From Patescibacteria group bacterium (GTDB taxonomy: Bacteria > Patescibacteriota > Patescibacteriia > UBA9934): a stretch of 64,000 nucleotides of DNA. The stretch lies in contig JBAYHK010000003.1 in the NCBI GenBank assembly GCA_041666145.1, positions 6,277-70,276 on the forward strand, given 5' to 3'. Numbering within the stretch: position 1 is the first letter of the stretch; each line of letters opens with the position of its first letter. Below are positions 1 through 64,000 of the stretch, in pieces. The notes beneath the pieces were generated by a model. The model was given only the letters and a program-made list of their open reading frames with translations, ran no database searches and was not told where the DNA came from. The position numbers and the translations under genes were made by a program.

Positions 1-1
1 G

Positions 2-625
2 GCAAGTGGCGAGGCGCAAGGCGAAAGAGGGGAATTGCCGAACGACATTGCGGCCATGAAGAAATTACCTGGAATCGGTGAATACACAGCGAACGCGATC
101 GCCGCATTCGCATTTCGAAATGTCGAGGCTGCGCCAGTTGATACGAATATTGTTCGAATTCTGAAGCGTGTATTTCCGCGCCAAACAAAAGATCGTCAAT
201 CAATTGAACGGCTCGCGTACAGTATTCGGCCAGAAGATGTTTGGACTTGGAATCATGCGCTTATGGACATTGGCGCACTGGAGTGCACAGCGCGGGGGCA
301 TGTTTCCGGGCTTTGTGTCCTCGGAGAGCTTCACGGTGATGTTGAGAAGAGAATGCGAAATCGTTCTAGGCTAAAAAACACTCTTCTTGAAAATAGGCGG
401 GGCTCCCATGCCCCGCACAAGCGATTTGAAGATACAGATCGATATTATCGAGGAAGGATCGTTGATCTTTTGCGAGAAGGCGCAATGACAATGAAGGGAA
501 TGCGAACGAATGTTCTTTTTTCAAGGATTGATGACGAGCGTTTTGCGACGCTTCTTCAAGGGGTTATGAACGAAGGCATCGTAGAACGCTATCGAAATAC
601 GGTATTCTTAGCGGGTGATAAGTAA
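2..625 (+). CDS. HhH-GPD family DNA glycosylase (MutY/EndoIII-like), 5'-truncated by the window edge
   Basis: The frame stays open back to nt 2, and the listed start at 35 is a TTG. It carries the helix-hairpin-helix motif LPGIGEYTANAI followed by a Cys-containing loop (CTARGHVSGLC) and a C-terminal extension, as in MutY-like glycosylases. The N-terminal catalytic part lies outside the window. Confidence 0.6.
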   Translation, partial: ASGEAQGERGELPNDIAAMKKLPGIGEYTANAIAAFAFRNVEAAPVDTNIVRILKRVFPRQTKDRQSIERLAYSIRPEDVWTWNHALMDIGALECTARGHVSGLCVLGELHGDVEKRMRNRSRLKNTLLENRRGSHAPHKRFEDTDRYYRGRIVDLLREGAMTMKGMRTNVLFSRIDDERFATLLQGVMNEGIVERYRNTVFLAGDK

Positions 626-650
626 AAAGAAGTCTGAACTAAAATTATTT

Positions 651-938
651 ATGGCATTGATCGAATTTTTCGGTGAAACTTGTCCGCATTGTGTTGAAAT
701 GAAGCCAATGGTTGAGAACGTTGAGAAGAATTTAGGAGTAGCTATTCAAAAGCTCGAAGTATGGAACAACGACGCGAATGCAAAAAAGCTCGAGGCAATT
801 GACGATGAATTGTGCGGCGGCGTTCCATTTTTTTATAACGAAGAGAAGAAAACATTCATTTGCGGGTCGAGTGACGAACAGACGCTGATGCGATGGGCCA
901 AGGGAGAGGCTGGAGAAGGAATTGGAGGGGGACTATAG
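651..938 (+). CDS. thioredoxin-fold protein (CPHC redox motif)
   Basis: It has a CPHC motif in an N-terminal beta-alpha context (FFGETCPHCVEMKP), about 95 aa, with the size and layout of a thioredoxin/glutaredoxin-like protein. The ORF-track start at 615 is a GTG that overlaps the upstream stop. The first in-frame ATG is at 651, so the start is uncertain. Confidence 0.55.
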   Translation: MALIEFFGETCPHCVEMKPMVENVEKNLGVAIQKLEVWNNDANAKKLEAIDDELCGGVPFFYNEEKKTFICGSSDEQTLMRWAKGEAGEGIGGGL

Positions 939-961
939 GTCCTATTAGCCCTATCGGTCCT

Positions 962-1336
962 ATGCGTTCAACGAAATGCAATCAAACACAAAAGCCCCGA
1001 TTGGGGCTTTTGGTTCTTCTTTCGATAGTTGTATTCGCTGGTGCTGGTTGTGAATCCGTTTCATCGACGACGCAATTTCTTCAGTCGCAAGCAAGTTCGG
1101 CAATTGCGATTATTCAGCAGAAGATTGCAGAACTGCAATTAGTAGTTTCAAATGTGCAGCAAACATACGGCAAGGCAAAGGCGGTCTATGACATTCTCAA
1201 TACTGAAACTGTCGATACGACTGTTACTCCATCCGCTCAACCCACCGAGGATCAACCGCAACCTGTAACTGAAGAAAATACTTCTTCCCAGTCACAGCCT
1301 CTAGCTCCCGACGAGTCGACTGGCCAATCTCTTTAA
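962..1336 (+). CDS. putative secreted protein or lipoprotein (signal peptide, low-complexity Q/P/T/E-rich tail)
   Basis: There is an in-frame ATG at 962. The N-terminus is a signal peptide: MRSTKCNQTQKPRLGLLVLLSIVVFAGAGC, with a positive n-region, a hydrophobic core, and a Cys after AGAG. The C-terminal tail overlaps the 3' end of era on the opposite strand by 113 nt, which lowers my confidence. Confidence 0.4.
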   Translation: MRSTKCNQTQKPRLGLLVLLSIVVFAGAGCESVSSTTQFLQSQASSAIAIIQQKIAELQLVVSNVQQTYGKAKAVYDILNTETVDTTVTPSAQPTEDQPQPVTEENTSSQSQPLAPDESTGQSL

Positions 1337-2078
1337 TGCCCTGGCCGCGTGCTCCGATGATCATTGGCTTATAACGTTCGGAATGCGTAAAGATTGTTGC
1401 ATCAACGAATACGGTTCCATTGCTTTGCTCACGGATGTCGTTCACTTCAACGTGGGTTGAGTAGGGGACTTCTTCTCGAAGACGAAGAAAAAGTTTTTCG
1501 CGAATAAGCTCGGCAAGCCATTCATTATTTCCCATGTTTGTCATCTGGAATTTTGGATACAGGAACTCGCCTTCTGGCATTTGCTCCCAAATCCATTTTT
1601 CAATGAGGTCGGTATTCTTGCTGGTGAGCGCAGAAACTTCGACGTAGTTCGAGAACTTTGATCCAAGATCACGGTAATAGTCGATGAAATGTTTGCTCGC
1701 CTTGTCGTCGATTTTGTTAATAACAAGGAGCTTTGGAACCGTGACGTTTTCAATCATGCGCAATGCCATCTTTTCCTCATCTCCAATGCTTCGTGTCGGG
1801 TCTGCAATGTACATGACCGCCTGAACATCTCGAAGCGAATCCTTTGCGTAGCTGTTCAGTTTTTTCGTTAACGTATCTCGTGACTTCTGCATGATTCCTG
1901 GAGTGTCTACAAAAACAACCTGTCCTTCTTCTCGCGTAATAATTCCTTGAACAGGTCGACGAGTGGTTTGCGGTTTTGGTGTGGTAATGGCGACTTTGGT
2001 TCCAACGAGCGTATTAATGAGTGTCGACTTTCCAACGTTGCTTCTTCCAACGATTGCAACAATTCCAGACTTTGGCAT
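1224..2078 (-). CDS. era: GTPase Era
   Basis: It has the G1 motif GRSNVGKST, DTPG, and NKID, and a C-terminal KH domain (IIGARGQGIKEIG ... LQLQVAVDPRW). I set the start at the internal ATG encoding MPKSGIVAIVG (position 2078). The ORF-track N-terminal extension has no homology and is Cys/Leu-rich junk. Confidence 0.85.
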   Translation of the reverse strand: MPKSGIVAIVGRSNVGKSTLINTLVGTKVAITTPKPQTTRRPVQGIITREEGQVVFVDTPGIMQKSRDTLTKKLNSYAKDSLRDVQAVMYIADPTRSIGDEEKMALRMIENVTVPKLLVINKIDDKASKHFIDYYRDLGSKFSNYVEVSALTSKNTDLIEKWIWEQMPEGEFLYPKFQMTNMGNNEWLAELIREKLFLRLREEVPYSTHVEVNDIREQSNGTVFVDATIFTHSERYKPMIIGARGQGIKEIGQSTRRELEAVTGKKYFLQLQVAVDPRWVERME

Positions 2079-2471
2079 AGTGAGTAGGTGATCTCTCGAT
2101 TTGCTCCTTTTCGTCATTGCGAGGAGGGTAATCCTGACGAAGCAATCTTTCCGTGTAGATTGCTTCAGCTGATTACAGCTTTGCAATGACAGAGAATGTC
2201 CGAGGAGCGATAACCGAGAACAAATGAATAATGCGCGGATGTTAGCGGAAAAATTGATTTTGGTCAATTCGAACCCTCCCATGTAACAAGGGGGAGTCGA
2301 AGTGGGTAGTTACTGAAGAGAGTCTTTTAGTGGGCTGGGAATGGAGGACGTGAAAGTGAGGAGAGTTTTTGAAGTGGTCGGTGGGTGAATATGAAGGCAG
2401 ACATGAGAGTTTGAGAAGGTTGGAGTTTGTGGTTTCGACTAGCACAGCATATCGTTTTTGCCGATTCCGCA

Positions 2472-2491
2472 ATGTAAAGTCGACTTTACAT
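2472..2491. promoter_or_regulatory. 20-bp perfect palindrome ATGTAAAGTCGACTTTACAT (operator-like site 1)
   Basis: The palindrome is seen directly in the sequence. It is paired with a near-identical copy 56 bp downstream. It lies in a 690-bp intergenic region between the divergent era and a small membrane-protein gene. Confidence 0.45.
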
Positions 2492-2527
2492 TGAAACTTC
2501 AAAAAGCCCAATGTTTTCGCAGGTCGG

Positions 2528-2547
2528 ATGTAAAGTTGACTTTACAT
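2528..2547. promoter_or_regulatory. 20-bp near-palindrome ATGTAAAGTTGACTTTACAT (operator-like site 2)
   Basis: It has the same half-sites as the first palindrome, with a single central mismatch (GTTGAC versus GTCGAC). The centre-to-centre spacing is 56 bp, about five helical turns. That is typical of cooperative binding by a dimeric regulator. Confidence 0.45.
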
Positions 2548-2716
2548 CGTGAGATCCGCAAAAAACAACCACCACGCTCCAGCCATTCTAAAAAACAAAA
2601 TGAACAGTCGCTAGAAACCTCAATTCTCCTTCCCTCTAAAGACTTCTTTTCATTTTCACCACGCTACGAATCCTTCACATACGTTCGGGATGGGATAATG
2701 AGGCTATCGATCATTA

Positions 2717-2905
2717 ATGATGTATATAAAACCAACTATGAAAAACACAAAAATTATTCTCCTCATCGTTTTTGTTCTTATCGTCGTAATCGCAATCCTT
2801 CGTTTTTCATCACAAGAAGACATTTGGCTTTGTGATGAAGGAATTTGGGTACAGCACGGCCATCCGTCAGCCGCAAAGCCAACCACGGCATGCGGCGAGT
2901 TTTGA
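2717..2905 (+). CDS. small single-pass membrane protein (hypothetical, 55-62 aa)
   Basis: It has a basic N-terminus, then a hydrophobic helix (IILLIVFVLIVVIAIL), then a short extracytoplasmic tail with two Cys (CDEGIWVQHGHP...ACGEF). An alternative ATG lies at 2738. A strong intrinsic terminator follows directly. A GAGG lies 13 nt upstream of the ATG at 2717. Confidence 0.45.
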   Translation: MMYIKPTMKNTKIILLIVFVLIVVIAILRFSSQEDIWLCDEGIWVQHGHPSAAKPTTACGEF

Positions 2906-2937
2906 AAAAGTCCCCGATGAATTTCGGGGACTTTTTG
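2906..2937 (+). terminator. rho-independent terminator (GTCCCCGA / TCGGGGAC stem plus T-run)
   Basis: AAAAAGTCCCCGATGAATTTCGGGGACTTTTTG: a perfect 8-bp GC-rich stem, followed by TTTTT. Confidence 0.8.
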
Positions 2938-2955
2938 ATCAAATTATGAAGTCAT

Positions 2956-2990
2956 CAATGAACTAAGTTAGTGACTAACTTAGTTCATTG
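2956..2990 (-). terminator. 35-bp perfect palindrome at the 3' end of rlmD (candidate terminator hairpin)
   Basis: CAATGAACTAAGTTAGTGACTAACTTAGTTCATTG has 15-bp arms and overlaps the rlmD stop codon. It has no strong U-run, so it is less certain as a terminator. Confidence 0.45.
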
Positions 2991-4180
2991 CCATTTCTGT
3001 CCTTTCGTACCAGCGCCGTTACGAGCTCAACGTGCGGCGTGTGGGGGAACATGTCGACGGCACGGATGGCTTCGACGTTGTAGTGCTTTGAAAGTTCGAC
3101 CATCTCGCGGGCAAAGTTTTTGAAGTTGCAGGAAATATAGACAATGCGGGAGGGTTTCACTTTAATAATGTCGGCAAGCGCTTTGTCATGCATACCAGAG
3201 CGAGGAGGATCGAGAATCACCACATCGGCGCCAAGCTTCATCCAATCAAAGTCCTCAGTCTTTGCGTCGAAGAAGTCGATAGAGACATTGTTAAGTTCTG
3301 CGTTTATTCGAGCATCACGAATTGCGTCTGGAACAAGTTCGACGCCGATTGTTTTCTTTGCTCCGTTTGCAAGGGCGATTCCGAAGAAGCCGGTGCCGCA
3401 ATAGAGATCGAGCAGTGTTTTATCAGTAAGGTCACCGGCGAATTCGCGGACTGTTGAGAGGAGCATTGGTGCGGCGTAGGAATTTGTTTGGAAGAAAGCG
3501 TTTGGTGAAATGCAGAAGCGACTGCCTTCAATAGTTTCCTTAATTACACCAGGACCATCGATCACACGAATTTCATCTCCGAATGAGAGATCGGAGATTG
3601 TGTGGTTGATGGACCAGACAACAGTTGTTGCATTTGTTTTGGAAGCAAGATCATGGAGTGCAGTTTCGACAGCGCTTGCGTCATCGTTCGTTGTGACAGT
3701 GGCCCCGAGATTGCCTTCGCCAAGCTGTTGCTCGCCATTTGGTGCACTGGTAACAATGATGATCATGGTTTCTCCAGTGGATGTTGCACGAATAACTGCA
3801 TAGCGGAGTGTGCCAATGTTGGTTTTGCGGTCAAAGAACGAAAGACCAGATTCTTTTACCCAGGTTCGAACAATAGGGAATAGGGCCTCGATTTTTTCGT
3901 CGCCAAGAAAACAGGTGTGATTGTCTATGACTTTCCACCACTTTCCCTTTTCTCGAAGTCCCATTTCTCCTTTGAAATTGATCACGAAATCCATGCGATT
4001 TCGATAATGCTCAGTTTTCGGTGCTGGAAAAATGTCTTTTACTTGAAGATCAAGCTTTTTGATGGCAAACGATCCGTTGATTTCGGAGAGCTTTTGTTGA
4101 AGCTGTTTTTCGTATGGAATGTGGCTCCATCCGCATGAACCGCAAACGTCTGGTGCTGGGCAAGGTGAAATGTTGGTCAT
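2975..4180 (-). CDS. rlmD: 23S rRNA (uracil-C5)-methyltransferase, RlmD/RumA family
   Basis: It has an N-terminal Cys cluster (CPAPDVCGSCGW), a SAM-binding motif (DLYCGTGFFG), and the catalytic region (DPPRSG ... ISCN) typical of TrmA/RumA enzymes. I set the start at the ATG encoding MTNISPC (4180). That leaves a 60-bp divergent promoter region before the SpoU gene. Confidence 0.8.
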   Translation of the reverse strand: MTNISPCPAPDVCGSCGWSHIPYEKQLQQKLSEINGSFAIKKLDLQVKDIFPAPKTEHYRNRMDFVINFKGEMGLREKGKWWKVIDNHTCFLGDEKIEALFPIVRTWVKESGLSFFDRKTNIGTLRYAVIRATSTGETMIIIVTSAPNGEQQLGEGNLGATVTTNDDASAVETALHDLASKTNATTVVWSINHTISDLSFGDEIRVIDGPGVIKETIEGSRFCISPNAFFQTNSYAAPMLLSTVREFAGDLTDKTLLDLYCGTGFFGIALANGAKKTIGVELVPDAIRDARINAELNNVSIDFFDAKTEDFDWMKLGADVVILDPPRSGMHDKALADIIKVKPSRIVYISCNFKNFAREMVELSKHYNVEAIRAVDMFPHTPHVELVTALVRKDRNGNELS

Positions 4181-4240
4181 ATTGCGGCCGAGTGTATGTT
4201 TTTTTGCTGATTTTCGCAATTTCTGGCATGCTCTTGCCGC

Positions 4241-4690
4241 ATGATTATCATTGCGCACAATATTCGGAGCCTTCATAACGTTGGGGCAATCTTGCGAAAT
4301 GCCGCTGCTTTTGGAGCGGAAAAGGTATTTTTAACTGGAATCACCGGCGTACCTCCAAGAAAGGAAATTGCGAAAGTTTCTCTCGGCGCTGAAGATTTGG
4401 TTTCTTGGGAGACCGGTGACATTGGAGTCGTCATCGAAGGGCTTCGATTGAAAGCGTATGAAATTTGGGGACTTGAAACTGGCGAAGGAGCGATCGATAT
4501 CGCTGATTTTGAAGGCTCAAGAATTCATCGAATGGCTCTTGTTTTGGGAAGCGAAACTGAAGGAATCGACGTGGAAACGCGTGCTATGCTGAATGGAATC
4601 ATAGAGATTCCCATGGAGAAAAAGCGATCGTTGAATGTTTCTGTGGCAAGCGGTATTGCAATGTACGCTCTTAAAAATTTGCACCTGTAG
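4241..4690 (+). CDS. SPOUT (SpoU/TrmH-family) RNA 2'-O-methyltransferase, small TrmL-like form
   Basis: It is 149 aa. The N-terminus (IIIAHNIRSLHNVGAILRNAAAFG) has the pattern typical of TrmH-family enzymes, and the C-terminal knot motifs are present (LVLGSETEGI, IEIPM ... SLNVSVASGIAMY). The last 10 nt overlap the tRNA-Arg gene. Confidence 0.75.
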   Translation: MIIIAHNIRSLHNVGAILRNAAAFGAEKVFLTGITGVPPRKEIAKVSLGAEDLVSWETGDIGVVIEGLRLKAYEIWGLETGEGAIDIADFEGSRIHRMALVLGSETEGIDVETRAMLNGIIEIPMEKKRSLNVSVASGIAMYALKNLHL

Positions 4691-4757
4691 CTTAGCTGGA
4701 TAAAGCGCCTCCCTCCGAAGGAGGAGATCGTGCGTTCGAATCGCGCCAGGTGCACCA
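4681..4757 (+). tRNA. tRNA-Arg (anticodon CCG), CCA encoded
   Basis: I folded it by hand. The acceptor stem is GCACCTG/CAGGTGC and the D arm is GCTT-AGCTGGATA-AAGC. The anticodon arm is CCTCC-CTCCGAA-GGAGG, with CCG at positions 34-36 and a 5-nt variable loop. The T arm is GTGCG-TTCGAAT-CGCGC, followed by discriminator A and CCA. Confidence 0.9.
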
Positions 4758-4883
4758 GTGAATCTGCTTAATTTCGTTCATTTTTGGCTTGCGTCTTCGC
4801 AAATTCGTTCAACGTACCAAGAAGTACGTTTCTCGAACTTTGCTCGACGCGCACCAAAACTGATCAAAATTAAGCAGATCCAC
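4758..4883. repeat. 126-bp element bounded by 17-bp inverted repeats (16/17 match), directly abutting the tRNA-Arg 3' end
   Basis: The left arm is GTGAATCTGCTTAATTT (4758-4774). The right arm, AAATTAAGCAGATCCAC (4867-4883), is its reverse complement with one mismatch. The interior has a further hairpin (ACGTAC-CAAGAA-GTACGT). This could be a MITE-like insertion, an att remnant, or a long-stem leader for the downstream GT2 gene. Confidence 0.35.
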
Positions 4884-4900
4884 ACTTGTCGAAGCGTTTT

Positions 4901-5620
4901 ATGTCTCTAACACTTTCCGTCGTCATTCCAACAAAGAACGAAGAGCAATATCTCCCATCGATTCTTGCTGAGCTTCGTGAGCAGTCATTACGACCAATCG
5001 AAGTGATTGTTTCTGATGCGAATTCCACAGACGCTACTCGTGTGATCGCGGAAAAGTTTGGTGCTCGAGTTGTTGACGGCGGCCTTCCGGCGATTGGGAG
5101 AAATCGTGGAGCAGCTGTTGCGAGTGGTGATCTGATCTATTTTTTTGATGCCGACGTCATTCTTCAAGATAAGGATTTTCTCGCGCATGCCGTCGAAGAG
5201 TTCGAAAGGAAAACATATGACATCGCTTCGGCTTTTCTTGGTGTTATAGGCGGAACGTTATTCGATGAATTTTCTCATGGATGTATAAATGAGTATTTTC
5301 GATTGATAAATTCAGTGAGGCCTCATGCGCCAGGATGTTGCATCCTTATCCGTCGATCGTTACATGAAGCAATCGGTGGATTTGATGAGACGATCGTTTT
5401 AGCCGAAGACCATGATTATGCTTTGCGAGCTTCGAAATGCGGGGTATTCGGCGTGCTTGATTCAGTAAAAGTATTCACGAGCACTCGTCGTCAAGAGCGT
5501 GATAGGAGATTCTTCTTGATCATGAAATATCTTCTGGCCGAGCTTCATATATTGTTTATTGGTCCAATTAGACATGATAAATTTAAATATGAATTTGGTT
5601 ATGACAAAAAGAAAGTTTGA
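4901..5620 (+). CDS. GT2-family glycosyltransferase (GT-A fold, DPM1/GtrB-like), copy 1
   Basis: Motifs: LSVVIPTKNEE, SDANSTD, and a DxD-type motif (FFDADV). It is about 240 aa with no TM segment. The ORF-track start at 4886 is a TTG, and the first ATG is at 4901. Confidence 0.75.
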   Translation: MSLTLSVVIPTKNEEQYLPSILAELREQSLRPIEVIVSDANSTDATRVIAEKFGARVVDGGLPAIGRNRGAAVASGDLIYFFDADVILQDKDFLAHAVEEFERKTYDIASAFLGVIGGTLFDEFSHGCINEYFRLINSVRPHAPGCCILIRRSLHEAIGGFDETIVLAEDHDYALRASKCGVFGVLDSVKVFTSTRRQERDRRFFLIMKYLLAELHILFIGPIRHDKFKYEFGYDKKKV

Positions 5621-5636
5621 GATTTAACTTTTTTCT

Positions 5637-6362
5637 ATGCCGTTAACATTGTCTGTCGTCATTCCAACAAAGAACGAAGAGCAATATCTTCCGTCGATTC
5701 TTGCTGAGCTTCGTGAGCAGTCATTACAACCAATCGAAGTGATTGTTTCTGATGCGAATTCTACAGACGCTACTCGTGCCATTGCGGAAAAGTTTGGTGC
5801 GAAAGTTGTTGATGGCGGCTTGCCATCGGCAGGAAGAAACCGCGGAGCTGAAGTCGCGACAGGGGACTTGATCTATTTTTTTGATGCCGACGTCATTCTT
5901 CGAGATAAGAATTTTCTTGTGCATGCCGTCGAAGAGTTCGAAAGGAAAACATTTGATGTCGCAGCTCCGCGCATTGGCGTTGTCGACGCAAAAGCTTTCG
6001 ATAGATTTACACATGCTTTTTACAATGGATACATTCGACTTATACAATCATTTCTTCCGCATCTTCCCGGTTTTTGCATTCTTGTTCGTCGATCTTTACA
6101 TGAAGCCATTGGAGGATTTGATGAGTCGGTGTTGTTTTGTGAAGATTGCGATTATGCGATTCGATCTGCAAAGAAGGGTAAATTTGGCATTCTTGATTCT
6201 GTAGAGATTCTTGTAACAACGCGCAGACAGGAACGAGACGGAAGATTGTCGATGACGATAAAATATATTCTTGCTGAATTCCACATCATTTTTCTTGGAC
6301 CAATCCGACATGATAAATTCAAGTACGGATTTGGATATGATGTAAAAAAGTCCAAAGAATAG
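5637..6362 (+). CDS. GT2-family glycosyltransferase, copy 2 (tandem paralog of copy 1)
   Basis: The protein is about 80% identical to copy 1. The first roughly 140 nt of the two genes are nearly identical at the DNA level, and they are separated by only 16 bp. Confidence 0.75.
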   Translation: MPLTLSVVIPTKNEEQYLPSILAELREQSLQPIEVIVSDANSTDATRAIAEKFGAKVVDGGLPSAGRNRGAEVATGDLIYFFDADVILRDKNFLVHAVEEFERKTFDVAAPRIGVVDAKAFDRFTHAFYNGYIRLIQSFLPHLPGFCILVRRSLHEAIGGFDESVLFCEDCDYAIRSAKKGKFGILDSVEILVTTRRQERDGRLSMTIKYILAEFHIIFLGPIRHDKFKYGFGYDVKKSKE

Positions 6363-6382
6363 GCGTGTTACAATGCGATTGT

Positions 6383-6964
6383 ATGTCGCATCCAATTCCG
6401 ATCGAGGTTATGTATTCCCACGTTCATCTTTCAGAAGGACAGAGAAAAATTCTTTTTGGGGAACGAAATTCTGGAACCGTTCGACAAGAGATGAGCCAGT
6501 CAGGGCAGTTTGCGTATGAAGAAACCGTTGATGTGGTTGGTTCTAATGGAAAAGTTTTGACATTGAGAGTCCTTGGGCCGTCGCGGAAGTCAACACAAGT
6601 TGAATTGACAAAGGGAGAGGCTGAACTTTTGGCATTACACGCACAAGAAGCTCTTTCTGGTGATTTTGATCTTGCTATAGATTGCACATTGAAAACAGAA
6701 CATGGAGAAGTCGTTGCTCCAAAATCGGTCATTATTCCAAGAATGCACATTCATCTTTCTGATAGTGAAGCACGAACGCTTCGTCTTGAGCATGGATCCG
6801 TTGTGCGTGTTGACGTGATTGGTGACGGAGCTCGAGTGATTGATGACGTTGTCGTTCGCGTTCATCCAACGTATCGAGCGCGATTGCATTTACATGCAGA
6901 TGATGCGCGTGATTTATGGCTGAGTGGAGGGGCGCATGTTCGTATTCGCGATCTTCAACATTAA
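6383..6964 (+). CDS. pduL: PduL-family phosphate acyltransferase (phosphate propanoyl/acetyl-transferase)
   Basis: It has the two internally repeated halves typical of PduL, each with the H-x-H motif: SHVHLSEGQRKILFG near the N-terminus, then PRMHIHLSDSEARTL and RARLHLHADDARDLWL. The ORF-track start at 6365 is a GTG. The in-frame ATG at 6383 gives the canonical N-terminus. Confidence 0.7.
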   Translation: MSHPIPIEVMYSHVHLSEGQRKILFGERNSGTVRQEMSQSGQFAYEETVDVVGSNGKVLTLRVLGPSRKSTQVELTKGEAELLALHAQEALSGDFDLAIDCTLKTEHGEVVAPKSVIIPRMHIHLSDSEARTLRLEHGSVVRVDVIGDGARVIDDVVVRVHPTYRARLHLHADDARDLWLSGGAHVRIRDLQH

Positions 6965-6967
6965 TGT

Positions 6968-8074
6968 ATGCGAAATTTTTTTTATCGTCTTGCAATAGTG
7001 AGCCTTTTCTTGTTTCCCTGTATTGCCCATGCATCAAATGTCGATCTTTCTTTGGAGGGGAATGCAATCTCATTTTCGGAATCCGCGTTATATGCTGGTG
7101 AGAAGATTCGTATTTATGCTCGTGTAAGAAATGTTGGTGATACTGACGCCGTAGCATCGGTGATGTTTTATCAAGGAGGCATGATTATTGGTCAGTCGCA
7201 GGCAGTTTCTTTACGGGCAAATGGAAATCCAGACGATGTATATGTTGATTTTACGGTGCCAAATGGAACATTCAATATTCGTGCAGTCCTTCAAGGATCG
7301 TTACCGCAAGACATGAATCCTGTGAATGATGCGACTCAGACTGCGCTTTTCTATCCGATCGTTGATGCGGATCGTGACGGCAGCATGGATGAAGAAGATA
7401 ACTGCGTGAATGATGCAAACGCTGATCAGCTCGATACTGATCATGATGATATCGGGGACGTGTGTGACGAAGATGACGACGGAGACGGTGTTTCTGATTC
7501 GAGTGATCAGTATCCTCTTGATTCATCAAAATCTGCAGATCCTATTGTTGCGACTATTGTAGCTCCAGCAGCATCAATGCCGAGTACAGAAGATGTGGCC
7601 TCTTCTGTTGATACGGAATTCGTAGCAACAGATTCACAGACAGTTTTACCGATTGAGGGGATAGAAGAGGAGATTGAAATATCTTCCACATCTGCAGTGT
7701 CGTTACTTACGACGTCGCCTCTTGCGCGATTTTCTTGGAAACGAATTGATTGGAGGACGTATGAGTTTATTCTTGCGCAACAGCCGGAGGAAAGTGTGCA
7801 ATTCAGTTGGGACTTTGGTGACGGGGCAACGAGTGTACAGCCGCAAATAACTCATGCGTTTTCCGGTCCTGGATCTTATGCCGTAACACTTACAATTCTC
7901 GATGAGACGGGAAAGGTTCTTTCTGATGCACAAACATTTGACGTTACATTCTTTCATCTTGGTAACCCGCAAGTTATTGGATTGATCGTTCTATTATTCA
8001 TTATTTTGTTCCTTTTTGGATTTGCTTTCATGAAACTTCGATCGCTTTATGATAAAAAAACTCTTTACAAGTAA
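6968..8074 (+). CDS. secreted, membrane-anchored surface protein with a CARDB-like N-domain, thrombospondin type-3 Ca-binding repeats and a PKD domain
   Basis: It starts with a signal peptide (LAIVSLFLFPCIAHA). It has D-x-D-x-D-G acidic repeats (DADRDGSMDEEDNC ... DTDHDDIGDVCDEDDDGDGVSD). It has the PKD signature WDFGDG ... HAFSGPGSYAVTLT. The C-terminal hydrophobic anchor (VIGLIVLLFIILFLFGFAF) overlaps the murJ start by 26 nt. Confidence 0.6.
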   Translation: MRNFFYRLAIVSLFLFPCIAHASNVDLSLEGNAISFSESALYAGEKIRIYARVRNVGDTDAVASVMFYQGGMIIGQSQAVSLRANGNPDDVYVDFTVPNGTFNIRAVLQGSLPQDMNPVNDATQTALFYPIVDADRDGSMDEEDNCVNDANADQLDTDHDDIGDVCDEDDDGDGVSDSSDQYPLDSSKSADPIVATIVAPAASMPSTEDVASSVDTEFVATDSQTVLPIEGIEEEIEISSTSAVSLLTTSPLARFSWKRIDWRTYEFILAQQPEESVQFSWDFGDGATSVQPQITHAFSGPGSYAVTLTILDETGKVLSDAQTFDVTFFHLGNPQVIGLIVLLFIILFLFGFAFMKLRSLYDKKTLYK

Positions 8075-9656
8075 AACAAGCGGTGTAACGAGCGCGGCTA
8101 TCATCATTGGAGGTTTTTCGATGTTGTCACGTTTTGTTGGCGTATGGCGAGATAATATTCTTTCGAGCATGTTTGGTGCTGGAGATGTTCTTGATGCCTA
8201 TACCAGCGCGTTTCTTATTCCAGACATGTTGTTACAACTGTTGATTCTTGGTGCGCTTTCTGCAAGCTTCATTCCAATATTTTCAAAGTATTACGGAAAG
8301 AATGACGATCAGGCTTGGAAATATACGAGCACGATGCTGAATGTTTTTGGTTTGGGATTTGCAGGTATTGCAATCCTGGCCATTATTTTTGCTCCTTGGA
8401 TGACGACGTTGGTTGCTCCTGGATATGGCGCAGAAAAGCTTGCAGTAACGGTGTCGATGAGTCGGGTAATTTTTCTTGGTGAACTATTTTTTGCAGCATC
8501 GATGGTTTTTGGATCTGTGCTTCAGGGGACGAAGCGATTTTTTCTTTATGCGCTTGCGCCGATCGTTAATAATATCGGGATTATTCTTGGCGCAATATTT
8601 TTTGTTCCATTTTTGGGGCCGATTGGTCTTGCATGGGGAGCGGTTCTTGGGGCAACAATGCATGCAGCTTTGCAGGGGGCTGGTGTTTATGCACTTGGAT
8701 ACCGACACACCTTTCGTATTCCGTGGAATGATCCTGATTTGAAGACGACGAGTATTCAAATGATTCCTCGTGTTCTTGGTCTTGCAGTGAATCAGGTGAA
8801 TTTTGTCGCGATGAGTGCAATTGCTTCATTGTCAGTTTCTGGATCTGCAACGGTGCTTAGGTTTGCATATAACCTAAATTCTTTTCCAATCGGAATTATT
8901 GCAATGGCATATGCGGTAGCTTCTTTTCCTGTGCTCTGTGAGCGTCGAGTCGCAAAGGACATGAAAGGATTTGTTACGGCATTTAGTCATGCAATTCGTC
9001 AGGTGCTTCTTTGGATTGTTCCTGCAACAGTCATGTTCCTTTTACTTCGGGCTCAGCTTGTTCGGTTGGCTTTTGGCCGAGGAAAGTTTGATTGGGCTGC
9101 AACAATTATGACCGCAGATACATTGGCATTTTTTGCATTAAGTTTTGCTGCGCAATCATTTGTTTATATTATCGTTCGAGCTTTTTTTGCTATTGAAGAT
9201 ACGAAGACGCCATTCTTTGCTGGTGCATTTGCTGCGGTTGTGAATATTGCTCTTGGGTATACCTTAGCACCGATGTATGGAGTAGCTGGGCTTGGCATGG
9301 CGTTTTCTTTTTCCGCAATTCTTCAGGTGGCAATTCTCTGGGCGGTATTGCGACATCGTATTGGCGCGCTTGATGAGGGAAGGATTTTAAGAACCGCTGC
9401 ACTGCTTACTGTTGCTGGATCTCTTGCTGGTCTTGCAACACAAGGAATGAAATTTGTTGTTGTTCGATATATTTCCCTTGATACATTCGTTGGTGTTTTT
9501 GTGCAGACTTTGGTGGCTGGTGGCATAGGGATGCTTGTGTATTTCGGCGTTGGTTTTCTTTTACAAAATGAAGAGGTTCGATCATTTACCTCAGCCTTAC
9601 ATCGAAGAGTTTTGCAGCAGGTAAAGCCACAAGAGGTAGTGAGTCAAGACATATGA
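8049..9656 (+). CDS. murJ: lipid II flippase MurJ (MviN)
   Basis: It is a 535-aa polytopic protein with the MurJ N-terminal signature (LSRFVG-RD ... FGAG---DAY--AF-IP) and a MATE-like 14-TM organisation. Confidence 0.85.
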   Translation: MIKKLFTSKTSGVTSAAIIIGGFSMLSRFVGVWRDNILSSMFGAGDVLDAYTSAFLIPDMLLQLLILGALSASFIPIFSKYYGKNDDQAWKYTSTMLNVFGLGFAGIAILAIIFAPWMTTLVAPGYGAEKLAVTVSMSRVIFLGELFFAASMVFGSVLQGTKRFFLYALAPIVNNIGIILGAIFFVPFLGPIGLAWGAVLGATMHAALQGAGVYALGYRHTFRIPWNDPDLKTTSIQMIPRVLGLAVNQVNFVAMSAIASLSVSGSATVLRFAYNLNSFPIGIIAMAYAVASFPVLCERRVAKDMKGFVTAFSHAIRQVLLWIVPATVMFLLLRAQLVRLAFGRGKFDWAATIMTADTLAFFALSFAAQSFVYIIVRAFFAIEDTKTPFFAGAFAAVVNIALGYTLAPMYGVAGLGMAFSFSAILQVAILWAVLRHRIGALDEGRILRTAALLTVAGSLAGLATQGMKFVVVRYISLDTFVGVFVQTLVAGGIGMLVYFGVGFLLQNEEVRSFTSALHRRVLQQVKPQEVVSQDI

Positions 9657-10306
9657 AACGGAAGTTGATTGTTCGAATGGTGCTTATTGTTTGTGCGATT
9701 GGTGTTGGGATTATTTTTATATCTGTTGCAGTGGTACGGAATGCGGCACGTTTCATTGTTTCTGAAGATGAGGTAGCGCACGCTCCAATCGCGATAGTTC
9801 TTGGAGCAGGAGTGAAGGAAAGTGGAGACCCGTCGGACATGCTTCGAGATCGACTCTTGACTGCGGTTGATCTTTATCACCGGGGCGTAGTAGACAAGCT
9901 TTTGCTTTCTGGTGACAACGGACAGATTGAATATGATGAAGTGAATGCGATGCGTATATTTGTTTTAGCGCAAAACGTTCCGGCTGAAGATATTTTTTTA
10001 GATCATGCTGGATTTGATACGTATGACAGTATGGTTCGAGCTCGAGAAGTTTTCGGAATATCGTCAGCGATTATTGTGACGCAAAAATATCATCTGGCTC
10101 GTGCGCTTTTTTTGGGACGTACGGAAGGCATTGATGCGTATGGAGTTATCGCAGATCGCCAAAGGTATCTTGGCGCGATTCGATATCAGTTTCGAGAAAT
10201 ATTCGCAGATGTAAAAGCGGTTTTAAGTGTTGTTTTCAATGTGTCACCAACATATCTCGGGGTTCCGATTGATAGTACGGGCGACGGTCGAGCGACATGG
10301 GATTAG
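9653..10306 (+). CDS. SanA/YdcF (DUF218) family envelope protein
   Basis: It has an N-terminal TM helix followed by the DUF218 core (AIVLGAGV ... LLSGDNG). It is about 215 aa. Its ATG overlaps the murJ stop (ATGA). Confidence 0.7.
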   Translation: MKRKLIVRMVLIVCAIGVGIIFISVAVVRNAARFIVSEDEVAHAPIAIVLGAGVKESGDPSDMLRDRLLTAVDLYHRGVVDKLLLSGDNGQIEYDEVNAMRIFVLAQNVPAEDIFLDHAGFDTYDSMVRAREVFGISSAIIVTQKYHLARALFLGRTEGIDAYGVIADRQRYLGAIRYQFREIFADVKAVLSVVFNVSPTYLGVPIDSTGDGRATWD

Positions 10307-10387
10307 ATGGTGATTCTTCCGTAGAGTTTTCTTGACTGTTTTTTGCGAAGCGCCTAAGGTCATGCCTCAGTGTTTTTCTTTTTTCCT

Positions 10388-12226
10388 ATGAAATTAACGA
10401 GATTTCGCATCGGTCTTTTGGCCGTAACTGTTGCCCTTATTCTTGGAGGAATATGGTTTTTTACCCGTCCAGTAACAGCGCAAACATTTGTAACGGATAC
10501 GGTGAAGCGCGGGTTATTGATTCAGACTGTTGAAGTAACAGGGGAATTAAAGAGTGTTTCGGATCTTTCGTTGTCTTTTGAGACATCTGGAACGTTGACT
10601 TCCATATTCACAAATATTGGAGATGTGGTGAAGGCTGGCGATGTGCTCGCAGAGTTGAATACGAGTGAACTTGGCGCAGCTGCGGAACAGGCACGTCAAG
10701 GTGTTGTTGCAGCACAAGCGGATTTAGATTTGAAACTTGAGGGGATTTCTTCAGAAGAGGAAGCATCAGAGCGGGCGAGTCTTGCACTGGCTCAAGCTCA
10801 GTTTGACGCAGCATCAATCGATCTTCGCTCGGCTGTTATCGCAGAAACTGCTGGCAATGCTCAAGATGCTGCAACAGTGGCTTCATCACAGTCAGATTAC
10901 GATCAGGTTGCGGCACAGAATGACGAAACAATTTCGCAGGCAGCTGAAGATCTTGATACAGCACTGATTGCTGGTCTTATTACTGTTCGATCTGGACTTG
11001 AAGCCGCGGATCAGATTCTTGGAGTGGAAAATGGATTGTTGAACATTGAATACGAGCCGTATGTTGGAATTCTTGATATTACAACCATCTCCAATGCTCA
11101 TGATGCTTTTGAGGAAGCAATGGCTGCACGAGATAGTGCCGAAGACGCGGTATTAGCTCTTACAACATCATCGACAGAAGCGGAGGTTCTTGTTGCATAT
11201 TCTCGAGTGTATACAGCGCTGTCTTTTGTATCGAATACGCTTCTTTATACAAGTCGTGTTCTTGATGCGAGTGTTAGTGATAGCGGAACATTCTCAAATG
11301 CAGATTTAGTTGCACTACGTTCAACAATCGCTGCAGAACGATCAACGGTTTCTTCTGCAATTTCCTCTCTTATTTCTTCGAAGCAGCTTTATGACACTGC
11401 GCTACGACAGTCGACAGATCGTATAACAGACGCAACGAATGCGTTGGCACTTGCACAGGCACAACAAGATGCAGGAGAGGCGTCACGATCTTCCGCAGTC
11501 TTAAAGGCAGAAGCTTCTCTTGCAGTGCAGACAGCAAGTCTTTCAAAGGCACAGGCGTTGTTGAACAAGGTTCTTGCCGATCCTCGCGATATTGATGTTG
11601 CAGGATTGAAAGCATCTATTGCTCGTGCACAGGCAGATTATGATGCGGCACTCGCTCGTTTACGAAAGGCACAGATTATTGCGCCGATCGATGGAATTGT
11701 TACAAACATTGTTTTTGATGTTGGAGAACAGGTTAGCGTTGGTACGCAGATGATTACAGAGATTGCTGGCAATGATACTTATGAAATTACGCTCGATGTT
11801 CCAGAAGCAGATATTTCGAAATTGGCCGTTGGACAGACTGCTGATATCACCTTCGATGCCTTTGGCGACCGAGTGAATTTTTCCGGGAGCGTATATTCAT
11901 TAAATCCGGGAGAAAAGGTTATTTCAGATATTGTTTTTTATGAAGCAAAAGTATTGTTAAATACAGAACAGGATGTTTCGATGTTGAAGCCAGGAATGTC
12001 CGCAAACGTCATAATCCGTACGAATCAAAGGGAAGACGTGCTTTATGTTCCAACTCGAACAATTCTTGAACGAAATGGCCTTCCTTATATTCGTGTACCA
12101 AAGAACAGTCAAGAATTTGATGAAGTGGCAGTTACCATGGGTCTGAAGGCGGATGACGGTATGACGGAAGTTCTTACCGGAGTTACGGAAGGTCAGACTG
12201 TTATTGTTACGGTTAAGACACAATAA
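10388..12226 (+). CDS. periplasmic adaptor (membrane fusion protein, HlyD/MacA family) with an unusually long coiled-coil insert
   Basis: It has an N-terminal TM anchor and a beta-barrel/lipoyl start (VTGELKSVSDLSLSFETSGTLTSI...KAGDVLAEL). Then comes a roughly 300-aa Ala/Gln/Ser-rich alpha-helical stretch. The C-terminal MP/beta-barrel domains follow (IIAPIDGIVTNI...). It lies directly upstream of the MacB-type ABC genes. Confidence 0.75.
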   Translation: MKLTRFRIGLLAVTVALILGGIWFFTRPVTAQTFVTDTVKRGLLIQTVEVTGELKSVSDLSLSFETSGTLTSIFTNIGDVVKAGDVLAELNTSELGAAAEQARQGVVAAQADLDLKLEGISSEEEASERASLALAQAQFDAASIDLRSAVIAETAGNAQDAATVASSQSDYDQVAAQNDETISQAAEDLDTALIAGLITVRSGLEAADQILGVENGLLNIEYEPYVGILDITTISNAHDAFEEAMAARDSAEDAVLALTTSSTEAEVLVAYSRVYTALSFVSNTLLYTSRVLDASVSDSGTFSNADLVALRSTIAAERSTVSSAISSLISSKQLYDTALRQSTDRITDATNALALAQAQQDAGEASRSSAVLKAEASLAVQTASLSKAQALLNKVLADPRDIDVAGLKASIARAQADYDAALARLRKAQIIAPIDGIVTNIVFDVGEQVSVGTQMITEIAGNDTYEITLDVPEADISKLAVGQTADITFDAFGDRVNFSGSVYSLNPGEKVISDIVFYEAKVLLNTEQDVSMLKPGMSANVIIRTNQREDVLYVPTRTILERNGLPYIRVPKNSQEFDEVAVTMGLKADDGMTEVLTGVTEGQTVIVTVKTQ

Positions 12227-12228
12227 GT

Positions 12229-12903
12229 ATGTCTGCTGATGTTGTGATTGAGATGCGAGGAATTGCAAAGACGTATCACAATGATGATATTGAAACTCCA
12301 GTGTTGCGTGGTGTTGATTTAGATGTGATGAGCGGAGAGTTTGTTGCGCTTATGGGACCGTCCGGTTCTGGGAAGTCAACACTTATGCATATCATGGGTT
12401 TTCTGGATCAACCAGAAGAAGGGACGTACAAATTTCAGGGTCGAGATGTTAGTCGACTTTCTTCTAATGAGCTTGCCATGATGCGACGTGGTGAAGTGGG
12501 ATTTGTATTTCAAGCGTTTCACTTGTTGCCTCGTTTGTCGGTAATTGAGAACATTATGCTTCCGTTGGTGTATATGGGCGTGCCAGCAAAGGAGCGAAAA
12601 GAGCGTGCAGAAAAAGCGCTTGAAGGCGTTGGGCTTTCTGAGCGACTTGATTATCTTCCGAATCAACTTTCTGGAGGACAGAAGCAACGTGTGGCAATCG
12701 CGCGATCATTGATTACAGATCCTGCGGTGATTTTTGCAGATGAACCAACGGGAAATTTAGATTCAAAGTCGAGTGATCAGGTGCTGAATATTCTTCGAGA
12801 TTTGAATAAAGCTGGTCGAACGATTGTTATGGTAACGCATGAAGTTGACGCTGCTGCATATGCGTCAAGAATTATCCGAATGAAGGATGGCGTTGTAGCC
12901 TAG
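12229..12903 (+). CDS. ABC transporter ATP-binding protein (MacB/LolD type)
   Basis: It has Walker A (GPSGSGKST), the signature motif ([15 protein letters not shown]), Walker B ([11 protein letters not shown]) and an H-loop. Confidence 0.85.
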
Positions 12904-12906
12904 TGT

Positions 12907-14139
12907 ATGAAATTACAGGACCTTATTACTGCATCTGTTGATTCTATTCGTCGAAATACCACTCGGTCATTATTGACGGTGCTTGGGATTGTTATTGGTA
13001 TTGCCGCAGTCATTCTTATGCTTTCCATAGGACAGGGGGCGCAAGGATATGTTTTGAATCAAGTTGCAGGTCTTGGGAGCGATCAGATTTTTATTTCTGC
13101 AGGATCTTCAGATAAAGCAGAAGGTCCACCAAGTGCATTCATAGAACAGACTTTGACTTTGGATGATGTAAAGATTCTTCGTCGACGTGGTGATTTTGAC
13201 TTTGTTTCTGCAACGTTGATTACGAACGCATCGGTAACAACTGGCGACCAAAGCCAGTTTATCGATATTGCTGGTGTTGACGAGGACCAGCTTTCGATTT
13301 TTCCAGCAACGGTTACGTCTGGAAGATATGTAACAAATGACGATGTTGATTCATATGCAAATGTTGCAGTGCTTGGGTCGCAAACCGCGCAAGACTTATT
13401 CGGTGACCAAGATCCAGTAGGGGAGCGAATTACGGTGAAGAATGTAAGTCTTCGAATTATTGGTGTGCTTGCGCCGCAAGGGAGTCGATTTTTTTCAAAT
13501 TTAGATACGAGAGTGTATGCGCCGATTACTATGGTGCAGCGTCAGATTGCCGGAGTCGATTATGTAAATTTTATTACGGTAAAAGTTGCAGGAGATCTTG
13601 AAACTGCAAAAGAAGATATTCGATTTATTATGCGAGATGCTCATCGGTTGGACAATCCATCTGGTGATTTGGCAAAGGATGATTTCAATTTGTCGACCCA
13701 GGGAGACGCTGTTGCGACAATTAGTACTGTTGGCTTTGCGCTCACGCTTCTTCTTGCGGCTATAGCAGCGATTTCGTTGGTTGTTGGAGGAATAGGTATC
13801 ATGAATATCATGCTTGTTTCTGTAACAGAACGAACGCGAGAGATTGGATTGCGGAAAGCGATAGGTGCAACAGAAAAAGATATTTTGAATCAGTTTTTGG
13901 CCGAGGCGATCATGTTGACAATCGGTGGCGGTATTCTCGGCGTTGTTATTGGAGTAGGTAGTTCGCTGATTATTGGAGAGATTCTTACAAGGGTTGTAGA
14001 CGGTTGGGCGGTTGTCATTCCACCATCTGCGGTATTTCTTGCGTTTGCAGTTTCGTCTATTGTCGGATTAGTGTTTGGAATCTATCCTGCAAGGCGTGCA
14101 GCGAAGCTCGATCCTATCGAAGCCTTGCGGTACGAATAG
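12907..14139 (+). CDS. ABC transporter permease, MacB/FtsX family
   Basis: It has an N-terminal TM helix, a large periplasmic domain (MacB_PCD-like), and three C-terminal FtsX-type TM helices (LLAAIAAISLVVGGIGIMNIMLVSVTERTREIGLRKAIGA). Confidence 0.8.
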   Translation: MKLQDLITASVDSIRRNTTRSLLTVLGIVIGIAAVILMLSIGQGAQGYVLNQVAGLGSDQIFISAGSSDKAEGPPSAFIEQTLTLDDVKILRRRGDFDFVSATLITNASVTTGDQSQFIDIAGVDEDQLSIFPATVTSGRYVTNDDVDSYANVAVLGSQTAQDLFGDQDPVGERITVKNVSLRIIGVLAPQGSRFFSNLDTRVYAPITMVQRQIAGVDYVNFITVKVAGDLETAKEDIRFIMRDAHRLDNPSGDLAKDDFNLSTQGDAVATISTVGFALTLLLAAIAAISLVVGGIGIMNIMLVSVTERTREIGLRKAIGATEKDILNQFLAEAIMLTIGGGILGVVIGVGSSLIIGEILTRVVDGWAVVIPPSAVFLAFAVSSIVGLVFGIYPARRAAKLDPIEALRYE

Positions 14140-14171
14140 AGACCTTGGTTGATTTTCATTTTTCTTTTTCT

Positions 14172-16052
14172 ATGTTGTCTACAAACGAAATTCGACAAAA
14201 GTATTTTGATTTTTTTTCGAGACATGGGCATATAGTCGTTCCTTCATCTTCGCTCGTACCAGTGAATGATCCAACGACATTGTTTACCGGATCTGGAATG
14301 CAACCGATGATCTCATATTTGCTTGGAGCAACGCATCCTGTAGGAACGCGCATTGTAGATAGTCAAAAGTGTTTTAGAACTGGAGATATTGAAGAGGTCG
14401 GTGACAATCGTCACACAACATTTTTTGAAATGTTAGGAAATTGGAGTCTTGGAGACTATTTTAAGAAAGAGCAGATACCGTGGATGTATGAGTTTTTAAC
14501 AAAAGAGATTGGGCTTGACCCAAAGAATTTGTATGTGACTGTTTTTCGGGGGAGTCCAGAGATTGGGGTTGAGAGAGATGATGAGGCAATTGCGCTTTGG
14601 ACAAAATGTTTTGCAGAGGCGGGAATCGACGCGACGCTTGTAGAGAATTCGGAAGAAGTTGGAATGCAAGATGGTCGCATTTTTTCGTATCCAGAAAAGA
14701 AGAATTGGTGGAGTCGTGCTGGCATACCTTCGAATATGCCAGTTGGAGAACCTGGTGGACCAGATACGGAGATGTTTTACGATTTTGGTATTGAACAAGG
14801 GTTGCATAAAGCGTCGATTTGGAAAGACCTTCCTTGTCATGTGAATTGTGATTGTGGCCGGTTTGTGGAGATTGGAAATAATGTATTTATGCAGTATGTG
14901 AAAACTGCAGATGGATTTGCGGAATTGCCACAAAGGAACGTTGATTTTGGGGGAGGCTTGGAACGGATTGCTTCTGCAGTAAATAACAATCCAGACATGT
15001 TCCTTATTGATGCATTTACTCCGGCTCGATTAGCGTTGGAGTCTGCAACGGGGGTTCGCTATGGATCGTCAGCTGAGATGACGTTTGCTTTTAGAGTTAT
15101 TCTTGACCATATTCGTGCTGCAACATTTCTTATTGGCGATGGTGTGCTACCGGGAAATAAAGATCAAGGATATTTCGTGCGCAGATTGATTCGTCGTGCT
15201 GTGCGGTTTGCGAGAAAGCTAGGTGTTGCAAATGCGCTTGTTCGAACTGTCGCAGAAACCTACATTGATATGTATTCAAGTGCATATTCAAATCTTGCAG
15301 AGAAGCGAGATCAGATTTTGGGCGCAATAGAAGGTGAAGAGGCGAAATTCGCGAAGACGATCGAGCAAGGACTTCGAGAGTTGAAAAAGATTGTAGATAT
15401 TGGAAACGGTGTTACGGGAACAGATGCGTTTAATCTTTATCAGTCGTATGGATTCCCTTTGGAATTGACCGCTGAAGAATTGCAGCAGTCGCATGGGATT
15501 ATTATAGATAGTGAACAGTTTCGTTTAGAGTTTAAAAAGCATCAGGATTTGTCGCGTGCTGGGAGCGAGCAGAAGTTTGCTGGAGGGCTCGCGGACCATT
15601 CTGTTGAAACAACAAAGCTTCATACGGCAACACATCTTCTTCATGCCGCACTTCGAAAAGTACTTGGTGATCATGTTGCCCAAAAGGGAAGCAATATAAC
15701 TGCAGAACGATTGCGCTTTGATTTTTGTCATGGGGAAAAGATGACAGCAGAGCAGATTGAAGAAGTGGAACGAATTGTGAATGAACAGATTAGGAAAGAT
15801 CTTCCAGTTACATTTGACATGTTGACTGTTGATGAGGCAAAGGTGCGTGGATCGATAGGATTGTTTGAAGATAAGTATGCGAAGATTGGCGATAAGATCA
15901 AGATGTATTCTGTTGGTGATTTTAGTAAGGAGATTTGTGGGGGTCCGCATGTTGAGCACACAGGGGAGTTGGGCGCAATCACGATTGTTAAGGAGGAGGC
16001 AGTTTCCGCAGGAGTTCGTAGAATAAAGGCGATTTTGAGAAATAGAGAATAG
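14172..16052 (+). CDS. alaS: alanine--tRNA ligase, minimal form (catalytic, tRNA-recognition and editing domains; no C-Ala domain)
   Basis: It has the AlaRS motifs FTGSGMQPM and QKCFRTGDIEEVG ... RHTTFFEMLGNWSLGDYFK. The editing-domain zinc motif (HTATHLLHAAL ... CGGPHVEHTGE) is present near the C-terminus. The ORF-track N-terminal extension is Cys-rich junk that overlaps the permease. The ATG at 14172 gives the canonical N-terminus MLSTNEIRQKY. At 626 aa it is roughly 250 aa shorter than E. coli AlaRS. Confidence 0.85.
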   Translation: MLSTNEIRQKYFDFFSRHGHIVVPSSSLVPVNDPTTLFTGSGMQPMISYLLGATHPVGTRIVDSQKCFRTGDIEEVGDNRHTTFFEMLGNWSLGDYFKKEQIPWMYEFLTKEIGLDPKNLYVTVFRGSPEIGVERDDEAIALWTKCFAEAGIDATLVENSEEVGMQDGRIFSYPEKKNWWSRAGIPSNMPVGEPGGPDTEMFYDFGIEQGLHKASIWKDLPCHVNCDCGRFVEIGNNVFMQYVKTADGFAELPQRNVDFGGGLERIASAVNNNPDMFLIDAFTPARLALESATGVRYGSSAEMTFAFRVILDHIRAATFLIGDGVLPGNKDQGYFVRRLIRRAVRFARKLGVANALVRTVAETYIDMYSSAYSNLAEKRDQILGAIEGEEAKFAKTIEQGLRELKKIVDIGNGVTGTDAFNLYQSYGFPLELTAEELQQSHGIIIDSEQFRLEFKKHQDLSRAGSEQKFAGGLADHSVETTKLHTATHLLHAALRKVLGDHVAQKGSNITAERLRFDFCHGEKMTAEQIEEVERIVNEQIRKDLPVTFDMLTVDEAKVRGSIGLFEDKYAKIGDKIKMYSVGDFSKEICGGPHVEHTGELGAITIVKEEAVSAGVRRIKAILRNRE

Positions 16053-16059
16053 AAAACAA

Positions 16060-16102
16060 TCGGCCGACCGTCTGAGGAAGACGGTCGGCCAGTTCGTTTT
16101 TG
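16060..16102 (+). terminator. rho-independent terminator after alaS
   Basis: GGCCGACCGTC-TGAGGAA-GACGGTCGGCC: a perfect 11-bp stem, followed by AGTTCGTTTTT. Confidence 0.8.
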
Positions 16103-16530
16103 GAAAGCTAGCACGTTGCTAGCGATTTCCCGTGCTTCTGGATTCCTCTGTTCGTGGCGCTTTGCTCGACACGGCTTTCTAACGGGGGACGTTGCTGTCT
16201 GTTCTGCACATTGCCGTAACTCGGCCTCCGCAGATCACAGTTTTGAATTCAGGAATGTCGTCCCCAAGAGGGAGCCAGCGAGAACGGTGTTTGCGGCGAG
16301 GAGCCGCGGGTCGGGAAGCGGGGGTACTGCTGTTGCGATCCTGGGAGGATTCGCCAGATTCTCGCACGAGGAATCGTGCGCCCGCTTGTCGGGAGGCTTT
16401 GCGTGACATTGATGGAGAACTCCAAATTGGAGTAACGGAATATACCGCCCTTCGTCTCGTCGTGATTCGACGAAACGTTGGGAGATTAGCATATTTAAGA
16501 CAAAAAAGCAATTTTGTATATTAATGTGGG
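16103..16530. ncRNA. GC-rich (roughly 58-60%) highly structured non-coding island; candidate structural RNA of unresolved identity
   Basis: It is a sharp GC spike between a terminator and the infA leader. It carries overlapping ORFs in four frames on both strands, and none has a recognisable protein motif. It has many local hairpins (GCTAGC-ACGTT-GCTAGC; CGCACG-AGGAAT-CGTGCG; CGTCG-TGATT-CGACG) and a long-range GGGGGACG ... CGTCCCC closure. I found no RNase P P4 motif, no SRP domain IV motif, and no tmRNA T-arm/CCA, so the strand and identity stay open. Confidence 0.3.
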
Positions 16531-16633
16531 GGTACTTTCTTGACAGGCATTGTGCATTTGTTACACTTTCGTCGCTTTACTCAGCGGTTCGTGCGCGTTT
16601 GCGCGAGCAGATGTGGTACGATCATCGCAAGTT

Positions 16634-16849
16634 ATGGCGGAAAAAGACTTTATTGAAATGCGCGGTGAGATTCTTGAAAGTCTGCCTTCGGGTAGCTTCC
16701 GAGTGAAACTCGAAAACGACCGCGAAGTCATTGGTCATTTGGCTGGGAAGTTGCGAAAAAATCGCATCCGTGTCCTGCCAGGCGATGACGTCAAAGTGGA
16801 GATCAGCCCGTATGATCTCACAAAGGCACGAATCACGTTCCGGTTTTAG
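16634..16849 (+). CDS. infA: translation initiation factor IF-1
   Basis: The 71-aa protein [71 protein letters not shown] is near-identical in pattern to bacterial IF-1. The ORF-track N-terminal extension has no IF-1 homology, so I rejected it. Confidence 0.9.
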
Positions 16850-16944
16850 ACCGGCGGTATCTCGAGCCTGGACCACAATCATCCCTTATTTATTTGGATG
16901 ATTTTGTCTTATTCCTTTCCGTTTGCTAATTCATCACTTTCTTT

Positions 16945-17058
16945 ATGAAAGTTCGCGCTTCCGTTAAAAAGATGTGCCGCGGTTGCCAGGTCATTCGTCG
17001 CGATGGTCGGGTACGCGTCATTTGTAAGACTCCTAAGCATAAACAGCGACAAGGCTAA
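16945..17058 (+). CDS. rpmJ: 50S ribosomal protein L36
   Basis: The 37-aa protein is [37 protein letters not shown], with the C-x2-C-x12-C-x4-H zinc ribbon typical of L36. It is absent from the ORF track because it is under 60 aa. It sits in the canonical infA-rpmJ-rpsM position. Confidence 0.85.
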
Positions 17059-17061
17059 TCT

Positions 17062-17448
17062 ATGGCACGTATTGCTGGTGTAACACTTCCATCACAGAAG
17101 CGCCTCGTCATCGCTCTGCAGTATATTTACGGCGTTGGTGAGAACCGCGCTGCAGATATTTTAGAACGTTCAAAGGTCAGCGGTGACATCCGCGTAAAAG
17201 ATCTTTCTCCAGACCAGGAGAATGCAGTGCGCGCTGTAGTAGAAAAAGAATATCGTGTCGAGGGTGAACTTCGTCGTGATGTGCTCTCAAATATTAAGCG
17301 CTTGAAAGACATTGTTGCATATCGGGGTGTCCGTCATGTGCGAGGGTTGCCAGTACGAGGGCAGCGAACAAAGTCTAATTCTCGCACAGTACGTGGGAAC
17401 GTTCGAAAGACTGCAGGTAGCGGTCGTCGAGTTCTTGCAAAGACCTAA
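17062..17448 (+). CDS. rpsM: 30S ribosomal protein S13
   Basis: [10 protein letters not shown] ... YGVG ... has the classic S13 N-terminus and basic C-tail. Confidence 0.95.
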
Positions 17449-17451
17449 GCT

Positions 17452-17904
17452 ATGACTGAAGAAGAAATTATCTCGACTCCTGCGGTAGAATTAACTGCTG
17501 CAGAGGTGAGCAATGCAAAGAAACAGGCTGCAAAAGGAAAGAAAAAGACTGTTCGTCAGATTCCACAAGGTCGAGCGTATGTTCACGCGAGTTTCAACAA
17601 TACAATCGTATCGTTGACCGACGCGAATGGTAACGTTATTGCATGGTCGAGTGCTGGAAATTGTGGCTTTAAGGGCCCAAAGAAAGCAACGCCATATGCA
17701 GCGAGCATGATTGTAAAGAAGATCACAGATAAGGCAGAACCTTATGGTTTAAAAGATCTTTACGTGTTCGTTACGGGGATTGGCAATGGTCGCGATGCTG
17801 CAGTTCGAGCCTTAAATACGTCAGGTTTCAATGTTCTGTCCATTAAGGACACGACACCGGTACCACACAATGGTTGCCGCCCACGTCGTGCTCGTCGCAT
17901 GTAA
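17452..17904 (+). CDS. rpsK: 30S ribosomal protein S11
   Basis: AYVHASFNNTIVSLTD ... VFVTGIGNGRDAAVRAL matches the S11 core motifs. Confidence 0.95.
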   Translation: MTEEEIISTPAVELTAAEVSNAKKQAAKGKKKTVRQIPQGRAYVHASFNNTIVSLTDANGNVIAWSSAGNCGFKGPKKATPYAASMIVKKITDKAEPYGLKDLYVFVTGIGNGRDAAVRALNTSGFNVLSIKDTTPVPHNGCRPRRARRM

Positions 17905-17911
17905 TTAACCT

Positions 17912-18532
17912 ATGGGAAAGAATTTGAGCCCAATGGGCAAAATGAGTCGTCGTGAAGGTGTTGCATTGTCAACATCAACATCAACGCTCAAGGTCATGCA
18001 GAAACGTCCATATATTCCTGGTGTGCACGGAAAAGCCGGCATGCGACCAGCGAAGGTATCAGTTTTTGGTACACAGCTTCGCGAGAAGCAAAAAACGAAG
18101 CGTTTGTATGGAATTATGGAGCGTCAGTTCCGTAATTACTTTACAAAAGCTACAGGTATGGAAGGCAACACTGGGGAAAATCTTGGTCGTTTACTTGAAA
18201 TGCGTTTGGACAATGCGGTGTTTCGTCTTGGTTTTGCAAAGACTCGCCCTCAGGCGCGCCAGATGGTCAGTCATTGCATGTTCCTTGTGAATGGAGAAAA
18301 AGTGAATATTCCATCATATTGTGTTCATGTAAATGACACGATTGAGATCAAGACAAATAAGAAGGATAAAAAGGTATTTTCAGATCTTACTGATCGCTTA
18401 AAGACACATCGAGTTCCAAGCTGGTTAAATCTTGAAGATCAGGTAGGTAAAGTTGTGAGTCTTCCAATGGGGGATGATTTGAAGGAAGCATACGATCCAA
18501 AGCTCATTATCGAGTTCTACTCGATGCGCTAA
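17912..18532 (+). CDS. rpsD: 30S ribosomal protein S4 (lacks the N-terminal Cys zinc finger)
   Basis: Motifs: SRREGVAL ... RPYIPGVHG ... YGIMERQFRNYF. The C-terminal S4 RNA-binding domain is present. Confidence 0.9.
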   Translation: MGKNLSPMGKMSRREGVALSTSTSTLKVMQKRPYIPGVHGKAGMRPAKVSVFGTQLREKQKTKRLYGIMERQFRNYFTKATGMEGNTGENLGRLLEMRLDNAVFRLGFAKTRPQARQMVSHCMFLVNGEKVNIPSYCVHVNDTIEIKTNKKDKKVFSDLTDRLKTHRVPSWLNLEDQVGKVVSLPMGDDLKEAYDPKLIIEFYSMR

Positions 18533-18557
18533 ACGCTTAGTCCCATAACTTCTCACT

Positions 18558-19307
18558 ATGGAGACCATCTTCCTTCCGTCAAAAATGCATTTTGCACCTG
18601 GTGCAATAGAGCATGAAAGCATTCTCACAATAGAGCCGCTCCATCATGGATATGGAACGACAGTAGGGAACGCGCTCCGTCGCGTCATGCTTTCTTCTTT
18701 GCCAGGGGCAGCGGTGACTGCAATGAAAATAAAGGGTGTTCAGCATGAGTTTTCAACAGTTGCTGGAGTAAAAGAAGACGTGCTTGACATCATGTTGAAC
18801 CTAAAGAAACTGCGCATGAAGGTTCATACAGAAGAGCCTGTACTTCTCAAACTTCTTGTAAACAAAGAGGGGGTAGTAACTGCTTCTTTATTTGAGAAGA
18901 ATGCAGATGTAGAGATCGCGAATTTAGATCTTGAGATTGCAACGATTACAGATCCAAAAACAACTTTGGATATGGAGATCACGGTATCTAGGGGCCGCGG
19001 ATATGTTCCAACAGAAGAGCGTGACAGTGCTCCTACGGAAATTGGAGTCATTGCAATTGACGCGATGTTTAGTCCAGTACGAAATGTCGGTTTCAGGGTT
19101 GAGAATACTCGAGTCGGTGAAATCACGAACTACGACAAGCTCATCATGAATATCACAACAGATGGTACGGTTGCCCCGCAAGAGGCAGTTGAACAATCAA
19201 CAAAAATTTTACTCAATCACTTTTCATGGATTCAAGGACAGTTGAACCATGCAAGTCTGACAGAACAGATTGCCCGTGCATCGGAGGACGCCGAGCCAAC
19301 TGCGTAA
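18558..19307 (+). CDS. rpoA: DNA-directed RNA polymerase alpha subunit, N-terminal domain only (249 aa; no alpha-CTD)
   Basis: The alpha-NTD signature is present (GYGTTVGNALRRVMLSSLPGAAVT ... IDAMFSPVRNV). The protein stops after a short linker, and rplQ starts 4 nt later. There is no room for the roughly 80-aa CTD. Confidence 0.85.
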   Translation: METIFLPSKMHFAPGAIEHESILTIEPLHHGYGTTVGNALRRVMLSSLPGAAVTAMKIKGVQHEFSTVAGVKEDVLDIMLNLKKLRMKVHTEEPVLLKLLVNKEGVVTASLFEKNADVEIANLDLEIATITDPKTTLDMEITVSRGRGYVPTEERDSAPTEIGVIAIDAMFSPVRNVGFRVENTRVGEITNYDKLIMNITTDGTVAPQEAVEQSTKILLNHFSWIQGQLNHASLTEQIARASEDAEPTA

Positions 19308-19310
19308 TGT

Positions 19311-19661
19311 ATGCGTCATAGAAATACCAAAAAAACATTAGGCCGCAAAGCTGCTCCTCGTAAGGCGCTTATTCGTGATTTAGTCACCGCAATGGTGACA
19401 TATGAACGAATTGAAGTGACAGCCGGGAAAGCAAGAGTTGCACGTCCAGTTGTTGAAAAGATGATAACGATTGCAAAAAAGAATACGCTCGCATCGCGAC
19501 GTCAACTTCTTGCATATTTCACAACAGAGCAGCCCGTGAATAAGCTTATAGATGTAATCGCTCCTCGGTTTAAGGATCGGAATGGTGGTTATACACGAAT
19601 GACAAAGCTTGGCACGCGTCAGGGTGACGCTGCTGAGACTGCGATGATTGAATTTGTCTAA
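19311..19661 (+). CDS. rplQ: 50S ribosomal protein L17
   Basis: MRHRNTKKTLGRKAAPRKALIRDLVTAMVTYERIEVT has the classic L17 start. Confidence 0.9.
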   Translation: MRHRNTKKTLGRKAAPRKALIRDLVTAMVTYERIEVTAGKARVARPVVEKMITIAKKNTLASRRQLLAYFTTEQPVNKLIDVIAPRFKDRNGGYTRMTKLGTRQGDAAETAMIEFV

Positions 19662-19662
19662 T

Positions 19663-20019
19663 ATGGCAACATTTGAAAGAAAAACTTATACCGTTGATGC
19701 GTCGGGGAAAATCCTTGGTCGTTTAGCGACGGATATTGCGATGCACCTTATGGGCAAGACTAGTGCGGCTTTTCAGCCAAATGTCGATGCCGGTGATGCT
19801 GTTGTTGTAACGAATGTGATAAAGATCAAGGTGACAGGTGGTAAGTTCGAAGAAAAGAAGTACTATTCTCATTCAGGTCATCCAGGAGGATTAAAAACAA
19901 AGACCATGCGCACAATGTGGGAAAAGAAACCATCAGATGTTTTGCGCGCAGCAGTTTCGCGAATGCTTCCAAAGAATAAGCATCGAACTGCTCGGATGCT
20001 TCGTCTCACTATTTCGTAA
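19663..20019 (+). CDS. rplM: 50S ribosomal protein L13
   Basis: It has the motifs KTYTVDASGKILGRLAT and HSGHPGG. The ATG at 19663 lies 1 nt after the rplQ stop. The ORF-track start at 19648 would overlap rplQ. Confidence 0.9.
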   Translation: MATFERKTYTVDASGKILGRLATDIAMHLMGKTSAAFQPNVDAGDAVVVTNVIKIKVTGGKFEEKKYYSHSGHPGGLKTKTMRTMWEKKPSDVLRAAVSRMLPKNKHRTARMLRLTIS

Positions 20020-20020
20020 T

Positions 20021-20413
20021 ATGGCAAACAAGTATTTTCAAGCTATTGGTCGCAGAAAGACTGCAACTGCTCAGGTCCGTCTTTCAGAAGGTTCTGGAAA
20101 AATCGTTGTAAACGGAAAGCCATTAAAGGCATTCTTTACTACAGAAGAACTCCAGGGAGTCGTTGTTCGTCCTTTGAAAGAAGTTGGAAAGACTGATCAA
20201 TTTGATGTAAGTATTAAAACTGTCGGTGGTGGAGTTGTTGGGCAAGCAGAAGCGTCACGTTTGGGAATTGCTCGAGCATTAGTGGAAATGGAAGCGGCAC
20301 TCAAGACTGTTTTGAAGACTTGTGGATTGATGACAAGAGATCCTCGAAAGAAAGAACGTAAAAAGTTCGGAAAGCGTGGAGCTCGTCGGAGCCCACAGTG
20401 GCGTAAGCGTTAA
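20021..20413 (+). CDS. rpsI: 30S ribosomal protein S9
   Basis: The ATG at 20021 gives MANKYFQAIGRRKTATAQVRL, and the protein ends ...RRSPQWRKR, a typical S9 tail. The ORF-track N-terminal extension overlaps rplM, so I rejected it. Confidence 0.9.
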   Translation: MANKYFQAIGRRKTATAQVRLSEGSGKIVVNGKPLKAFFTTEELQGVVVRPLKEVGKTDQFDVSIKTVGGGVVGQAEASRLGIARALVEMEAALKTVLKTCGLMTRDPRKKERKKFGKRGARRSPQWRKR

Positions 20414-20420
20414 TCGATTA

Positions 20421-20450
20421 AAAAAACCATCCAGACTGGATGGTTTTTTT
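20421..20450 (+). terminator. rho-independent terminator ending the ribosomal-protein operon
   Basis: AAAAAACCATCCAG-AC-TGGATGGTTTTTTT: an 8-bp stem flanked by an A-run and a T-run, so it can terminate in both directions. Confidence 0.8.
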
Positions 20451-20457
20451 CTTCACC

Positions 20458-20715
20458 TTATTTCTTGTCCGATGAAGTCAGAAGATAGATTCCTATTGGC
20501 ATACCAATCAGCACGCCTATGACTCCGATGATTCCTAAAAGCCCAAGAAGTGTTTGAATGATCCCTCCAGTTATCGTGAAAGGTGCAGAAGCCTCAGCGG
20601 AAGCGCTAATCATGCTCGAAATCACGAAACTCGAGATTCCATAAAGAGAAAGAGTAGCAAAGATTAAAGGAATCGGAGTTATGAGGAGAATAAGACCAAA
20701 TGTTTTTCTTTTCAT
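20458..20715 (-). CDS. small two-TM membrane protein (hypothetical), paralogous to the N-terminal domain of the 298-aa protein at 21468-22364
   Basis: At 85 aa, it is KTFGLILLITPIPLIFATL ... GLLGIIGVIGVLIGMPIGIYLL. This aligns over about 75 residues with the N-terminus of the downstream DUF4328-like protein (KTIFGWLLITVPVPLIVATL ... GALGIIGILGVFIGIPVGIFLL). Confidence 0.5.
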   Translation of the reverse strand: MKRKTFGLILLITPIPLIFATLSLYGISSFVISSMISASAEASAPFTITGGIIQTLLGLLGIIGVIGVLIGMPIGIYLLTSSDKK

Positions 20716-20819
20716 ATTGAGAAAGTATAGGGTATCAAACCGGCTTTTGACACATCTAGATAAAGAGCGTTTTGCGACACTTGGAGAAAGAATATATAAT
20801 ACAAAAATAACCCTCCTTT

Positions 20820-21458
20820 ATGGCGCTTGAAGCAACGCATGTGCGGTTCGCGCTGGACTTGTTGCCATGTCTTCACGTTTCAGATATTGAGTCCTATTGT
20901 GCCGGGGCGGTTTATCCAGATACAAGAATCGCGACAGGACTTCCCAGAGAAATGACACACGGGCCTCGATGTCCGCACGATCCTTCTGCGGAAGGATTTA
21001 GTGATTTTCAAAAAGGATGGGCGGCACATCTTTTGTATGACGAAATTGCCGGAGATGAGTTGAGAAAACTTCTTTCTGAAGAATTTGATCGAACAATAAG
21101 AGAAAGGAAGTCTTTTATAGAATTTACTTCAATGAAAGCCGTGGAAGACATACAGTCGGTAAATCTTGTCCCGAATGTTCTTGATCATCTCCAGCGTCTG
21201 GCCATAGACCGGGCACCTTTAGGAGAATCTTTAGAACGAATTTATTATCACTTTTCTGTTACAAGAAAACTTTACGAAAATATTCCGTCTCATGAGAGCT
21301 ATCGTCAGTGGTATCTTGATGTTGGTGTAGCGCAAGAAGTTGCCGATGGACTTTTTCAGCGAACACAACAGATGGTCAAGGATCAGGAGCTAGATTCTGC
21401 GATCAGGGCAATATACGGACAGACATTAGAAAAAGTAAAAAAATCCCTAGCTATCTAG
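20820..21458 (+). CDS. hypothetical cytoplasmic protein with His/Asp-rich motifs (possible metal-dependent hydrolase fold)
   Basis: It is 212 aa, with motifs ATHVRFALD, HGPRCPHDP and WAAHLLYDE. I see no clear family assignment from the sequence alone. Confidence 0.35.
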   Translation: MALEATHVRFALDLLPCLHVSDIESYCAGAVYPDTRIATGLPREMTHGPRCPHDPSAEGFSDFQKGWAAHLLYDEIAGDELRKLLSEEFDRTIRERKSFIEFTSMKAVEDIQSVNLVPNVLDHLQRLAIDRAPLGESLERIYYHFSVTRKLYENIPSHESYRQWYLDVGVAQEVADGLFQRTQQMVKDQELDSAIRAIYGQTLEKVKKSLAI

Positions 21459-21467
21459 GGATTTTTT

Positions 21468-22364
21468 TTACGGACGATAGTCACGGAATGCGTGTTCTTG
21501 TTTGGATGTAATGTCTAGAACAATGAAGATAAGGGCGGCTGCGGAAAGAATAAGGCTTATATTCCATACAAGTTGAAAACTAATTCGCCATAGCTCGAGA
21601 ATAACAACTTCATTGACTCTTTGATTCGGAACTATCGCAACTACGATTTGTGCCATGAGAAACGATGCCCACCAAAAGAGAAGAAAACGAGAAGCCGTAT
21701 TAGCCCTATGTACAGTTGCTAATTCTTTCATTGTTTTATACGGCATTACGAAGTTTGCAATCGGCACAAAATATCCGGCGACTGCCCAATGATGCGAATA
21801 CCGTATAGATGGGGTATTGATTGTCGCATTTCTATACGCAAGATACTTCCAGCGGAGTAACGAAATGGCACTGATAAGGAAGAGAACAAGAACAATCGGT
21901 TCAATGATGTCTAAACGAAATGTCGATGAAAATTCAGGAAGTGCCGATTGGAGATTCAGTGTTCTAAGATATCCAAGGATTGCGCCCTGGCGAAATACGT
22001 CAATACTTGCCGCAAGAGAAAAAGCGATCAAGCTTCCAACCGTAACCTTTGCGAGCGCTGCGGCAGATCGATATTCCTGTGTCATTGGAGATGAGATTTC
22101 AGAAGCGTCGAGATCAAGAGGAGCTCTAGAAATAAGAAGAAAAATGCCGACTGGAATTCCAATAAAGACTCCAAGAATTCCAATAATTCCTAAGGCTCCC
22201 ATGAGAATTTGGATGGAAAGCGTAATCGTCGAAGGCTCTGCGTCGTTTATCGATGCGGCAGCAGAAAACGCGTAGATCGCATAACATGCCAGTGTTGCCA
22301 CAATGAGCGGCACTGGAACGGTGATGAGTAGCCAGCCAAAGATAGTTTTCTTTCGGTCATTCAT
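21468..22364 (-). CDS. polytopic membrane protein with a DUF4328-like C-terminal domain
   Basis: It has multiple TM helices. The conserved segment YSHHWAVAGYFVPIANFVMPYKTMKEL resembles the DUF4328 signature (W..AGYFVP..N...P...M.E). Its N-terminal 80 aa duplicate the small protein at 20458-20715. Confidence 0.5.
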   Translation of the reverse strand: MNDRKKTIFGWLLITVPVPLIVATLACYAIYAFSAAASINDAEPSTITLSIQILMGALGIIGILGVFIGIPVGIFLLISRAPLDLDASEISSPMTQEYRSAAALAKVTVGSLIAFSLAASIDVFRQGAILGYLRTLNLQSALPEFSSTFRLDIIEPIVLVLFLISAISLLRWKYLAYRNATINTPSIRYSHHWAVAGYFVPIANFVMPYKTMKELATVHRANTASRFLLFWWASFLMAQIVVAIVPNQRVNEVVILELWRISFQLVWNISLILSAAALIFIVLDITSKQEHAFRDYRP

Positions 22365-22468
22365 AAGAAAGTTTAACGAAGAAATATAGCAGAAATTAGC
22401 GAAAAAATCAAATTTTCTCGGCGTGTTCCTTCCTTGTTACAAGCAAAGAATTCCCGTAAAATACACTC

Positions 22469-23956
22469 ATGGCTTCTTTGGTAAAAAACACTTTTCTCCT
22501 CACTGGAGCGTCTATTTTGCAAAAAGCAGTTGCTTTTATTTACTTTGCCGCCATCGCTCGAACCATCGGCACTTCAGATACCGGGTCATATTTTTTGGCC
22601 TTGGCACTGGTAACAACGGTGGGGGTTTTTACTGACGTTGGAGTAAATTCCGTGCTCATTCGAGACAGTGCGCGTTCCCAAGAGCACACGAAGGGATTTC
22701 TTCAAAGAGCCTTGGGAATCAAGCTTATTGCAGCGCTTCTTGCCATTGTCTTGGCGACTTTTCTTCCAACGATTCTTGGCTACGATGCAGATACTTCTTT
22801 TCTTGTTCGACTCGCAATTCCAATCATGATTGCAGATTCTTTGTCGCTAACAATGTACGGCGCATTACGTGGCGCTCAAGAGCTTCGATATGAGTCTCTG
22901 GGAATTTTTATCGGCCAATCACTCACAACGATTGTTGGCGTAGTAGCACTTCTTAAGGGGAATGTTTCTCTATCCTTTCTTGTTATCGCACTCCTCATTG
23001 GTAGCGCGTGGAATGCGGCATTTTCCGCGTATCATGTTGGCCGACGAATTGGTTTCCGTTCGTTCATTCCTCGATTCGATGGGGCTCGAGATATGCTGTT
23101 CGCCGCATTTCCATTTTTTCTTGCCGCGGTATTCGTAAAGATTTACTCATTTGTTGATTCGTTCACACTTCAAATGGTCATCGGAGCTTCCGCGGTTGGA
23201 CTGTATAGCGTTGCGTATAAGCTAACGTACGCTTTTCAATTTTTACCGCTTGCATTCATTGGTGCGCTGTATCCAAAAATGGCGTCACTTGTTGGTAAGC
23301 CTGATGATTTGAAAAAGGTGTTTTTAGAATCACAATGGTATTTAGCATTTCTTGTTTCACCAATAGTTTTTGGAATATTCGCTCTTGCTCCAGAGATTAT
23401 TCGACTTGCATACGGAAGTGATTACGGAGATTCTGTGCTCCCGCTTTCTGTGCTGATTTTTGTGCTCATTCCGATATTTTTCGATTTCCCAATCGGTTCG
23501 TTGCTGAATGCAACTGGAAGACAGAAAACAAAAACTGCGATTATGGGAGTCACCATGGTGGTGAATTTTATTGCGAACATGACATTCATTCGTTCATACG
23601 GAATTGTTGGCGCATCGATTGCTGCATGTATAAGTTTTGTTGTTATGTTTGGCCTTGGGGCAGTAGCGATAAAAAAAGAGATCGCGATTACTGTACGTGA
23701 TTGGATTCGTGCAACAGGAGGATTTTTATTAGCCGGTGCTGTTATGTCGACATCAATTCTTTTACTGAAGCAGTTCATTCCTATCGGCGACGATGGAGCA
23801 TCCAGATACATCTGGCTTGCACTTATTCCATTCGGTGCATGCATATTCGGAATAGTTTCCGTTGCTACAAAGGCCTTAACTCTTGAACACTTTCGAAAAG
23901 TTCGATCATATTTCCGCAAACAAACCTATGGAGCGATACCTGTTGTCAACGAGTGA
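22469..23956 (+). CDS. polysaccharide/O-unit flippase (Wzx, MOP superfamily)
   Basis: It is a 495-aa protein with about 12-14 TMs, and it begins MASLVKNTFLLTGASILQKAVAFIYFAAIARTIG, typical of Wzx-type polysaccharide-biosynthesis proteins. The upstream ORF-track extension at 22423 is a separate spurious frame. Confidence 0.75.
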   Translation: MASLVKNTFLLTGASILQKAVAFIYFAAIARTIGTSDTGSYFLALALVTTVGVFTDVGVNSVLIRDSARSQEHTKGFLQRALGIKLIAALLAIVLATFLPTILGYDADTSFLVRLAIPIMIADSLSLTMYGALRGAQELRYESLGIFIGQSLTTIVGVVALLKGNVSLSFLVIALLIGSAWNAAFSAYHVGRRIGFRSFIPRFDGARDMLFAAFPFFLAAVFVKIYSFVDSFTLQMVIGASAVGLYSVAYKLTYAFQFLPLAFIGALYPKMASLVGKPDDLKKVFLESQWYLAFLVSPIVFGIFALAPEIIRLAYGSDYGDSVLPLSVLIFVLIPIFFDFPIGSLLNATGRQKTKTAIMGVTMVVNFIANMTFIRSYGIVGASIAACISFVVMFGLGAVAIKKEIAITVRDWIRATGGFLLAGAVMSTSILLLKQFIPIGDDGASRYIWLALIPFGACIFGIVSVATKALTLEHFRKVRSYFRKQTYGAIPVVNE

Positions 23957-25658
23957 TTTTCCACCAAAGCGCGGCGGTGTTGCACGAATGCTGTCAACAA
24001 TTGTTGCGTATGTTTCGAATATGCGCCCACTTGTTCTTTCTGAAACTGCTTCATATCGATCAATGCTCCAAATGTTCTGGGATCGTAGACGGATTTTTGA
24101 TGTGTTGTTTGTCAGTCATGTTCTTCCTATTGGTACTGCTGCGATGATGTACAGGTTGTTTACTGGAACGTCATACGACGTCTTGCTCCATGGAATGGAC
24201 TTTGATCTTGCTCGATCGAAAAAAAGAAAGGCGGTTATTTTGTGGTTTGTTCTGCGACTCGCTCGCCGAGTTTTCGCGAATTCAAAAGCGCTAGCGAATG
24301 AACTCGAATCCTTTTCTTTTCGATCTTGCGAAGTGCTTTATCCATGCGTCGCGAATGAGCTTATCGAAGCTGCTGGTCTTATTGGAGAACGATCCGGCAT
24401 TGGAACGAGACTTCTCACAGTTGCTCGACTGGTGGAACGAAAAGGGCATGAAAAGGTGCTCAAAGCGATGAAGGAATTGCCAGATGTTACATACACGATC
24501 GTTGGCGACGGTCCGATGAAGAAATTGCTCGAAGATGCCGCGGAACGTTATGGCGTTAAAGATCGAGTAACATTTTTACAACACGTTCCAGACGGAAAGC
24601 TTGCTGAACTTTATGCATCACACGACATCTTTGTGATGCCTACAACTAGAACAAAAATCGACCGCGAAGGATTTGGGATTGTCTATCTCGAGGCTGGAGT
24701 ATTTGGCCTTCCAGTTGTCGCCACAAAGCTTCCAGGAGTCGATGAAGCGGTTGTTGATGGTGAAACTGGAATACTCATAGAGGACACTCACGAGGCGCTT
24801 GTTGATGCGCTAAAGCGATTAACAACAGATTCGGAACTTCGATCACGGCTTGGACGATCTGGCAGAGAGAGAGTTCTCAAGAATTTCACTGCAGAAAAAA
24901 CATATGCATCACTCTCTTTGGACGCCCTGTCGAATTCGGCATCAAAAATGCCGCATATTTCTATTGTGATTCCGACGTATCAGCATGCAAGACCGTTAAG
25001 AGCATGTATTGATTCTGCGCTTCGTCAAACATATCCAAACATTGAAATTATTGTTGTTGACGATGGATCGACGGACAATACACAAGAGGTTCTTCGAACG
25101 TTTGGGAAAAAAATAACGGTTCTTCATCAAGAAAACAAAGGTGGTAATGCGGCGCGAAATCGTGGACTTACGATTTCGAAAGGGGAGTACGTTATTTTTG
25201 TCGACGCAGACATTGTGATGCGGCCAGACATGATAGATCTGATGTTTGCAACGCTTCAATCGAATCCGAAGTCGAGCTATGCGTACAGTGGATTTCGTTT
25301 CGGATGGAAACGATTTCACGGCGTTCCTTTCGATGGTGAAAAACTTCGAAAGATAAATTACATCATGACCACTTCGCTTGTTCGCAAGGCGGATTTCCCT
25401 GGGTTCGATGCTTCATTGCGGCGTCTTCAAGATTGGGATGTTTGGTTGACGATGCTCGAGCAAGGAAAGACCGGCGTTCTTGTTCCTGGAATTCTGTTCT
25501 CTGTGGTGATTGATGGTGAATCGCGTACAGGATCTTCTTGGCTACCTTCATTCGTTTATTCATTGCACTGGCCGATTCTTGGGTGGATTCCAAAGCGGGT
25601 TCGGAAGTATTACGAGGCTCGATCGGTAATAGCAAACAAACATAATCTCCCATTATGA
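23928..25658 (+). CDS. bifunctional glycosyltransferase: N-terminal GT4 (GT-B, EX7E) fused to a C-terminal GT2 (GT-A)
   Basis: The GT4 half has FPPKRGG at its N-terminus and the donor-binding E-x7-E region (GFGIVYLEAGVFGLPVVAT). The GT2 half starts ISIVIPTYQHARPL ... IIVVDDGSTDNT ... VDADI. The ORF-track start at 23883 is a TTG. The ATG at 23928 overlaps the wzx end by 29 nt. The stop overlaps the next start (ATGATG). Confidence 0.75.
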   Translation: MERYLLSTSDFPPKRGGVARMLSTIVAYVSNMRPLVLSETASYRSMLQMFWDRRRIFDVLFVSHVLPIGTAAMMYRLFTGTSYDVLLHGMDFDLARSKKRKAVILWFVLRLARRVFANSKALANELESFSFRSCEVLYPCVANELIEAAGLIGERSGIGTRLLTVARLVERKGHEKVLKAMKELPDVTYTIVGDGPMKKLLEDAAERYGVKDRVTFLQHVPDGKLAELYASHDIFVMPTTRTKIDREGFGIVYLEAGVFGLPVVATKLPGVDEAVVDGETGILIEDTHEALVDALKRLTTDSELRSRLGRSGRERVLKNFTAEKTYASLSLDALSNSASKMPHISIVIPTYQHARPLRACIDSALRQTYPNIEIIVVDDGSTDNTQEVLRTFGKKITVLHQENKGGNAARNRGLTISKGEYVIFVDADIVMRPDMIDLMFATLQSNPKSSYAYSGFRFGWKRFHGVPFDGEKLRKINYIMTTSLVRKADFPGFDASLRRLQDWDVWLTMLEQGKTGVLVPGILFSVVIDGESRTGSSWLPSFVYSLHWPILGWIPKRVRKYYEARSVIANKHNLPL

Positions 25659-27241
25659 TGTCAACAATAAAACAGTGGTTTGATCGCAGCACACTGTATG
25701 GACTTCTCAGTCTTCTTATTGTTCACGGTATTGCCTGGATAACCCAACACACAATCTGGAGCGCGATTCCTTTTGCAATCCTCATTATTGGAACCTTCTT
25801 TGTTACAAAACGATCGCTAGTCTGGGGATTTGCTCTTGTCATGCTAGAGATCATCATTGGTGGTCATGGACATTTGATCGACGTCTCACTTGGCGGAGCA
25901 ACGATTGGTTTGCGACTTGGGATGTTCTGCGCTGTTATGCTCGGCGTGGCGTATCACATTTTCTTCAAGAAAGTTCGACCAACGTTTGTGTTTGAACGTG
26001 ACATGCCAATCATCGCGATTCTTATTGCTGTCATTATCGGCTTCATCATCGGCATATTCCGTAATCCGTTCGGTGACGCATTCGACGACGCAAACGCTTT
26101 TGTTACTCTCGGCTATCTTCTTCCAGTCGCCATGATTGTTTGGACCAACGAAGCGAAAAGAATTATTCTTTGGACATTTGCACTTGGCGCAACTTGGATA
26201 GCCATTTCTTCCGTTGCCCTTCTTTATCTCTTCTCTCATCTTTCCGTTGACGGCATTTGGGCGCTTTATCATTTTGTTCGCGATGCACGACTAGCAGAAG
26301 TCACACTTCTTTCTGGGCCAGCATGGCTCGTGGCAATGCTTCCAAATGGCCCATGGTTCTTTCGTGTATTCGAACCCGCACAAGCGTTCGTAATGTTTTT
26401 CACTTTAGTGCTTTGTAGCATGATGTGTTTTATAACAAAAACATGGAGGTCTCGAGTAATGATTGCAATTCCGCTTGTGCTCATGTTCGCTGTCGACATC
26501 AGCAGCCAATCTCGAAGTTTCTGGATCGGTTTGTTTGTTGGTGGATTGGCACTTTCGATGGTGGTGCTTTATGAACGAATTTCTTTCCGCGAAATTCTTC
26601 GAATGAAAATTGTCGGATCGACTGCGTCGCTTATTGCGCTACTTGCGATCTGGGTTGCGGTAGTGATTCCAATTCCACAACGACCAGACTTAACAAACAC
26701 AAAATATTATCGTGGCCAAGATGACGACACTCGCGAGCTTGCTGTTTCAAGCCGCTGGAATTTGCTTGGGCCAATGATGGATCAAATCGAACAGTCGCCA
26801 GTATGGGGAAGTGGATTCGGAACGTCGGTAACATTCATTTCAGACGATCCTCGACTTCGCGAAATAAATCCAAATGGCGAATGGACAACGTATCGTTTCG
26901 AATGGGGATTCCACGATATCTGGATCAAAATGGGCATTCCTGGCTTGCTCGCCTTCGGTTGGTTCTTCTTCACAATTCTCAAGGCAACTATTCGATCGAT
27001 TCGAGAAAAAGAAGAGACTCGCTGGCTTACCGTTTCTCTTTGCGCCGGCATCATCGCCCTCTTTGCCTCTCACGCCTTCTCCCCCTATCTCAATCACCCA
27101 ATAGGTCTAGGCTTCATGATCATGGTTCTCCCATTCTTCTCCTGGCAAAAGAAACCAATCCCCAGCATGGCCAACGTTCTCCACGTCGCCGAAAAAGTCG
27201 CTCTTCCTCCCGTACGAAAAGCCGTGACGGTTCGAGAATAG
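25655..27241 (+). CDS. O-antigen ligase/polymerase-like membrane protein (Wzy_C/WaaL family)
   Basis: It has about 12 TMs and a large periplasmic loop (WNLLGPMMDQIEQSPVWGSGFG ... HDIWIKMGIPGLLAF). That is typical of the O-antigen ligase domain. Confidence 0.65.
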   Translation: MMSTIKQWFDRSTLYGLLSLLIVHGIAWITQHTIWSAIPFAILIIGTFFVTKRSLVWGFALVMLEIIIGGHGHLIDVSLGGATIGLRLGMFCAVMLGVAYHIFFKKVRPTFVFERDMPIIAILIAVIIGFIIGIFRNPFGDAFDDANAFVTLGYLLPVAMIVWTNEAKRIILWTFALGATWIAISSVALLYLFSHLSVDGIWALYHFVRDARLAEVTLLSGPAWLVAMLPNGPWFFRVFEPAQAFVMFFTLVLCSMMCFITKTWRSRVMIAIPLVLMFAVDISSQSRSFWIGLFVGGLALSMVVLYERISFREILRMKIVGSTASLIALLAIWVAVVIPIPQRPDLTNTKYYRGQDDDTRELAVSSRWNLLGPMMDQIEQSPVWGSGFGTSVTFISDDPRLREINPNGEWTTYRFEWGFHDIWIKMGIPGLLAFGWFFFTILKATIRSIREKEETRWLTVSLCAGIIALFASHAFSPYLNHPIGLGFMIMVLPFFSWQKKPIPSMANVLHVAEKVALPPVRKAVTVRE

Positions 27242-27268
27242 GGAACATCATCATCAATTTCCCAAAAC

Positions 27269-27297
27269 AAAAGCGCATCCACTGGCGATGCGCTTTT
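27269..27297 (+). terminator. rho-independent terminator after the polysaccharide cluster
   Basis: AAAAGCGCATC-CACTGG-CGATGCGCTTTTG: a 9-bp stem plus a T-run. Confidence 0.75.
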
Positions 27298-27342
27298 GCA
27301 GACAGAACGTCTGAGCGAATCGCGCTTGGATGCGCGGCGTTT

Positions 27343-27924
27343 CTAGTTGCGCCTTCCGAATACGGCGTCCCACAGTCGAGAACCCATCAAGGGATGAAGG
27401 CAGAACCGTTTTGGCGTTAGGACTTCTTCTGGAGGAGGATCCGATACGGTTGGCGGAGGCGGTAGCTCTCCTTGCTCCCGCTGTTCTGGTCGAATGTCTT
27501 CCTCGTCTTTTATGGCGTCGAGAGGGCTTGGCCCCCACAACTGCATGAAGTTGATCGAGACATGTTCGCTACCGTCTTCAACTTGGATGAGGTGGCACTC
27601 GAATCCGCGAAGTCCGAACGCGTAGACCATTTTGCTCGCATCACGAATTCGGAGGACCGTGAACCGTTGAAGATTTCTCGGCGGAGATGCGAGACGCGAA
27701 CCAGAGCGCTGGTCGCTGTAGTGAAGCTCTGCATTTCCGTTTTTTCCATCATCAAAGAAGATGCTCATGATTTTGGCTTGTTCTTCTTGAGAAAGGTCCC
27801 AAATTTCTCCTAGGTGAAAAAGGAGGTAGCCTGGGACTTTGGATTTGAAGGTTTCTTTGACCAGGTTCTCTTTCTCTGGGATCGATACTTTGAAACGGTA
27901 GTCGAACCTTTGCGGTGGCATCAT
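27343..27924 (-). CDS. hypothetical protein with a Pro-rich C-terminus
   Basis: A good SD (AGGAGAAAC) lies before the ATG at 27924. I see no recognisable motif. The last 60 aa are encoded by a local GC-rich patch (PPPPTVSDPPPEEV...). Confidence 0.4.
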   Translation of the reverse strand: MMPPQRFDYRFKVSIPEKENLVKETFKSKVPGYLLFHLGEIWDLSQEEQAKIMSIFFDDGKNGNAELHYSDQRSGSRLASPPRNLQRFTVLRIRDASKMVYAFGLRGFECHLIQVEDGSEHVSINFMQLWGPSPLDAIKDEEDIRPEQREQGELPPPPTVSDPPPEEVLTPKRFCLHPLMGSRLWDAVFGRRN

Positions 27925-28021
27925 GACGTTTCTCCTGCGGATGCGCGGCTTTTGAGCCGCTAGGTTTTTCTGTCAGTAACCAGACACGATACACGAAAAT
28001 TCAGGTTTTGTAAACCTTTTG

Positions 28022-28948
28022 CTAGTTTTTTAAGTATCCTCGAGCAAAATCACTCCCATCCATCGGCTTTCCTCCGGCAGGTTGGAGTTTGGTGATTTCG
28101 AGGGGGATGTTCAATGCAGTACAGAAAAGTTTGCCTTCAAATTCGAATGGCGTACCGATGTCCGTAGTCTTCGGTGCATTTGGAGCAGGGACGGCTTGGA
28201 GGATCTTTACGATGGTTTCGGTCCCATTTAGGGTCCATGTGGTCCAGGTTCCTGGCCAGGGGGTGTAAGCGCGGATTTTTTGTTCGATTGTGGCGGCAGA
28301 TTCGGTCCAGTTTATTTTGCCGTTTTCTCGGGAGAGAAGTTTACAGATCGAGACTCCTTCGGATGGTTGCGGCTTTGGAGTAATTGATCCATCCATGTAG
28401 CCCTTGAGAGCAGCGATGAGCATTGGTGCGCCAAGTGCGACGACTTTTTGAGTAAGCGATGTGGTGGTTTCGTCTTTAGTGAGTTCGATGGATTGTTGAG
28501 CGAGAAGCGGACCAGTGTCCATGCCTTCGTCTATAGTCATGATAGATACGCCTGTTTGTGAATCGCCGGCAGCGATAGCGGCTTGCATTGGCGACGGTCC
28601 ACGATACTTTGGGAGAAGGGAAGGGTGAAGGTTGACGAAGCCCTTTGGAATACGATCAATAAGAACTTTTGGCAAGATTCTGCCGTATGCGACTATAACT
28701 GCAACGTCGGCTTTCAGCTCATCGATGGCGGAGAGAAAGGCTTCGTCTTTAAGTCTTGTTGGCTGAAAAACGGGAATATTTTTTGAAAGCGCGAGCTGTT
28801 TGGTGGGAGGCGGTGTGAGAATCTTTTTCCGTCCAACAGGCTCATCTTGTTGGCACACCACGGCAGTAACGGTGATTTCACTATCAGAAAGGATTGCGGA
28901 AAGAATGTCTGCAGAAAATTGTGGTGTTCCGAAGAAGATGATGCGCAT
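28022..28948 (-). CDS. fmt: methionyl-tRNA formyltransferase
   Basis: MRIIFFGTP starts the protein, and the formyltransferase core is present (NLHPSLLPKYRG). The C-terminal Fmt domain follows. Confidence 0.9.
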   Translation of the reverse strand: MRIIFFGTPQFSADILSAILSDSEITVTAVVCQQDEPVGRKKILTPPPTKQLALSKNIPVFQPTRLKDEAFLSAIDELKADVAVIVAYGRILPKVLIDRIPKGFVNLHPSLLPKYRGPSPMQAAIAAGDSQTGVSIMTIDEGMDTGPLLAQQSIELTKDETTTSLTQKVVALGAPMLIAALKGYMDGSITPKPQPSEGVSICKLLSRENGKINWTESAATIEQKIRAYTPWPGTWTTWTLNGTETIVKILQAVPAPNAPKTTDIGTPFEFEGKLFCTALNIPLEITKLQPAGGKPMDGSDFARGYLKN

Positions 28949-28951
28949 AGA

Positions 28952-29422
28952 CTAAAGATTCGAACTCCTCTTTATTTTTTCTGCACGATCAATAAAGAGA
29001 ATTCCATCAAGATGGTCGATTTCATGCTGAAAGATTACGGAAAGAAGGCCTTTGGCTTTGATGATAGTTTTGGTTCCATCTTCTAGAGTCGCCTTTACCG
29101 TTACTGAACGATTGCGCTTTACCATGCCCCAGCATCCTGGCACAGAAAGACAACCTTCTTCGCTCTCGATCATCCGAAATGACCGTTCCGTTATTTCCGG
29201 ATTCATGTACGCCAATGCCGCGCCATCTGTTTCGGCGATGATAACGCGGTCGTGCACGCCAATTTGCGGTGCCGCAATACCGACGCCGTTTTCTTTTGTC
29301 ATTGTTTCCTTGAGTTCCCGAATGAGAAGTTTCATTTCTGGTGAAGTAAGGCGATCATCAGAAATGATCTCGCTTTTTTTGCGAAGCTCAGGATTTGGTT
29401 CACAGAGTACTGGTCTAGACAT
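28952..29422 (-). CDS. def: peptide deformylase
   Basis: Motifs GIAAPQIG, EGCLS and HEIDHLDG are present. fmt follows 3 nt later. Confidence 0.9.
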   Translation of the reverse strand: MSRPVLCEPNPELRKKSEIISDDRLTSPEMKLLIRELKETMTKENGVGIAAPQIGVHDRVIIAETDGAALAYMNPEITERSFRMIESEEGCLSVPGCWGMVKRNRSVTVKATLEDGTKTIIKAKGLLSVIFQHEIDHLDGILFIDRAEKIKRSSNL

Positions 29423-29424
29423 AC

Positions 29425-31260
29425 TTAGCGGTCAATACGAATATTGATGTGATCAGGAATATTTGAGAACTGTTCTTTCCAGGTGTCGAATGTTGGATGA
29501 TCGACTTTGGCGGTAAGTACACCGTGTCGATTCGTGACGAGTGAGCGGAAATTTTCGGGAAGTTCCTCGAGGATCGCGTTTTCGAAAGTTATGATGACTC
29601 CAAACGGTGGCAATGTGTATTGTTCTCGAATTGATCGTTCGTGATTATAGACGTGTGAAGTTCCAAGAAGTGAGAGAAGCCGGTCGCGTGCTACAGTTTG
29701 AATGATGCATTTGACGTGTTCACGTTGTGCAAGATTTTGAAGACGACAGATTTTTCTTGCAGTTTTTTCTACGCCGCAAAAGTCACCAGGAATAAATCCG
29801 ACGTCTGCAAGAAGCTCGGCAACAAGTCCGAATCCGTATTTTTGAAAAGGAACAATCACGCTGCTCCAGAAATACTCAGTCGCAACAATAATGTTTGCCT
29901 TGTTGTCGATTCGTCCTTTCTCGATATGACCGATCGTCACATCGGGAAAAGCCTTTTTAAGGTCGTCGACGATTCGAGCTCCACCAATACTTCGTGGTCC
30001 AATCTTTGGCGACCCACATGCCGGACAAGACGTCGGCTTCCACATTTCTGCACCACAGCCTCCGCACAAAAGATCATCAAGCCGAACGATCGGAAGATTT
30101 CCGCAGGTACCGCAGAACGGAACATGACCACACGCCTTACATTCCATCCGCTTGGCAACTCCTTTCCGATTCAGGCAGAGTAACACCTTTTTTTGGCTAT
30201 GTAAAGCCAATTTTATAGCTTCGAGGAGTGTTTGAGAAAGCAAGGGATAGGCGGAATTTTCTCCGCGAATTGTTGTGTCGATAATTACAGGGGTTGAATC
30301 GGTGAGTTCGATTGCTGACTTTTCGGGAAGTTGTTTCAAGGCTATGGTCGAGATCGGTGGAAGTGGATCGGTCATGATGAGCCGCGCATTATAAAGTTCG
30401 GCAAGGGTTTGTGCTGCAAAAATAGCGTTGATGTGTGGATTTCGAAAAAGACTTTTATGGTCTTCGCAGGCAGATTGAAAGACAAGAACAGAACTTAGAT
30501 TCTGTGGTTCGATGAGGGTAGTCTGACGTGTGCCGATGAGAAGTCGATGTTTGCCGAGCTTCCACGAGCGGATAATGGAATTTCGTTCGAATGATGTTGT
30601 TTTTCCTGTTAATACAGCAGGACTGAAAGGATTGAGCAATTGTTTGAAGAATTGCGCGTCACGTTCTCGTGGAACAAGAATGAGTGCTTGCCCTTCTGGA
30701 GTTTTGCAAAGTGCATGAGCGAGGACTGCGGATGTTTCGTCGTCGATTGCGAAGGAGGACTCTCGATCTTTTTGTATTATCGAGAGCATTGATTTCACAA
30801 CATCGATCGTGTGCGGATCAACGGAAAACGATGAAGCAAGATTTTTCAGTGCTACGTTTGATCCGACTCCTGTTCGATCGCTGATTCCTTCAAATGCAAT
30901 GGAAAGAATTGATGAAACAGATTGTCCAAGATTTGTGGCAATTGTTTTGAGATATGAGAGATGACTTGGAGAGATATTGAAGACTGGAGATGCATTCGAG
31001 ACTTCGATTGTTCGTTTTTCATTGGTAGTTTTTTGAATCACGTCGATTACTCCAAGCACGGATCGATGACGAAAGGGAATGGAGATAATATCGCCAATCG
31101 CAAAATGACTATCGTCTGGAAGACGGTAGTCAAATGCCTCGAATCGTCGAGGAAGCTTCAAGATCGGAAAGACTTTTGCGAACACAGAGGGTGTTAAAAG
31201 CGAAGTTCTGCAACAAGTTCTCCAACTCCGAACGGCGCTTCTTCTGAAAGAATCTCGCAT
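29425..31260 (-). CDS. priA: primosomal protein N' (PriA) homolog with degenerate ATPase motifs
   Basis: It has a 3'-DNA-binding N-domain, and its helicase-core spacing aligns to PriA (GQALILVPRE ... HRLLIGTRQ). The 4-Cys zinc region is present (CKACGHVPFCGTCG ... CGGCG ... CPACG). The Walker A position reads DETSAVLAHAL, with no GKT. The DEEH position reads QSACEDH. The true start is uncertain: the ATG at 31260 overlaps the upstream gene by 66 nt, and a GTG at 31185 would remove the overlap. Confidence 0.7.
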   Translation of the reverse strand: MRDSFRRSAVRSWRTCCRTSLLTPSVFAKVFPILKLPRRFEAFDYRLPDDSHFAIGDIISIPFRHRSVLGVIDVIQKTTNEKRTIEVSNASPVFNISPSHLSYLKTIATNLGQSVSSILSIAFEGISDRTGVGSNVALKNLASSFSVDPHTIDVVKSMLSIIQKDRESSFAIDDETSAVLAHALCKTPEGQALILVPRERDAQFFKQLLNPFSPAVLTGKTTSFERNSIIRSWKLGKHRLLIGTRQTTLIEPQNLSSVLVFQSACEDHKSLFRNPHINAIFAAQTLAELYNARLIMTDPLPPISTIALKQLPEKSAIELTDSTPVIIDTTIRGENSAYPLLSQTLLEAIKLALHSQKKVLLCLNRKGVAKRMECKACGHVPFCGTCGNLPIVRLDDLLCGGCGAEMWKPTSCPACGSPKIGPRSIGGARIVDDLKKAFPDVTIGHIEKGRIDNKANIIVATEYFWSSVIVPFQKYGFGLVAELLADVGFIPGDFCGVEKTARKICRLQNLAQREHVKCIIQTVARDRLLSLLGTSHVYNHERSIREQYTLPPFGVIITFENAILEELPENFRSLVTNRHGVLTAKVDHPTFDTWKEQFSNIPDHINIRIDR

Positions 31261-31982
31261 GTAACGGGCATAGATTCAAGAACGCCAAAGAGCATAAGAA
31301 CCTGTCTATAAAGAGCATCCTGAGCGTTCTTTAGCATTTCTGGATTGATTTGTAATAGTCCTGCAGTATTTTTCTGTTTGATGAGTGTTGAAAGAAGTTC
31401 ATCAAGCTTTTTTCCGTCTTCATGGAATCCTCCGGGTGCCTCGGTGCTTCTCGTATGTGATCCATCGCCAGCAGCAATAACGGCAATTCGTTTCGGACTA
31501 TTAAGAAGAGATTCGCGCAGGGCTGTTCCAAAGTCAAAGTGTTCCTTTGGAGTTTTTTTAGAAGGAGCAATGGGAAGAATTCGAACATTTGGAAGGTGCT
31601 CAGTTAGAAAAGAGAGGGGAATCGTTGCGGTAAAAGGAAGCTCTTTTTCGGTTTCTAATGTAACGCTATAGCCAGTGTGGCGTATGTTTCGTTGTGCGCC
31701 ATCGGCAAGCATGAAGTCTGTGCCATAGGTTTTGTTGTATCCAAGGTCTCCGAATTGTGTAAGTCCAGCATGATACGGATCTGAAACATTTATCGTGAAT
31801 GCATCGTCTGGTGTGTTCGTGTGTTCACAGAAAATAACGATCGTGTCTGGTTTTGCCGCAAAAAGCTCTTCTGAAAGATTTTTTAATGCTTCTCGGGTTT
31901 TTTCAATTTTATGAATATGTTCAGGATTGATTGAGGGTAGAAGAAGTGGCGAACATGGAACAATACCAGCAAAGACGATCAT
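31194..31982 (-). CDS. LigB/MEMO1-superfamily protein (class III extradiol dioxygenase fold), function unknown
   Basis: It is about 260 aa. The N-terminus FAGIVPCSPLLLP matches the LigB-family pattern VPH-PLL, but with Cys in place of His. IVIFCEHTN and IAAGDGSHT mirror the second and third metal-ligand motifs of that fold. Confidence 0.45.
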   Translation of the reverse strand: MIVFAGIVPCSPLLLPSINPEHIHKIEKTREALKNLSEELFAAKPDTIVIFCEHTNTPDDAFTINVSDPYHAGLTQFGDLGYNKTYGTDFMLADGAQRNIRHTGYSVTLETEKELPFTATIPLSFLTEHLPNVRILPIAPSKKTPKEHFDFGTALRESLLNSPKRIAVIAAGDGSHTRSTEAPGGFHEDGKKLDELLSTLIKQKNTAGLLQINPEMLKNAQDALYRQVLMLFGVLESMPVTCEILSEEAPFGVGELVAELRF

Positions 31983-31990
31983 ATGATGGG

Positions 31991-33364
31991 TTATTCATCT
32001 GCGCCAAGGCTGGCGCCGAGTTTGTGCAAATTAAGAACATCGTCACTTACGAAGATGATATTTGACCAGTCGTATCCATAGTCATTGAATGTTTGCTCGT
32101 TGTCTATGGCGTGTCGTTCGCCATTCGCAATAACGTAGACCGTTGGATTTTCGTGCGATCGAACGAGTGTGCCGTCTGGGAGCTTCAGAAATTTGCCCTC
32201 TTTGTATTGTTCGATTTCATTTTGGAGCGCTGATTCAACTGTCGAGCTTGGAAAATTTGCCGTTAAAATTGCTGGATCAAGAATTGCTTGTCGAGCTCCA
32301 TCCTTGAGGAGGAAGAGTGCGCCGTTTGCGAGTTTCACTATTCGACCAGAAGGGTCTTGAGTTGTAGTGGTGATCGGTGTGCCTTCTGCGTAGGTTTCAA
32401 CTTCCTTTGCTGTGATGTCCACAAGCTCATCTTCTGAGAATCCAGTTGCACGAAAAGCCTCCATGGATTCAACGTGACGCATAGCATCATCAACAAGGAG
32501 ATAAATGCGCCCATCTTCATCTTTAACAAGTGAGTAATTCGGTAGAGCAATTTCTGTGCCGGTTGGATACTGTTCAAGCACGCTCGAAGCGACTGTAATA
32601 ATGAGCTTTGTATTGTATCGAGAGATGAGCGCGCTTTGACTTGTAATTGGTCGACGATAACCGTTTTCAATCCGCCAGACTCCGTCTTCTCCCGCAGCTT
32701 GAAGAAGCGATCCTGTTGGATATTCCTTTCCAAACCATTTATCCCAAATAGTTACAAAATTCTCATTGCCATGAAGATGCGGGGTGTATGCATACATCGC
32801 TGCTGTAGCGGCGTTGAATGGCGTTACCGTAACGTTATCGATGATGACAGGAACATTGACTCCATACTTTCCTGCTGTAACTCCATAATTTTTTATGTCA
32901 GCAAGATATCCTTCTATAAATTGAAGCGCTGCAGAATTTACTTGCTTTCCAAATCCTTGCCAACGTGAAAGCCCGGCATCATTCATTGAACAATCATCAC
33001 AGACTCCATAGCCAGTTGCCCAGTCATATTGTTTTGTTGTTGGATCTGGATCTTCAATAAGACTTTGTTCTTTTTGCAAAAGAACAAGAAGAAAACGAGG
33101 ATTGATTCCGTTGTCTTGTGCTGCTCGCCAGATAATATCTGCGGCGTAACGAGTCTTTCCCTCCCAATCTGCAGTTTTATATTCTGCGAGTGTTCCTCGG
33201 CTAAGAAAAGCTTGAATTTGATTGCGGTCCATTGCCTGTGAGTCGGTAAGCTCTGCGTCGGAAAGGATGTAATTCGGATTAAAGGCAAGCGCACTTGTTG
33301 GAAGAGAGAAAAAAACAATGGCACCAAAGAGAGAAAAGAGAATTTTATAGATTTTCATACGCAT
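31991..33364 (-). CDS. secreted hypothetical protein with repeated C-terminal modules
   Basis: It has a signal peptide (ILFSLFGAIVFFSLPTSALA), and a conserved-looking N-domain (AADIIWRAAQDNGINPRFLLVLLQKEQS). Three GR-x-h-x-L-x-x-G/DG-x-R-H/Q-x-I modules follow near the C-terminus. It may bind or hydrolyse cell wall. Confidence 0.45.
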   Translation of the reverse strand: MRMKIYKILFSLFGAIVFFSLPTSALAFNPNYILSDAELTDSQAMDRNQIQAFLSRGTLAEYKTADWEGKTRYAADIIWRAAQDNGINPRFLLVLLQKEQSLIEDPDPTTKQYDWATGYGVCDDCSMNDAGLSRWQGFGKQVNSAALQFIEGYLADIKNYGVTAGKYGVNVPVIIDNVTVTPFNAATAAMYAYTPHLHGNENFVTIWDKWFGKEYPTGSLLQAAGEDGVWRIENGYRRPITSQSALISRYNTKLIITVASSVLEQYPTGTEIALPNYSLVKDEDGRIYLLVDDAMRHVESMEAFRATGFSEDELVDITAKEVETYAEGTPITTTTQDPSGRIVKLANGALFLLKDGARQAILDPAILTANFPSSTVESALQNEIEQYKEGKFLKLPDGTLVRSHENPTVYVIANGERHAIDNEQTFNDYGYDWSNIIFVSDDVLNLHKLGASLGADE

Positions 33365-33446
33365 TCAGTATAGCGAACACAGGGTGCGTTGACACGCTCT
33401 CCCTGGGGAAGCATCATGACCCTGTTCTTACTCTTTTCTCTTCATT

Positions 33447-33953
33447 ATGATGCTTTCTATCGGCTCAAAAGCTCCAGAAGTTTGTCAGGCGATCATTGAG
33501 GTTCCAAAGGGCAGTCAAAATAAGTACGAGTTTGATAAAGAGCAGGGGATTGTGAAACTTGATCGCGTTCTATTCTCACCAATGTTCTATCCGTGCGATT
33601 ATGGATTCTTTCCAGAAACGCTTGGTGGCGATGGTGACCCACTCGATGTTTTGGTCATGGTGACGAACCCATTGTTCCCAGGCGTCGCAGTTGATGTCCG
33701 CCCAGTTGGCGTGCTCATGATGAGTGACGATAAGGGACAAGACGAGAAGATTCTCGCCGTTGCAAAAGATGACCCACGGTTCAAGCACATCAATGATCTT
33801 GCAGATGTTCCTGAGCACATCCGTAATGAGATCGCTTTCTTTTTTGAGAGTTACAAGATTTTAGAAAAGAAAATGACAAAAATTGATGGTTGGCTCGACG
33901 CTGCAGCAGCGAAGAAAGTCATTGCCGATGGTATAGCAAGGGCAAAGGCGTAG
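33447..33953 (+). CDS. ppa: inorganic pyrophosphatase (family I)
   Basis: Motifs YPCDYGFFPETLGGDGDPLDVLV and DDKGQDEKILAV mark a soluble PPase core. Confidence 0.9.
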   Translation: MMLSIGSKAPEVCQAIIEVPKGSQNKYEFDKEQGIVKLDRVLFSPMFYPCDYGFFPETLGGDGDPLDVLVMVTNPLFPGVAVDVRPVGVLMMSDDKGQDEKILAVAKDDPRFKHINDLADVPEHIRNEIAFFFESYKILEKKMTKIDGWLDAAAAKKVIADGIARAKA

Positions 33954-33964
33954 AGAAAATAAGT

Positions 33965-34006
33965 AAAAACAAAACGACGCTTCATTGGAGGCGTCGTTTT
34001 GTTTTG
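33965..34006. terminator. bidirectional rho-independent terminator between ppa (+) and clpB (-)
   Basis: AAAACAAAACGACGCC-TTCATTGGAG-GCGTCGTTTTGTTTT: a 15-bp stem with a poly-A run on one side and a poly-T run on the other. Confidence 0.8.
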
Positions 34007-34012
34007 TAGAGA

Positions 34013-36631
34013 TTATATGAACACGATCTCTCCCTTTTTCGCATCGATAGTAATTGATGTATCCGGAGCAATGGTTCCTTTTACGATTTCAAGCGCGAGA
34101 GGATCAAGAATTTTTGATTGGATAGCACGTTTTAATGGGCGAGCGCCATAAAGTGGATCAAAACCTTGTTCTGCGATAGTTTTTCTTGCCCGATCAGTGA
34201 AGAGAACGGTGATTCCACGAGCTTCTTTCAATCGTGCTTCCACTAATGTGAGCTGAAGATTAACGATTGCGGCGATATGTTCTTTGTTGAGTGCATGGAA
34301 GACTATGGCCTCGTCGATACGGTTCAAGAACTCTGGGCGGAAGTGATCGCGGAGCATGTCGAGAACCTTTTGTTTTGTTGCGTCAGTTTTTGCGCCAGCG
34401 TCTTCTACGAATCCAATCTTTCTTCCGCTGTTAAGAATGACTTCGCTTCCAATGTTGGATGTCATGATGATGATTGTGTTCTTGAAGTTTACTGCTCGGC
34501 CCTTCGCGTCAGTAAGCCGTCCATCGTCAAGAATCTGTAAAAGAATGTTGAAGACGTCTGGGTGCGCCTTTTCAATTTCATCCAAGAGAACAACAGAGTA
34601 GGGGTGTTTACGAATCTTTTCTGCGAGTTGTCCGCCTTCTTCGTATCCAATGTATCCAGGCGGCGAACCGATCATCTTGCTCACACTGTGCTTTTCCATG
34701 TACTCGCTCATATCTAAGCGAATGAGCGCTTTTTCGTCATTGAACATGAAGGTTGCAAGTGCTCGGGCGAGCTCTGTTTTTCCAACGCCTGTTGGCCCAA
34801 GAAAAATGAATGAGCCAATCGGATGTCGCTCTTCGGAAAGCCCTGCGCGTGATCTGCGGAGCGCGTTACTCACTGCAGTGATAGCTTCGTCTTGCCCAAC
34901 AACATGCTTTCGCAATTCTTCCTCCATTCGTGCGAGTTTTACCATGTCGCTTTCGAGCATTTTTGAAACGGGAATGTGTGTCCATCGTCCAACAACCGTG
35001 GCAATGTCTTCTTCGGTAATAACCTCCTTCAAAAGTCCTCGTTCGGCTTGAAATTTTTTCAGTTCCTCTTCCTTTTCTGTAAGTTCTTCGCGTTTTGCTG
35101 GAAGTTCTGCGTAACGAATTTCAGCTACGCGTTCAAGGTTACCGCGTCGTTCTTCATATTCCGCTTCATTTGTGAGCTTATCGATTGCGCCTTTTAGTTC
35201 TCGAATGGTCGCGATAAGATTCTTCTCATTTGTCCATCTTAGCGATACTTCTGATGAACGCTCTTTACTATCTGCAATCAGCTTTTCGATCTCCTTCAAT
35301 CGCTCCTTTGATGCTTTGTCTTCTTCTTTCAGTAAAGCTTGCCGTTCAATCTGCAGGCGCATCTCTTCCCGAGTCATTCGATCAAGGTCTTCTGGCATGG
35401 AGTCAATCTGCAAGCGAAGACCCGCAGCGGCCTCGTCAATAAGGTCTATTGCTTTGTCTGGAAGTTGACGATCTGAAATATAACGCGCAGAAAGTGTCGC
35501 CGCTGCAACGATAGCGTTGTCAGAAATTCGAACACCGTGATGAATTTCGTAACGCTCTTTAATGCCTCGAAGAATTGCAATCGTATCATCAACTGACGGT
35601 TCTTCAACCATGATTGGCTGGAAACGACGTTCGAGCGCCTGGTCTTTCTCAATATGTCGTTGGTATTCCTTTGTGGTTGTTGCTCCGACTACGCGAAGTT
35701 CACCTCGAGCAAGCGCTGGCTTCAGCAAATTGCTTGCATCCATCGGAGATTCGTCGCCTTTTCCAGCGCCGACAAGCATGTGAAGTTCGTCGATAAAGAG
35801 AATATATTTTCCTTCTGACTGAGTGACTTCTTTCATGACTGCCTTGAGCCGTTCTTCAAACTCGCCACGAAACTTCGTTCCAGCGATGAGGGAACCAAGA
35901 TCAAGTGAAACGACTTCTTTGTTTTTGAGCGTCTCAGGAACATCACCGGCAATAATTCGTAGAGCGAGTCCTTCGACTATTGCAGTTTTCCCTACGCCAG
36001 CTTCACCGATAAGCACTGGATTGTTTTTTGTTCGACGAGAAAGAACTTGCATTACGCGTCGAATTTCTTCGCCTCGACCAATGACAGGGTCGAGTTTTCC
36101 ATGCCGAGCGCGCTCAGTAAGATTGAGGCTGTATTTTTCGATTGCTTGGTATTTTGCTTCTGGATCTTGGGAATCGACACGTTGACTTCCGCGAAGATCT
36201 TTAAGCGCCTGAAGGATTGATTGCTCAGTGACTTGATGTACGGCAAGCATGGCCGCGATTGGTCGATCAATGAGAAGGCCGAGGAGAAGGTGTTCTGTGG
36301 AGATGTACTCATCTCCAAACTGTTTTGCAATTTTTGCGGCAGATTCCAGAACGTGTGCAAGAGCAGGCGTTAGGATGATTTGTCCGATGCCGCCACTTTC
36401 ATGATGGTTTTGTTTTGGAAGGCTGTCGCACATTCTGTCGATATCACCAAGAAGCGCAGGAAGGCTTGTAGCCATTTTTTGAAAGATTGTTACAACAAAG
36501 CCGCCTTCTTGGCGTGCAAGGGCTGCAAGGAGATGGATTGGTTCAACGCCATGTTGGCCATTTTCCTGAGAAAACGCTTGAGCGTTTTGAATGGCTTCTT
36601 GTGATTTGCTTGTAAAATTGTTAGGAATCAT
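34013..36631 (-). CDS. clpB: ATP-dependent chaperone ClpB
   Basis: It is 872 aa with two AAA+ modules (GEAGVGKT and GPTGVGKT Walker A motifs), a long coiled-coil middle domain between them, and an N-terminal Clp_N repeat. Confidence 0.95.
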
Positions 36632-36739
36632 AGCCGGATTTTGAGTATTTTAGCACTCACAATGATAGAGTGCTAAGCCTGAAACGTCAACGGAATCGTT
36701 ATTCACAGGAGCGCATAAATATGCTAAGGTTAGCTTTAT

Positions 36740-37174
36740 ATGATTCGATTTCGTTTAGCTTTTTTTCTCATTGTTCTTGTGATGGTGACGCATATTTTTG
36801 TCCTTGTTGCAGGTGTTTACAGTCAAATGCCTTGGTTTGACGTACCGATGCATTTTTTTGGAGGGTACGTAATCGCTCTTCTTGGTTTGGCGTGTTATGG
36901 ATGGCTACAGAATTTTGTGGAAATAAAGTCAAAATCAATGCAAAAACTTTCAATTTTTACGCCAATGATTATTGAGTTTGTATTTGTGGTTGGTTTTGTT
37001 ATGACTGTCGGCGTGGCGTGGGAATGGTATGAATTTTTATTTGACCAGTTTGTTGGATTTTTTGTAGAGAATTTTGGCGTGGCGCAGATAAGTCTTGCAG
37101 ACACGATGGATGACCTCTTTAATGATTTCGTAGGGGGGGTAACAGCTTGGATGCTGTGGCGAAGCCGTAAGTAA
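36740..37174 (+). CDS. small polytopic membrane protein (hypothetical)
   Basis: It is a 144-aa protein with four predicted TM helices and no recognisable motif. It lies immediately upstream of the GT26 transferase. Confidence 0.4.
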   Translation: MIRFRLAFFLIVLVMVTHIFVLVAGVYSQMPWFDVPMHFFGGYVIALLGLACYGWLQNFVEIKSKSMQKLSIFTPMIIEFVFVVGFVMTVGVAWEWYEFLFDQFVGFFVENFGVAQISLADTMDDLFNDFVGGVTAWMLWRSRK

Positions 37175-37177
37175 ATT

Positions 37178-37993
37178 ATGCAATCATTTGATATTTTTTC
37201 TGTAACGTTGCATGACATGGCAAAAGACGAGCTTTTTGCTCGTCTTTTCGGTCTTAGAGGTTTAGTGATTACTCCAAATCCGGAAATCCTCCTTGCTGCA
37301 CGTAACGACGATTCGTATCGAAATGTCTTAAGTCAGTCGATTCTTGCAATTCCAGATGGAATCGCGACTCAATTTGCAGTTGCGGCACTTTATGATCATA
37401 TCGGCTTGCAACGTTATCCAGGAGTTGATCTTATTCCAATGATCGCATCGATTGCGGAAGAAAAGCATGAAGCACTAATTTTTCTTGGTGGATATGCAAA
37501 AGATCATGCTGTGCTTATTGAAAAGTTTAGAATCACAAATCCCACACTTCGTGTTTCTTGCATCGATCCCGGAATGATTGGAGATGATGCAAGAATTGAT
37601 GAGAAAATTATCAATAACATACGTTTAATGGGGTCGTGCATCGTAGCTATTGCTCTTGGTCAAGGGAAGGGGAGGCTCCAGGGGAAACAAGAAAGAATTG
37701 GGTTGGAAATTTTACGAACCGCTCAAAATGTTCGTCTTGCTATTGGTGTTGGAGGAGCTGTGGATGTTATCACTGAGAGAGTATCTCGTGGTCCAGGAAC
37801 TCTTCGACAACTCGGATTTGAATGGGCATGGCGTGTATTTCGGGATCCTTGGCGGTTTAAACGAGTATTTCGCGCAGTAATTATCTTTCCAATCTTTATC
37901 GTGCAAGATACACTGCGACAGAAACGTTTTTTTCAGGCATGTTCTTCCGTGGCCATTGATCTTTATAGCCATTTCTTTAGAAAAACAGTATGA
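37178..37993 (+). CDS. WecB/TagA/CpsF (GT26) family glycosyltransferase
   Basis: The characteristic C-terminal motif is present (GFEWAWRVFRDPWRFKRVF). The preceding Rossmann-like core spans IALGQGKG...IGVGGAVD. Confidence 0.75.
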   Translation: MQSFDIFSVTLHDMAKDELFARLFGLRGLVITPNPEILLAARNDDSYRNVLSQSILAIPDGIATQFAVAALYDHIGLQRYPGVDLIPMIASIAEEKHEALIFLGGYAKDHAVLIEKFRITNPTLRVSCIDPGMIGDDARIDEKIINNIRLMGSCIVAIALGQGKGRLQGKQERIGLEILRTAQNVRLAIGVGGAVDVITERVSRGPGTLRQLGFEWAWRVFRDPWRFKRVFRAVIIFPIFIVQDTLRQKRFFQACSSVAIDLYSHFFRKTV

Positions 37994-39462
37994 ACGTTCG
38001 AACTCGTTTAGCTCCCTCACCGACAGGGAAAATGCATATTGGGACATTCCGAACCGCATTATTTGATTACTTTTTAGCACGACAAAATAATGGGCAATTT
38101 TTATTGCGAATTGAGGATACAGATCGAGAGCGACTAGTTCCTGGTGCTTTAGAAAATTTATTAGAAATGTTTAAAGCCTTTCATATTGATTATGACGAAG
38201 GGCCAGTTTTGCAGTCTAATGGATCGATAGTAGAAACGGGAGATTTTGGACCATATGTGCAGTCGGCACGGCTTGATATCTATAAGAGATATGCGGAAGA
38301 GCTTATCCAGAAAGGATGTGCTTATCCGTGTTTTTGTACAGTCGAACGATTGGATGAAATGCGTAAATCACAGTCTGCTATAAAACAAACAACAAAATAC
38401 GATCGAAAATGCTTGGCGCTTACGGCGGCGGAAGCTGAGGCAAAGATGAGGGAATATGAATCAAACGGCCAGACGTACGTTATTCGTTTGAAGGTTCCAG
38501 AGGGAAGAACAGAATTCATTGATGCAATCCGCGGCGAAATCATTTTTGATAATAATGAAGTCGATGACTGTATTTTGATGAAGTCTGACGGCTATCCTTC
38601 GTATTACTTGGCATGTACAGTCGACGATCATCTCATGAAGATTTCTCATGTTTTGCGAGGCGAGGAATGGATTTCTTCAACACCAAAGTCATTGATTTTG
38701 TTTGCAATGTTTGGTTGGGATGCTCCGATATTCGCACACGTTCCACTTCTTCTTGGACCAGATAAGAAAAAGCTTTCCAAGCGTACGGGAGACACCGCGG
38801 TTGAAGAATATTTTAAACATGGATATCTTCCAGAGGCATTAATTAATTTCATCGGAACACTGGGATTTAATCCATCGGCAGATCGGGAAATCTTTTCACT
38901 AGATGAGCTCGTAACCTTGTTTGATCTTAATAAGGTTAACAGCGCAGGAGCTGTATTGAATATGGAAAAGCTCGATTGGATGAATCGACATTATTTAATG
39001 CAGCTAACAGAAGACGAGCTCGCAAATCGAGCAGAAGGATTTGTTCATGCAGATCTTGGTGAAATTCGAGTACGAAGAGCGCTATTTGTTGAGCGATCGC
39101 GTGTTTCTCGTTTGACCGAATTTGATAATGCGATTGCTGCATATTTAACGTTGCCAGAATATGATCATGCAATTTTGATTTGGAAAAAGGCTGACGCCAT
39201 GGATGGAATGGCACAACTTTCTCGTATTCAATTGGTATTGGAAAATATTTCTCATGAGACTTTTGACAATGTCAGTCTCCTCGAGACAGCAATAAAAGAG
39301 TATATTGCAAGTAACAGTTTGCAGAACGGAAATGTACTTTGGCCATTGCGTGTTTCACTATCCGGCCTAGAAAAATCCGCAACTCCGTTTGAGCTTTTGT
39401 GGGCATTGGGAAAAGAAGAATCGTTACGCAGAATTAGTCTAGCAATCAATTATCTGAAATAA
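37990..39462 (+). CDS. gltX: glutamate--tRNA ligase
   Basis: It is a class I synthetase with HIGH as PSPTGKMHIGT and KMSKS as KLSKR. The GluRS anticodon-binding C-domain is present. Its start overlaps the upstream stop (ATGA). Confidence 0.9.
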   Translation: MNVRTRLAPSPTGKMHIGTFRTALFDYFLARQNNGQFLLRIEDTDRERLVPGALENLLEMFKAFHIDYDEGPVLQSNGSIVETGDFGPYVQSARLDIYKRYAEELIQKGCAYPCFCTVERLDEMRKSQSAIKQTTKYDRKCLALTAAEAEAKMREYESNGQTYVIRLKVPEGRTEFIDAIRGEIIFDNNEVDDCILMKSDGYPSYYLACTVDDHLMKISHVLRGEEWISSTPKSLILFAMFGWDAPIFAHVPLLLGPDKKKLSKRTGDTAVEEYFKHGYLPEALINFIGTLGFNPSADREIFSLDELVTLFDLNKVNSAGAVLNMEKLDWMNRHYLMQLTEDELANRAEGFVHADLGEIRVRRALFVERSRVSRLTEFDNAIAAYLTLPEYDHAILIWKKADAMDGMAQLSRIQLVLENISHETFDNVSLLETAIKEYIASNSLQNGNVLWPLRVSLSGLEKSATPFELLWALGKEESLRRISLAINYLK

Positions 39463-39472
39463 TCATCAACCT

Positions 39473-40687
39473 ATGGAGGGAAGGGGAGTGCGAAGGTTTT
39501 CCGCGATAATTCTAGGCGTAGTTGTATTTTTAGGATTGCATTCTTCTGTTTTCGCCTCGAACGAAGTTGAACAACTTCAGCAGACAATTACAGAAAAAAA
39601 GGCGGCAATTGGCGTGCTTGATGCGCAGCTGGAACAATATCGAATAAAAATTCGGGAGCTTTCTGGAAAAAGCATTTCTTTGCAAAATGATGTTGCATTA
39701 CTTGAAAATGAGATTGCGATGTCTGAACTTGACATCGCAGCAACTCAAAATTCGCTCGATCAAGAAACTCTTGAGCTTCGCATAATTGATGGACAGATTC
39801 GTGACATTGAACGTGAGTTAGCGGATCGACGTGCGATGCTGTCAGATATTTTGTTTGCAGTGAATAAATCAGATTCTCAAGGAATTTTAGATGTTGTTCT
39901 GAACATCGGTTCCATTAATGACGTATTTGATGCAGCGCAACAATTGACGAGCGTAAACAGCACCATGAAGACAGCACTAGAGGCCACGAAGCTTACAAGA
40001 CAAGACCTTGCAGATCGACAGATAAATCATGAAGAAAAGAAAATAAGTCTTTTGGAGTCGCAGACTGATCTTGAAAAGAAGTCTCAGACATTGTCAATGC
40101 AAAAAAACGCAAAAGAGATCTTAATGCAAGCAACTTCAGATTCAGAAAATCAGTATCGAACGCTCATGAGCGAGATTCGATCTGAGCAACAGGCTATCGC
40201 GAACGAAGTTGTTTCTTTGCAAGACAGTATTCAGAGCAAACTTCAGGGTATTGATGGTGGTATTGAAGGACTAGAAACAACGATTTCATGGCCCATCCAT
40301 GGAACGATAACGGCATTATTTCACGACCCTACGTATCCCTTCCGTCACTTATTTGAACATTCAGGTCTTGATATTGCTGTTCCACAAGGAACCGCCATAG
40401 AATCTGCCGCGCCAGGATTTGTCGCTAGAGTTTATAAAGGACAAGATTACGGATATTACGTTTTAATAATCCATGCGAATGGACTGGCGACTTTGTATGC
40501 GCATATGTCACGGATTGACGTTGAGCTAGACCAATACGTAGGGCGTGGCCAAGTCATTGGATTATCTGGCGGAAAACCAGGTACTGTTGGAGCTGGATTT
40601 TCAACCGGGCCTCATACGCACTTCGAAGTCCGGCTAAATGGCATTCCGGTAAATCCGCTTGCTTATCTTGATATCAATCAGCTTTAG
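39473..40687 (+). CDS. M23-family metallopeptidase with an N-terminal coiled-coil (EnvC/LytM-like)
   Basis: It has a signal/TM anchor and about 230 aa of heptad-rich coiled coil. The M23 catalytic motifs follow (HSGLDIAVPQGT ... YAHMSRI ... GPHTHFEV). Confidence 0.8.
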   Translation: MEGRGVRRFSAIILGVVVFLGLHSSVFASNEVEQLQQTITEKKAAIGVLDAQLEQYRIKIRELSGKSISLQNDVALLENEIAMSELDIAATQNSLDQETLELRIIDGQIRDIERELADRRAMLSDILFAVNKSDSQGILDVVLNIGSINDVFDAAQQLTSVNSTMKTALEATKLTRQDLADRQINHEEKKISLLESQTDLEKKSQTLSMQKNAKEILMQATSDSENQYRTLMSEIRSEQQAIANEVVSLQDSIQSKLQGIDGGIEGLETTISWPIHGTITALFHDPTYPFRHLFEHSGLDIAVPQGTAIESAAPGFVARVYKGQDYGYYVLIIHANGLATLYAHMSRIDVELDQYVGRGQVIGLSGGKPGTVGAGFSTGPHTHFEVRLNGIPVNPLAYLDINQL

Positions 40688-40718
40688 TTAGATACTCAAA
40701 TCCTTGTATTGCATCAGA

Positions 40719-40752
40719 TTAAAATAGAGCCACTGAGGTAGCTCTATTTTAA
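40719..40752 (+). terminator. rho-independent terminator after the M23 peptidase
   Basis: AAAATAGAGC-CACTGAGGTA-GCTCTATTTTAAT: a 10-bp stem with AT-rich flanks. Confidence 0.6.
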
Positions 40753-41244
40753 TACAGCGCGTTTAAATGCGTCACACGAAACGTATCTTGAATAAATAAG
40801 AGCAAAGCGCATTCGACTCTATTTGATGAAAGAATTTGCTATCGAATTTTATTCTTAATTGGAGAGGTTGCTTAAATTAGAAATAAAGACAATCGAGAAT
40901 AGAGGCATGCAGAGTAAAAGATTTGGATGGTTTTTGCGGCTTCATAAAACTTCGTTCAAGATGTTTTATCTATAGGTATACATCACTAGCTTCGTAAATG
41001 ATATATTGTACGACACATTGCATCGAACTCGGAAAACAGGAAAAGAAGAGAGAAATTAATTTCTTTTATTCCCCTCTCCTCTTTATAGTCCGAAATACTT
41101 CTGAGCTAAAAACTTCGTTTCATTTTTTACTCATCATGTATTTGAAAAATTACCGAGAACCTTCCGTTCTCTAGTCCAAATCTCTAGTATCCATAATCAC
41201 CTGCTTTATAAAAGAACACGCCCCATCCCCTATCGAATCGAACA

Positions 41245-42126
41245 TTATTTTTTATATACGTAAGCTCCAAATCTAAGATCTATGTATTCTTTTGGTGATA
41301 CAAAATTATTCGCAGTAATAACCGCTCGTAACGCCCTCAACTGTTCGTCTACGTCTTCCGAGAGACTGAAATAAAGGTCGTATGGCAATGTAGTATCTAC
41401 GCGAACATAGGGAGACTGTGTTCCATTAATCTCGTACGCAACCGCATGTATTCCGTTTGTTGGAAGCTTCATTGAAATGGTAAGAATTGTTTTTGCGGAA
41501 TTTTCCGGAAGCTCTGTAATGGATTCGTTTTCAGTATTTATAACAATTGGCATGTCTCCCTGTAATATCAGCAGCGTCTCTTCTGGATTCTGTGCCGCGA
41601 CACCAATGCGAACATCGATCGCGCGTGATTCTTCCAGGGTCGCGTCTCTCACGAAGAAACCCCGAGTATCAAGCATGGCAGTTTTTTCTTTTGTCCTTAA
41701 TGCTATGGTAGTGATTTTTTCTTGAATATCGACTGAAAACGATTGACCAGATCTAACAACTTTGGCAGATTCGACAGCAAATAACTGAACAATAAGGCTC
41801 TCTATATTCGAAGTGCTTGTAGAATAGATATTTGCACTACTGCACATCGGAAACGCCGCATCTGCAAGAGCCTGCCGCACCGTCTTATCGACAGATTCTA
41901 CGTTAATGGTTGATACACCCTGGACAGTCACTGACTCAATCTGAAACCAAGGAATATACGTCGCCCCAATACAAATCGCCATTGCAGAAAAAAATAAAAG
42001 AACCACACTAATGATAATCATCCAGCGCGGCTTACATACCTTAAGAAAAAGTGGATTTTTTAACGTTCCATCGTCATGATCTTTCGCATGCCTAAGACGA
42101 AGAAAGTCCCGTTGTTTCTTTAACAT
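41245..42126 (-). CDS. ftsQ: cell division protein FtsQ/DivIB
   Basis: It has an N-terminal TM helix and a POTRA domain (FQIESVTVQG). The C-terminal beta-domain ends in the FtsQ-typical YIDLRFG ... VYK. Confidence 0.7.
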   Translation of the reverse strand: MLKKQRDFLRLRHAKDHDDGTLKNPLFLKVCKPRWMIIISVVLLFFSAMAICIGATYIPWFQIESVTVQGVSTINVESVDKTVRQALADAAFPMCSSANIYSTSTSNIESLIVQLFAVESAKVVRSGQSFSVDIQEKITTIALRTKEKTAMLDTRGFFVRDATLEESRAIDVRIGVAAQNPEETLLILQGDMPIVINTENESITELPENSAKTILTISMKLPTNGIHAVAYEINGTQSPYVRVDTTLPYDLYFSLSEDVDEQLRALRAVITANNFVSPKEYIDLRFGAYVYKK

Positions 42127-43262
42127 ATCACTCTAGGAAGCAATGAGCTGATTCGTGTTACAACTTCGTAATGTATTGTACCAATCGTTGCAGCCATGTC
42201 GTCAGCTGTTGTTGCATGCATTCCGTCCCTTCCAATTAAAAGCACTTCGTCATTCACGGCAACGGCGGGGACTGTAGACACATCAACCATGCATATATTC
42301 ATGCAAACATTTCCAAGAATTGGGCATCGTCTACCGTGTATCAGCACCTCTCCCCTATTCGAAAGTGATCGGTCTAGACCGTCGGCATATCCAACCGGAA
42401 GAATCGCAAGACGAATTGGTCGATTCGTAATATGTGTTCCTCCATAGCCAATTGCACTACCGGAAGGAACGTCTTTAATTTGTGCTATTCGTGTTTTCCA
42501 CTGAAGCACAGGAATGAGCTCAATATTCTGTCTTCCAAGTACAACGTGACGCTTGTGACTTTTGCTTGCCCATAACCCATACATAACAATCCCATATCTC
42601 GCCATCGTCCCTTGCGCCAGTGAGTTTGTCATTGTTGCAGCAGAACATGCTATATGTTTGTACTTTGGATCAAAGCCCGCTGCTTTGATTGTTTCTATTG
42701 CACGAGTGAAGTTTTGAAGCTGATACGCATTCATTGCATCTTCTGGCTCTTCTGAACTTGCAAAATGCGATGCAACACTTACAAGAGCGATTCGGCCTCC
42801 AGCCATCATGACCGCATCAAGCAAATTAAGAAGGCCACGCGGACCAATACCTTGTCTGTAGAGACCTGTTTCGACTTTTATCGACACCATGACTGGATTC
42901 TCCAAAGTCCCATATTTACTCAATTCGATAATGGAGACTTCGTCGTAAACTGTTTGAATTGCATGAATTCGCGCTACGTCAACCAGTCGTTCCATTACGG
43001 TGTAACCAAGTATAAAAATCGCCGCACACGGCGCCTGATCGCGAAGAACAATAGCTTCATCAATCGAGTCAACTGCAAAATGAGTTACTCCACAATCAAG
43101 AAGAATAGAGGTCATCTCTTTCTGACCATGGCCATAGGCGTTTGCCTTTACTGTCGCACAAAATTCAACACCAGGGTTAAGAAATAACCGAAGTGCGGCG
43201 ATGTTCTGTTCCACCGCCGCACGGGAAATTTCTACCCAAGTTTTTGAACCTTTGAGCGTCAT
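42120..43262 (-). CDS. alr: alanine racemase
   Basis: The PLP-lysine motif is present (CATVKANAYGHG), together with the C-terminal beta-domain. The ORF-track start at 43274 is a TTG. The ATG at 43262 gives MTLKGSKTWVEIS. Confidence 0.85.
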   Translation of the reverse strand: MTLKGSKTWVEISRAAVEQNIAALRLFLNPGVEFCATVKANAYGHGQKEMTSILLDCGVTHFAVDSIDEAIVLRDQAPCAAIFILGYTVMERLVDVARIHAIQTVYDEVSIIELSKYGTLENPVMVSIKVETGLYRQGIGPRGLLNLLDAVMMAGGRIALVSVASHFASSEEPEDAMNAYQLQNFTRAIETIKAAGFDPKYKHIACSAATMTNSLAQGTMARYGIVMYGLWASKSHKRHVVLGRQNIELIPVLQWKTRIAQIKDVPSGSAIGYGGTHITNRPIRLAILPVGYADGLDRSLSNRGEVLIHGRRCPILGNVCMNICMVDVSTVPAVAVNDEVLLIGRDGMHATTADDMAATIGTIHYEVVTRISSLLPRVIC

Positions 43263-43263
43263 G

Positions 43264-44544
43264 TTACCTGGCAATAATTCGATCTTTTCCGTTCATGAAT
43301 GGACAAAGGACCTCTGGAATAGTCACGCTTCCGTCTTCGTTCTGATAATTCTCAAGCACTGCAACAAGTGTACGGCCAGCAAAAGCGGTTGCATCATTCG
43401 TGTGAACGAGTTCATTCTTCCCACTTTCACGCTTCACTTTAGTATCCAGACGACGCGCTTGATAATCCGTCATATAGTCTGCAGAGTGCGTTTCACGATA
43501 CTTATCTTGGCCCGGCATCCATGTCTCAATATCAATGTGCCGCGCGTCTGGATCTCCTTGATCACCCGTACAACAAAACACCACCTGATATGCAAGACCG
43601 AGCTGTGCGGTAATGTATTCCTGAATTGCGACCAAAAAGTTCTGCTCCGCTAAACCGTCCTCGGCAACTGTAAATGATTCCATTTCCATTTTATCGAATT
43701 GGTGCAGACGAATGATCCCCTTCATATCCTTTCCATAACTTCCAGCCTCACGACGAAATGCAGAGGTAAAAGCGCAATAGCGCATCGGCAAGTCTGCTTC
43801 TTTTACGATCTCATTCATGTGCAATGGTCCTAATGTATGTTCAGCGCTTCCGATGAGATATAGATCATCTGAAACAATGTGATATCGCTCATCGCGTGGC
43901 TCAATTCTTGCCATTTTCTGAAATACATCAGGACGAATGAATAGCGGTGGTGCAACAGGAACAAAAGCCTTTGCCGACACAGTGAGATTCGCATGCGCAA
44001 TAATGCTAGAGAGCGTTGCCTCATTCGTAAGAATTGAGAGCGCAAATTGGTACATAGCGTTCTGCAGTAGCACAAGATCGCCCATGAGATACGCAAACCG
44101 TGTACCCGCAACATCGGTGCCGCGTCTTGTGTCAATAATGCCAAGCGCTTCACCAATTTCTGAATGTTCTTTTGGGGTAAATGAGAACGATGGCTTTATA
44201 CCAACCTGGCGTAAAACCACATTCTCATCTTCGCTTTTCCCTACCGGGGTATCACTAGTTGGAAGATTTGGAACTTTCAACAAGAGCGGATCGAGTTCTG
44301 CTCGGATCATTGCGAGCTCATTTTCCAAGATCGCGCCTTCGGCCTTGAGCTTTTTTCCAGCCTCAATATCTTTTGCTTTTGCCGCTTCATTCCGTTGACG
44401 ATTCATCTCGTCAAGCTCTGTCGTCAGCAAGCGTTCGCGCTGATCAAGTTCGAAAATCGCGTCTATATCAAGAACGACATTTTTTTGTTCGCATGCACGT
44501 TTCACGAGGTCACCATGTTCACGAAGAATTTTTATGTCAATCAT
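43264..44544 (-). CDS. serS: serine--tRNA ligase
   Basis: MIDIKILREHGDL starts an N-terminal coiled-coil arm. The class II motifs follow (FRREAGS ... GLAYQVV). Confidence 0.9.
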   Translation of the reverse strand: MIDIKILREHGDLVKRACEQKNVVLDIDAIFELDQRERLLTTELDEMNRQRNEAAKAKDIEAGKKLKAEGAILENELAMIRAELDPLLLKVPNLPTSDTPVGKSEDENVVLRQVGIKPSFSFTPKEHSEIGEALGIIDTRRGTDVAGTRFAYLMGDLVLLQNAMYQFALSILTNEATLSSIIAHANLTVSAKAFVPVAPPLFIRPDVFQKMARIEPRDERYHIVSDDLYLIGSAEHTLGPLHMNEIVKEADLPMRYCAFTSAFRREAGSYGKDMKGIIRLHQFDKMEMESFTVAEDGLAEQNFLVAIQEYITAQLGLAYQVVFCCTGDQGDPDARHIDIETWMPGQDKYRETHSADYMTDYQARRLDTKVKRESGKNELVHTNDATAFAGRTLVAVLENYQNEDGSVTIPEVLCPFMNGKDRIIAR

Positions 44545-44963
44545 AGAGAGTTCAACAAGGAAGATTTATAACGTTCTGGATAGTAAGCATTAAGTGTGAT
44601 GATTTCGGGAGAATGTGTTTGATGATGAAAAAATTCTTCCAAATCTTTTTGAAGAACAGTTTGGTCGTATCCAACAAAGACAACTTCTGGATTGATTTGA
44701 GCAATAACTTTGTACGCGCCGATCTCTTCGTCTCCGGAAATAATCTCGTCGACAAGTCGAGATTCAGCAAGGGCCGAAGAACGATCCTTCCATGTGTATT
44801 TTGGGGCCTTTCCCTTTAGGGATAGAACCGCTTCATCACTCGGCAATGCAACAACGACTTGATCGACAATGTCTCGAGCCTGTTTGAACATTGCTCGATG
44901 TCCCTCATGCAGGCCATCAAACGTCCCAAATACTAATCCTGTTTTCATATTATCGCGACTCAT
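44541..44963 (-). CDS. small HxGH-motif nucleotidyltransferase (cytidylyl/adenylyl-transferase fold; FAD-synthetase-N-domain or PPAT-like)
   Basis: It is 140 aa. The motif GTFDGLHEGH is the (T/H)xGH nucleotidyltransferase signature found in the RibF N-domain, TagD and CoaD. It lacks a riboflavin-kinase domain. Confidence 0.5.
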   Translation of the reverse strand: MSRDNMKTGLVFGTFDGLHEGHRAMFKQARDIVDQVVVALPSDEAVLSLKGKAPKYTWKDRSSALAESRLVDEIISGDEEIGAYKVIAQINPEVVFVGYDQTVLQKDLEEFFHHQTHSPEIITLNAYYPERYKSSLLNSL

Positions 44964-46452
44964 CTGTTGCGCCGCCTTGTTCGACTTTTGGCTTTAATGT
45001 TGGAAACGCGATAACTTCTTTCAAGTTTGGCGCTCCAGTTATGAATGCAACCAAACGATCGATCCCTATTCCAACGCCACTCGTTGGTGGCATGCCGTGT
45101 TCAAGAGCAGAAAGAAACTCTTCATCAAGAAATTGCGCTTCCTGACTTCCCCGCTCTCGCAGCCCTTCCTGTTCCTCAAATCGTTCACGCTGTTCAAGCG
45201 GATTATTAAGCTCGTGGTAATACAAGTTCACAATTTCTGCACCAAGCATTACTAATTGAGCACAAGAGCTCTTTGATGGGTCTTGCGGATTTTGTCGAGC
45301 GAGCGGCTTAAGATCTGCTGGATAATCAAAGACCCATGTTGGGGCGACAATTGCCGAACGTCCTGTTTTCTTATAAAGCGCGTCGAGATAGTCGCCAAAA
45401 CTGAAACATCCCTTAAAGTCAATAACAAGATTCGCCAATTTTGTTGCACGAATAACATCGTCGGCAAACTTCAAAGTATCAATATCAATCCCGCATGATT
45501 CAAGAATTGTCTCCCGGAAAGTTTTTCGTGCAAATGGCTGAGCAAAGTCGACAACGATATTTTCGATGGTAATAGTTGTTGTTCCAAGACCTCCGCGAAT
45601 CGCCTCTCGTAACATTGACTCATTGAATGTGATGAATTCTTCCTTCTTTGCATATGCTTGATAAAGTTCAAGCATGGTGAATTCTGGATTATGGGCGTAG
45701 TCGATTCCTTCATTCCTGAAACAACGACCAATTTCATAAATCTTTTCCATTCCACCAACCACAAGACGCTTTAAATAAAGCTCAGGTGCAATGCGAAGAT
45801 AAAAGTCCGCATCAAGTGCATTGTGATGTGTAGAAAATGGGCGTGCGCTTGCACCACCGGGAATAGATTGAAGAATAGGCGTCTCTACTTCTAAAAATCC
45901 CGCTTCATCAAGAAAACGACGAAGAGCTCCAATGAGCTTTGAGCGAACAATGAGACGGTTCCGTGACTCGGCATTTGTAATGAGATCAAGCTCGCGCTGG
46001 CGATAGCGAATCTCAACATCTTGAAGACCATTCCACTTTTCAGGCAAAGGTTTCAATGCCTTAGCAAGAATGCGAATTGAATGAGCAAGAACGGATTTTT
46101 CTCCAGTCTTTGTGACATATGCCGTTCCAACTCCTTCGACAATGTCACCAACATCCAATGAGTTGATAACGGTTTCATAGATGTCTCCGAGATCCTCTTT
46201 CCGAACAACAGCTTGCATCGCACCAGAATCATCTACAATTCGAAAAAACGTTAAAGCGCCAATATTCCTCATTGCAAGAACTCGGCCCGCAATAATCTCT
46301 TCGTCTTGCTCGGACAAATGTTCATCGAATCCAGTTAGAAATTTCGCAATCATGACTGTTCTATTGCTTCCTGCTGGATACGCATCAGTACCCTGCGCGG
46401 ACAGATGTGCAAGTCGATCCCGTCGAACCTGTTCTTCTGCCGTTATATTCAT
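44950..46452 (-). CDS. lysS: lysine--tRNA ligase (class II)
   Basis: It has an OB-fold N-domain and class II motifs 1-3 (FLEVETPIL ... YEIGRCFRNEG ... GVGIGIDRL). Confidence 0.9.
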   Translation of the reverse strand: MNITAEEQVRRDRLAHLSAQGTDAYPAGSNRTVMIAKFLTGFDEHLSEQDEEIIAGRVLAMRNIGALTFFRIVDDSGAMQAVVRKEDLGDIYETVINSLDVGDIVEGVGTAYVTKTGEKSVLAHSIRILAKALKPLPEKWNGLQDVEIRYRQRELDLITNAESRNRLIVRSKLIGALRRFLDEAGFLEVETPILQSIPGGASARPFSTHHNALDADFYLRIAPELYLKRLVVGGMEKIYEIGRCFRNEGIDYAHNPEFTMLELYQAYAKKEEFITFNESMLREAIRGGLGTTTITIENIVVDFAQPFARKTFRETILESCGIDIDTLKFADDVIRATKLANLVIDFKGCFSFGDYLDALYKKTGRSAIVAPTWVFDYPADLKPLARQNPQDPSKSSCAQLVMLGAEIVNLYYHELNNPLEQRERFEEQEGLRERGSQEAQFLDEEFLSALEHGMPPTSGVGIGIDRLVAFITGAPNLKEVIAFPTLKPKVEQGGATDESR

Positions 46453-46461
46453 ACGTTGATA

Positions 46462-46923
46462 TTATTTCACTTCAATAATTCTATATGAGATCACTCCAGA
46501 AGGCACAGTAACGTCGACCGATTCCCCTTCTTTCGCACCCAGAAATGCATTTCCTAAAGGAGAATTGTTGCTTATCTTCCCTTCCATAGGGCTGGCCTCG
46601 TTCTCTCCAACTATCTCAAATGTCTTTTTTATATTATTTATTTCAGCAATAAATGTTGAACCAAGACCAATCTTTCCTCCGCGTCTCTCTTCAACAACAA
46701 CAGCATTAGCAATCATCTCTTGAAGATTCGCAATTCGTGTTTCATTTTGCGCCTGCTGTTCTTTGGCCTCATGGTACGCAAAATTCTCAGAAAGGTCTCC
46801 CATTTCTTTTGCATCATGAATTTTTTGTGCAATTTCTGAACGCTGAATTTTCACGCGATTTTCCAGCTCTTCCTTCATGTTCTGTAAGCCAATCGCGGAG
46901 GTATATGTTACAAAATTTTCCAT
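46462..46923 (-). CDS. greA: transcription elongation factor GreA
   Basis: It has a coiled-coil N-domain, with acidic tip residues in DLSENFAYHEAK. An FKBP-like C-domain follows. The ATG at 46923 (MENFVTY) is preferred over the ORF-track N-extension. Confidence 0.85.
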   Translation of the reverse strand: MENFVTYTSAIGLQNMKEELENRVKIQRSEIAQKIHDAKEMGDLSENFAYHEAKEQQAQNETRIANLQEMIANAVVVEERRGGKIGLGSTFIAEINNIKKTFEIVGENEASPMEGKISNNSPLGNAFLGAKEGESVDVTVPSGVISYRIIEVK

Positions 46924-47011
46924 ATATTTCTCACTATAACATCTTCGAAAAAACAATCCCGCCGAAGCTCGGCGGTTTGTAAAATGAGTATCCCATGGCC
47001 GGAAATGGGGG

Positions 47012-47278
47012 TCAAGCCAAAGGTATATTGCCAGTTCCTCCTATTCCAAAGAGTATTTTTAATGCCTTTTTAGACTTATTCTTGGCCTTAAATCCATCTA
47101 AGGTCGATAAGACGAAAACTCGATGCCCAATCCAGAACCGTAAATAAATTTCCGTAATATGTTCTGGAAGAATAAAACGAGAGACACGAAATTCACCACC
47201 GATTCCTCCGACTTCCTCAAATTCAGTCGAGCATATTGACTCATTTCCAATTCCGATTTCTGCAAATACTTTTTTCAT
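47012..47278 (-). CDS. hypothetical 88-aa protein with three G-I-G motifs
   Basis: It lies 10 nt after the mrdA stop on the same strand, in the slot where rodA usually sits. It carries EIGIGNES, VGGIGGEF and FGIGGTGN. I have no family assignment and it could be spurious. Confidence 0.3.
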   Translation of the reverse strand: MKKVFAEIGIGNESICSTEFEEVGGIGGEFRVSRFILPEHITEIYLRFWIGHRVFVLSTLDGFKAKNKSKKALKILFGIGGTGNIPLA

Positions 47279-47288
47279 GTTCTTTTCT

Positions 47289-49205
47289 TTACTGATTCAT
47301 TCGATTCATAAACCACCAAGAAAAAATATCCTTCGCAATAGGTGTGGCGTAGTAGTTGCCGCCACCCTGCTCAACAATAACAGTCACGGCAATCTTCGGG
47401 TCATCAAACGGTCCAAAACCAGTAAACCATGTATGTTCATCACGCCCAGTCGCCCATTGTGCAGTACCAGTTTTACCGGCAACAGGTTCTGAAAGTTCTA
47501 AGAGCGTAGTTGCGCTTCCCCACGTCACAGTCTCTCGCATCGCATCTCGAATAATAGCAGCAACATCCTCTGGAACAATACGAACACCCTCTGGAATGGC
47601 ATCCTTTACCATATGTAATTTCATAAGCATGCCACCATTTGCAAATGTTGCCGTTGATCGATTCATCTGCAACGGCGTCACCAAAAAATCTCCCTGTCCA
47701 ATGGAAACATTATATGTGTCTCCAATGTACCAAGGCTCATTCTTGACCTGCTCTTTCCACTCCTTTGATGGAAGAAATCCGGAAGCTTCATTCGGAAGGT
47801 CTATTCCTGAAGGAGAACCAAACCCAAACACCTTCGCATAAGACATAAGCCGATCAATCCCAAGCCCCTCAAAAGATCCGTTACCGCCTCCGATGATATA
47901 AAAAAATGTGTTCACCGAATCGGCAATCGCCTTATAAACGTTTGTGACACCGTGGCCGGCTTTACGCCAATCCGGAAAAAGTCGACCTCCAAGCCAAATT
48001 CCACCAGTAGAGAGGAAGCTTGTTGACGGCGTAATCACGCCTTCCATAAGTGCAGCTGCAGCATAAACAGGCTTGATTGTGGACCCTGATGGATATTCCC
48101 CTTGTGTTGCTCGAGGAAACAATGGAGCGTTCGGATCATTAAGAAGCGCGCTATATTCTTCCTGAGTAATGCCTCGTGCGAAAAGGTTGGCATCAAAAGC
48201 AGGATACGAAACTAGCGAGAGAATTTCTCCGGTTTTTGGATCTGATACAACAACCGCAGCACGCTTAACTTCGGCCTTAGCAAGATGAACACTGAGCACA
48301 CTCTCAATTGCCGCCGTCAAACCGGCATCTATTGAAAGGACCAGATTTTCTCCATTCATTGCATCTGTTTTTTGCAATGTGCGAATAGTCCTCCCCTGCG
48401 CATCCACTTCCATGACTTCAACACCAGGAATTCCACGAAGTGTAGACTCGTAAACCGCTTCAATGCCCTGTTTTCCTATGCTATCAAAACGTCGGTAGCC
48501 CTTCCCTCTTAATGATTCAACATCGTCTTTCGCAATAGGACCGGTAAAACCAAGAACATGCGAAAGTGTTGGAATATTGTTTGTGATATAAGAACGAGTG
48601 GAAGCTAATTCGATCATAAGACTAGAGTCAGTGCCATGCTCTGACATATATGCTAATGCCTCCATATATGGGACGTCTTCAGCAAGAAGAATCGTTGCGT
48701 CTTCCGCCGCCTCGCTGTAGCGCTCCTCAAAAGTATTTCCATCAATATGAAATGTTGCTGCAATATTTTCGAAATATGTAAAACGCTCCGAACTATCCAT
48801 CGGAATATCCGATCGTGTTGCTATAAGATGAAATTCAGGCGTATTCCAAGCTAAAATCTGTTCATTTCGATCAAAAATTACTCCACGATTTGGAATAACG
48901 ATCTTTGTTCGCGTTCGATTATTATCCGCGATAACACGATACTCATCACCTTTAAGAATCTGCCAATTTCCAATTCGTAAAAAAAATATTGCAAAAACAA
49001 TACACAATAAAATAGCTCCAATTCTTCTTACCCGCTGTGCGGGAAAATTTCCAAGATACGAACCCGTAGAAAGATCCGAGACCGATCGATGTACTAACGC
49101 ATCGTCGAAGGAATCATCAAGCATCCCTGAATCTAAATTCCCGATAGAATCATCATCGGTTATAGAAAAAACTGATCGATTCTTATGGGCACGACGAAAA
49201 ATCAT
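47289..49205 (-). CDS. mrdA: penicillin-binding protein 2 (elongasome transpeptidase)
   Basis: It has an N-terminal TM anchor and a dimerisation domain. The transpeptidase motifs are present (SGSTIKP ... SVN ... KTGTA). The ATG at 49205 overlaps the mreD stop (ATGA). Confidence 0.85.
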   Translation of the reverse strand: MIFRRAHKNRSVFSITDDDSIGNLDSGMLDDSFDDALVHRSVSDLSTGSYLGNFPAQRVRRIGAILLCIVFAIFFLRIGNWQILKGDEYRVIADNNRTRTKIVIPNRGVIFDRNEQILAWNTPEFHLIATRSDIPMDSSERFTYFENIAATFHIDGNTFEERYSEAAEDATILLAEDVPYMEALAYMSEHGTDSSLMIELASTRSYITNNIPTLSHVLGFTGPIAKDDVESLRGKGYRRFDSIGKQGIEAVYESTLRGIPGVEVMEVDAQGRTIRTLQKTDAMNGENLVLSIDAGLTAAIESVLSVHLAKAEVKRAAVVVSDPKTGEILSLVSYPAFDANLFARGITQEEYSALLNDPNAPLFPRATQGEYPSGSTIKPVYAAAALMEGVITPSTSFLSTGGIWLGGRLFPDWRKAGHGVTNVYKAIADSVNTFFYIIGGGNGSFEGLGIDRLMSYAKVFGFGSPSGIDLPNEASGFLPSKEWKEQVKNEPWYIGDTYNVSIGQGDFLVTPLQMNRSTATFANGGMLMKLHMVKDAIPEGVRIVPEDVAAIIRDAMRETVTWGSATTLLELSEPVAGKTGTAQWATGRDEHTWFTGFGPFDDPKIAVTVIVEQGGGNYYATPIAKDIFSWWFMNRMNQ

Positions 49206-49693
49206 GACAAGGGCTTTAGTGCTATCCGCGACCAAATAGTTCTCTCAAACCAACGAACAAGATTGGATCCACAAAAAAGACCGGGAACTAACAACACCTC
49301 CTGTACAAAAAGCGTTGAATAAGACATCTTCCACACCGTCGAATCTTTTAACCACGTTACAAGTTCATGAGTGACCCCCAAAGTAACAATTCCAAAACCA
49401 AAAGCAACAAGCCCAAGACCAAGAAGCGCATAAAGAGAACGCGCACTAAAAAGTTTTACTAAAAGCACAGGACCAATAAAGGCAATAACGATACTAATAA
49501 TATCGAGTCGAATAATTCCAAGTACGAAGAACCATGCAGCACCCTCTACAATACCGATACGTTGCATGACTAAAATTCCTGCAATAGTAAGAAGTGGAAT
49601 TGCTGCGATCCAATTATTCCATGTCCAAAGAAAAGAAACTTCACAAACAAGAAGTCCCGAAAAAAGTAATGCCAAAAAAAATGCCATTCTCAT
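49202..49693 (-). CDS. mreD: putative rod shape-determining protein MreD
   Basis: It is a 163-aa protein with 4-5 TMs, sitting in the canonical position between mreC and mrdA. It is translationally coupled on both sides. I see no sequence motif beyond its topology and context. Confidence 0.5.
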   Translation of the reverse strand: MRMAFFLALLFSGLLVCEVSFLWTWNNWIAAIPLLTIAGILVMQRIGIVEGAAWFFVLGIIRLDIISIVIAFIGPVLLVKLFSARSLYALLGLGLVAFGFGIVTLGVTHELVTWLKDSTVWKMSYSTLFVQEVLLVPGLFCGSNLVRWFERTIWSRIALKPLS

Positions 49694-50511
49694 AATGGTG
49701 CTATTTCTGCATATGAAAGCACGAGAACGGCAGTAAAATCTCGAGAATCATGAACGGGAGTCACAGTAGCGACAACAAATGGCGCGTTCTGTTCAGTAGT
49801 AACTGCAGTAACAATCCCCAAAAATAATCCTTCCGGAATCTTTCCTCCGAGCCCACTAGTTACAACACTATCTCCAAGTACTATTCCTGCATCCTGAGGA
49901 ATATAATTCATCGAAACCACTGCGCCCTCATTTCCAGTAATAAGCCCGATGGTTCGTTGCTGACCAAGAATTGCAGCTGGAATTACGCTTTGTCGATCTT
50001 CAATAAGTCGAACTGTCGACTGAAATTCACCTACTTTTGTAATACTTCCAATAAGTAAACCATTGTTTACTATTACTGCTGCACCCACCTGTACGCCATC
50101 ATGACTTCCACGATCAATAACAACTATTGACGACGCCGCTGTTCCTCTAGAAATAATTCTAGCAGCGATGCCTTCTCTTGTGATTCTATTCTCATATCCG
50201 AGAAGTTGACGCCATTCCTCAACCTCATCGGCTGATGCAGTAAGAGTCGCCGCACGAGATGACTGTTCAGCTAATTGCGATAAACATAGATCTCTTTGAC
50301 GGGCAATGCTTTCTTCACTCGCAAAAATTCTTGAAAATGTTTGAGCCGTCACACTACTGACCGCATATACTGTTGATCGCACCGCATGAATAGCTGGCGC
50401 AAACCAAGAGATGGTAGACAAAAACCACAGCACAGCAAGCGTTCCGAAAAATACCGCAAGACGTTGCGCTATTTTTTTTGTTTTCTCTGTGAAATACCAC
50501 GCACGTGGCAT
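49690..50511 (-). CDS. mreC: rod shape-determining protein MreC
   Basis: It has an N-terminal TM helix, a coiled coil, and a beta-rich C-domain (GLLIGSITKV ... VVTSGLGGKIPEGLFLGIV). The ATG at 50511 is preferred over the TTG at 50559. Confidence 0.75.
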   Translation of the reverse strand: MPRAWYFTEKTKKIAQRLAVFFGTLAVLWFLSTISWFAPAIHAVRSTVYAVSSVTAQTFSRIFASEESIARQRDLCLSQLAEQSSRAATLTASADEVEEWRQLLGYENRITREGIAARIISRGTAASSIVVIDRGSHDGVQVGAAVIVNNGLLIGSITKVGEFQSTVRLIEDRQSVIPAAILGQQRTIGLITGNEGAVVSMNYIPQDAGIVLGDSVVTSGLGGKIPEGLFLGIVTAVTTEQNAPFVVATVTPVHDSRDFTAVLVLSYAEIAPL

Positions 50512-50521
50512 AGAAGAATTT

Positions 50522-51574
50522 TTATCGGTGACGATCAATGCCTGTTGTAGGAAGCGCAACCTCTCTCAATAAAGCGTCATCATCAAGCAATATCCCACAA
50601 CCACGAACAACCGCGGTTTGTGGATCTTCAGCGATATGAACGGGAATATCCGTCTCTTTGGCAATAGAACGTTCAAGCCCTCGTAAAAGACCTCCACCTC
50701 CAACAAGAGTAATTCCACGCTCATAAATATCAGCAACAAGTTCTGGTGGTGTTAACTCTATTGTCGCTTTAATGTTATCAATGATCGTATGAACAGAGCG
50801 GCTCAATGCCTCACGAATTTGACCGTCATGTACAGTTACTTCTTTTGGAAGACCAGTTATAAGGTCCCTACCCCGCATAGTCATACGTAACCCATCTCCA
50901 AAATCAATAGAACTTCCTATTTTACATTTCACCTCTTCCGCTATTCGTTCACCAAGAAGGATATTAAAAACATCACGTGCATATTGCAAAACATATTTCG
51001 TCATTTCATCTCCAGCAATAGTAAGAGACTTCCAAGTAACAATTCCAGAAAGTGATATAACAGCTATCTCAGTTGTTCCGCCGCCAATGTCGACAATCAT
51101 GCTTCCAAGAGAGTCTTCAATTGGAAGACCTGCGCCAAGAGCGGCGGCAATGGGCGCCTCAACGAGAATAACTTGACGTGCTCCTCCAGCCAAAGCCGCA
51201 TCCTCGACTGCCTTACGTTCAACCTCAGTAATTTCCAAAGGAACGCTCATTACGATTCGAGGACGAGGTACAAAAGTGAACGCCTCATCATGAATCTTGT
51301 CTATAAAATACTTCAACATTTTTTCTGTCACTTCGAAGTCAGAAATAACCCCTTTTACAAGTGGTCTTGTAATTTGAATATGTGGGGGAGTTTTTCCGAG
51401 CATGTCTTTCGCAGTTTTTCCTACTGCAAGAATATGGTTCGTCCTCGTATTAACCGCAACAACAGATGGCTCATTCATTACTATGCCTTTTCCACGAACA
51501 AAAACACGTGTTGCCGACGTGCCAAGATCAATACCAATATCTTCCGAAAACTTGCCAAAAAACCTATTAAACAT
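50522..51574 (-). CDS. mreB: rod shape-determining protein MreB (actin homolog)
   Basis: DIGIDLGTSATRV is the phosphate-1 motif. The adenosine motif is VDIGGGTTEIAV, and phosphate-2 motif is GGGGLLRGLE. The ATG at 51574 gives the canonical N-terminus MFNRFFGKFSEDIGIDLGT. Confidence 0.9.
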   Translation of the reverse strand: MFNRFFGKFSEDIGIDLGTSATRVFVRGKGIVMNEPSVVAVNTRTNHILAVGKTAKDMLGKTPPHIQITRPLVKGVISDFEVTEKMLKYFIDKIHDEAFTFVPRPRIVMSVPLEITEVERKAVEDAALAGGARQVILVEAPIAAALGAGLPIEDSLGSMIVDIGGGTTEIAVISLSGIVTWKSLTIAGDEMTKYVLQYARDVFNILLGERIAEEVKCKIGSSIDFGDGLRMTMRGRDLITGLPKEVTVHDGQIREALSRSVHTIIDNIKATIELTPPELVADIYERGITLVGGGGLLRGLERSIAKETDIPVHIAEDPQTAVVRGCGILLDDDALLREVALPTTGIDRHR

Positions 51575-51629
51575 AAGTCGATGGCATGTTCCCATACCAT
51601 ACCCATTCAAACCATATCCCTGTCCACAC

Positions 51630-52019
51630 CTAAATCTCTCGATTCTCTTGAGAAATACTTAAAAGAAGGAATTCGACAAGAACAATAAGAAGAACGAGAA
51701 GAACCATTGTTCCAAAGGAAAAAAGCTCCTTTGAAAGAAGAACTAAACATGCAATAAATAGGCCGGAAAAAAGTATCCCCTGTCGAAAAGAACGCGCGAC
51801 TGCATGGTCGATCTGTCTGTCAGGATATTTCCATGCTCGAAGCGTCGTGCCTATCATCGTAGATAGCCCCGCGATTCCTGCTCCGAGTGTAAGATAAAAA
51901 ATGAAGTACGCTAAAAATCCTGCAGTAACAGGATCTATTGCGATCATTACAATGCACCATGCGGAAATACTAATCGCAGTTCCAAGCGCAAGAACTACAA
52001 GATACTGACGAAGAGTCAT
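51630..52019 (-). CDS. small membrane protein (hypothetical, about 4 TM)
   Basis: Only the hydrophobicity pattern supports this one. Confidence 0.35.
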   Translation of the reverse strand: MTLRQYLVVLALGTAISISAWCIVMIAIDPVTAGFLAYFIFYLTLGAGIAGLSTMIGTTLRAWKYPDRQIDHAVARSFRQGILFSGLFIACLVLLSKELFSFGTMVLLVLLIVLVEFLLLSISQENREI

Positions 52020-52036
52020 ACAGAGAAAATTATACC

Positions 52037-52375
52037 TTAAAACTTTCCTCGTTCTATTTGTACTCTCGGAGTTACTGTAAAAATTTCTACTTCTGGTACC
52101 TCCTCTTTCATTTCAGTAATAATTTTAGAGGCCATTCCATCAATATCATATGACGCTCCTGCATTGTTGCACCCAATAACAAGCGTACCGTTTAAAAAAC
52201 TTATTGCACGAACGTCCTTACGAAGCTGCGTATCACCGAGCAAGGCATCAAGAACATCATTCGCTCGATCGATAATTATCGCCGCTGCAACCTGCTTCGC
52301 AACTCCATGTCTTCGAAGTGTGCCCTCGAGTAAACTTCCAATTTTTGTTAATGATGCTCGTCTAAGCTTTGGCAT
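52037..52375 (-). CDS. DUF721/DciA-like protein (possible replicative-helicase loader family)
   Basis: The C-terminal pattern (DGTLVIGCNNAGASYDIDGMASKIITEM) fits the G-x-L-x-V-x-V-xS-xWA-x-EL pattern of DUF721. It is about 110 aa. The start is uncertain: the ATG at 52375 overlaps the helicase stop by 14 nt. Confidence 0.4.
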   Translation of the reverse strand: MPKLRRASLTKIGSLLEGTLRRHGVAKQVAAAIIIDRANDVLDALLGDTQLRKDVRAISFLNGTLVIGCNNAGASYDIDGMASKIITEMKEEVPEVEIFTVTPRVQIERGKF

Positions 52376-55295
52376 AAGGACAAATGTCTTTAAAATCACA
52401 GTATTGGCAATGAGGTCCTGGCGTTGCCTCAAAAAGGGATGTGCGAATCTGTTCCATGGTAGCGTGAATTTGCATCTTTAACTTTTCTCTATCTTTATCT
52501 GTTGGTTCAAAACTCACTGCAGTATTTGACTCGACGTAATAGAAAGATAATTTCTTCACAACGAGTGGAGGAGTAAAACTTTCTTCAGCTGCAATAGCAT
52601 AAAGTACCAGCTGCCGACGGTCATCCCACTCTAGCTTAACTTTCGGTGTTCCAGTTTTATAATCAACAATCTCCACACCTCCCTCAACATCATCGATTCT
52701 ATCTATTCTTCCCTTCACGAGAACATCACCAACCTTGAGTGTAAAACCTTTCTCTAGAAATTTTGGAGACGGCGGATTCAAAGCCATGATCGCAAAATAT
52801 TCTTTAAGGTATTTCTGTCCACGCTCTTTGTAATCGTCTCGCGTTGCAGAATCTGGATACCACTCATCAATCCAGGCGGCATCATACATTTCCATAAATT
52901 CATGGAGTGATGGCTTTGTAATCTGATGCAACTCTGAATCAAAGAGCGATGCCTGCATTGCTATCTTATTCGCAATAATCCGTTCCATATATCGCTGTAA
53001 CGTGTTATGCATCGATTTCCCAAAACTCATTTGATGTTTTCCATAAGATGGAACTCCAATAATGTGCGCATATTTATATTGTTGAGGACAAGACGAAAAG
53101 GCAGCAATTTGTGAAAAGCTTATTTTGTCTGGAATGTGGATTTGCGCATCGCCTTTACGATCTGGTTTTGAATCTCCGGAAAGTCTTGAAGCGATTCGTT
53201 CATATCCAGATGCAACAACCGCTGACGTGAAACCTAGTTCCGCGAGAAAACGGGAAATCTTTTTCTTTCTTGCGCCACCGTAGTCATCCGCGCTCATGAG
53301 ATAAAGGCCTTCCTTTGCTCTTGTTATTGCCACATAAAATAACCGACGCTCTTCTGCAATATGGTCATCGAGCGCCTCATTCTTTTCTAATAAACCCAAC
53401 GGAAAATCGAATGCACTTGATCGGCTAACGCTCGGAAAACGCTGTTCAACAAGATTGACTACGAATACGTATCGAAATTCCAAACCTTTTGATCCATGCA
53501 CGGTCATAACAGAAACGACATCCGGTCCGCTCTCCGGATCTTGCGCAATCGCACCCCCCTCTCCTGCCGCACGTTCGGCGTCAAACTCTTCTAAAAATTT
53601 TGACAAAGTCACATCATCATTCGTCACACTGAATCGTTTTAAGCGAGCAAGAAACTTTTGCAACTGACGATAAAGCTCCTGTTGCTCTTCTTCAGAAAAC
53701 ATTTGACAATCACCTAAAATACCAGACTCTTTAACAATGGCAACAAAAAGTTCAACAATGGGAAGTCGCTTTGCACGATCTCGAAGTTTTCCAATTGTTG
53801 AAACAATATCCAATATACTATTTCGTCCTTCCATGCTTATTCCCGCAGCGTCCGCATAAGTCAACAGGTCAAAAAGAGACATTCCTTTGCGCTTTGCATA
53901 AAACATTAAGCTCGCAAGATCTGATTGCGAGAGGCCAAGTCTTGGATGTGAAAGAACTCGATAAAGCGAAGGACTGTCATGCGGTGTGTTGATCACACGG
54001 AGATACGCAAGAACATCAAGAATGATTGGTTTTGAGTACAAGCCAGATAACGCCATGAATCGAAAAGGGATTCCTGCATATTCAAGCGCCTCAAGAAATG
54101 GATCTGCATGGTCATTCCCACGAACGAGAATGGCAAAGTCGCTCCATGCAACTTCATTCTCATTATGAAGTTTTGTGATGATCTCGATAGTATTCTCAAC
54201 TTCATCCTCAAGTGTTGCCGCATGAATATGGCAGACCTCGCCAAGATATTCGGTGTTTGACTGAAGTTGTTTCGACAAACCCTCTGTAATCTCTAATCGA
54301 TGCGGATTATTTCCAGCTATCGATGTATATGCGTAATCGAGAATAACTTTTCCGCTTCGATAATTCTGAACAAGAACAATCTTCGCAGTATTCGGATAGT
54401 CCTCTCTAAATCGTAAAATATTTGCTAACGCCGCACCTCGAAACTTATAAATTGCCTGATCATCATCGCCAACAATTGTAAGATTATTTTTTGGCGCAGC
54501 AAGGAGTCTTACCAATTCATATTGCACGCTATTCGTGTCTTGGAATTCATCAACAACAATGTACTTATATTGCTCCCGATACTTCGCAAGAATGTTCGGG
54601 CGAGTTTTTAAAAGTTCGACTGAATATGCTAAAAGATCGCCGAAATCAAGAGCATCTTCAGCAAGAAGAATTTCTTGATACTTCTTATAAGCAAACGCAA
54701 TCTCGCGATGCTTAGCAAACTCTAGCCGCTCTTCTTCTGGCATTGCTGCAAATGCTACAGGATCTCTTTTTTCAGCATCATTGATCAGCCTTTCTACGTG
54801 ATCTATATAGTGCTGTGGCGAAATGGTCTCGTCTTTTGCGCGAGAAAAATGACTAAGAAGCAATCGAAAAAACTTTGTTGGATTACCGCGCGGACGATAA
54901 TAATCTAACGCGAAATCTGAAAGATGACGGCGCATAAGAAGCCACGCGTCAACTTCTGACACAACAACAAAGTCTTGGGGAAGCCCTATGTCGACACCAT
55001 GCTCTCGAAGCATTCGTTCACAAAATGCATGAAATGTGGAAATTGAAAGATCGACGTACCCCATTGGCAAAAGAACGTCAACACGTTCTTCCATTTCATT
55101 CGCTGCCTTCTCAGTAAAAGTAAGGGCAAGAATCTGGTTCGGAGTAGCCTTCCCTTCTGCAATAAGCCAAGCAATGCGCTTTGTAATCACCGTGGTCTTT
55201 CCAGTTCCTGCACCTGCAATGATCATGAGCGGTCCTTCGCCATGAATTACCGCTCGTCGTTGCTCATCATTTAAACCTTGAAGAAGGTTAGACAT
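52362..55295 (-). CDS. UvrD/PcrA-family SF1A helicase fused to a C-terminal Cas4/RecB-type PD-(D/E)XK nuclease with a 4-Cys cluster
   Basis: The N-terminus has Walker A (IAGAGTGKTT) and the UvrD helicase motifs (TFTEKAANEM ... VDEFQDTN ... VHGSKGLEF ... YVAITRAK). The C-terminal roughly 200 aa carry the nuclease core (RIDRIDDVEGGVEIVDYKTG), bracketed by Cys residues (SCPQQY ... CQYCDFKDICPY), as in AddB/Cas4 iron-staple nucleases. Confidence 0.8.
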   Translation of the reverse strand: MSNLLQGLNDEQRRAVIHGEGPLMIIAGAGTGKTTVITKRIAWLIAEGKATPNQILALTFTEKAANEMEERVDVLLPMGYVDLSISTFHAFCERMLREHGVDIGLPQDFVVVSEVDAWLLMRRHLSDFALDYYRPRGNPTKFFRLLLSHFSRAKDETISPQHYIDHVERLINDAEKRDPVAFAAMPEEERLEFAKHREIAFAYKKYQEILLAEDALDFGDLLAYSVELLKTRPNILAKYREQYKYIVVDEFQDTNSVQYELVRLLAAPKNNLTIVGDDDQAIYKFRGAALANILRFREDYPNTAKIVLVQNYRSGKVILDYAYTSIAGNNPHRLEITEGLSKQLQSNTEYLGEVCHIHAATLEDEVENTIEIITKLHNENEVAWSDFAILVRGNDHADPFLEALEYAGIPFRFMALSGLYSKPIILDVLAYLRVINTPHDSPSLYRVLSHPRLGLSQSDLASLMFYAKRKGMSLFDLLTYADAAGISMEGRNSILDIVSTIGKLRDRAKRLPIVELFVAIVKESGILGDCQMFSEEEQQELYRQLQKFLARLKRFSVTNDDVTLSKFLEEFDAERAAGEGGAIAQDPESGPDVVSVMTVHGSKGLEFRYVFVVNLVEQRFPSVSRSSAFDFPLGLLEKNEALDDHIAEERRLFYVAITRAKEGLYLMSADDYGGARKKKISRFLAELGFTSAVVASGYERIASRLSGDSKPDRKGDAQIHIPDKISFSQIAAFSSCPQQYKYAHIIGVPSYGKHQMSFGKSMHNTLQRYMERIIANKIAMQASLFDSELHQITKPSLHEFMEMYDAAWIDEWYPDSATRDDYKERGQKYLKEYFAIMALNPPSPKFLEKGFTLKVGDVLVKGRIDRIDDVEGGVEIVDYKTGTPKVKLEWDDRRQLVLYAIAAEESFTPPLVVKKLSFYYVESNTAVSFEPTDKDREKLKMQIHATMEQIRTSLFEATPGPHCQYCDFKDICPYAKA

Positions 55296-55296
55296 A

Positions 55297-56610
55297 TTAC
55301 AGCTCAACAATGAGCTGCGCGGAATCAACAAAGAATTTTACCCCATCCTGCGTTCCAATATACCAACCAAATCCTGCAAGCATACAGAGAAAAACCATCA
55401 CAATTCCAATCGAAATTTTCCAATTTGCTGGAAACAAAAGAACAGTTTCTTCCTGTTGTTGTAAAACCAATCTGATATAAAACATTACACACGCCAAAAC
55501 AAAAACGATGAGCACGAAAATAACTAATGCTGCAAAAAAAGGATGCATCTGAAGTCCGTATCCAATCCCTATCATGGTACTTGTGAATGTACTTGCTATA
55601 GGAAAAAATGCGCTTCCAACAATAAGCAATCCAAGTAATACAGTTGTAATCGGCAACATGCGCGACAGTTGTCGAATGCCGGAACATTTTGTAGTTTTAT
55701 ATGTTGCATGCAACATTCCAGCAATAGAAAAGAACGCAGAAGCAAGAATAGCGACCGCTGCAAGATGCATTAATGCAGGAATCGTACCAGCGAATCCAAA
55801 TCCGCTCATACAAAGAATAAGACCGACGTGAAAACAAGAAATCTCGAAAAAGAATTTCTTGTAATTATTCTGACGCAAAAGAGAAAACGCAAAAATAAAA
55901 AGTGTAATAAGGCCAAATATCATAAGTACCTTTCCAGTCCACACTCCGCCATCAGCAAGCGCGACGTCTACGATCTCTCGACAACGAAGAATGCCAAAAA
56001 CGCCAACAAGCATGGACATTGGACCAATAAGCGCAACAAGAGGAGAGAGCATCTTGCTGTAAAGCTCAGAAAGACCAAAGTGCATCGGAGCGATACCAAT
56101 CGAAACGCCAAAACCTAAAAATACAAGAACAAAAGCAGACTGCACCTGCCAAGGCGCAAAACTACCAACAACGTCCATGATTGAAGAGATCATCCCTGCC
56201 TCCATGATCGATACACCATGTTGCATCGCAACAATTTTTAATATTCCGACACCGACACCACCTATGATCGCTCCAAAAGCAGCACGTATTCCGAATCGAC
56301 GAATAAGTTCTTTTGTATTGTTTCTTTCGTGAAGAACGAGGCTAGCCACACCGACCGCACTCAATCCCTGAATGCTGAGCCACAACAATCCCAAATGGTT
56401 CGCCATCAACCCGATCGCTCCAAAAATAATTGATGCAACAAGAAGGCCAATTGCATACTTCTGACGCTTTGGTGACAAGGTCCCTGTTTTTACTTCATTC
56501 TGAAAAACATTCACGCTCATCAATACACCAGCAACTGTAATAACAGCGGCAACCCCAAGCATGAATAAAGTCAGAACATCTGTATTCCAAAGCTCAAGAA
56601 AATAGTTCAT
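55297..56610 (-). CDS. antiporter-module-like polytopic membrane protein (divergent NuoN/MnhD-type, Proton_antipo_M-like)
   Basis: It is 437 aa with about 13 TMs. The central segment FAPWQVQSAF ... IAPMHFGLSELYSKMLSPLVALIGPMSM echoes the W-x-P-x-A ... P-x-S-A-L-I motif of complex I/Mrp antiporter subunits, but the match is degenerate. Confidence 0.5.
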   Translation of the reverse strand: MNYFLELWNTDVLTLFMLGVAAVITVAGVLMSVNVFQNEVKTGTLSPKRQKYAIGLLVASIIFGAIGLMANHLGLLWLSIQGLSAVGVASLVLHERNNTKELIRRFGIRAAFGAIIGGVGVGILKIVAMQHGVSIMEAGMISSIMDVVGSFAPWQVQSAFVLVFLGFGVSIGIAPMHFGLSELYSKMLSPLVALIGPMSMLVGVFGILRCREIVDVALADGGVWTGKVLMIFGLITLFIFAFSLLRQNNYKKFFFEISCFHVGLILCMSGFGFAGTIPALMHLAAVAILASAFFSIAGMLHATYKTTKCSGIRQLSRMLPITTVLLGLLIVGSAFFPIASTFTSTMIGIGYGLQMHPFFAALVIFVLIVFVLACVMFYIRLVLQQQEETVLLFPANWKISIGIVMVFLCMLAGFGWYIGTQDGVKFFVDSAQLIVEL

Positions 56611-56617
56611 ACAAAAA

Positions 56618-57400
56618 TTAAGATCCTAAAGACCAAAGAGTCACCGCTATTGCTGCAAAGCTACAAAGAATACTGAACCCAACAAGCCGTCGTGTAACAA
56701 AAGCTGGAATGTGCTTCCATGCAATGTGAATAAGATCGAAACCTAATGCGACAATAAACATCTTTGCTATAAGAATTCCAACAGTTTGCAAAACAACAAT
56801 ATTCGATGGAACATCGAAAGTTTTCAGCGCCTCAGTTGGTACAAGAAAGTTGGCAAGAAATAATCCGATCGTTACCGTGGCAATAACGCGCACATCGACA
56901 AGCTCTACGCGCTCTAAATCTTTTGACTCTCGAAGGCTGAGAACAATGAAAATCATTGCAACCGCAAGAAGAATGAATTGAACATCCCATGCTCCGGAAC
57001 TAGCCAAGAAGAAAAGCGAGCTGTTCGCACTTCCTGTTGTAATAGCGAGAGCCGACAAAACAACACCAAAAGCCCCAATAGAACGAAGGAGAATTGATCG
57101 AGGATCGATCATAACGACTGCACCTCCAAAAAGAGCAAGAAGGGCAAGAAGGCTCATTAAGTTACCGTCAGTTTCCGACAACCCAAACAGTCCAAACAAC
57201 GGGAGCATCGCAATCACAATCAAAAATGTACCAAATGCTACAGCTGACCATGGATTATTGCTCCGCGTATATGAAAACCATGGAAATTTCCACTCTTTCC
57301 TTGAGACAACATTGATAATCGAGGTTCCAATTTCTGCACAAATTGGCGCAATGGCTACAACTAAAGCTATCTGAAGCAAACTTAATTCAATAGAGGTCAT
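56618..57400 (-). CDS. polytopic membrane protein, possibly NuoH/HycD-like
   Basis: It is 260 aa with about 8 TMs. The N-terminal helix (LLQIALVVAIAPICAEIG) resembles the start of HycD/NuoH. Its start overlaps the upstream stop by 4 nt. Confidence 0.35.
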   Translation of the reverse strand: MTSIELSLLQIALVVAIAPICAEIGTSIINVVSRKEWKFPWFSYTRSNNPWSAVAFGTFLIVIAMLPLFGLFGLSETDGNLMSLLALLALFGGAVVMIDPRSILLRSIGAFGVVLSALAITTGSANSSLFFLASSGAWDVQFILLAVAMIFIVLSLRESKDLERVELVDVRVIATVTIGLFLANFLVPTEALKTFDVPSNIVVLQTVGILIAKMFIVALGFDLIHIAWKHIPAFVTRRLVGFSILCSFAAIAVTLWSLGS

Positions 57401-59166
57401 AACGCAATTGCAAGGGTAATAATGATAATGAACAACATAAACACGATCGATAATGGAACGGAGTGTATTGATCTATTTTCTTGCCAAGTTTTCACACGAT
57501 TTACACCAACAAAAATAGGAGCGGCAATTCGCATTGAAACAGCCCTTTGTATTCCTCGATAAAAAATGGCAAGACGCGATTCTTTTTCTTCTCTAGATGC
57601 CTCAATATCCTCTTCGAATATCACGCCTGCTTCAGATTGATGATTTTTATCTCGGAATACCCAAACCAAAATGCTTGCAAGCACAACACCAAAAACAAGA
57701 ACAATAATTCGAACGACTCCGTCTCCTGCTAATAAGGCTGCACGCCAAGAATCAACTTCCATAGCTAACGGAGTCGCACCAATCCTATAAAGTCCAGCTG
57801 GCACAAGAAATGCTCCGATTGTACTTATTGCAGTTAAGACCATAACTCCGAAAGGTATTTGTTCTGCCTGTTGAACAGAAGTAAGAGAAGCAAATTCCTT
57901 ACGCAATTGAGAAACCTCTCGTATCCCTCTTCGAAATAAGGAGCCAAACATCACAAAAAAACCTATTAAAATATAGGCAGCAAATCCACGAGACAAACTT
58001 GAGAGATTACCGATAATCGCAGAACCAATCATCCATTGGCTACAAAAAAGAATGGAAGGTGGAAGTCCTAAAGCGGCAAGCACTTGAAGCAGCCTAATTC
58101 CCCTCCCTGACGAATCGATTCCTAAAATGAATGGAAATATTTCCCGAACTGTTTCAATAATTACAACGCCCGCAACATTCAAAAGCGTTGCAAAAAGCGC
58201 GATATTCATTGCCTCATAGGCACCTACAGATTGAAAAAGAATCGCAACGCTCATCATGAAGACCGTTGTTCCTGCTCCAAAAATAAATCCGACAATTGGA
58301 TTCTTTTTCCTTGTTATTACAATCATTGTCAATATTCCAATAAAACCGAGAGGAATAGAAAACCACGAAGAAAGAGGCGGGAGTATGAAGAGAACCTGTC
58401 TAAGAACGACGTACATCGAAATAGTAAAAAACATCATCTGAACAAAAACTCTACTTCCAGCATCTTCAAGAACAGGAAGAGACAAGGATGTAAAGCGATG
58501 GAATGGCCACAAGTCCATAAAAAGAACTGTTCCGAATGTGAACAGTCCAAATGCAACTGCTAGGCGCATCGTGTCGATCTCTGCTGCAATATATGACAGC
58601 GTAGAAAAGTCATTAAATAATGCTCCGGAAGAAAGAATAAATAGTCCGGAAATGATACTTATTGCCCCTACATATTTTGTAATAAACAATCGTCCTATAG
58701 CCCCTGCGGTTATTTCTGTTGTGCTGATGGCCATAAAAAACGTCGCACCTCCAACCATAAGTAGCAATGCCGCAGCTAACCCAATAATATTTCCCGCAAA
58801 TAAAGTCCAAGTCGCTCCAATAATGGCCACAGAAAGTGCAAATGTTCTCTCTATCAATTGTGAAGTTTTACGCTTCGAATACCACATCAACGAAATTGCA
58901 AAAATCACAATGCTCATTGGTAACAAAAACATTGCAGAAAACTTATCAAACGTTGCTGTCATTCCAAAAAAGAGATTTGTTGAAACTACATACGGCTCTT
59001 CAGAAAGTAGACCGTAAATTCCTGCCGCAGCTCCGGCCAACCCTGTTAAAACAAAAAAAGCTGAACTAATAAATGTGGCTCGTTCCTTCTGAAAAAGAAC
59101 GGAAGTGACACAGGAAATAACAGGACCCAATACCAGAACCATTAAGCACCATTCCCAAGGCGTCAT
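57397..59166 (-). CDS. antiporter-module-like polytopic membrane protein (divergent NuoL/MnhA-type)
   Basis: It is 589 aa with about 16 TMs. The segment MDLWPFHRFTSLSLPVLEDAGSRVFVQMMFF sits at the position of the conserved antiporter-module motif. Confidence 0.45.
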   Translation of the reverse strand: MTPWEWCLMVLVLGPVISCVTSVLFQKERATFISSAFFVLTGLAGAAAGIYGLLSEEPYVVSTNLFFGMTATFDKFSAMFLLPMSIVIFAISLMWYSKRKTSQLIERTFALSVAIIGATWTLFAGNIIGLAAALLLMVGGATFFMAISTTEITAGAIGRLFITKYVGAISIISGLFILSSGALFNDFSTLSYIAAEIDTMRLAVAFGLFTFGTVLFMDLWPFHRFTSLSLPVLEDAGSRVFVQMMFFTISMYVVLRQVLFILPPLSSWFSIPLGFIGILTMIVITRKKNPIVGFIFGAGTTVFMMSVAILFQSVGAYEAMNIALFATLLNVAGVVIIETVREIFPFILGIDSSGRGIRLLQVLAALGLPPSILFCSQWMIGSAIIGNLSSLSRGFAAYILIGFFVMFGSLFRRGIREVSQLRKEFASLTSVQQAEQIPFGVMVLTAISTIGAFLVPAGLYRIGATPLAMEVDSWRAALLAGDGVVRIIVLVFGVVLASILVWVFRDKNHQSEAGVIFEEDIEASREEKESRLAIFYRGIQRAVSMRIAAPIFVGVNRVKTWQENRSIHSVPLSIVFMLFIIIITLAIAL

Positions 59167-59317
59167 AACACAAATCGCTAGGATTCAATGGGCAAAGTGT
59201 AGGCCCTTCACCCTTTCAATCCAAGTTTTTGTGTGGAGAAGTTCTGCTCCGATTTTGAAAAAAATTTAACTGCAAGTGTCGCAAAACGCTGCTTTTCTAC
59301 ATGTTCCAAAAACAATA

Positions 59318-59347
59318 AATTCATTCAACAAAAGTGAGCCTTCTGGC
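59318..59347 (-). terminator. rho-independent terminator after atpC
   Basis: It lies 30 bp past the atpC stop. On the minus strand it reads AAAAGTGAGCC-AGAA-GGCTCACTTTTGTTG, with a stem followed by a T-run. Confidence 0.7.
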
Positions 59348-59376
59348 TCACTTTTAATCCCTAATCCTGACGAAGC

Positions 59377-59823
59377 CTAATCCTGACTCATTCTCGCTCT
59401 TCCCTTCCCCTTCTTCATTGCTACTCGGTATCGCGCAAGTTCTCGTTCCAAATGTGCTGCAGCATCAGCATAAGAAACATCATTCTTATTTCGCATTGCC
59501 TTTATTGCCTCTTGTGCTCGCGCTTTTGCAGCTTCTATTGCAGCAAGCTCTAATTCATCAATACGTTCAGCGGTGTCCGCCAAAACAACCACAGTACCGT
59601 CCTGACGTACTTCAAACATGCCAGTCGACGTTGCCAAAAGTTCCTCGGTGCCGTTATGTTTTACTCGCATTTCTCCGGCCTTCAAAAGCGCCAAAAGTGG
59701 AGCATGGTGCGGCAATACTGTTATTTCCCCCATTCCTGTCATAACCGAAATACTATCCGCATCACCTTCGTATACGATTCGTTCAGGAGTAGCGACCGTG
59801 TAATGAAGTTTTACATCTGACAT
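59377..59823 (-). CDS. atpC: F1 ATP synthase epsilon subunit
   Basis: It has a beta-sandwich N-domain (ITVLPHHAPLLALLKAGEMRV). A helical hairpin follows. Confidence 0.85.
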   Translation of the reverse strand: MSDVKLHYTVATPERIVYEGDADSISVMTGMGEITVLPHHAPLLALLKAGEMRVKHNGTEELLATSTGMFEVRQDGTVVVLADTAERIDELELAAIEAAKARAQEAIKAMRNKNDVSYADAAAHLERELARYRVAMKKGKGRARMSQD

Positions 59824-59841
59824 AGATCGAAAATAAAACTT

Positions 59842-62074
<2,233 letters not shown>

Positions 62075-62075
62075 A

Positions 62076-63584
62076 TTATGCCGAGAAAGTAGAAAGGAAA
62101 TCTTTCAACGTATTTTCAAGTCTAACCTTCAATTCACTAGAAACATCACGAGTCTCAGTAATTGTATTGAGAATTTCCGCACCAGAAGCATGCATGTATC
62201 GCAGACACTCTTCTTCGAACTTTCCGATTGATGTGATTGGCAGTGCATCAAGCATCCCTGCATTAAGCGCATAAATTACAATCGCCTGCTCTGCAAAATT
62301 CATTGGTGAATATTGTTTCTGCTTCATGAGCTCCATAGCACGTCGGCCACGTTCAATCTGCTTTTTCGTTGCGTCATCAAGATCAGTCGCGAATTGCGCG
62401 AATGCCTCAAGCTCTCGAAATTGTGCAAGGTCAACTTTTAACGTCTTCGCCACATTCTTCATTGCTTTCGTTTGCGCAGCAGACCCAACACGAGACACAG
62501 AAAGACCAACGTTCAATGCCGGGCGTTGCCCACGATAAAACAAATCTGTTTCAAGATAGATCTGCCCGTCCGTAATCGAAATCACATTCGTTGGAATATA
62601 TGCAGACACATCACCACCCTGAGTTTCAATAATCGGCAATGCAGTGATCGATCCTCCGCCATGTTCTTCGCTCAATCGAGCTGAACGCTCAAGCAATCGT
62701 GAATGCAGATAAAAAACATCTCCAGGATATGCCTCACGTCCTGGTGGGCGACGAAGCAAGAGAGAAATCTCACGATAAGCCCAGGCGTGCTTACTCAAAT
62801 CGTCATAGACAATAAGCACATCTTCACCCTTCCCCATAAAATATTCAGCAACTGCGCATCCTGCATAAGGAGCTAAATATTGCATAGCTGCGCTATCAGA
62901 CGCTCCAGCAAGAACAATCGTGGTGTATTCCATAGCTCCAGCTGCCTCTAACCGAGCACGAATCTGAGCAATCTTCGATTCTTTCTGACCAATGGCAACA
63001 TAAATACATTTCACGTTCTCGCCTTTCTGATTCAAAATCGTGTCAATTGCAATCGCTGTCTTTCCAGTCTGACGATCTCCAATAATAAGTTCGCGCTGCC
63101 CACGACCGATTGGAATAAGTGCATCAATCGCCTTAATTCCTGTATGCATCGGAACTGAAACAGATTTACGAGACATTACCCCAGGAGCAATCTTTTCCAC
63201 TGGTGCCATAGTCTTTTGGGACAATGCACCTTTTCCGTCAAGAGCGACTCCGAGTGGATCAACAATCCTTCCAATGATTCCATCTCCAACCGGAATAGAA
63301 AGAATACGGCCCGTTGACCGTGCAGTGTCTCCAGCCTTCACACCCATGGCATCACCCAAAATAATGACTCCGACCGTTTCTTCTTCAAGGTTAAGCACCA
63401 CACCAAAAACACCATTACCAAAGTCAATCATTTCTTGACTCATGATATTTCCAAGTCCAGAAAGACGAGCAACGTTATCTGAAACGCTCATAACAGTTCC
63501 AACACGTTCCTCATGAGCCTCAGCCTTAAATGCATCAATACTTTCACGAAGGATGGTAATAATATCGGCTTTTTTTGTGGTCAT
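62076..63584 (-). CDS. atpA: F1 ATP synthase alpha subunit
   Basis: It has the P-loop GDRQTGKTAIA and the alpha-subunit core. I set the start at ATG 63584 (MTTKKADI...) to avoid overlapping atpH. The ORF track extends the frame to 63614. Confidence 0.95.
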   Translation of the reverse strand: MTTKKADIITILRESIDAFKAEAHEERVGTVMSVSDNVARLSGLGNIMSQEMIDFGNGVFGVVLNLEEETVGVIILGDAMGVKAGDTARSTGRILSIPVGDGIIGRIVDPLGVALDGKGALSQKTMAPVEKIAPGVMSRKSVSVPMHTGIKAIDALIPIGRGQRELIIGDRQTGKTAIAIDTILNQKGENVKCIYVAIGQKESKIAQIRARLEAAGAMEYTTIVLAGASDSAAMQYLAPYAGCAVAEYFMGKGEDVLIVYDDLSKHAWAYREISLLLRRPPGREAYPGDVFYLHSRLLERSARLSEEHGGGSITALPIIETQGGDVSAYIPTNVISITDGQIYLETDLFYRGQRPALNVGLSVSRVGSAAQTKAMKNVAKTLKVDLAQFRELEAFAQFATDLDDATKKQIERGRRAMELMKQKQYSPMNFAEQAIVIYALNAGMLDALPITSIGKFEEECLRYMHASGAEILNTITETRDVSSELKVRLENTLKDFLSTFSA

Positions 63585-63592
63585 ATATTTCT

Positions 63593-63985
63593 CTACAAAC
63601 TTTTCTCTAAACATTGTTTTAGTCGCTGTAACGTTCCGGCGACTGACGCATCAATACGTCGATCATCAATTCGGATTACTGCTCCACCCATAAGACGTTC
63701 ATCGACCCGTTCAACGATATCTGCTCCTGGCGTTGCTTCTTCAATACTTTTTCGAAGACTTGGAGCAAGAGCATGAGCGGAAACGATAGTGACATTCGCT
63801 GCGCCAAATTTTCTCTTCCAAGCCCCATGAATCTCGTGCTCAATCTCTCGCCAGCGGCAAATCCAACCACGATGCGCAAGTTCTTCAACGAAACTTTTCA
63901 TGGTCTTTACCAATTCAGACCGTGGAAGTCCTGCGCATTCCTTCACGAGAAGATCGGCAAGCTGTCTATTCGTAAATCCAGCCAT
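63593..63985 (-). CDS. atpH: F1 ATP synthase delta (OSCP) subunit, unusually short (130 aa)
   Basis: The C-terminal OSCP pattern is present (VTIVSAHAL ... LMGGAVIRIDDRRIDASV). An in-frame stop lies 2 codons upstream of the ATG, so the N-terminal helical bundle is largely missing rather than cut off by the window edge. Confidence 0.65.
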   Translation of the reverse strand: MAGFTNRQLADLLVKECAGLPRSELVKTMKSFVEELAHRGWICRWREIEHEIHGAWKRKFGAANVTIVSAHALAPSLRKSIEEATPGADIVERVDERLMGGAVIRIDDRRIDASVAGTLQRLKQCLEKSL

Positions 63986-64000
63986 ATTACGTCATTTTGC

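Follow-up and report, generated by a model that had tools for sequence, protein, structure and literature searches.

A GC-rich island between alaS and infA in a Patescibacteria genome with conserved minus-strand RNA structure and a small open reading frame

Between alaS and infA, the 64-kb stretch of Patescibacteria DNA analysed here (the window, at its whole length) carries a GC-rich island of conserved architecture. The stems of the island covary, its fold apparently has minus-strand polarity and, in the clade to which the window belongs, substitutions preserve its structure. The explanation that we favour, with moderate confidence, is that the island encodes, on the minus strand and with a promoter and a terminator of its own, a structured mRNA, or a bifunctional RNA, for a small basic protein that is restricted to the lineage. 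In the lineage of the window, the island is apparently conserved for RNA folding rather than for codons. Neither the RNA nor its open reading frame (ORF) belongs to any catalogued RNA or protein family.

Base composition sets the island apart from its surroundings. When the window is cut into 160 bins of 400 nt, the highest GC content falls in 16001-16400 (0.555 vs ~0.44). The profile rises from 0.41-0.45 in alaS to 0.55-0.605 over 16100-16499 and is back at 0.43 by 16400-16599. In every lineage carrying the island, its GC content is about 10 points above that of the host genome. On the minus strand, C is abundant (0.34) and G is scarce (0.25), and the sequence is T-poor. Both strands fold better than dinucleotide shuffles, none of 100 equalling the native sequence in either case (plus strand, -174.3 kcal/mol, z -3.26; minus strand, -142.4 kcal/mol, z -4.52). 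Thus, the original prediction of a GC-rich island packed with hairpins holds. The overlapping ORFs that it described on both strands were also found, and none of them matches Pfam, NCBIfam, PHROGs or PADLOC. Two of its measurements need adjustment. The real unit is slightly larger than the 16103-16530 given there, at about 16051-16511, with a promoter-like site and a terminator hairpin. Both arms of the proposed long-range closure are present (GGGGGACG at 16184-16191 and CGTCCCC at 16259-16265), but they enclose 67 nt instead of about 80. The pairwise alignment with L098, an 86% identical relative, leaves just ~4 bp of this outer stem, and the inner CUGCGG/CCGCAG stem of the same cluster improves there.

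The features of the island compose a putative minus-strand transcription unit (Table 1), the layout of which is seen at 14 related Patescibacteria (Uhrbacteria-like) loci. At the upstream end, a TTGnnn-N14-TGn-TAnnnT pattern is co-located in 12/12 related units for which this end is covered, and the bases of the spacer vary. The hexamers of the window's own site are weak (3/6 and 3/6), which is why a consensus promoter scan missed it. Judging from its sequence, the site would work as a minus-strand promoter, with a transcript start probably near 16476. The promoter-like site and the infA promoter stand back-to-back. At the downstream end, the terminator hairpin is common to the unit and to the convergent alaS gene (stop codon at 16050-16052), and the scan calls a terminator on both strands. 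All 13 pairs of the terminator stem are retained in 5 sequences, 10 of them with two-sided changes. In L089, L103 and L105, this stem contains wobbles that read as U·G solely on the minus strand, and the A/T run is on the minus-strand side. In five relatives, alaS has a separate terminator-like hairpin. Just before the terminator, most related units have a hairpin at the place of the 3' hairpin of the window, with another sequence. A promoter-like site and a terminator that keep their positions among relatives are the marks of an independent transcription unit, and the minus-strand unit has both.

Table 1. Features of the minus-strand unit in the window
Feature	Position	Strand	Sequence or description
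Promoter-like site	16483..16511	minus	-35 TTGCTT (16511-16506), 14-nt spacer, extended -10 TGC-TAATCT (16491-16483)
Leader hairpin P1	16476-16454	minus	GUUUCGUCG-AAUCA-CGACGAGAC
Leader hairpin P2	16448-16435	minus	GCGG-UAUAUU-CCGU
Hairpin P3	16419..16433	minus	ACUCC-AAUUU-GGAGU; the 3' arm is a Shine-Dalgarno-like GGAG (16423-16420)
76-codon ORF and stop codon	16179..16409	minus	MSRKASRQAGARFLVRESGESSQDRNSSTPASRPAAPRRKHRSRWLPLGDDIPEFKTVICGGRVTAMCRTDSNVPR*
Three-way junction	16315..16388	minus	within codons ~8-32; outer stem AAGCGGG/CCCGCUU
Junction hairpin H1	within 16315..16388	minus	CGCACGA-UUCC-UCGUGCG
Junction hairpin H2	within 16315..16388	minus	GCGAAUCC-UCCCA-GGAUCGC
Hairpin cluster	16184..16265	minus	GGGGACG...CGUCCCC closure; inner stems CUGCGG.../...GCAG and GCCG-AGUUA-CGGC; part of the minus-strand fold of minimum free energy
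3' hairpin, directly upstream of the terminator	16102..16130	minus	GGAAA-UC-GCUAGC-AACGU-GCUAGC-UUUCC
Terminator hairpin	16090-16062	minus	GGCCGACCGUCU-UCCUC-AGACGGUCGGCC; then AUUGUUUUCU at 16060-16051

Covariation was measured on 8-10 related sequences, in hand-padded alignments of segments nearly all equal in length. In the leader (P1 and P2, 8 sequences), 98% of the cells are paired vs 90.2% in shuffles, and 6 of the 13 pairs are changed on both sides; 0/500 shuffles reach either figure. In the three-way junction (10 sequences), 88.5% of the cells are paired vs 77.3% in shuffles. Two-sided changes affect 12/22 of its pairs, which 0/500 shuffles reach, and controls slid along the sequence pair at 22-39%. 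Compensatory changes exceed the controls in the junction (shuffled and slid) and in the leader (shuffled). The earlier proposal of a structured RNA of unknown class is supported to this extent, since the structure is conserved, covaries and has no counterpart in Rfam. The equivalent of P3 encloses the Shine-Dalgarno (SD) sequence in most relatives, and its arms, read directly from the sequences, covary (ACUCC/GGAGU, CUCAU/AUGAG, GCUCU/GGAGU). Alignment of whole units with MAFFT, followed by RNAalifold, was reliable for the leader, H1 and the terminator alone, the middle of the unit being unalignable across clades. A covariance model of the junction scores 69.3 bits at its minus-strand position in the window. 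Run over the window and 98 loci, this model returned nothing beyond the seed loci, neither a second copy nor a distant relative.

The pairs themselves bear on the polarity of these structures. In the leader, 11 cells form a G·U or U·G wobble when read on the minus strand; read on the plus strand, each becomes an A·C mismatch. Moreover, when the window is compared with L098, 11 single changes break pairs of the minus-strand fold vs 20.8±2.8 expected, and 0/2000 permutations are as low. These two observations speak against the alaS/infA strand implied by the original prediction. Placed on the plus strand, the RNA would either prolong the alaS transcript at its 3' end as a structured tail or belong to the infA operon as an upstream element. 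The lower folding energy of that strand would agree with such an arrangement, as would the junction, in which the plus strand would turn 11 cells that are A·C or C·A on the minus strand, most of them at helix ends, into G·U, vs 2 G·U cells on the minus strand. Nevertheless, we consider a plus-strand RNA very improbable. The plus-strand fold is not preserved between the window and L098 (19 pair-breaking changes vs 20.8 expected), and both P1 and the terminator have G·U pairs that the minus strand alone can form. In addition, the terminator hairpin stands between alaS and the island, and the scan gave no promoter-like site ahead of the island on the plus strand. Finally, the island is followed by a conserved infA promoter (16540-16567), which relatives without the island retain intact. 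On this last ground, a cis-regulatory leader of the infA operon was rejected.

The comparison with L098 also indicates what selection preserves. The island has diverged by 0.165 per site, vs 0.31-0.48 at the synonymous sites of alaS, an ftsX-like gene, rpsM and rpsK; it changes 2-3 times slower than most synonymous sites nearby. Within the 76-codon ORF, substitutions are distributed 16/10/12 by codon position, with a dN/dS of 0.94, as compared with 40/27/200 for the alaS control. With pair-breaking changes depleted and dN/dS at this value, selection in the window's lineage is detectable on RNA pairing and not on codons, which agrees with the structural RNA that had been proposed.

In the sister clade, the homologous ORF is truly protein-coding. 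Its dN/dS is 0.23-0.50 in close pairs and 0.26-0.38 at dS values of 0.64-0.94, and the antisense shadow ORF is broken in L106. Substitutions are codon-periodic in this clade and are not in the clade of the window. Eight relatives (L102, L082, L085, L086, L087, L103, L105 and L089) show strong GC3 periodicity of the coding type (p 4e-8 to 0.05), with a GC3 of 0.75-0.90 vs ~0.6 for GC1/2. With such ORFs in its relatives, the element is not simply non-coding. In the window ORF, GC by codon position is 0.62/0.63/0.57, with no such periodicity (p=0.68). The start and frame of this ORF correspond to those of 76-130-codon ORFs in 13/13 related units with the ORF region covered. Across clades, an SD-like GGAG is kept 7-10 nt before a conserved ATG or GTG; in the window, the spacing to the ATG at 16409 is 10 nt, and SD-like motif, start codon and open frame occur together at this position. 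Non-coding, the term used in the original description, interprets the sequence and was not observed in it: the window's clade has no codon signature, but the SD, the start codon and the ORF are positionally homologous to the sister-clade protein gene.

It is possible, though we lean against it, that the lineage of the window has a purely non-coding structured RNA, a riboregulator or a scaffold, whose ORF is an untranslated relic. Such an RNA would descend from a small protein gene, or share its chassis, and its T-poor composition would keep the ORF open. A dN/dS near one without codon periodicity, in a sequence that nonetheless diverges less than most neighbouring synonymous sites, would be expected of it, together with minus-strand structure preserved by substitutions. 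Many of the compensating changes in the junction are non-synonymous (largely so, as this argument counts them). The length of the open frame is weakly significant in the window (p=0.09, in T-poor sequence), which the same argument takes as not significant, and the position of the stop codon shifts, from 76 codons in the window to 97 in L098. The GC excess over the host genome in every lineage is also as in structured RNAs. However, the SD-like GGAG ahead of a conserved start codon, held in a covarying hairpin, is a typical mRNA trait. No stop interrupts the frame in the window or in any of the 13 related units that cover the ORF, and the shuffle p-values of the lineages, combined by hand, amount to about 0.01 for the family as a whole. 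Besides, relatives bear clear coding signatures, and a C-rich, G-poor minus strand is unusual for a dedicated structural RNA. In a six-frame protein comparison between the clades, similarity in other frames is about as good as in the ORF frame, and this comparison therefore leaves the coding question undecided. Profile comparison of the window ORF with the sister-clade protein is weak (hhalign probability 6.8%), and the best E for the HMM of this protein against the six frames of window-type units is 0.4.

The island is syntenic across genera and alignable across lineages in which AlaS is just 77-91% identical. In some close relatives the slot differs. The alaS-infA spacer is 89-97 nt long in L084 and L101, where the island is absent, whereas L083 has a 434-residue ORF and L001 an HD-domain gene and a sigma-70 gene. 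Because close relatives are without the element, it is dispensable. A housekeeping RNA would be present in all close relatives, and this candidate was rejected in view of these four loci. A pattern scan of metagenomes anchored on the two promoters gave 4 loci, all duplicates of L089 and L085. The contig of the window is also present in JGI 3300037810 and ENA ERZ27249449. Automatic annotation is wrong at the locus, as identical contigs are given spurious ORFs in other frames. It sometimes misses infA itself.

The variable contents of the slot would also be compatible with a functionless remnant, either a pseudogene in decay or a piece of GC-rich DNA acquired horizontally, lying in a hypervariable place. 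The lack of codon-level constraint in the window's clade points the same way, as do a GC content and a GC3 that are foreign to the host genome. This interpretation is already disfavoured and we regard it as improbable, given the synteny and alignability just described, the slow divergence relative to neighbouring synonymous sites, the depletion of pair-breaking substitutions and the covariation of the stems. Furthermore, the island has no detectable similarity to the slot genes of L001 (HD-domain and sigma-70), which had no tblastn or blastn match there, nor to the sister-clade protein in any frame. The intron or retroelement remnant and the recently acquired foreign fragment envisaged in the original prediction are both contradicted by synteny across genera and by close relatives in which the slot is without the island or otherwise filled. 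A degraded protein gene, which that prediction had named as evidence against itself, was not recovered by frameshift-tolerant search for the genes tried (the L001 HD-domain and sigma-70 genes and the sister-clade protein).

Searches against known families place the island outside all of them. The Rfam covariance-model scan suggested as a check leaves the island unmatched at the gathering score. With Rfam 15, which includes RNase P, tmRNA, SRP, 6S, riboswitches, large ornate RNAs and others, nothing was found inside the island even at E<=10, the weak matches at that level being over the terminator hairpin only. ARAGORN gave no tRNA or tmRNA in the island. The loci of nine relatives had no Rfam match at E<=1. 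For proteins, the window ORF is unmatched in Pfam, NCBIfam, PHROGs and PADLOC, and the profile of the sister-clade protein is unmatched in the PDB. A search of 5.8 billion proteins gave the sister-clade family just 2 members, and in a set of 1.84 billion representatives it has 3 real members, counting the query. A 2495-residue match (P0124) was discarded as a translated tandem repeat, hence spurious. A literature search on structured RNAs in Patescibacteria intergenic regions found no papers.

If the island is a structured mRNA or a bifunctional RNA, as we favour, transcription would begin at the extended -10 promoter at 16511-16483. The RNA, of roughly 420 nt, would span about 16476 to about 16055 and end at the hairpin that also terminates convergent alaS. 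From its 5' end, it would present P1, P2, the SD-holding P3, the junction in the first ~30 codons and then further hairpins. The encoded protein would be small, basic, fast-evolving and probably disordered, provided that the window ORF is translated. Translation may be gated by P3 and by the junction that closely follows the start codon, both of which would have to open. Like this gating, the transcription of the unit and any cellular role are predictions from comparative sequence analysis. Tentatively, one may go further and propose an RNA chassis, made of the promoter-like site, the leader hairpins, the SD hairpin, the junction and the terminator, the body of which is a true protein gene in some lineages. 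In the lineage of the window, it would be becoming, or would have become, a structured non-coding or bifunctional RNA, the junction of which would be a new motif for a protein or a ligand of the translation apparatus, beside the infA operon.

To the Candidate Phyla Radiation, where small genes and RNAs are, to our knowledge, almost unexplored, this work adds an uncatalogued RNA structure supported by covariation and a family of small genes that lacks annotation. Selection is at the protein level in sister lineages vs at the RNA level only in the window's lineage, on one chassis. This makes the locus tractable for the interconversion of small ORFs and structured RNAs. If the proposal above is true, the chassis is a natural example of a transition from coding to structural RNA. 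The wider importance is modest, because the element is dispensable and belongs to a narrow clade.

One of the closest known systems is the uncharacterised small protein family of the sister clade (P0121, P0122 and P0123, and the ORFs of L082, L085 and L086). The island shares with it the locus, the strand, the promoter-like site, the SD, the start position, the terminator and a junction in the N-terminal codons. Only the sister-clade family has the core …NCSPGF..PGDH..VLVH.R.PH.V..VPRT.AEYR…RGGKGRR under purifying selection, of which the window has no trace in any frame. The mRNAs of type I toxins such as hok, tisB and ldr encode small, hydrophobic, membrane-active peptides. Like them, the island would give a long mRNA of its own for a small ORF, highly folded and with its ribosome-binding site occluded, and it is dispensable, with a patchy distribution. 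Unlike theirs, its peptide is hydrophilic, with much Arg, Ser and Pro and no hydrophobic helix, on which ground a type I toxin mRNA was rejected; moreover, no antisense RNA partner is evident and PADLOC has no match. In ROSE and fourU RNA thermometers and in the expression platforms of riboswitches, mRNA leaders sequester the SD. Similarly, the GGAG of the island is the 3' arm of a short, conserved, covarying hairpin before the start codon, and there is more structure around the initiation region. The island differs from these leaders in that it matches none of their Rfam families, has no recognisable aptamer and continues its structure, in the form of the three-way junction, over about 100 nt of the ORF. 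SgrS/SgrT, RNAIII/hld and SR1/SR1P are dual-function bacterial RNAs, both coding and regulatory. From these the island is set apart by the absence of any sequence or Rfam relationship or known base-pairing target, and by an ORF (76-130 codons) that fills most of the RNA, with structure inside the coding region. Nevertheless, as in dual-function RNAs, a small ORF is carried by an RNA of a few hundred nucleotides that has conserved secondary structure and apparently its own transcription, and selection is visible on the RNA structure and, in some lineages, on the peptide.

The stretch between alaS and infA is indeed GC-rich and dense in hairpins, as had been stated in the original prediction. 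GC content rises from 0.41-0.45 to 0.55-0.605 over 16100-16499, and 16001-16400 (GC 0.555) is the top 400-nt bin for GC in the entire window. Both strands fold better than shuffled sequences, with -174.3 kcal/mol (z -3.26) for the plus strand and -142.4 kcal/mol (z -4.52) for the minus strand. Both arms of the proposed long-range closure, GGGGGACG/CGTCCCC, were located at 16184-16191 and 16259-16265. An Rfam search of the island gave no match, even at E<=10, and ARAGORN found nothing in it. These observations stand; the 'non-coding' label and the implied strand, that of alaS and infA, were interpretation only. Elsewhere in the window, the second most GC-rich bin (27201-27600, 0.542) lies where a plus-strand membrane-protein gene (end 27241) meets a minus-strand 193-residue ORF (27343-27924), and has no Rfam match at gathering score. 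The cumulative GC skew peaks at ~40000-41200, switching from positive to negative, and GC content per bin is at its lowest in 40801-41200 (0.338). Such a turn could mark a change of gene orientation or of replication direction, such as a terminus-like point.

Features of the alaS-infA region (window positions)
Feature	Position	Strand	Description
alaS	14172-16052	+	626 residues; 5' neighbour of the island on the plus strand
Terminator hairpin	16090-16062	-	followed by AUUGUUUUCU; terminator scan calls both strands
76-codon ORF	16409 to TAG 16181-16179	-	starts at ATG 16409
Three-way junction	16388-16315	-	codons ~8-32; outer stem AAGCGGG/CCCGCUU
H1 of the junction	within 16388-16315	-	CGCACGA-UUCC-UCGUGCG
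H2 of the junction	within 16388-16315	-	GCGAAUCC-UCCCA-GGAUCGC
P3	16433-16419	-	ACUCC-AAUUU-GGAGU; 3' arm is Shine-Dalgarno-like GGAG
P2	16448-16435	-	GCGG-UAUAUU-CCGU
P1	16476-16454	-	GUUUCGUCG-AAUCA-CGACGAGAC; downstream of the -10 element
Promoter-like site	TTGCTT 16511-16506; TGC-TAATCT 16491-16483	-	back-to-back with the infA promoter
infA promoter	16540-16567	+	TTGACA-N16-TACACT; conserved; TG precedes the -10
infA	16634-16849	+	then rpmJ, rpsM, rpsK, rpsD, rpoA, rplQ

The window genome belongs to the Patescibacteria (CPR), near Candidatus Uhrbacteria. The best matches of its AlaS in the genome collection are those of locus L001 (75% identical) and of Uhrbacteria MAGs (63%); an identical protein carries the label 'Patescibacteria group bacterium'. 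This AlaS is short, with the tRNA-synt_2c and tRNA_SAD domains only, a length common to all relatives retrieved. The alaS to infA order is conserved in the group, infA lying at most 6 kb downstream of alaS in 29 of 80 genome loci. The infA promoter and its ~65-nt 5' UTR (16540-16633) are conserved far above their surroundings, with only 3 differences in about 94 nt from the related locus L098. The UTR contains a hairpin, GTTCGTGCGCG-TTT-GCGCGAGC, at the position of a different hairpin in the sister clade, and may be a leader regulating infA or the ribosomal-protein operon. On contigs identical to the window (L091:6064-6869, L092 and L081:3602-3859), automatic calls place a minus-strand ORF of 85 residues in an incorrect frame of the island (window 16235-16492). 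ENA and Logan calls on these contigs give an 86-residue ORF antisense to infA in place of infA, and rpmJ is often missed too.

Contigs encoding an identical InfA, together with nine AlaS relatives at 77-91% identity, provided a graded series of alaS-infA spacers. The slot is variable. In L084 and L101, the spacer (89-97 nt) is the infA promoter and 5' UTR alone. In L083 (2322-4000), the slot is occupied by a 434-residue ORF without a Pfam match. L001 (7873-9417) has an HD-domain gene there together with a sigma-70 gene on the minus strand, and the island is not recognisable as a remnant of these genes. L099 (3510-3848) has yet another ORF, and the slot is a gene-turnover hotspot among genomes with identical or near-identical InfA. 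In the other related loci, the slot is filled by a GC-rich insert (430-700 nt) whose GC content exceeds that of the host locus by ~10 points in every case. These inserts form group A, the window type (window, L098, L090, L087, L089, L104; L098 being 86% identical to the window across the whole spacer), group B, the sister type (L082/L088, L085/L096, L086 and later L106, L107), and a third group C (L102, L103, L105). Between groups A and B, the two ends and a central block are alignable. In L103 (4850-5270), infA is separated from the minus-strand unit by an additional ~400 nt, which contain a 76-residue minus-strand open frame with a C-terminal hydrophobic, transmembrane-like segment (…WWMLPSVALAIIVVTVLWVAL).

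A minus-strand TTGnnn-14 nt-TGC-TAnnnT is found at the same place in 12 of 12 inserts with the upstream end covered, the intervening bases being different. At the opposite end of every insert is a 12-13-bp hairpin GGCCG…(loop UCCCC)…CGGCC. This hairpin covaries: five sequences retain 13 of 13 pairs, and 10 of these pairs have changed on both sides. Its U·G wobbles in L089, L103 and L105 exist on the minus strand only, and its A/T run is on the minus-strand side; in five relatives, alaS has a separate terminator-like hairpin. In the leader, P1 and P2 pair in 98% of cells over eight sequences, against 90.2% in shuffles (0/500), and both sides have changed in 6 of 13 pairs; 11 cells have a G·U or U·G pair when read on the minus strand, where the plus strand would have an A·C mismatch. 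The start codon of the ORF lies ten nucleotides past the GGAG of P3. Most relatives also have the SD within an equivalent hairpin whose arms covary, as read from the sequences with no formal count.

Divergence from L098 provides a further view. It is 0.165 per site within the ORF and 0.169 outside, against synonymous-site values of 0.31 in rpsM, 0.37 in an ftsX-like gene, 0.45 in rpsK and 0.48 in alaS; infA (0.18) is the sole gene as low as the island. The window-L098 substitutions were mapped onto the window's minimum-free-energy fold of each strand. On the minus strand, 11 single changes break pairs where 20.8±2.8 are expected (0/2000 permutations as low), and 4 double changes keep pairs (1.9 expected). 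Given this depletion and the low divergence, the element is therefore constrained, and a functionless remnant, ranked third, is improbable. A plus-strand RNA, ranked fourth, is very improbable: that strand folds well, and yet its pair-breaking changes are not depleted (19 vs 20.8 expected). What is constrained is minus-strand RNA pairing, evenly across the three codon positions.

Within the ORF, the junction alignment is almost ungapped because the segments are of near-equal length in groups A and B. In ten sequences, 88.5% of cells pair (77.3% shuffled), and both sides have changed in 12 of 22 pairs (6.0±1.4 in shuffles), values reached by 0/500 shuffles; pairing falls to 22-39% when the 3' partners are shifted by 1-3 columns. 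Non-synonymous changes are numerous among the compensating ones: in H2, for example, the codons are E/D in the window, G/G in L098, G/A in L089 and V/T in L082. What is preserved here is RNA pairing rather than the amino acid. A covariance model of the junction gives 47-73 bits for the seed loci, in each case on the unit's strand, with no other match in the window or 98 loci. The junction by itself does not settle the strand; the leader, the terminator and also the substitution test point to the minus strand.

An ORF of 76-130 codons, with homologous start and same frame, is present in every related unit with the ORF region covered. Its coding status depends on the lineage. In group B it is a protein gene. 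Close pairs have dN/dS of 0.23-0.50, and comparison with P0121 and P0122, two proteins found by protein search and encoded at this locus in L106 and L107, gives 0.26-0.38 at dS 0.64-0.94; in L106, the shadow frame on the antisense strand is interrupted. The conserved core is …NCSPGF..PGDH..VLVH.R.PH.V..VPRT.AEYR…RGGKGRR. Coding-type GC3 periodicity occurs in eight relatives (GC3 0.75-0.90 vs GC1/2 ~0.6; p 4e-8 to 0.05; host-gene GC3 0.36-0.68). Searched exhaustively with HMMER, 1.84 billion representatives yielded just one more real member, P0123. The other match, P0124 (2495 residues, ~23 tandem repeats), aligned through a short THPRLPKIVLEV-like stretch; it was rejected as spurious and looks like a translated satellite repeat.

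In the window's clade, no codon signal was found between the window and L098. ORF substitutions by codon position are 16/10/12 (controls: alaS 40/27/200, infA 0/1/9) and dN/dS is 0.94. GC by codon position in the window ORF is 0.62/0.63/0.57, without periodicity (p=0.68). The stop is not conserved (76 codons vs 97 in L098), and an open frame of 76-codon length has p=0.09 given the T-poor sequence. The group B profile found nothing in any frame of window-type units, and hhalign of group A against group B gives a probability of 6.8%.

A housekeeping RNA, an infA leader and a foreign fragment are all rejected as explanations of the island. It is a minus-strand gene, dispensable and restricted to its clade, with a strongly and conservedly folded RNA. 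The reading ranked first, to which we give about an even chance, is a structured mRNA, or a bifunctional RNA, for a protein that is small, basic and fast-evolving; the SD hairpin together with the junction would gate its translation. A purely non-coding structured RNA in the window's lineage, sharing its chassis with a real small-protein gene elsewhere, is ranked second and is a possible, less probable reading; the two differ only over translation of the 76-codon frame. The ORFs of these units have no match in protein libraries or PDB. The family is uncatalogued, RNA motif and protein alike; as a kind of object, a small-ORF RNA with conserved structure, it is familiar.

Follow-up and report, generated by a model that had tools for sequence, protein, structure and literature searches.

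A putative redox-less descendant of the hydrogenase-4 membrane arm encoded downstream of the ATP synthase operon in a small Patescibacteria clade

The membrane arm of E. coli formate hydrogenlyase FHL-1 (PDB 7Z0S) is minimal, consisting of an antiporter-like subunit with 16 TMHs (HycC) and an ND1 homolog with eight (HycD); it has no NuoA/J/K homologs, the C-terminal extension of HycC contacts HycD, and the enzyme is functional with these two proteins as its entire membrane arm (PMC9474812). In all relatives known so far, the HycD/NuoH-type subunit is where the peripheral arm docks (PMC9474812). In FHL-2 (hydrogenase-4) of E. coli and Pectobacterium, the arm is HyfBCDEF (PMC13645896), ordered HyfB-HyfC-(HyfD-HyfE)-HyfF. 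The arm of complex I contains NuoH, NuoL, NuoM, NuoN and NuoA/J/K, while the Mrp (Mnh/Sha) antiporter is redox-independent, has two antiporter-like subunits (MrpA and MrpD) and requires MrpB, C, E, F and G. An antiporter-like precedent outside a redox complex is DAB/Mps, in which a stand-alone NuoL-like protein (DabB/MpsA) is combined with a non-redox partner (DabA/MpsB); DabB keeps the canonical charged residues.

The window, a 64-kb stretch of a Patescibacteria genome, contains three genes that encode only polytopic membrane proteins on the reverse strand. P1 (57397..59166, 589 aa), P2 (56618..57400, 260 aa) and P3 (55297..56610, 437 aa) are intact ORFs with about 14-16, 8 and 12-13 hydrophobic segments, respectively. 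P2 begins within the end of P1, the 4 nt that they share (ATGA, 57397-57400) being consistent with translational coupling, and P2 and P3 are separated by 7 nt (56611-56617). This packing agrees with the description given in an earlier note on this DNA, as do the location between a helicase-nuclease gene and the atp operon and the spacer described below. The order P1-P2-P3 mirrors HyfB-HyfC-HyfF and also hycC-hycD.

Upstream lies a complete atp operon (atpI-like/B/E/F/H/A/G/D/C), whose last gene, identified by its translation, is atpC (F1 epsilon; 59377..59823, reverse strand). From P1 it is separated by a spacer of 210 bp (59167..59376, reverse strand) with a terminator-like hairpin, AAAGTGAGCC-AGAA-GGCTCACTTT, at 59331-59354 (-14.8 kcal/mol) that runs into a T-rich tail. 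A hairpin with such a tail was found 3' of atpC in 12 of 13 related loci, with differing sequences. The remainder of the spacer is presumably the 5' region of the module; neither an Rfam family nor a sigma-70-like promoter on the module strand was detected in 59167-59376. When related genomes were compared, Pfam annotation placed atpC directly upstream of P1 in all 18 loci having upstream sequence, including one (L018) in which the downstream neighbour differs. Immediately after the F1Fo ATP synthase genes, the module forms a transcription unit of its own, which is kept in a small, Uhrbacteria-like clade of Patescibacteria, although this adjacency may only be clade-wide synteny. On the other side, one base past the P3 stop codon, the ATG at 55295 opens a UvrD-type helicase/PD-(D/E)XK nuclease fusion (52362..55295, reverse strand, 977 aa; Pfam UvrD-helicase 2e-80, UvrD_C 2e-50, PDDEXK_1 1e-34). 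This neighbour is usual but not invariable: in L018 Dus/RimK genes stand in its place, and on the contig of a divergent relative (P0027) other genes do. It probably lies outside the module. Beyond it are the housekeeping genes DciA, MreBCD and PBP2. The whole TatD-to-PBP2 block is conserved.

P3 passed Pfam PF00361 (Proton_antipo_M; E = 6.8e-13, 48.9 bits for a cutoff of 21.5), its best NCBIfam model was hydrogenase-4 subunit F (E = 1.5e-29, far under the equivalog cutoff), and hhalign gave probabilities of 98.5% with HyfF and 99.3-99.5% with an antiporter-like alignment. In the PDB, its profile had two sequence matches only, 6u8y_H and 7z0s_C (HycC). P1 had no direct match in Pfam, NCBIfam or PDB sequence searches, and its homology was visible only via orthologs and profile-profile comparison. 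Its orthologs in a sister clade that has P1 and P3 only passed PF00361 (E 1e-16 to 1e-19, 61-70 bits, cutoff 21.5), with hydrogenase-4 subunit B as best NCBIfam model (E 5e-45 to 6e-35), well ahead of MrpD (about 1e-22), NuoM and NuoL. The P1 family aligned with the E. coli antiporter-like proteins at 96-99% probability (hhalign, E 1e-9 to 4e-20), and its score of 77.0 compares with 22.3 +/- 2.7 in block-shuffled controls, the reversed control also being at background. Foldseek returned antiporter-like chains only, topped by NuoL/ND5 chains, from a weak P1 model (both AlphaFold models were poor, with pLDDT of 50 and 48). Both large proteins thus belong to the superfamily of NuoL/M/N, MrpA/D and HyfB/D/F, as had been proposed, and the degenerate signature noticed in the pair reflects true homology.

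P2 also lacked any Pfam, NCBIfam or PDB match, and only 13 relatives were found among 1.84 billion cluster representatives. Across 223-252 co-linear columns, a 19-sequence alignment of P2 (A5) matched NuoH/HycD/HyfC at 89-96% probability (hhalign, E 2e-6 to 1e-8), with a score of 63.9 against 17.9 +/- 3.6 for shuffled (maximum 27.6) and 24.4 for reversed controls, whereas the probability with NuoA/J/K/HyfE was at most 1.3%. The divergent member P0027 matched HycD by BLASTP over its N-terminal 80 aa (E = 2e-6). The HycD/NuoH-like character first suspected for the middle protein is hence borne out. At the level of profile comparison, P1 is shown to correspond to HyfB/HycC, P2 to HyfC/HycD (ND1/NuoH homolog) and P3 to HyfF.

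The best subfamily match was therefore the FHL-2 arm, HyfB for P1 orthologs and HyfF for P3, which likewise places a large antiporter-like gene before an ND1-like gene related to P2 and then a further antiporter-like gene. HyfB/HyfF models scored much better than Mrp models, and those of NuoL, NuoM and NuoN scored below Hyf models; complex I shares with the module only the implied superfamily folds, antiporter-like for P1 and P3 and NuoH-like for P2, and the module lacks its NuoA/J/K, peripheral arm and key residues. The differences from FHL-2 are nevertheless large. All module scores fall far under the NCBIfam equivalog cutoffs (e.g. 103 vs 543 bits), P2 has 260 aa instead of 315, P3 lacks the first ~60 HyfF residues, the proton-path residues are lost, and the module sits beside the atp genes of a Patescibacteria bacterium, with no HyfA/G/H/I peripheral arm, Hyp maturation genes, HyfD or HyfE nearby. 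P1 and P2 match HycC and HycD in size, order and hydrophobic segment number, but the module has the additional antiporter-like subunit P3 and lacks HycB/E/F/G. We favour, at a probability of roughly 60%, a reading in which a group 4 [NiFe] hydrogenase of the Hyf/formate-hydrogenlyase type supplied the ancestral membrane arm, from which P1-P2-P3 descends in a highly diverged and redox-less form. The remnant of a lost Ech/Mbh-type complex had been suggested earlier; a group-4 hydrogenase-type remnant indeed fits best, but its nearest relatives are HyfB/HyfF and not Ech/Mbh specifically.

Intact orthologs were found in at least 18 other loci, down to 30% identity, and dN/dS against the closest relative was 0.16 (P1), 0.13 (P2) and 0.125 (P3), with a range of 0.08-0.16 across two clades and 0.146 for atpC. 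The intact orthologs and low dN/dS indicate that these are real genes and not chance ORFs, and purifying selection that the module has a function. Relatives at 30-38% identity also share long invariant motifs. Of the two clades, the sister clade lacks P2, which is dispensable there, and P1 and P3 form the conserved core. In P1, a 56-residue hydrophilic stretch (~508-563) precedes a terminal TM helix (564-589), which is present in 12 of 12 sequences from P2-bearing lineages and in none of five from P2-less loci.

We then mapped key residues from NuoL/M/N, plus the HycC/HycD residues important by mutagenesis and structure (PMC9474812), through alignments at 12-25% identity; flanking motifs anchored the mapping for P3 and for P1 of the two-gene clade, that of the window's own P1 being less certain. 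The equivalents of the canonical TM5 Glu, TM7 Lys, TM8 Lys/His and TM12 Lys/Glu are replaced in P1 and P3 in all clades. In P1, every position that matches a canonical Glu or Lys holds a non-ionizable residue; in P3, TM5 Glu became Gln/His, TM7 Lys Ser/Ala, TM8 Lys Leu/Val and TM12 Glu/Lys Thr/Met/Gln, while His261, His282 and Lys251 are kept. HycC likewise has no TM7 Lys (Leu208) but retains Glu135, Lys239, His328/332, Lys336 and Glu391, almost all replaced or deleted in the module, and its Cys537 in the ND3-like loop has no alignable equivalent in P1. P2 keeps only 7 of the 62 NuoH-family residues invariant across E. coli paralogs and has lost the PFD...EYSG loop (ND1 loop) and nearly all E-channel glutamates, which HycD retains: E138, E199 and F122 are deleted, E130, E189, E201, E203, Y102 and R108 are replaced, and the E206 position is the sole E-channel site still acidic (D169). 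The heavy substitution of the motif positions mentioned in the earlier note is thus the main point. Judged by these alignments, P1-P2-P3 has ceased to be either a proton pump of the canonical kind or an arm coupled to a redox reaction.

Could the module still move ions on its own? An active stand-alone translocator, either a proton conduit or a minimal cation/proton antiporter of the Mrp kind, through which the gradient of the F1Fo ATPase is exchanged or dissipated, would suit the adjacency of two antiporter-like subunits as in MrpA and MrpD, the invariable position after the atp genes, the purifying selection and a phylum largely without complexes I-IV in which the ATPase is retained (review, PMC13293708). 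Invariant acidic and basic residues also persist at a few places within hydrophobic segments, the invariant polar residues left being D74, D186, R256 and E/D318 in P1, D169 in P2, and D215, D220, H261, H282 and H356 in P3, and some ion path may run through those that are charged. We nevertheless find this unlikely: the Lys/Glu relay kept in Mrp is gone from both large subunits in all clades, the E-channel of P2 is dismantled, nothing MrpB/C/E/F/G- or NuoK/J/A-like is encoded nearby, Mrp has no ND1-like subunit and the nearest subfamilies are HyfB and HyfF rather than MrpA and MrpD. The earlier picture of a working ion-translocating arm is accordingly not upheld. The module also differs from DAB, which has no ND1-like subunit; the annotated genes next to the module include no large soluble protein of the DabA (DUF2309) type.

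An ordinary split operon, in which the arm still docks a hydrogenase- or dehydrogenase-like peripheral module encoded elsewhere in the genome, appears improbable. Some Patescibacteria carry hydrogenases, and the sequence read covers 64 kb of the host genome, ~10 kb further upstream and +/-10 kb in related genomes. Yet phmmer (E<1) found no homolog of NuoB/CD/E/F/G/I, HycB/E/F/G, HyfA/G/H/I, HypA/B or NuoA/J/K/HyfE in the window and 16 related loci (340 kb in total), in agreement with the absence of redox and Mrp small-subunit partners noted before. The missing NuoA/J/K-type subunits are not anomalous for this lineage, since the arms are HycC+HycD in FHL-1 and HyfBCDEF in FHL-2. Against docking also stand the loss from P2 of the ND1 loop and most mapped HycD residues, the complete absence of P2 in the sister clade and the missing Cys537 equivalent.

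A decaying relic with pseudogenes in the making would account for the lost catalytic residues, the disappearance of P2 in one clade and the deletions relative to canonical family members, but it is already contradicted by selection close to that on atpC, by the long invariant motifs and by ORFs intact in more than 18 loci over a 30% identity span, which leaves it hardly credible. Equally hard to credit is a wrong family assignment, to an unrelated transporter or to a defence-system membrane component working with the helicase-nuclease: P1 and P2 do lack direct matches and the abutting helicase matches PADLOC GajB models, but these match any UvrD-type helicase, P1-P3 had no PADLOC match, the helicase is an inconstant neighbour followed by housekeeping genes, and the controlled profile-profile results and Pfam matches of orthologs support the assignment.

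If P1-P2-P3 is a redox-less descendant of a Hyf-type arm, the three proteins would most likely still form one membrane complex, in which the terminal TM helix of P1 might pack against P2 like the C-terminal extension of HycC on HycD. Such a complex could act as a secondary or passive ion conduit via the remaining invariant polar residues, or could have a structural role in the membrane. Coupling of the module to the F-ATPase is suggested by their conserved adjacency, and we tentatively propose, as a possibility that falls well short of our confidence in the ancestry itself, a role in the membrane, independent of redox chemistry, that is linked to the way the ATPase energises these cells, which have no electron transport chain.

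All three genes of the module lie on the minus strand: P1 (57397-59166, 589 aa), P2 (56618-57400, 260 aa) and P3 (55297-56610, 437 aa). They are packed as the earlier note described, with a 4-nt overlap between P1 and P2 (ATGA) and a spacing of 7 nt between P2 and P3, and they follow atpC (59377-59823, minus) after a spacer of 210 bp. This spacer starts with the hairpin AAAGTGAGCC-AGAA-GGCTCACTTT (59331-59354, -14.8 kcal/mol), which has a T-rich tail. Since a T-tailed hairpin stands behind atpC in 12 of the 13 loci examined, the module probably constitutes its own transcription unit. The 210-bp 5' region gives no Rfam match, and its coding strand has no sigma-70-like site; the sole Rfam match in the 64-kb window is one tRNA gene (4681-4754, plus strand). 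The atp operon upstream is complete (atpI-like/B/E/F/H/A/G/D/C). The window is part of a Patescibacteria MAG, GCA_041660465.1 (contig JBAZWH010000006.1), and is also present in ENA as ERZ27249449 k141_232338. Downstream of P3, a 977-aa UvrD-helicase/PD-(D/E)XK nuclease is encoded on the minus strand from an ATG at 55295, one base past the P3 stop; the alternative helicase start TTG 55331 is an artefact of the mechanical ORF list. The databases differ on the start of P1 (window 59143-59166; 14443 in L020 against 14419 in L021), ENA calling a protein of 581 aa that begins eight codons later than the 589-aa protein of NCBI. The N-terminus MTPWEW of the longer form is conserved across clades, which favours the NCBI start.

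Both large proteins can be placed in the antiporter-like family to which the earlier note had assigned them, P3 through Pfam and P1 through its orthologs and profile-profile comparison. P3 passes the Pfam model PF00361 Proton_antipo_M (E = 6.8e-13, 48.9 bits for a curated cutoff of 21.5), and all of its best matches in NCBIfam are to "hydrogenase 4 subunit F" (E = 1.5e-29), with scores far under the equivalog cutoffs. Using hhalign, it aligns with E. coli HyfF at 98.5% probability and with an alignment of seven E. coli antiporter-like sequences at 99.3-99.5%, and it covers positions 61-481 of the HyfF model, the first ~60 residues being missing. The window P1 has no direct match in Pfam, NCBIfam or PDB sequences. 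Its orthologs in the sister clade (L011-L015, from Candidatus Uhrbacteria and Patescibacteria MAGs) share 29-32% identity with it, are unambiguous members of the P1 family (HMM E ~1e-92 to 1e-97) and pass PF00361 directly (E 1e-16 to 1e-19, 61-70 bits). The best match of these orthologs is HyfB ("hydrogenase 4 subunit B", E 5e-45 to 6e-35), with much weaker matches to MrpD (~1e-22), NuoM (~1e-19), NuoL (~6e-9) and MrpA (~1e-7), and they possess the canonical FP(F/M)HR and SGGLAKTLPK motifs, which are degraded or deleted in the window's clade. Taken alone, the P1 alignment of the three-gene clade gives a probability of 96% (E ~1e-9) against the E. coli antiporter-like alignment; its score is 77.0, whereas block-shuffled templates score 22.3 +/- 2.7 and the reversed one 17; alignments of 15-17 P1 sequences reach 99.1-99.3% (E 6e-19 to 4e-20) over ~540 columns. 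Compared directly, P1 and P3 give an hhalign probability of 0.3%, which is noise, so that their kinship is visible only via the wider family.

The number of hydrophobic segments in P1 is compatible with the family's 14-TM core, which comprises two inverted repeats of five TM helices, TM7 and TM12 being broken. Its AlphaFold2 model, built from an 8-sequence alignment, reaches a pLDDT of 50 and a pTM of 0.42; all 50 of the 50 best PDB matches obtained with Foldseek are antiporter-like, NuoL/ND5 first, at TM-scores of only 0.22-0.33, and for this reason we count them as weak support. A NuoL-like lateral helix at the C-terminus is not claimed, residues 525-563 having a hydrophobic moment of 0.25-0.33 for a protein-wide value of 0.20 +/- 0.12. 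The strongest amphipathic segment, FVMFGSLFRRGIREVSQLRKEFASL (residues ~400-428, window ~57883-57969), with a moment of 0.66 against the P1 mean of 0.20, is located between core helices and not in the C-terminal helix.

P2 is most likely a shortened ND1/HycD-like protein, an assignment made with somewhat lower confidence than those of P1 and P3. None of the 11 members tested, window P2 included, matches a Pfam or NCBIfam model. P2 has no match among PDB sequences either, and eight close P2 sequences compared with NuoH/HycD/HyfC give 3.8%, which is not significant. An exhaustive HMMER search brought in divergent members (P0017-P0027), the most divergent of which, P0027, aligns pairwise with the HycD N-terminus (BLASTP 2e-6; APLVQGI...PTDASWMFRVLP in P0027, APLLSGI...GPDASGWVFRLTP in HycD). 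When the resulting 19 sequences (alignment A5) are compared with the NuoH/HycD/HyfC alignment, the probability is 89.1% (E = 2.3e-6, 223 columns) and, with a permissive alignment setting, 95.7% (E = 1e-8, 252 co-linear columns). With this setting the observed score is 63.9, compared with 17.9 +/- 3.6 (maximum 27.6) for 30 block-shuffled templates; the reversed template gives 3.4% (score 24.4), the antiporter-like alignment 0.4%, and HyfE, NuoJ, NuoK and NuoA <=1%. On the strength of these profile-profile matches and controls, the HycD/NuoH likeness, proposed earlier for the N-terminal helix of the middle protein, is retained at that level; no direct match to Pfam PF00146 NADHdh was obtained. 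P2 contains about eight hydrophobic segments, and its AlphaFold2 model (8-sequence alignment, pLDDT 48) returns Foldseek noise, mostly GPCRs at E>0.5.

The order P1-P2-P3 is that of E. coli hyfB-hyfC-(hyfD-hyfE)-hyfF and hycC-hycD. According to its structure, the FHL-1 membrane arm consists of HycC and HycD alone, with no homologs of NuoA/J/K or MbhA-G; HycC, the antiporter-like subunit, has 16 TMH and a short lateral helix, and its ND3-like C-terminal extension touches HycD, itself an ND1 homolog of 8 TMH (PMC9474812). FHL-2 has the further subunits HyfD, HyfE and HyfF (PMC13645896). Thus, the lack of small subunits beside P1-P3 is normal for this lineage, whereas the lack of a peripheral arm is not. 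As Hyf models score above Mrp models for the module, its affinity, judged from these profiles, is Hyf-type rather than Mrp-type.

No enzyme module accompanies this arm locally. With twenty E. coli Nuo, Hyc, Hyf and Hyp proteins as queries, the window and 16 related loci (340 kb) yield no homolog below E = 1, whether of HycE/HyfG, HycG/HyfI, ferredoxin-like subunits and Hyp genes or of the complex I subunits NuoB/C/D/I and NuoA/J/K. The absence of a redox partner, which had been remarked near the module, is therefore upheld over these 340 kb. The parallel remark on the small subunits of Mrp, a seven-subunit complex that includes MrpB, MrpC (NuoK-like), MrpE, MrpF and MrpG, stands for NuoK/J/A- and HyfE-like proteins, no such ORF being present in the 340 kb. 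A membrane protein of 126-129 aa with ~4 TM helices (MTLRQYLVVLALGTAISISAWCIVMIAIDP...; window 51630-52019, minus) is found, with very high conservation in all clades, always between a DciA-like gene and mreB (also L004 15349-15738, L010 17044-17433, L017 15721-16110 and L019 15388-15777). It belongs to no Pfam or PADLOC family, and the 129-aa form was rejected as a missing NuoK/NuoA/NuoJ/HyfE-like subunit (probability <=1%). According to a review, the phylum for the most part lacks complexes I-IV, while many of its members retain an F- or V-type ATPase (PMC13293708), and in CPR genomes from hyperalkaline settings most electron-transport-chain complexes are deficient while ATPases are widely detected (PMC11974145).

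The Glu/Lys relay is thought to be essential in antiporter-like subunits. We mapped the reference residues through the profile alignments and confirmed their numbers against the MG1655 sequences. The TM5 Glu (NuoM E144, HycC E135) is replaced by L/A/T/M/F in P1 and by Q/H in P3 (two loci have I or S, and in the two-gene clade nothing aligns there), the TM7 Lys (NuoM K234) by F/L/G/T in P1 and S/A in P3 (F or V in two loci), and the TM8 Lys (NuoM K265, HycC K239) by T/V/G/I/L and L/V/I/A/M, respectively. At the TM11 His/Lys (HycC H328, K336), P1 has E/D318 and Ala, and P3 keeps H282 with A/T/Q/H at the Lys position. The TM12 Lys/Glu (NuoM E407, NuoL K399, HycC E391) is Q/V/I/L/M/A in P1 and T/M/Q/V/L/G/A in P3, which has a Glu there in 2 of 13 sequences. 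The flanking motifs (W..IE to WLSIQ, GFGTK..FPMH to GFGVS..APMH, W-E to W-A) make the alignment of these residues unambiguous for P3 and for P1 of the two-gene clade. Given these alignments, neither P1 nor P3 retains the canonical ionizable relay (TM5 Glu, TM7 Lys, TM8 Lys/His, TM11 His/Lys, TM12 Lys/Glu), of which only His261, His282 and Lys251 are left in P3; the heavy substitution of motif positions noticed earlier is borne out at the TM5, TM7, TM8 and TM12 equivalents. The few ionizable residues conserved in hydrophobic segments are D74/K75, D186, R256, E/D318 and R505 in P1, D169 in P2, and R209/R211, D215, H261, H282 and H356 in P3.

Coupling residues appear to be lost in P2 as well. Mutation of HycD E138 or E199/E201/E203 abolishes H2 production (PMC9474812); P2 has no aligned residue at E138 and E199, S at E201 and R/H at E203. 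Further replacements are I/V/K/R at E130, L at E189, A/G at Y102 and G/A at R108, and E206, as the near-invariant Asp169, is the sole survivor among the mapped HycD glutamates. The ND1 loop between TM5 and TM6 (PFD..EAE.EL..G...EYSG), which couples to the peripheral arm, is missing, EYSG being deleted. P2 thus lacks nearly all of the E-channel glutamates as well as the ND1 loop that mark the family, and of the 62 residues that E. coli NuoH, HycD and HyfC all share it keeps only 7.

We infer that the complex has lost both proton pumping and the ability to dock a hydrogenase-type module. The stand-alone ion-translocating arm proposed in the earlier note does not hold for the canonical mechanism, the relay Glu/Lys equivalents being replaced in P1 and P3, and such an arm would be possible only through a non-canonical path. 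A split operon, in which the partner module is encoded elsewhere in the genome, is unlikely because of the state of P2.

Decay of the module into a relic is contradicted by the selection data. Intact orthologs occur in 18 further loci. When the window is compared with L003, its closest relative at 84-87% amino-acid identity, P1, P2 and P3 have dN/dS values of 0.16, 0.13 and 0.125, where atpC has 0.146, the helicase 0.05 and atpD 0.018; in the sister clade, P1 and P3 have values of 0.08-0.12. Among relatives that are 30-38% identical, the motifs LSSGALF(N/S)DF, LFILPPL and (E/D)AMN..LFA of P1 and APMH.GLSELYSK, HATYKTTK.SG.R and MIGIGYGLQ of P3 are invariant. P1, P2 and P3 are real genes maintained by purifying selection. 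They are also rare, the P1 family comprising 8 clusters out of 5.8 billion and the P2 family 13 representatives out of 1.84 billion; a scan of GTDB species genomes with P1 returned seven relatives, and a GTDB genome scan with the P3 alignment returned none. A role in defence is unsupported, as P1-P3 have no PADLOC match and the helicase matches generic UvrD (GajB) models only.

The module exists in two architectures. In the sister clade L011-L015 the order is atpC, P1, P3, helicase, with P1-P3 gaps of 9 nt, and the deep P2 profile detects no P2 there at E<=1, indicating that the conserved core is the P1-P3 antiporter-like pair. A terminal TM helix (...LTLAIAL) ends P1 in all 12 sequences from P2-bearing lineages, and P1 stops before this helix in all five from P2-less loci. 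Because the helix co-varies with P2, and the HycC extension contacts HycD in FHL, P1 and P2 may still interact physically. P1, P2 and P3 probably form one complex. In L011 (4420-6271) and L014 (8132-10000), ~1.85 kb with a GC content of 0.55-0.56 separate atpC from P1, a distance of 90-550 bp elsewhere. These stretches contain short, low-plausibility ORFs only, on both strands, and could be a mobile element, the remains of a gene or simply non-coding.

In 18 of the 18 loci with upstream sequence (window, L001-L005, L009-L015, L017-L019, L022 and L024), atpC lies immediately 5' of the module, which is suggestive of a functional link to the atp operon. Adjacency is not proof of such a link, since synteny across the clade extends to the whole block of CvpA, TatD, atp operon, module, helicase, DciA-like protein, 129-aa membrane protein, MreBCD and PBP2. 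Around its carboxylate the c-subunit reads AEAIAIY, with no Ser/Thr after the Glu; compared with Na+-binding c-rings, this presumably points to a H+-coupled ATP synthase. The helicase is the usual downstream neighbour, the exceptions being L018 (Dus/RimK genes) and the P0027 contig (other genes). L017 and L018 (JGI 3300045347 and 3300045353) have an identical P2 and the same layout from the left end through P3; past P3, L017 continues with helicase/DciA/MreB and L018 with Dus/RimK/riboflavin genes. Either the genes directly behind the module have really been rearranged, or an assembly is chimeric. L009, L010 and L011 (CAYHKX010000003.1, CAYMYA010000001.1 and CAYROW010000005.1) are GTDB records titled "uncultured Gammaproteobacteria bacterium", labels that are probably wrong, as synteny and proteins are of Patescibacteria type, like those of Uhrbacteria MAGs. 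In the window itself, cumulative GC skew climbs to ~40 kb and then falls, and large ORFs converge on ~40000-42000, mostly on the plus strand to the left and on the minus strand to the right; this pattern would fit a replication terminus or the boundary of an assembly or an inversion.

As to function, we lean, weakly and speculatively, towards a redox-independent membrane role connected with ATPase-driven energisation. The complex might act as a residual conduit for ions, formed by the polar residues that are left, or its role might be structural. A more specific version is that a membrane arm deprived of enzyme and relay has been re-used as a dedicated F1Fo accessory in bacteria without an electron transport chain, a long shot to which we give roughly one chance in eight. 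Such an accessory could, for instance, bind the stator of Fo or organise the surrounding membrane; alternatively, it could gate a leak that sets the membrane potential made by ATP hydrolysis. To our knowledge, no antiporter-like or ND1-like protein has a role of this kind.

Research on antiporter-like and ND1-like subunits has dealt almost entirely with their part in proton pumping by complex I, Mrp and membrane-bound hydrogenases. The module breaks this pattern, being a Hyf-type arm under selection with neither a nearby enzyme module nor the Glu/Lys relay. Its components come from known superfamilies, to which P1 and P2, two "hypothetical protein" families, can now be assigned, so the module is not categorically new, and it is confined to a narrow clade. 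What appears to be new, no description having been found in full-text searches, is an enzyme-less, relay-less Hyf-type arm, with or without an ND1-like subunit, that is selected beside the atp operon in Patescibacteria. For bioenergetics, this "dead pump" is a natural experiment in what the subunit scaffold can do once pumping is removed. It suggests that a group-4-hydrogenase-like complex was present in, or acquired by, an ancestor of this Patescibacteria clade, and, should its association with the ATP synthase prove functional, it could bear on how ultrasmall cells energise their membrane.
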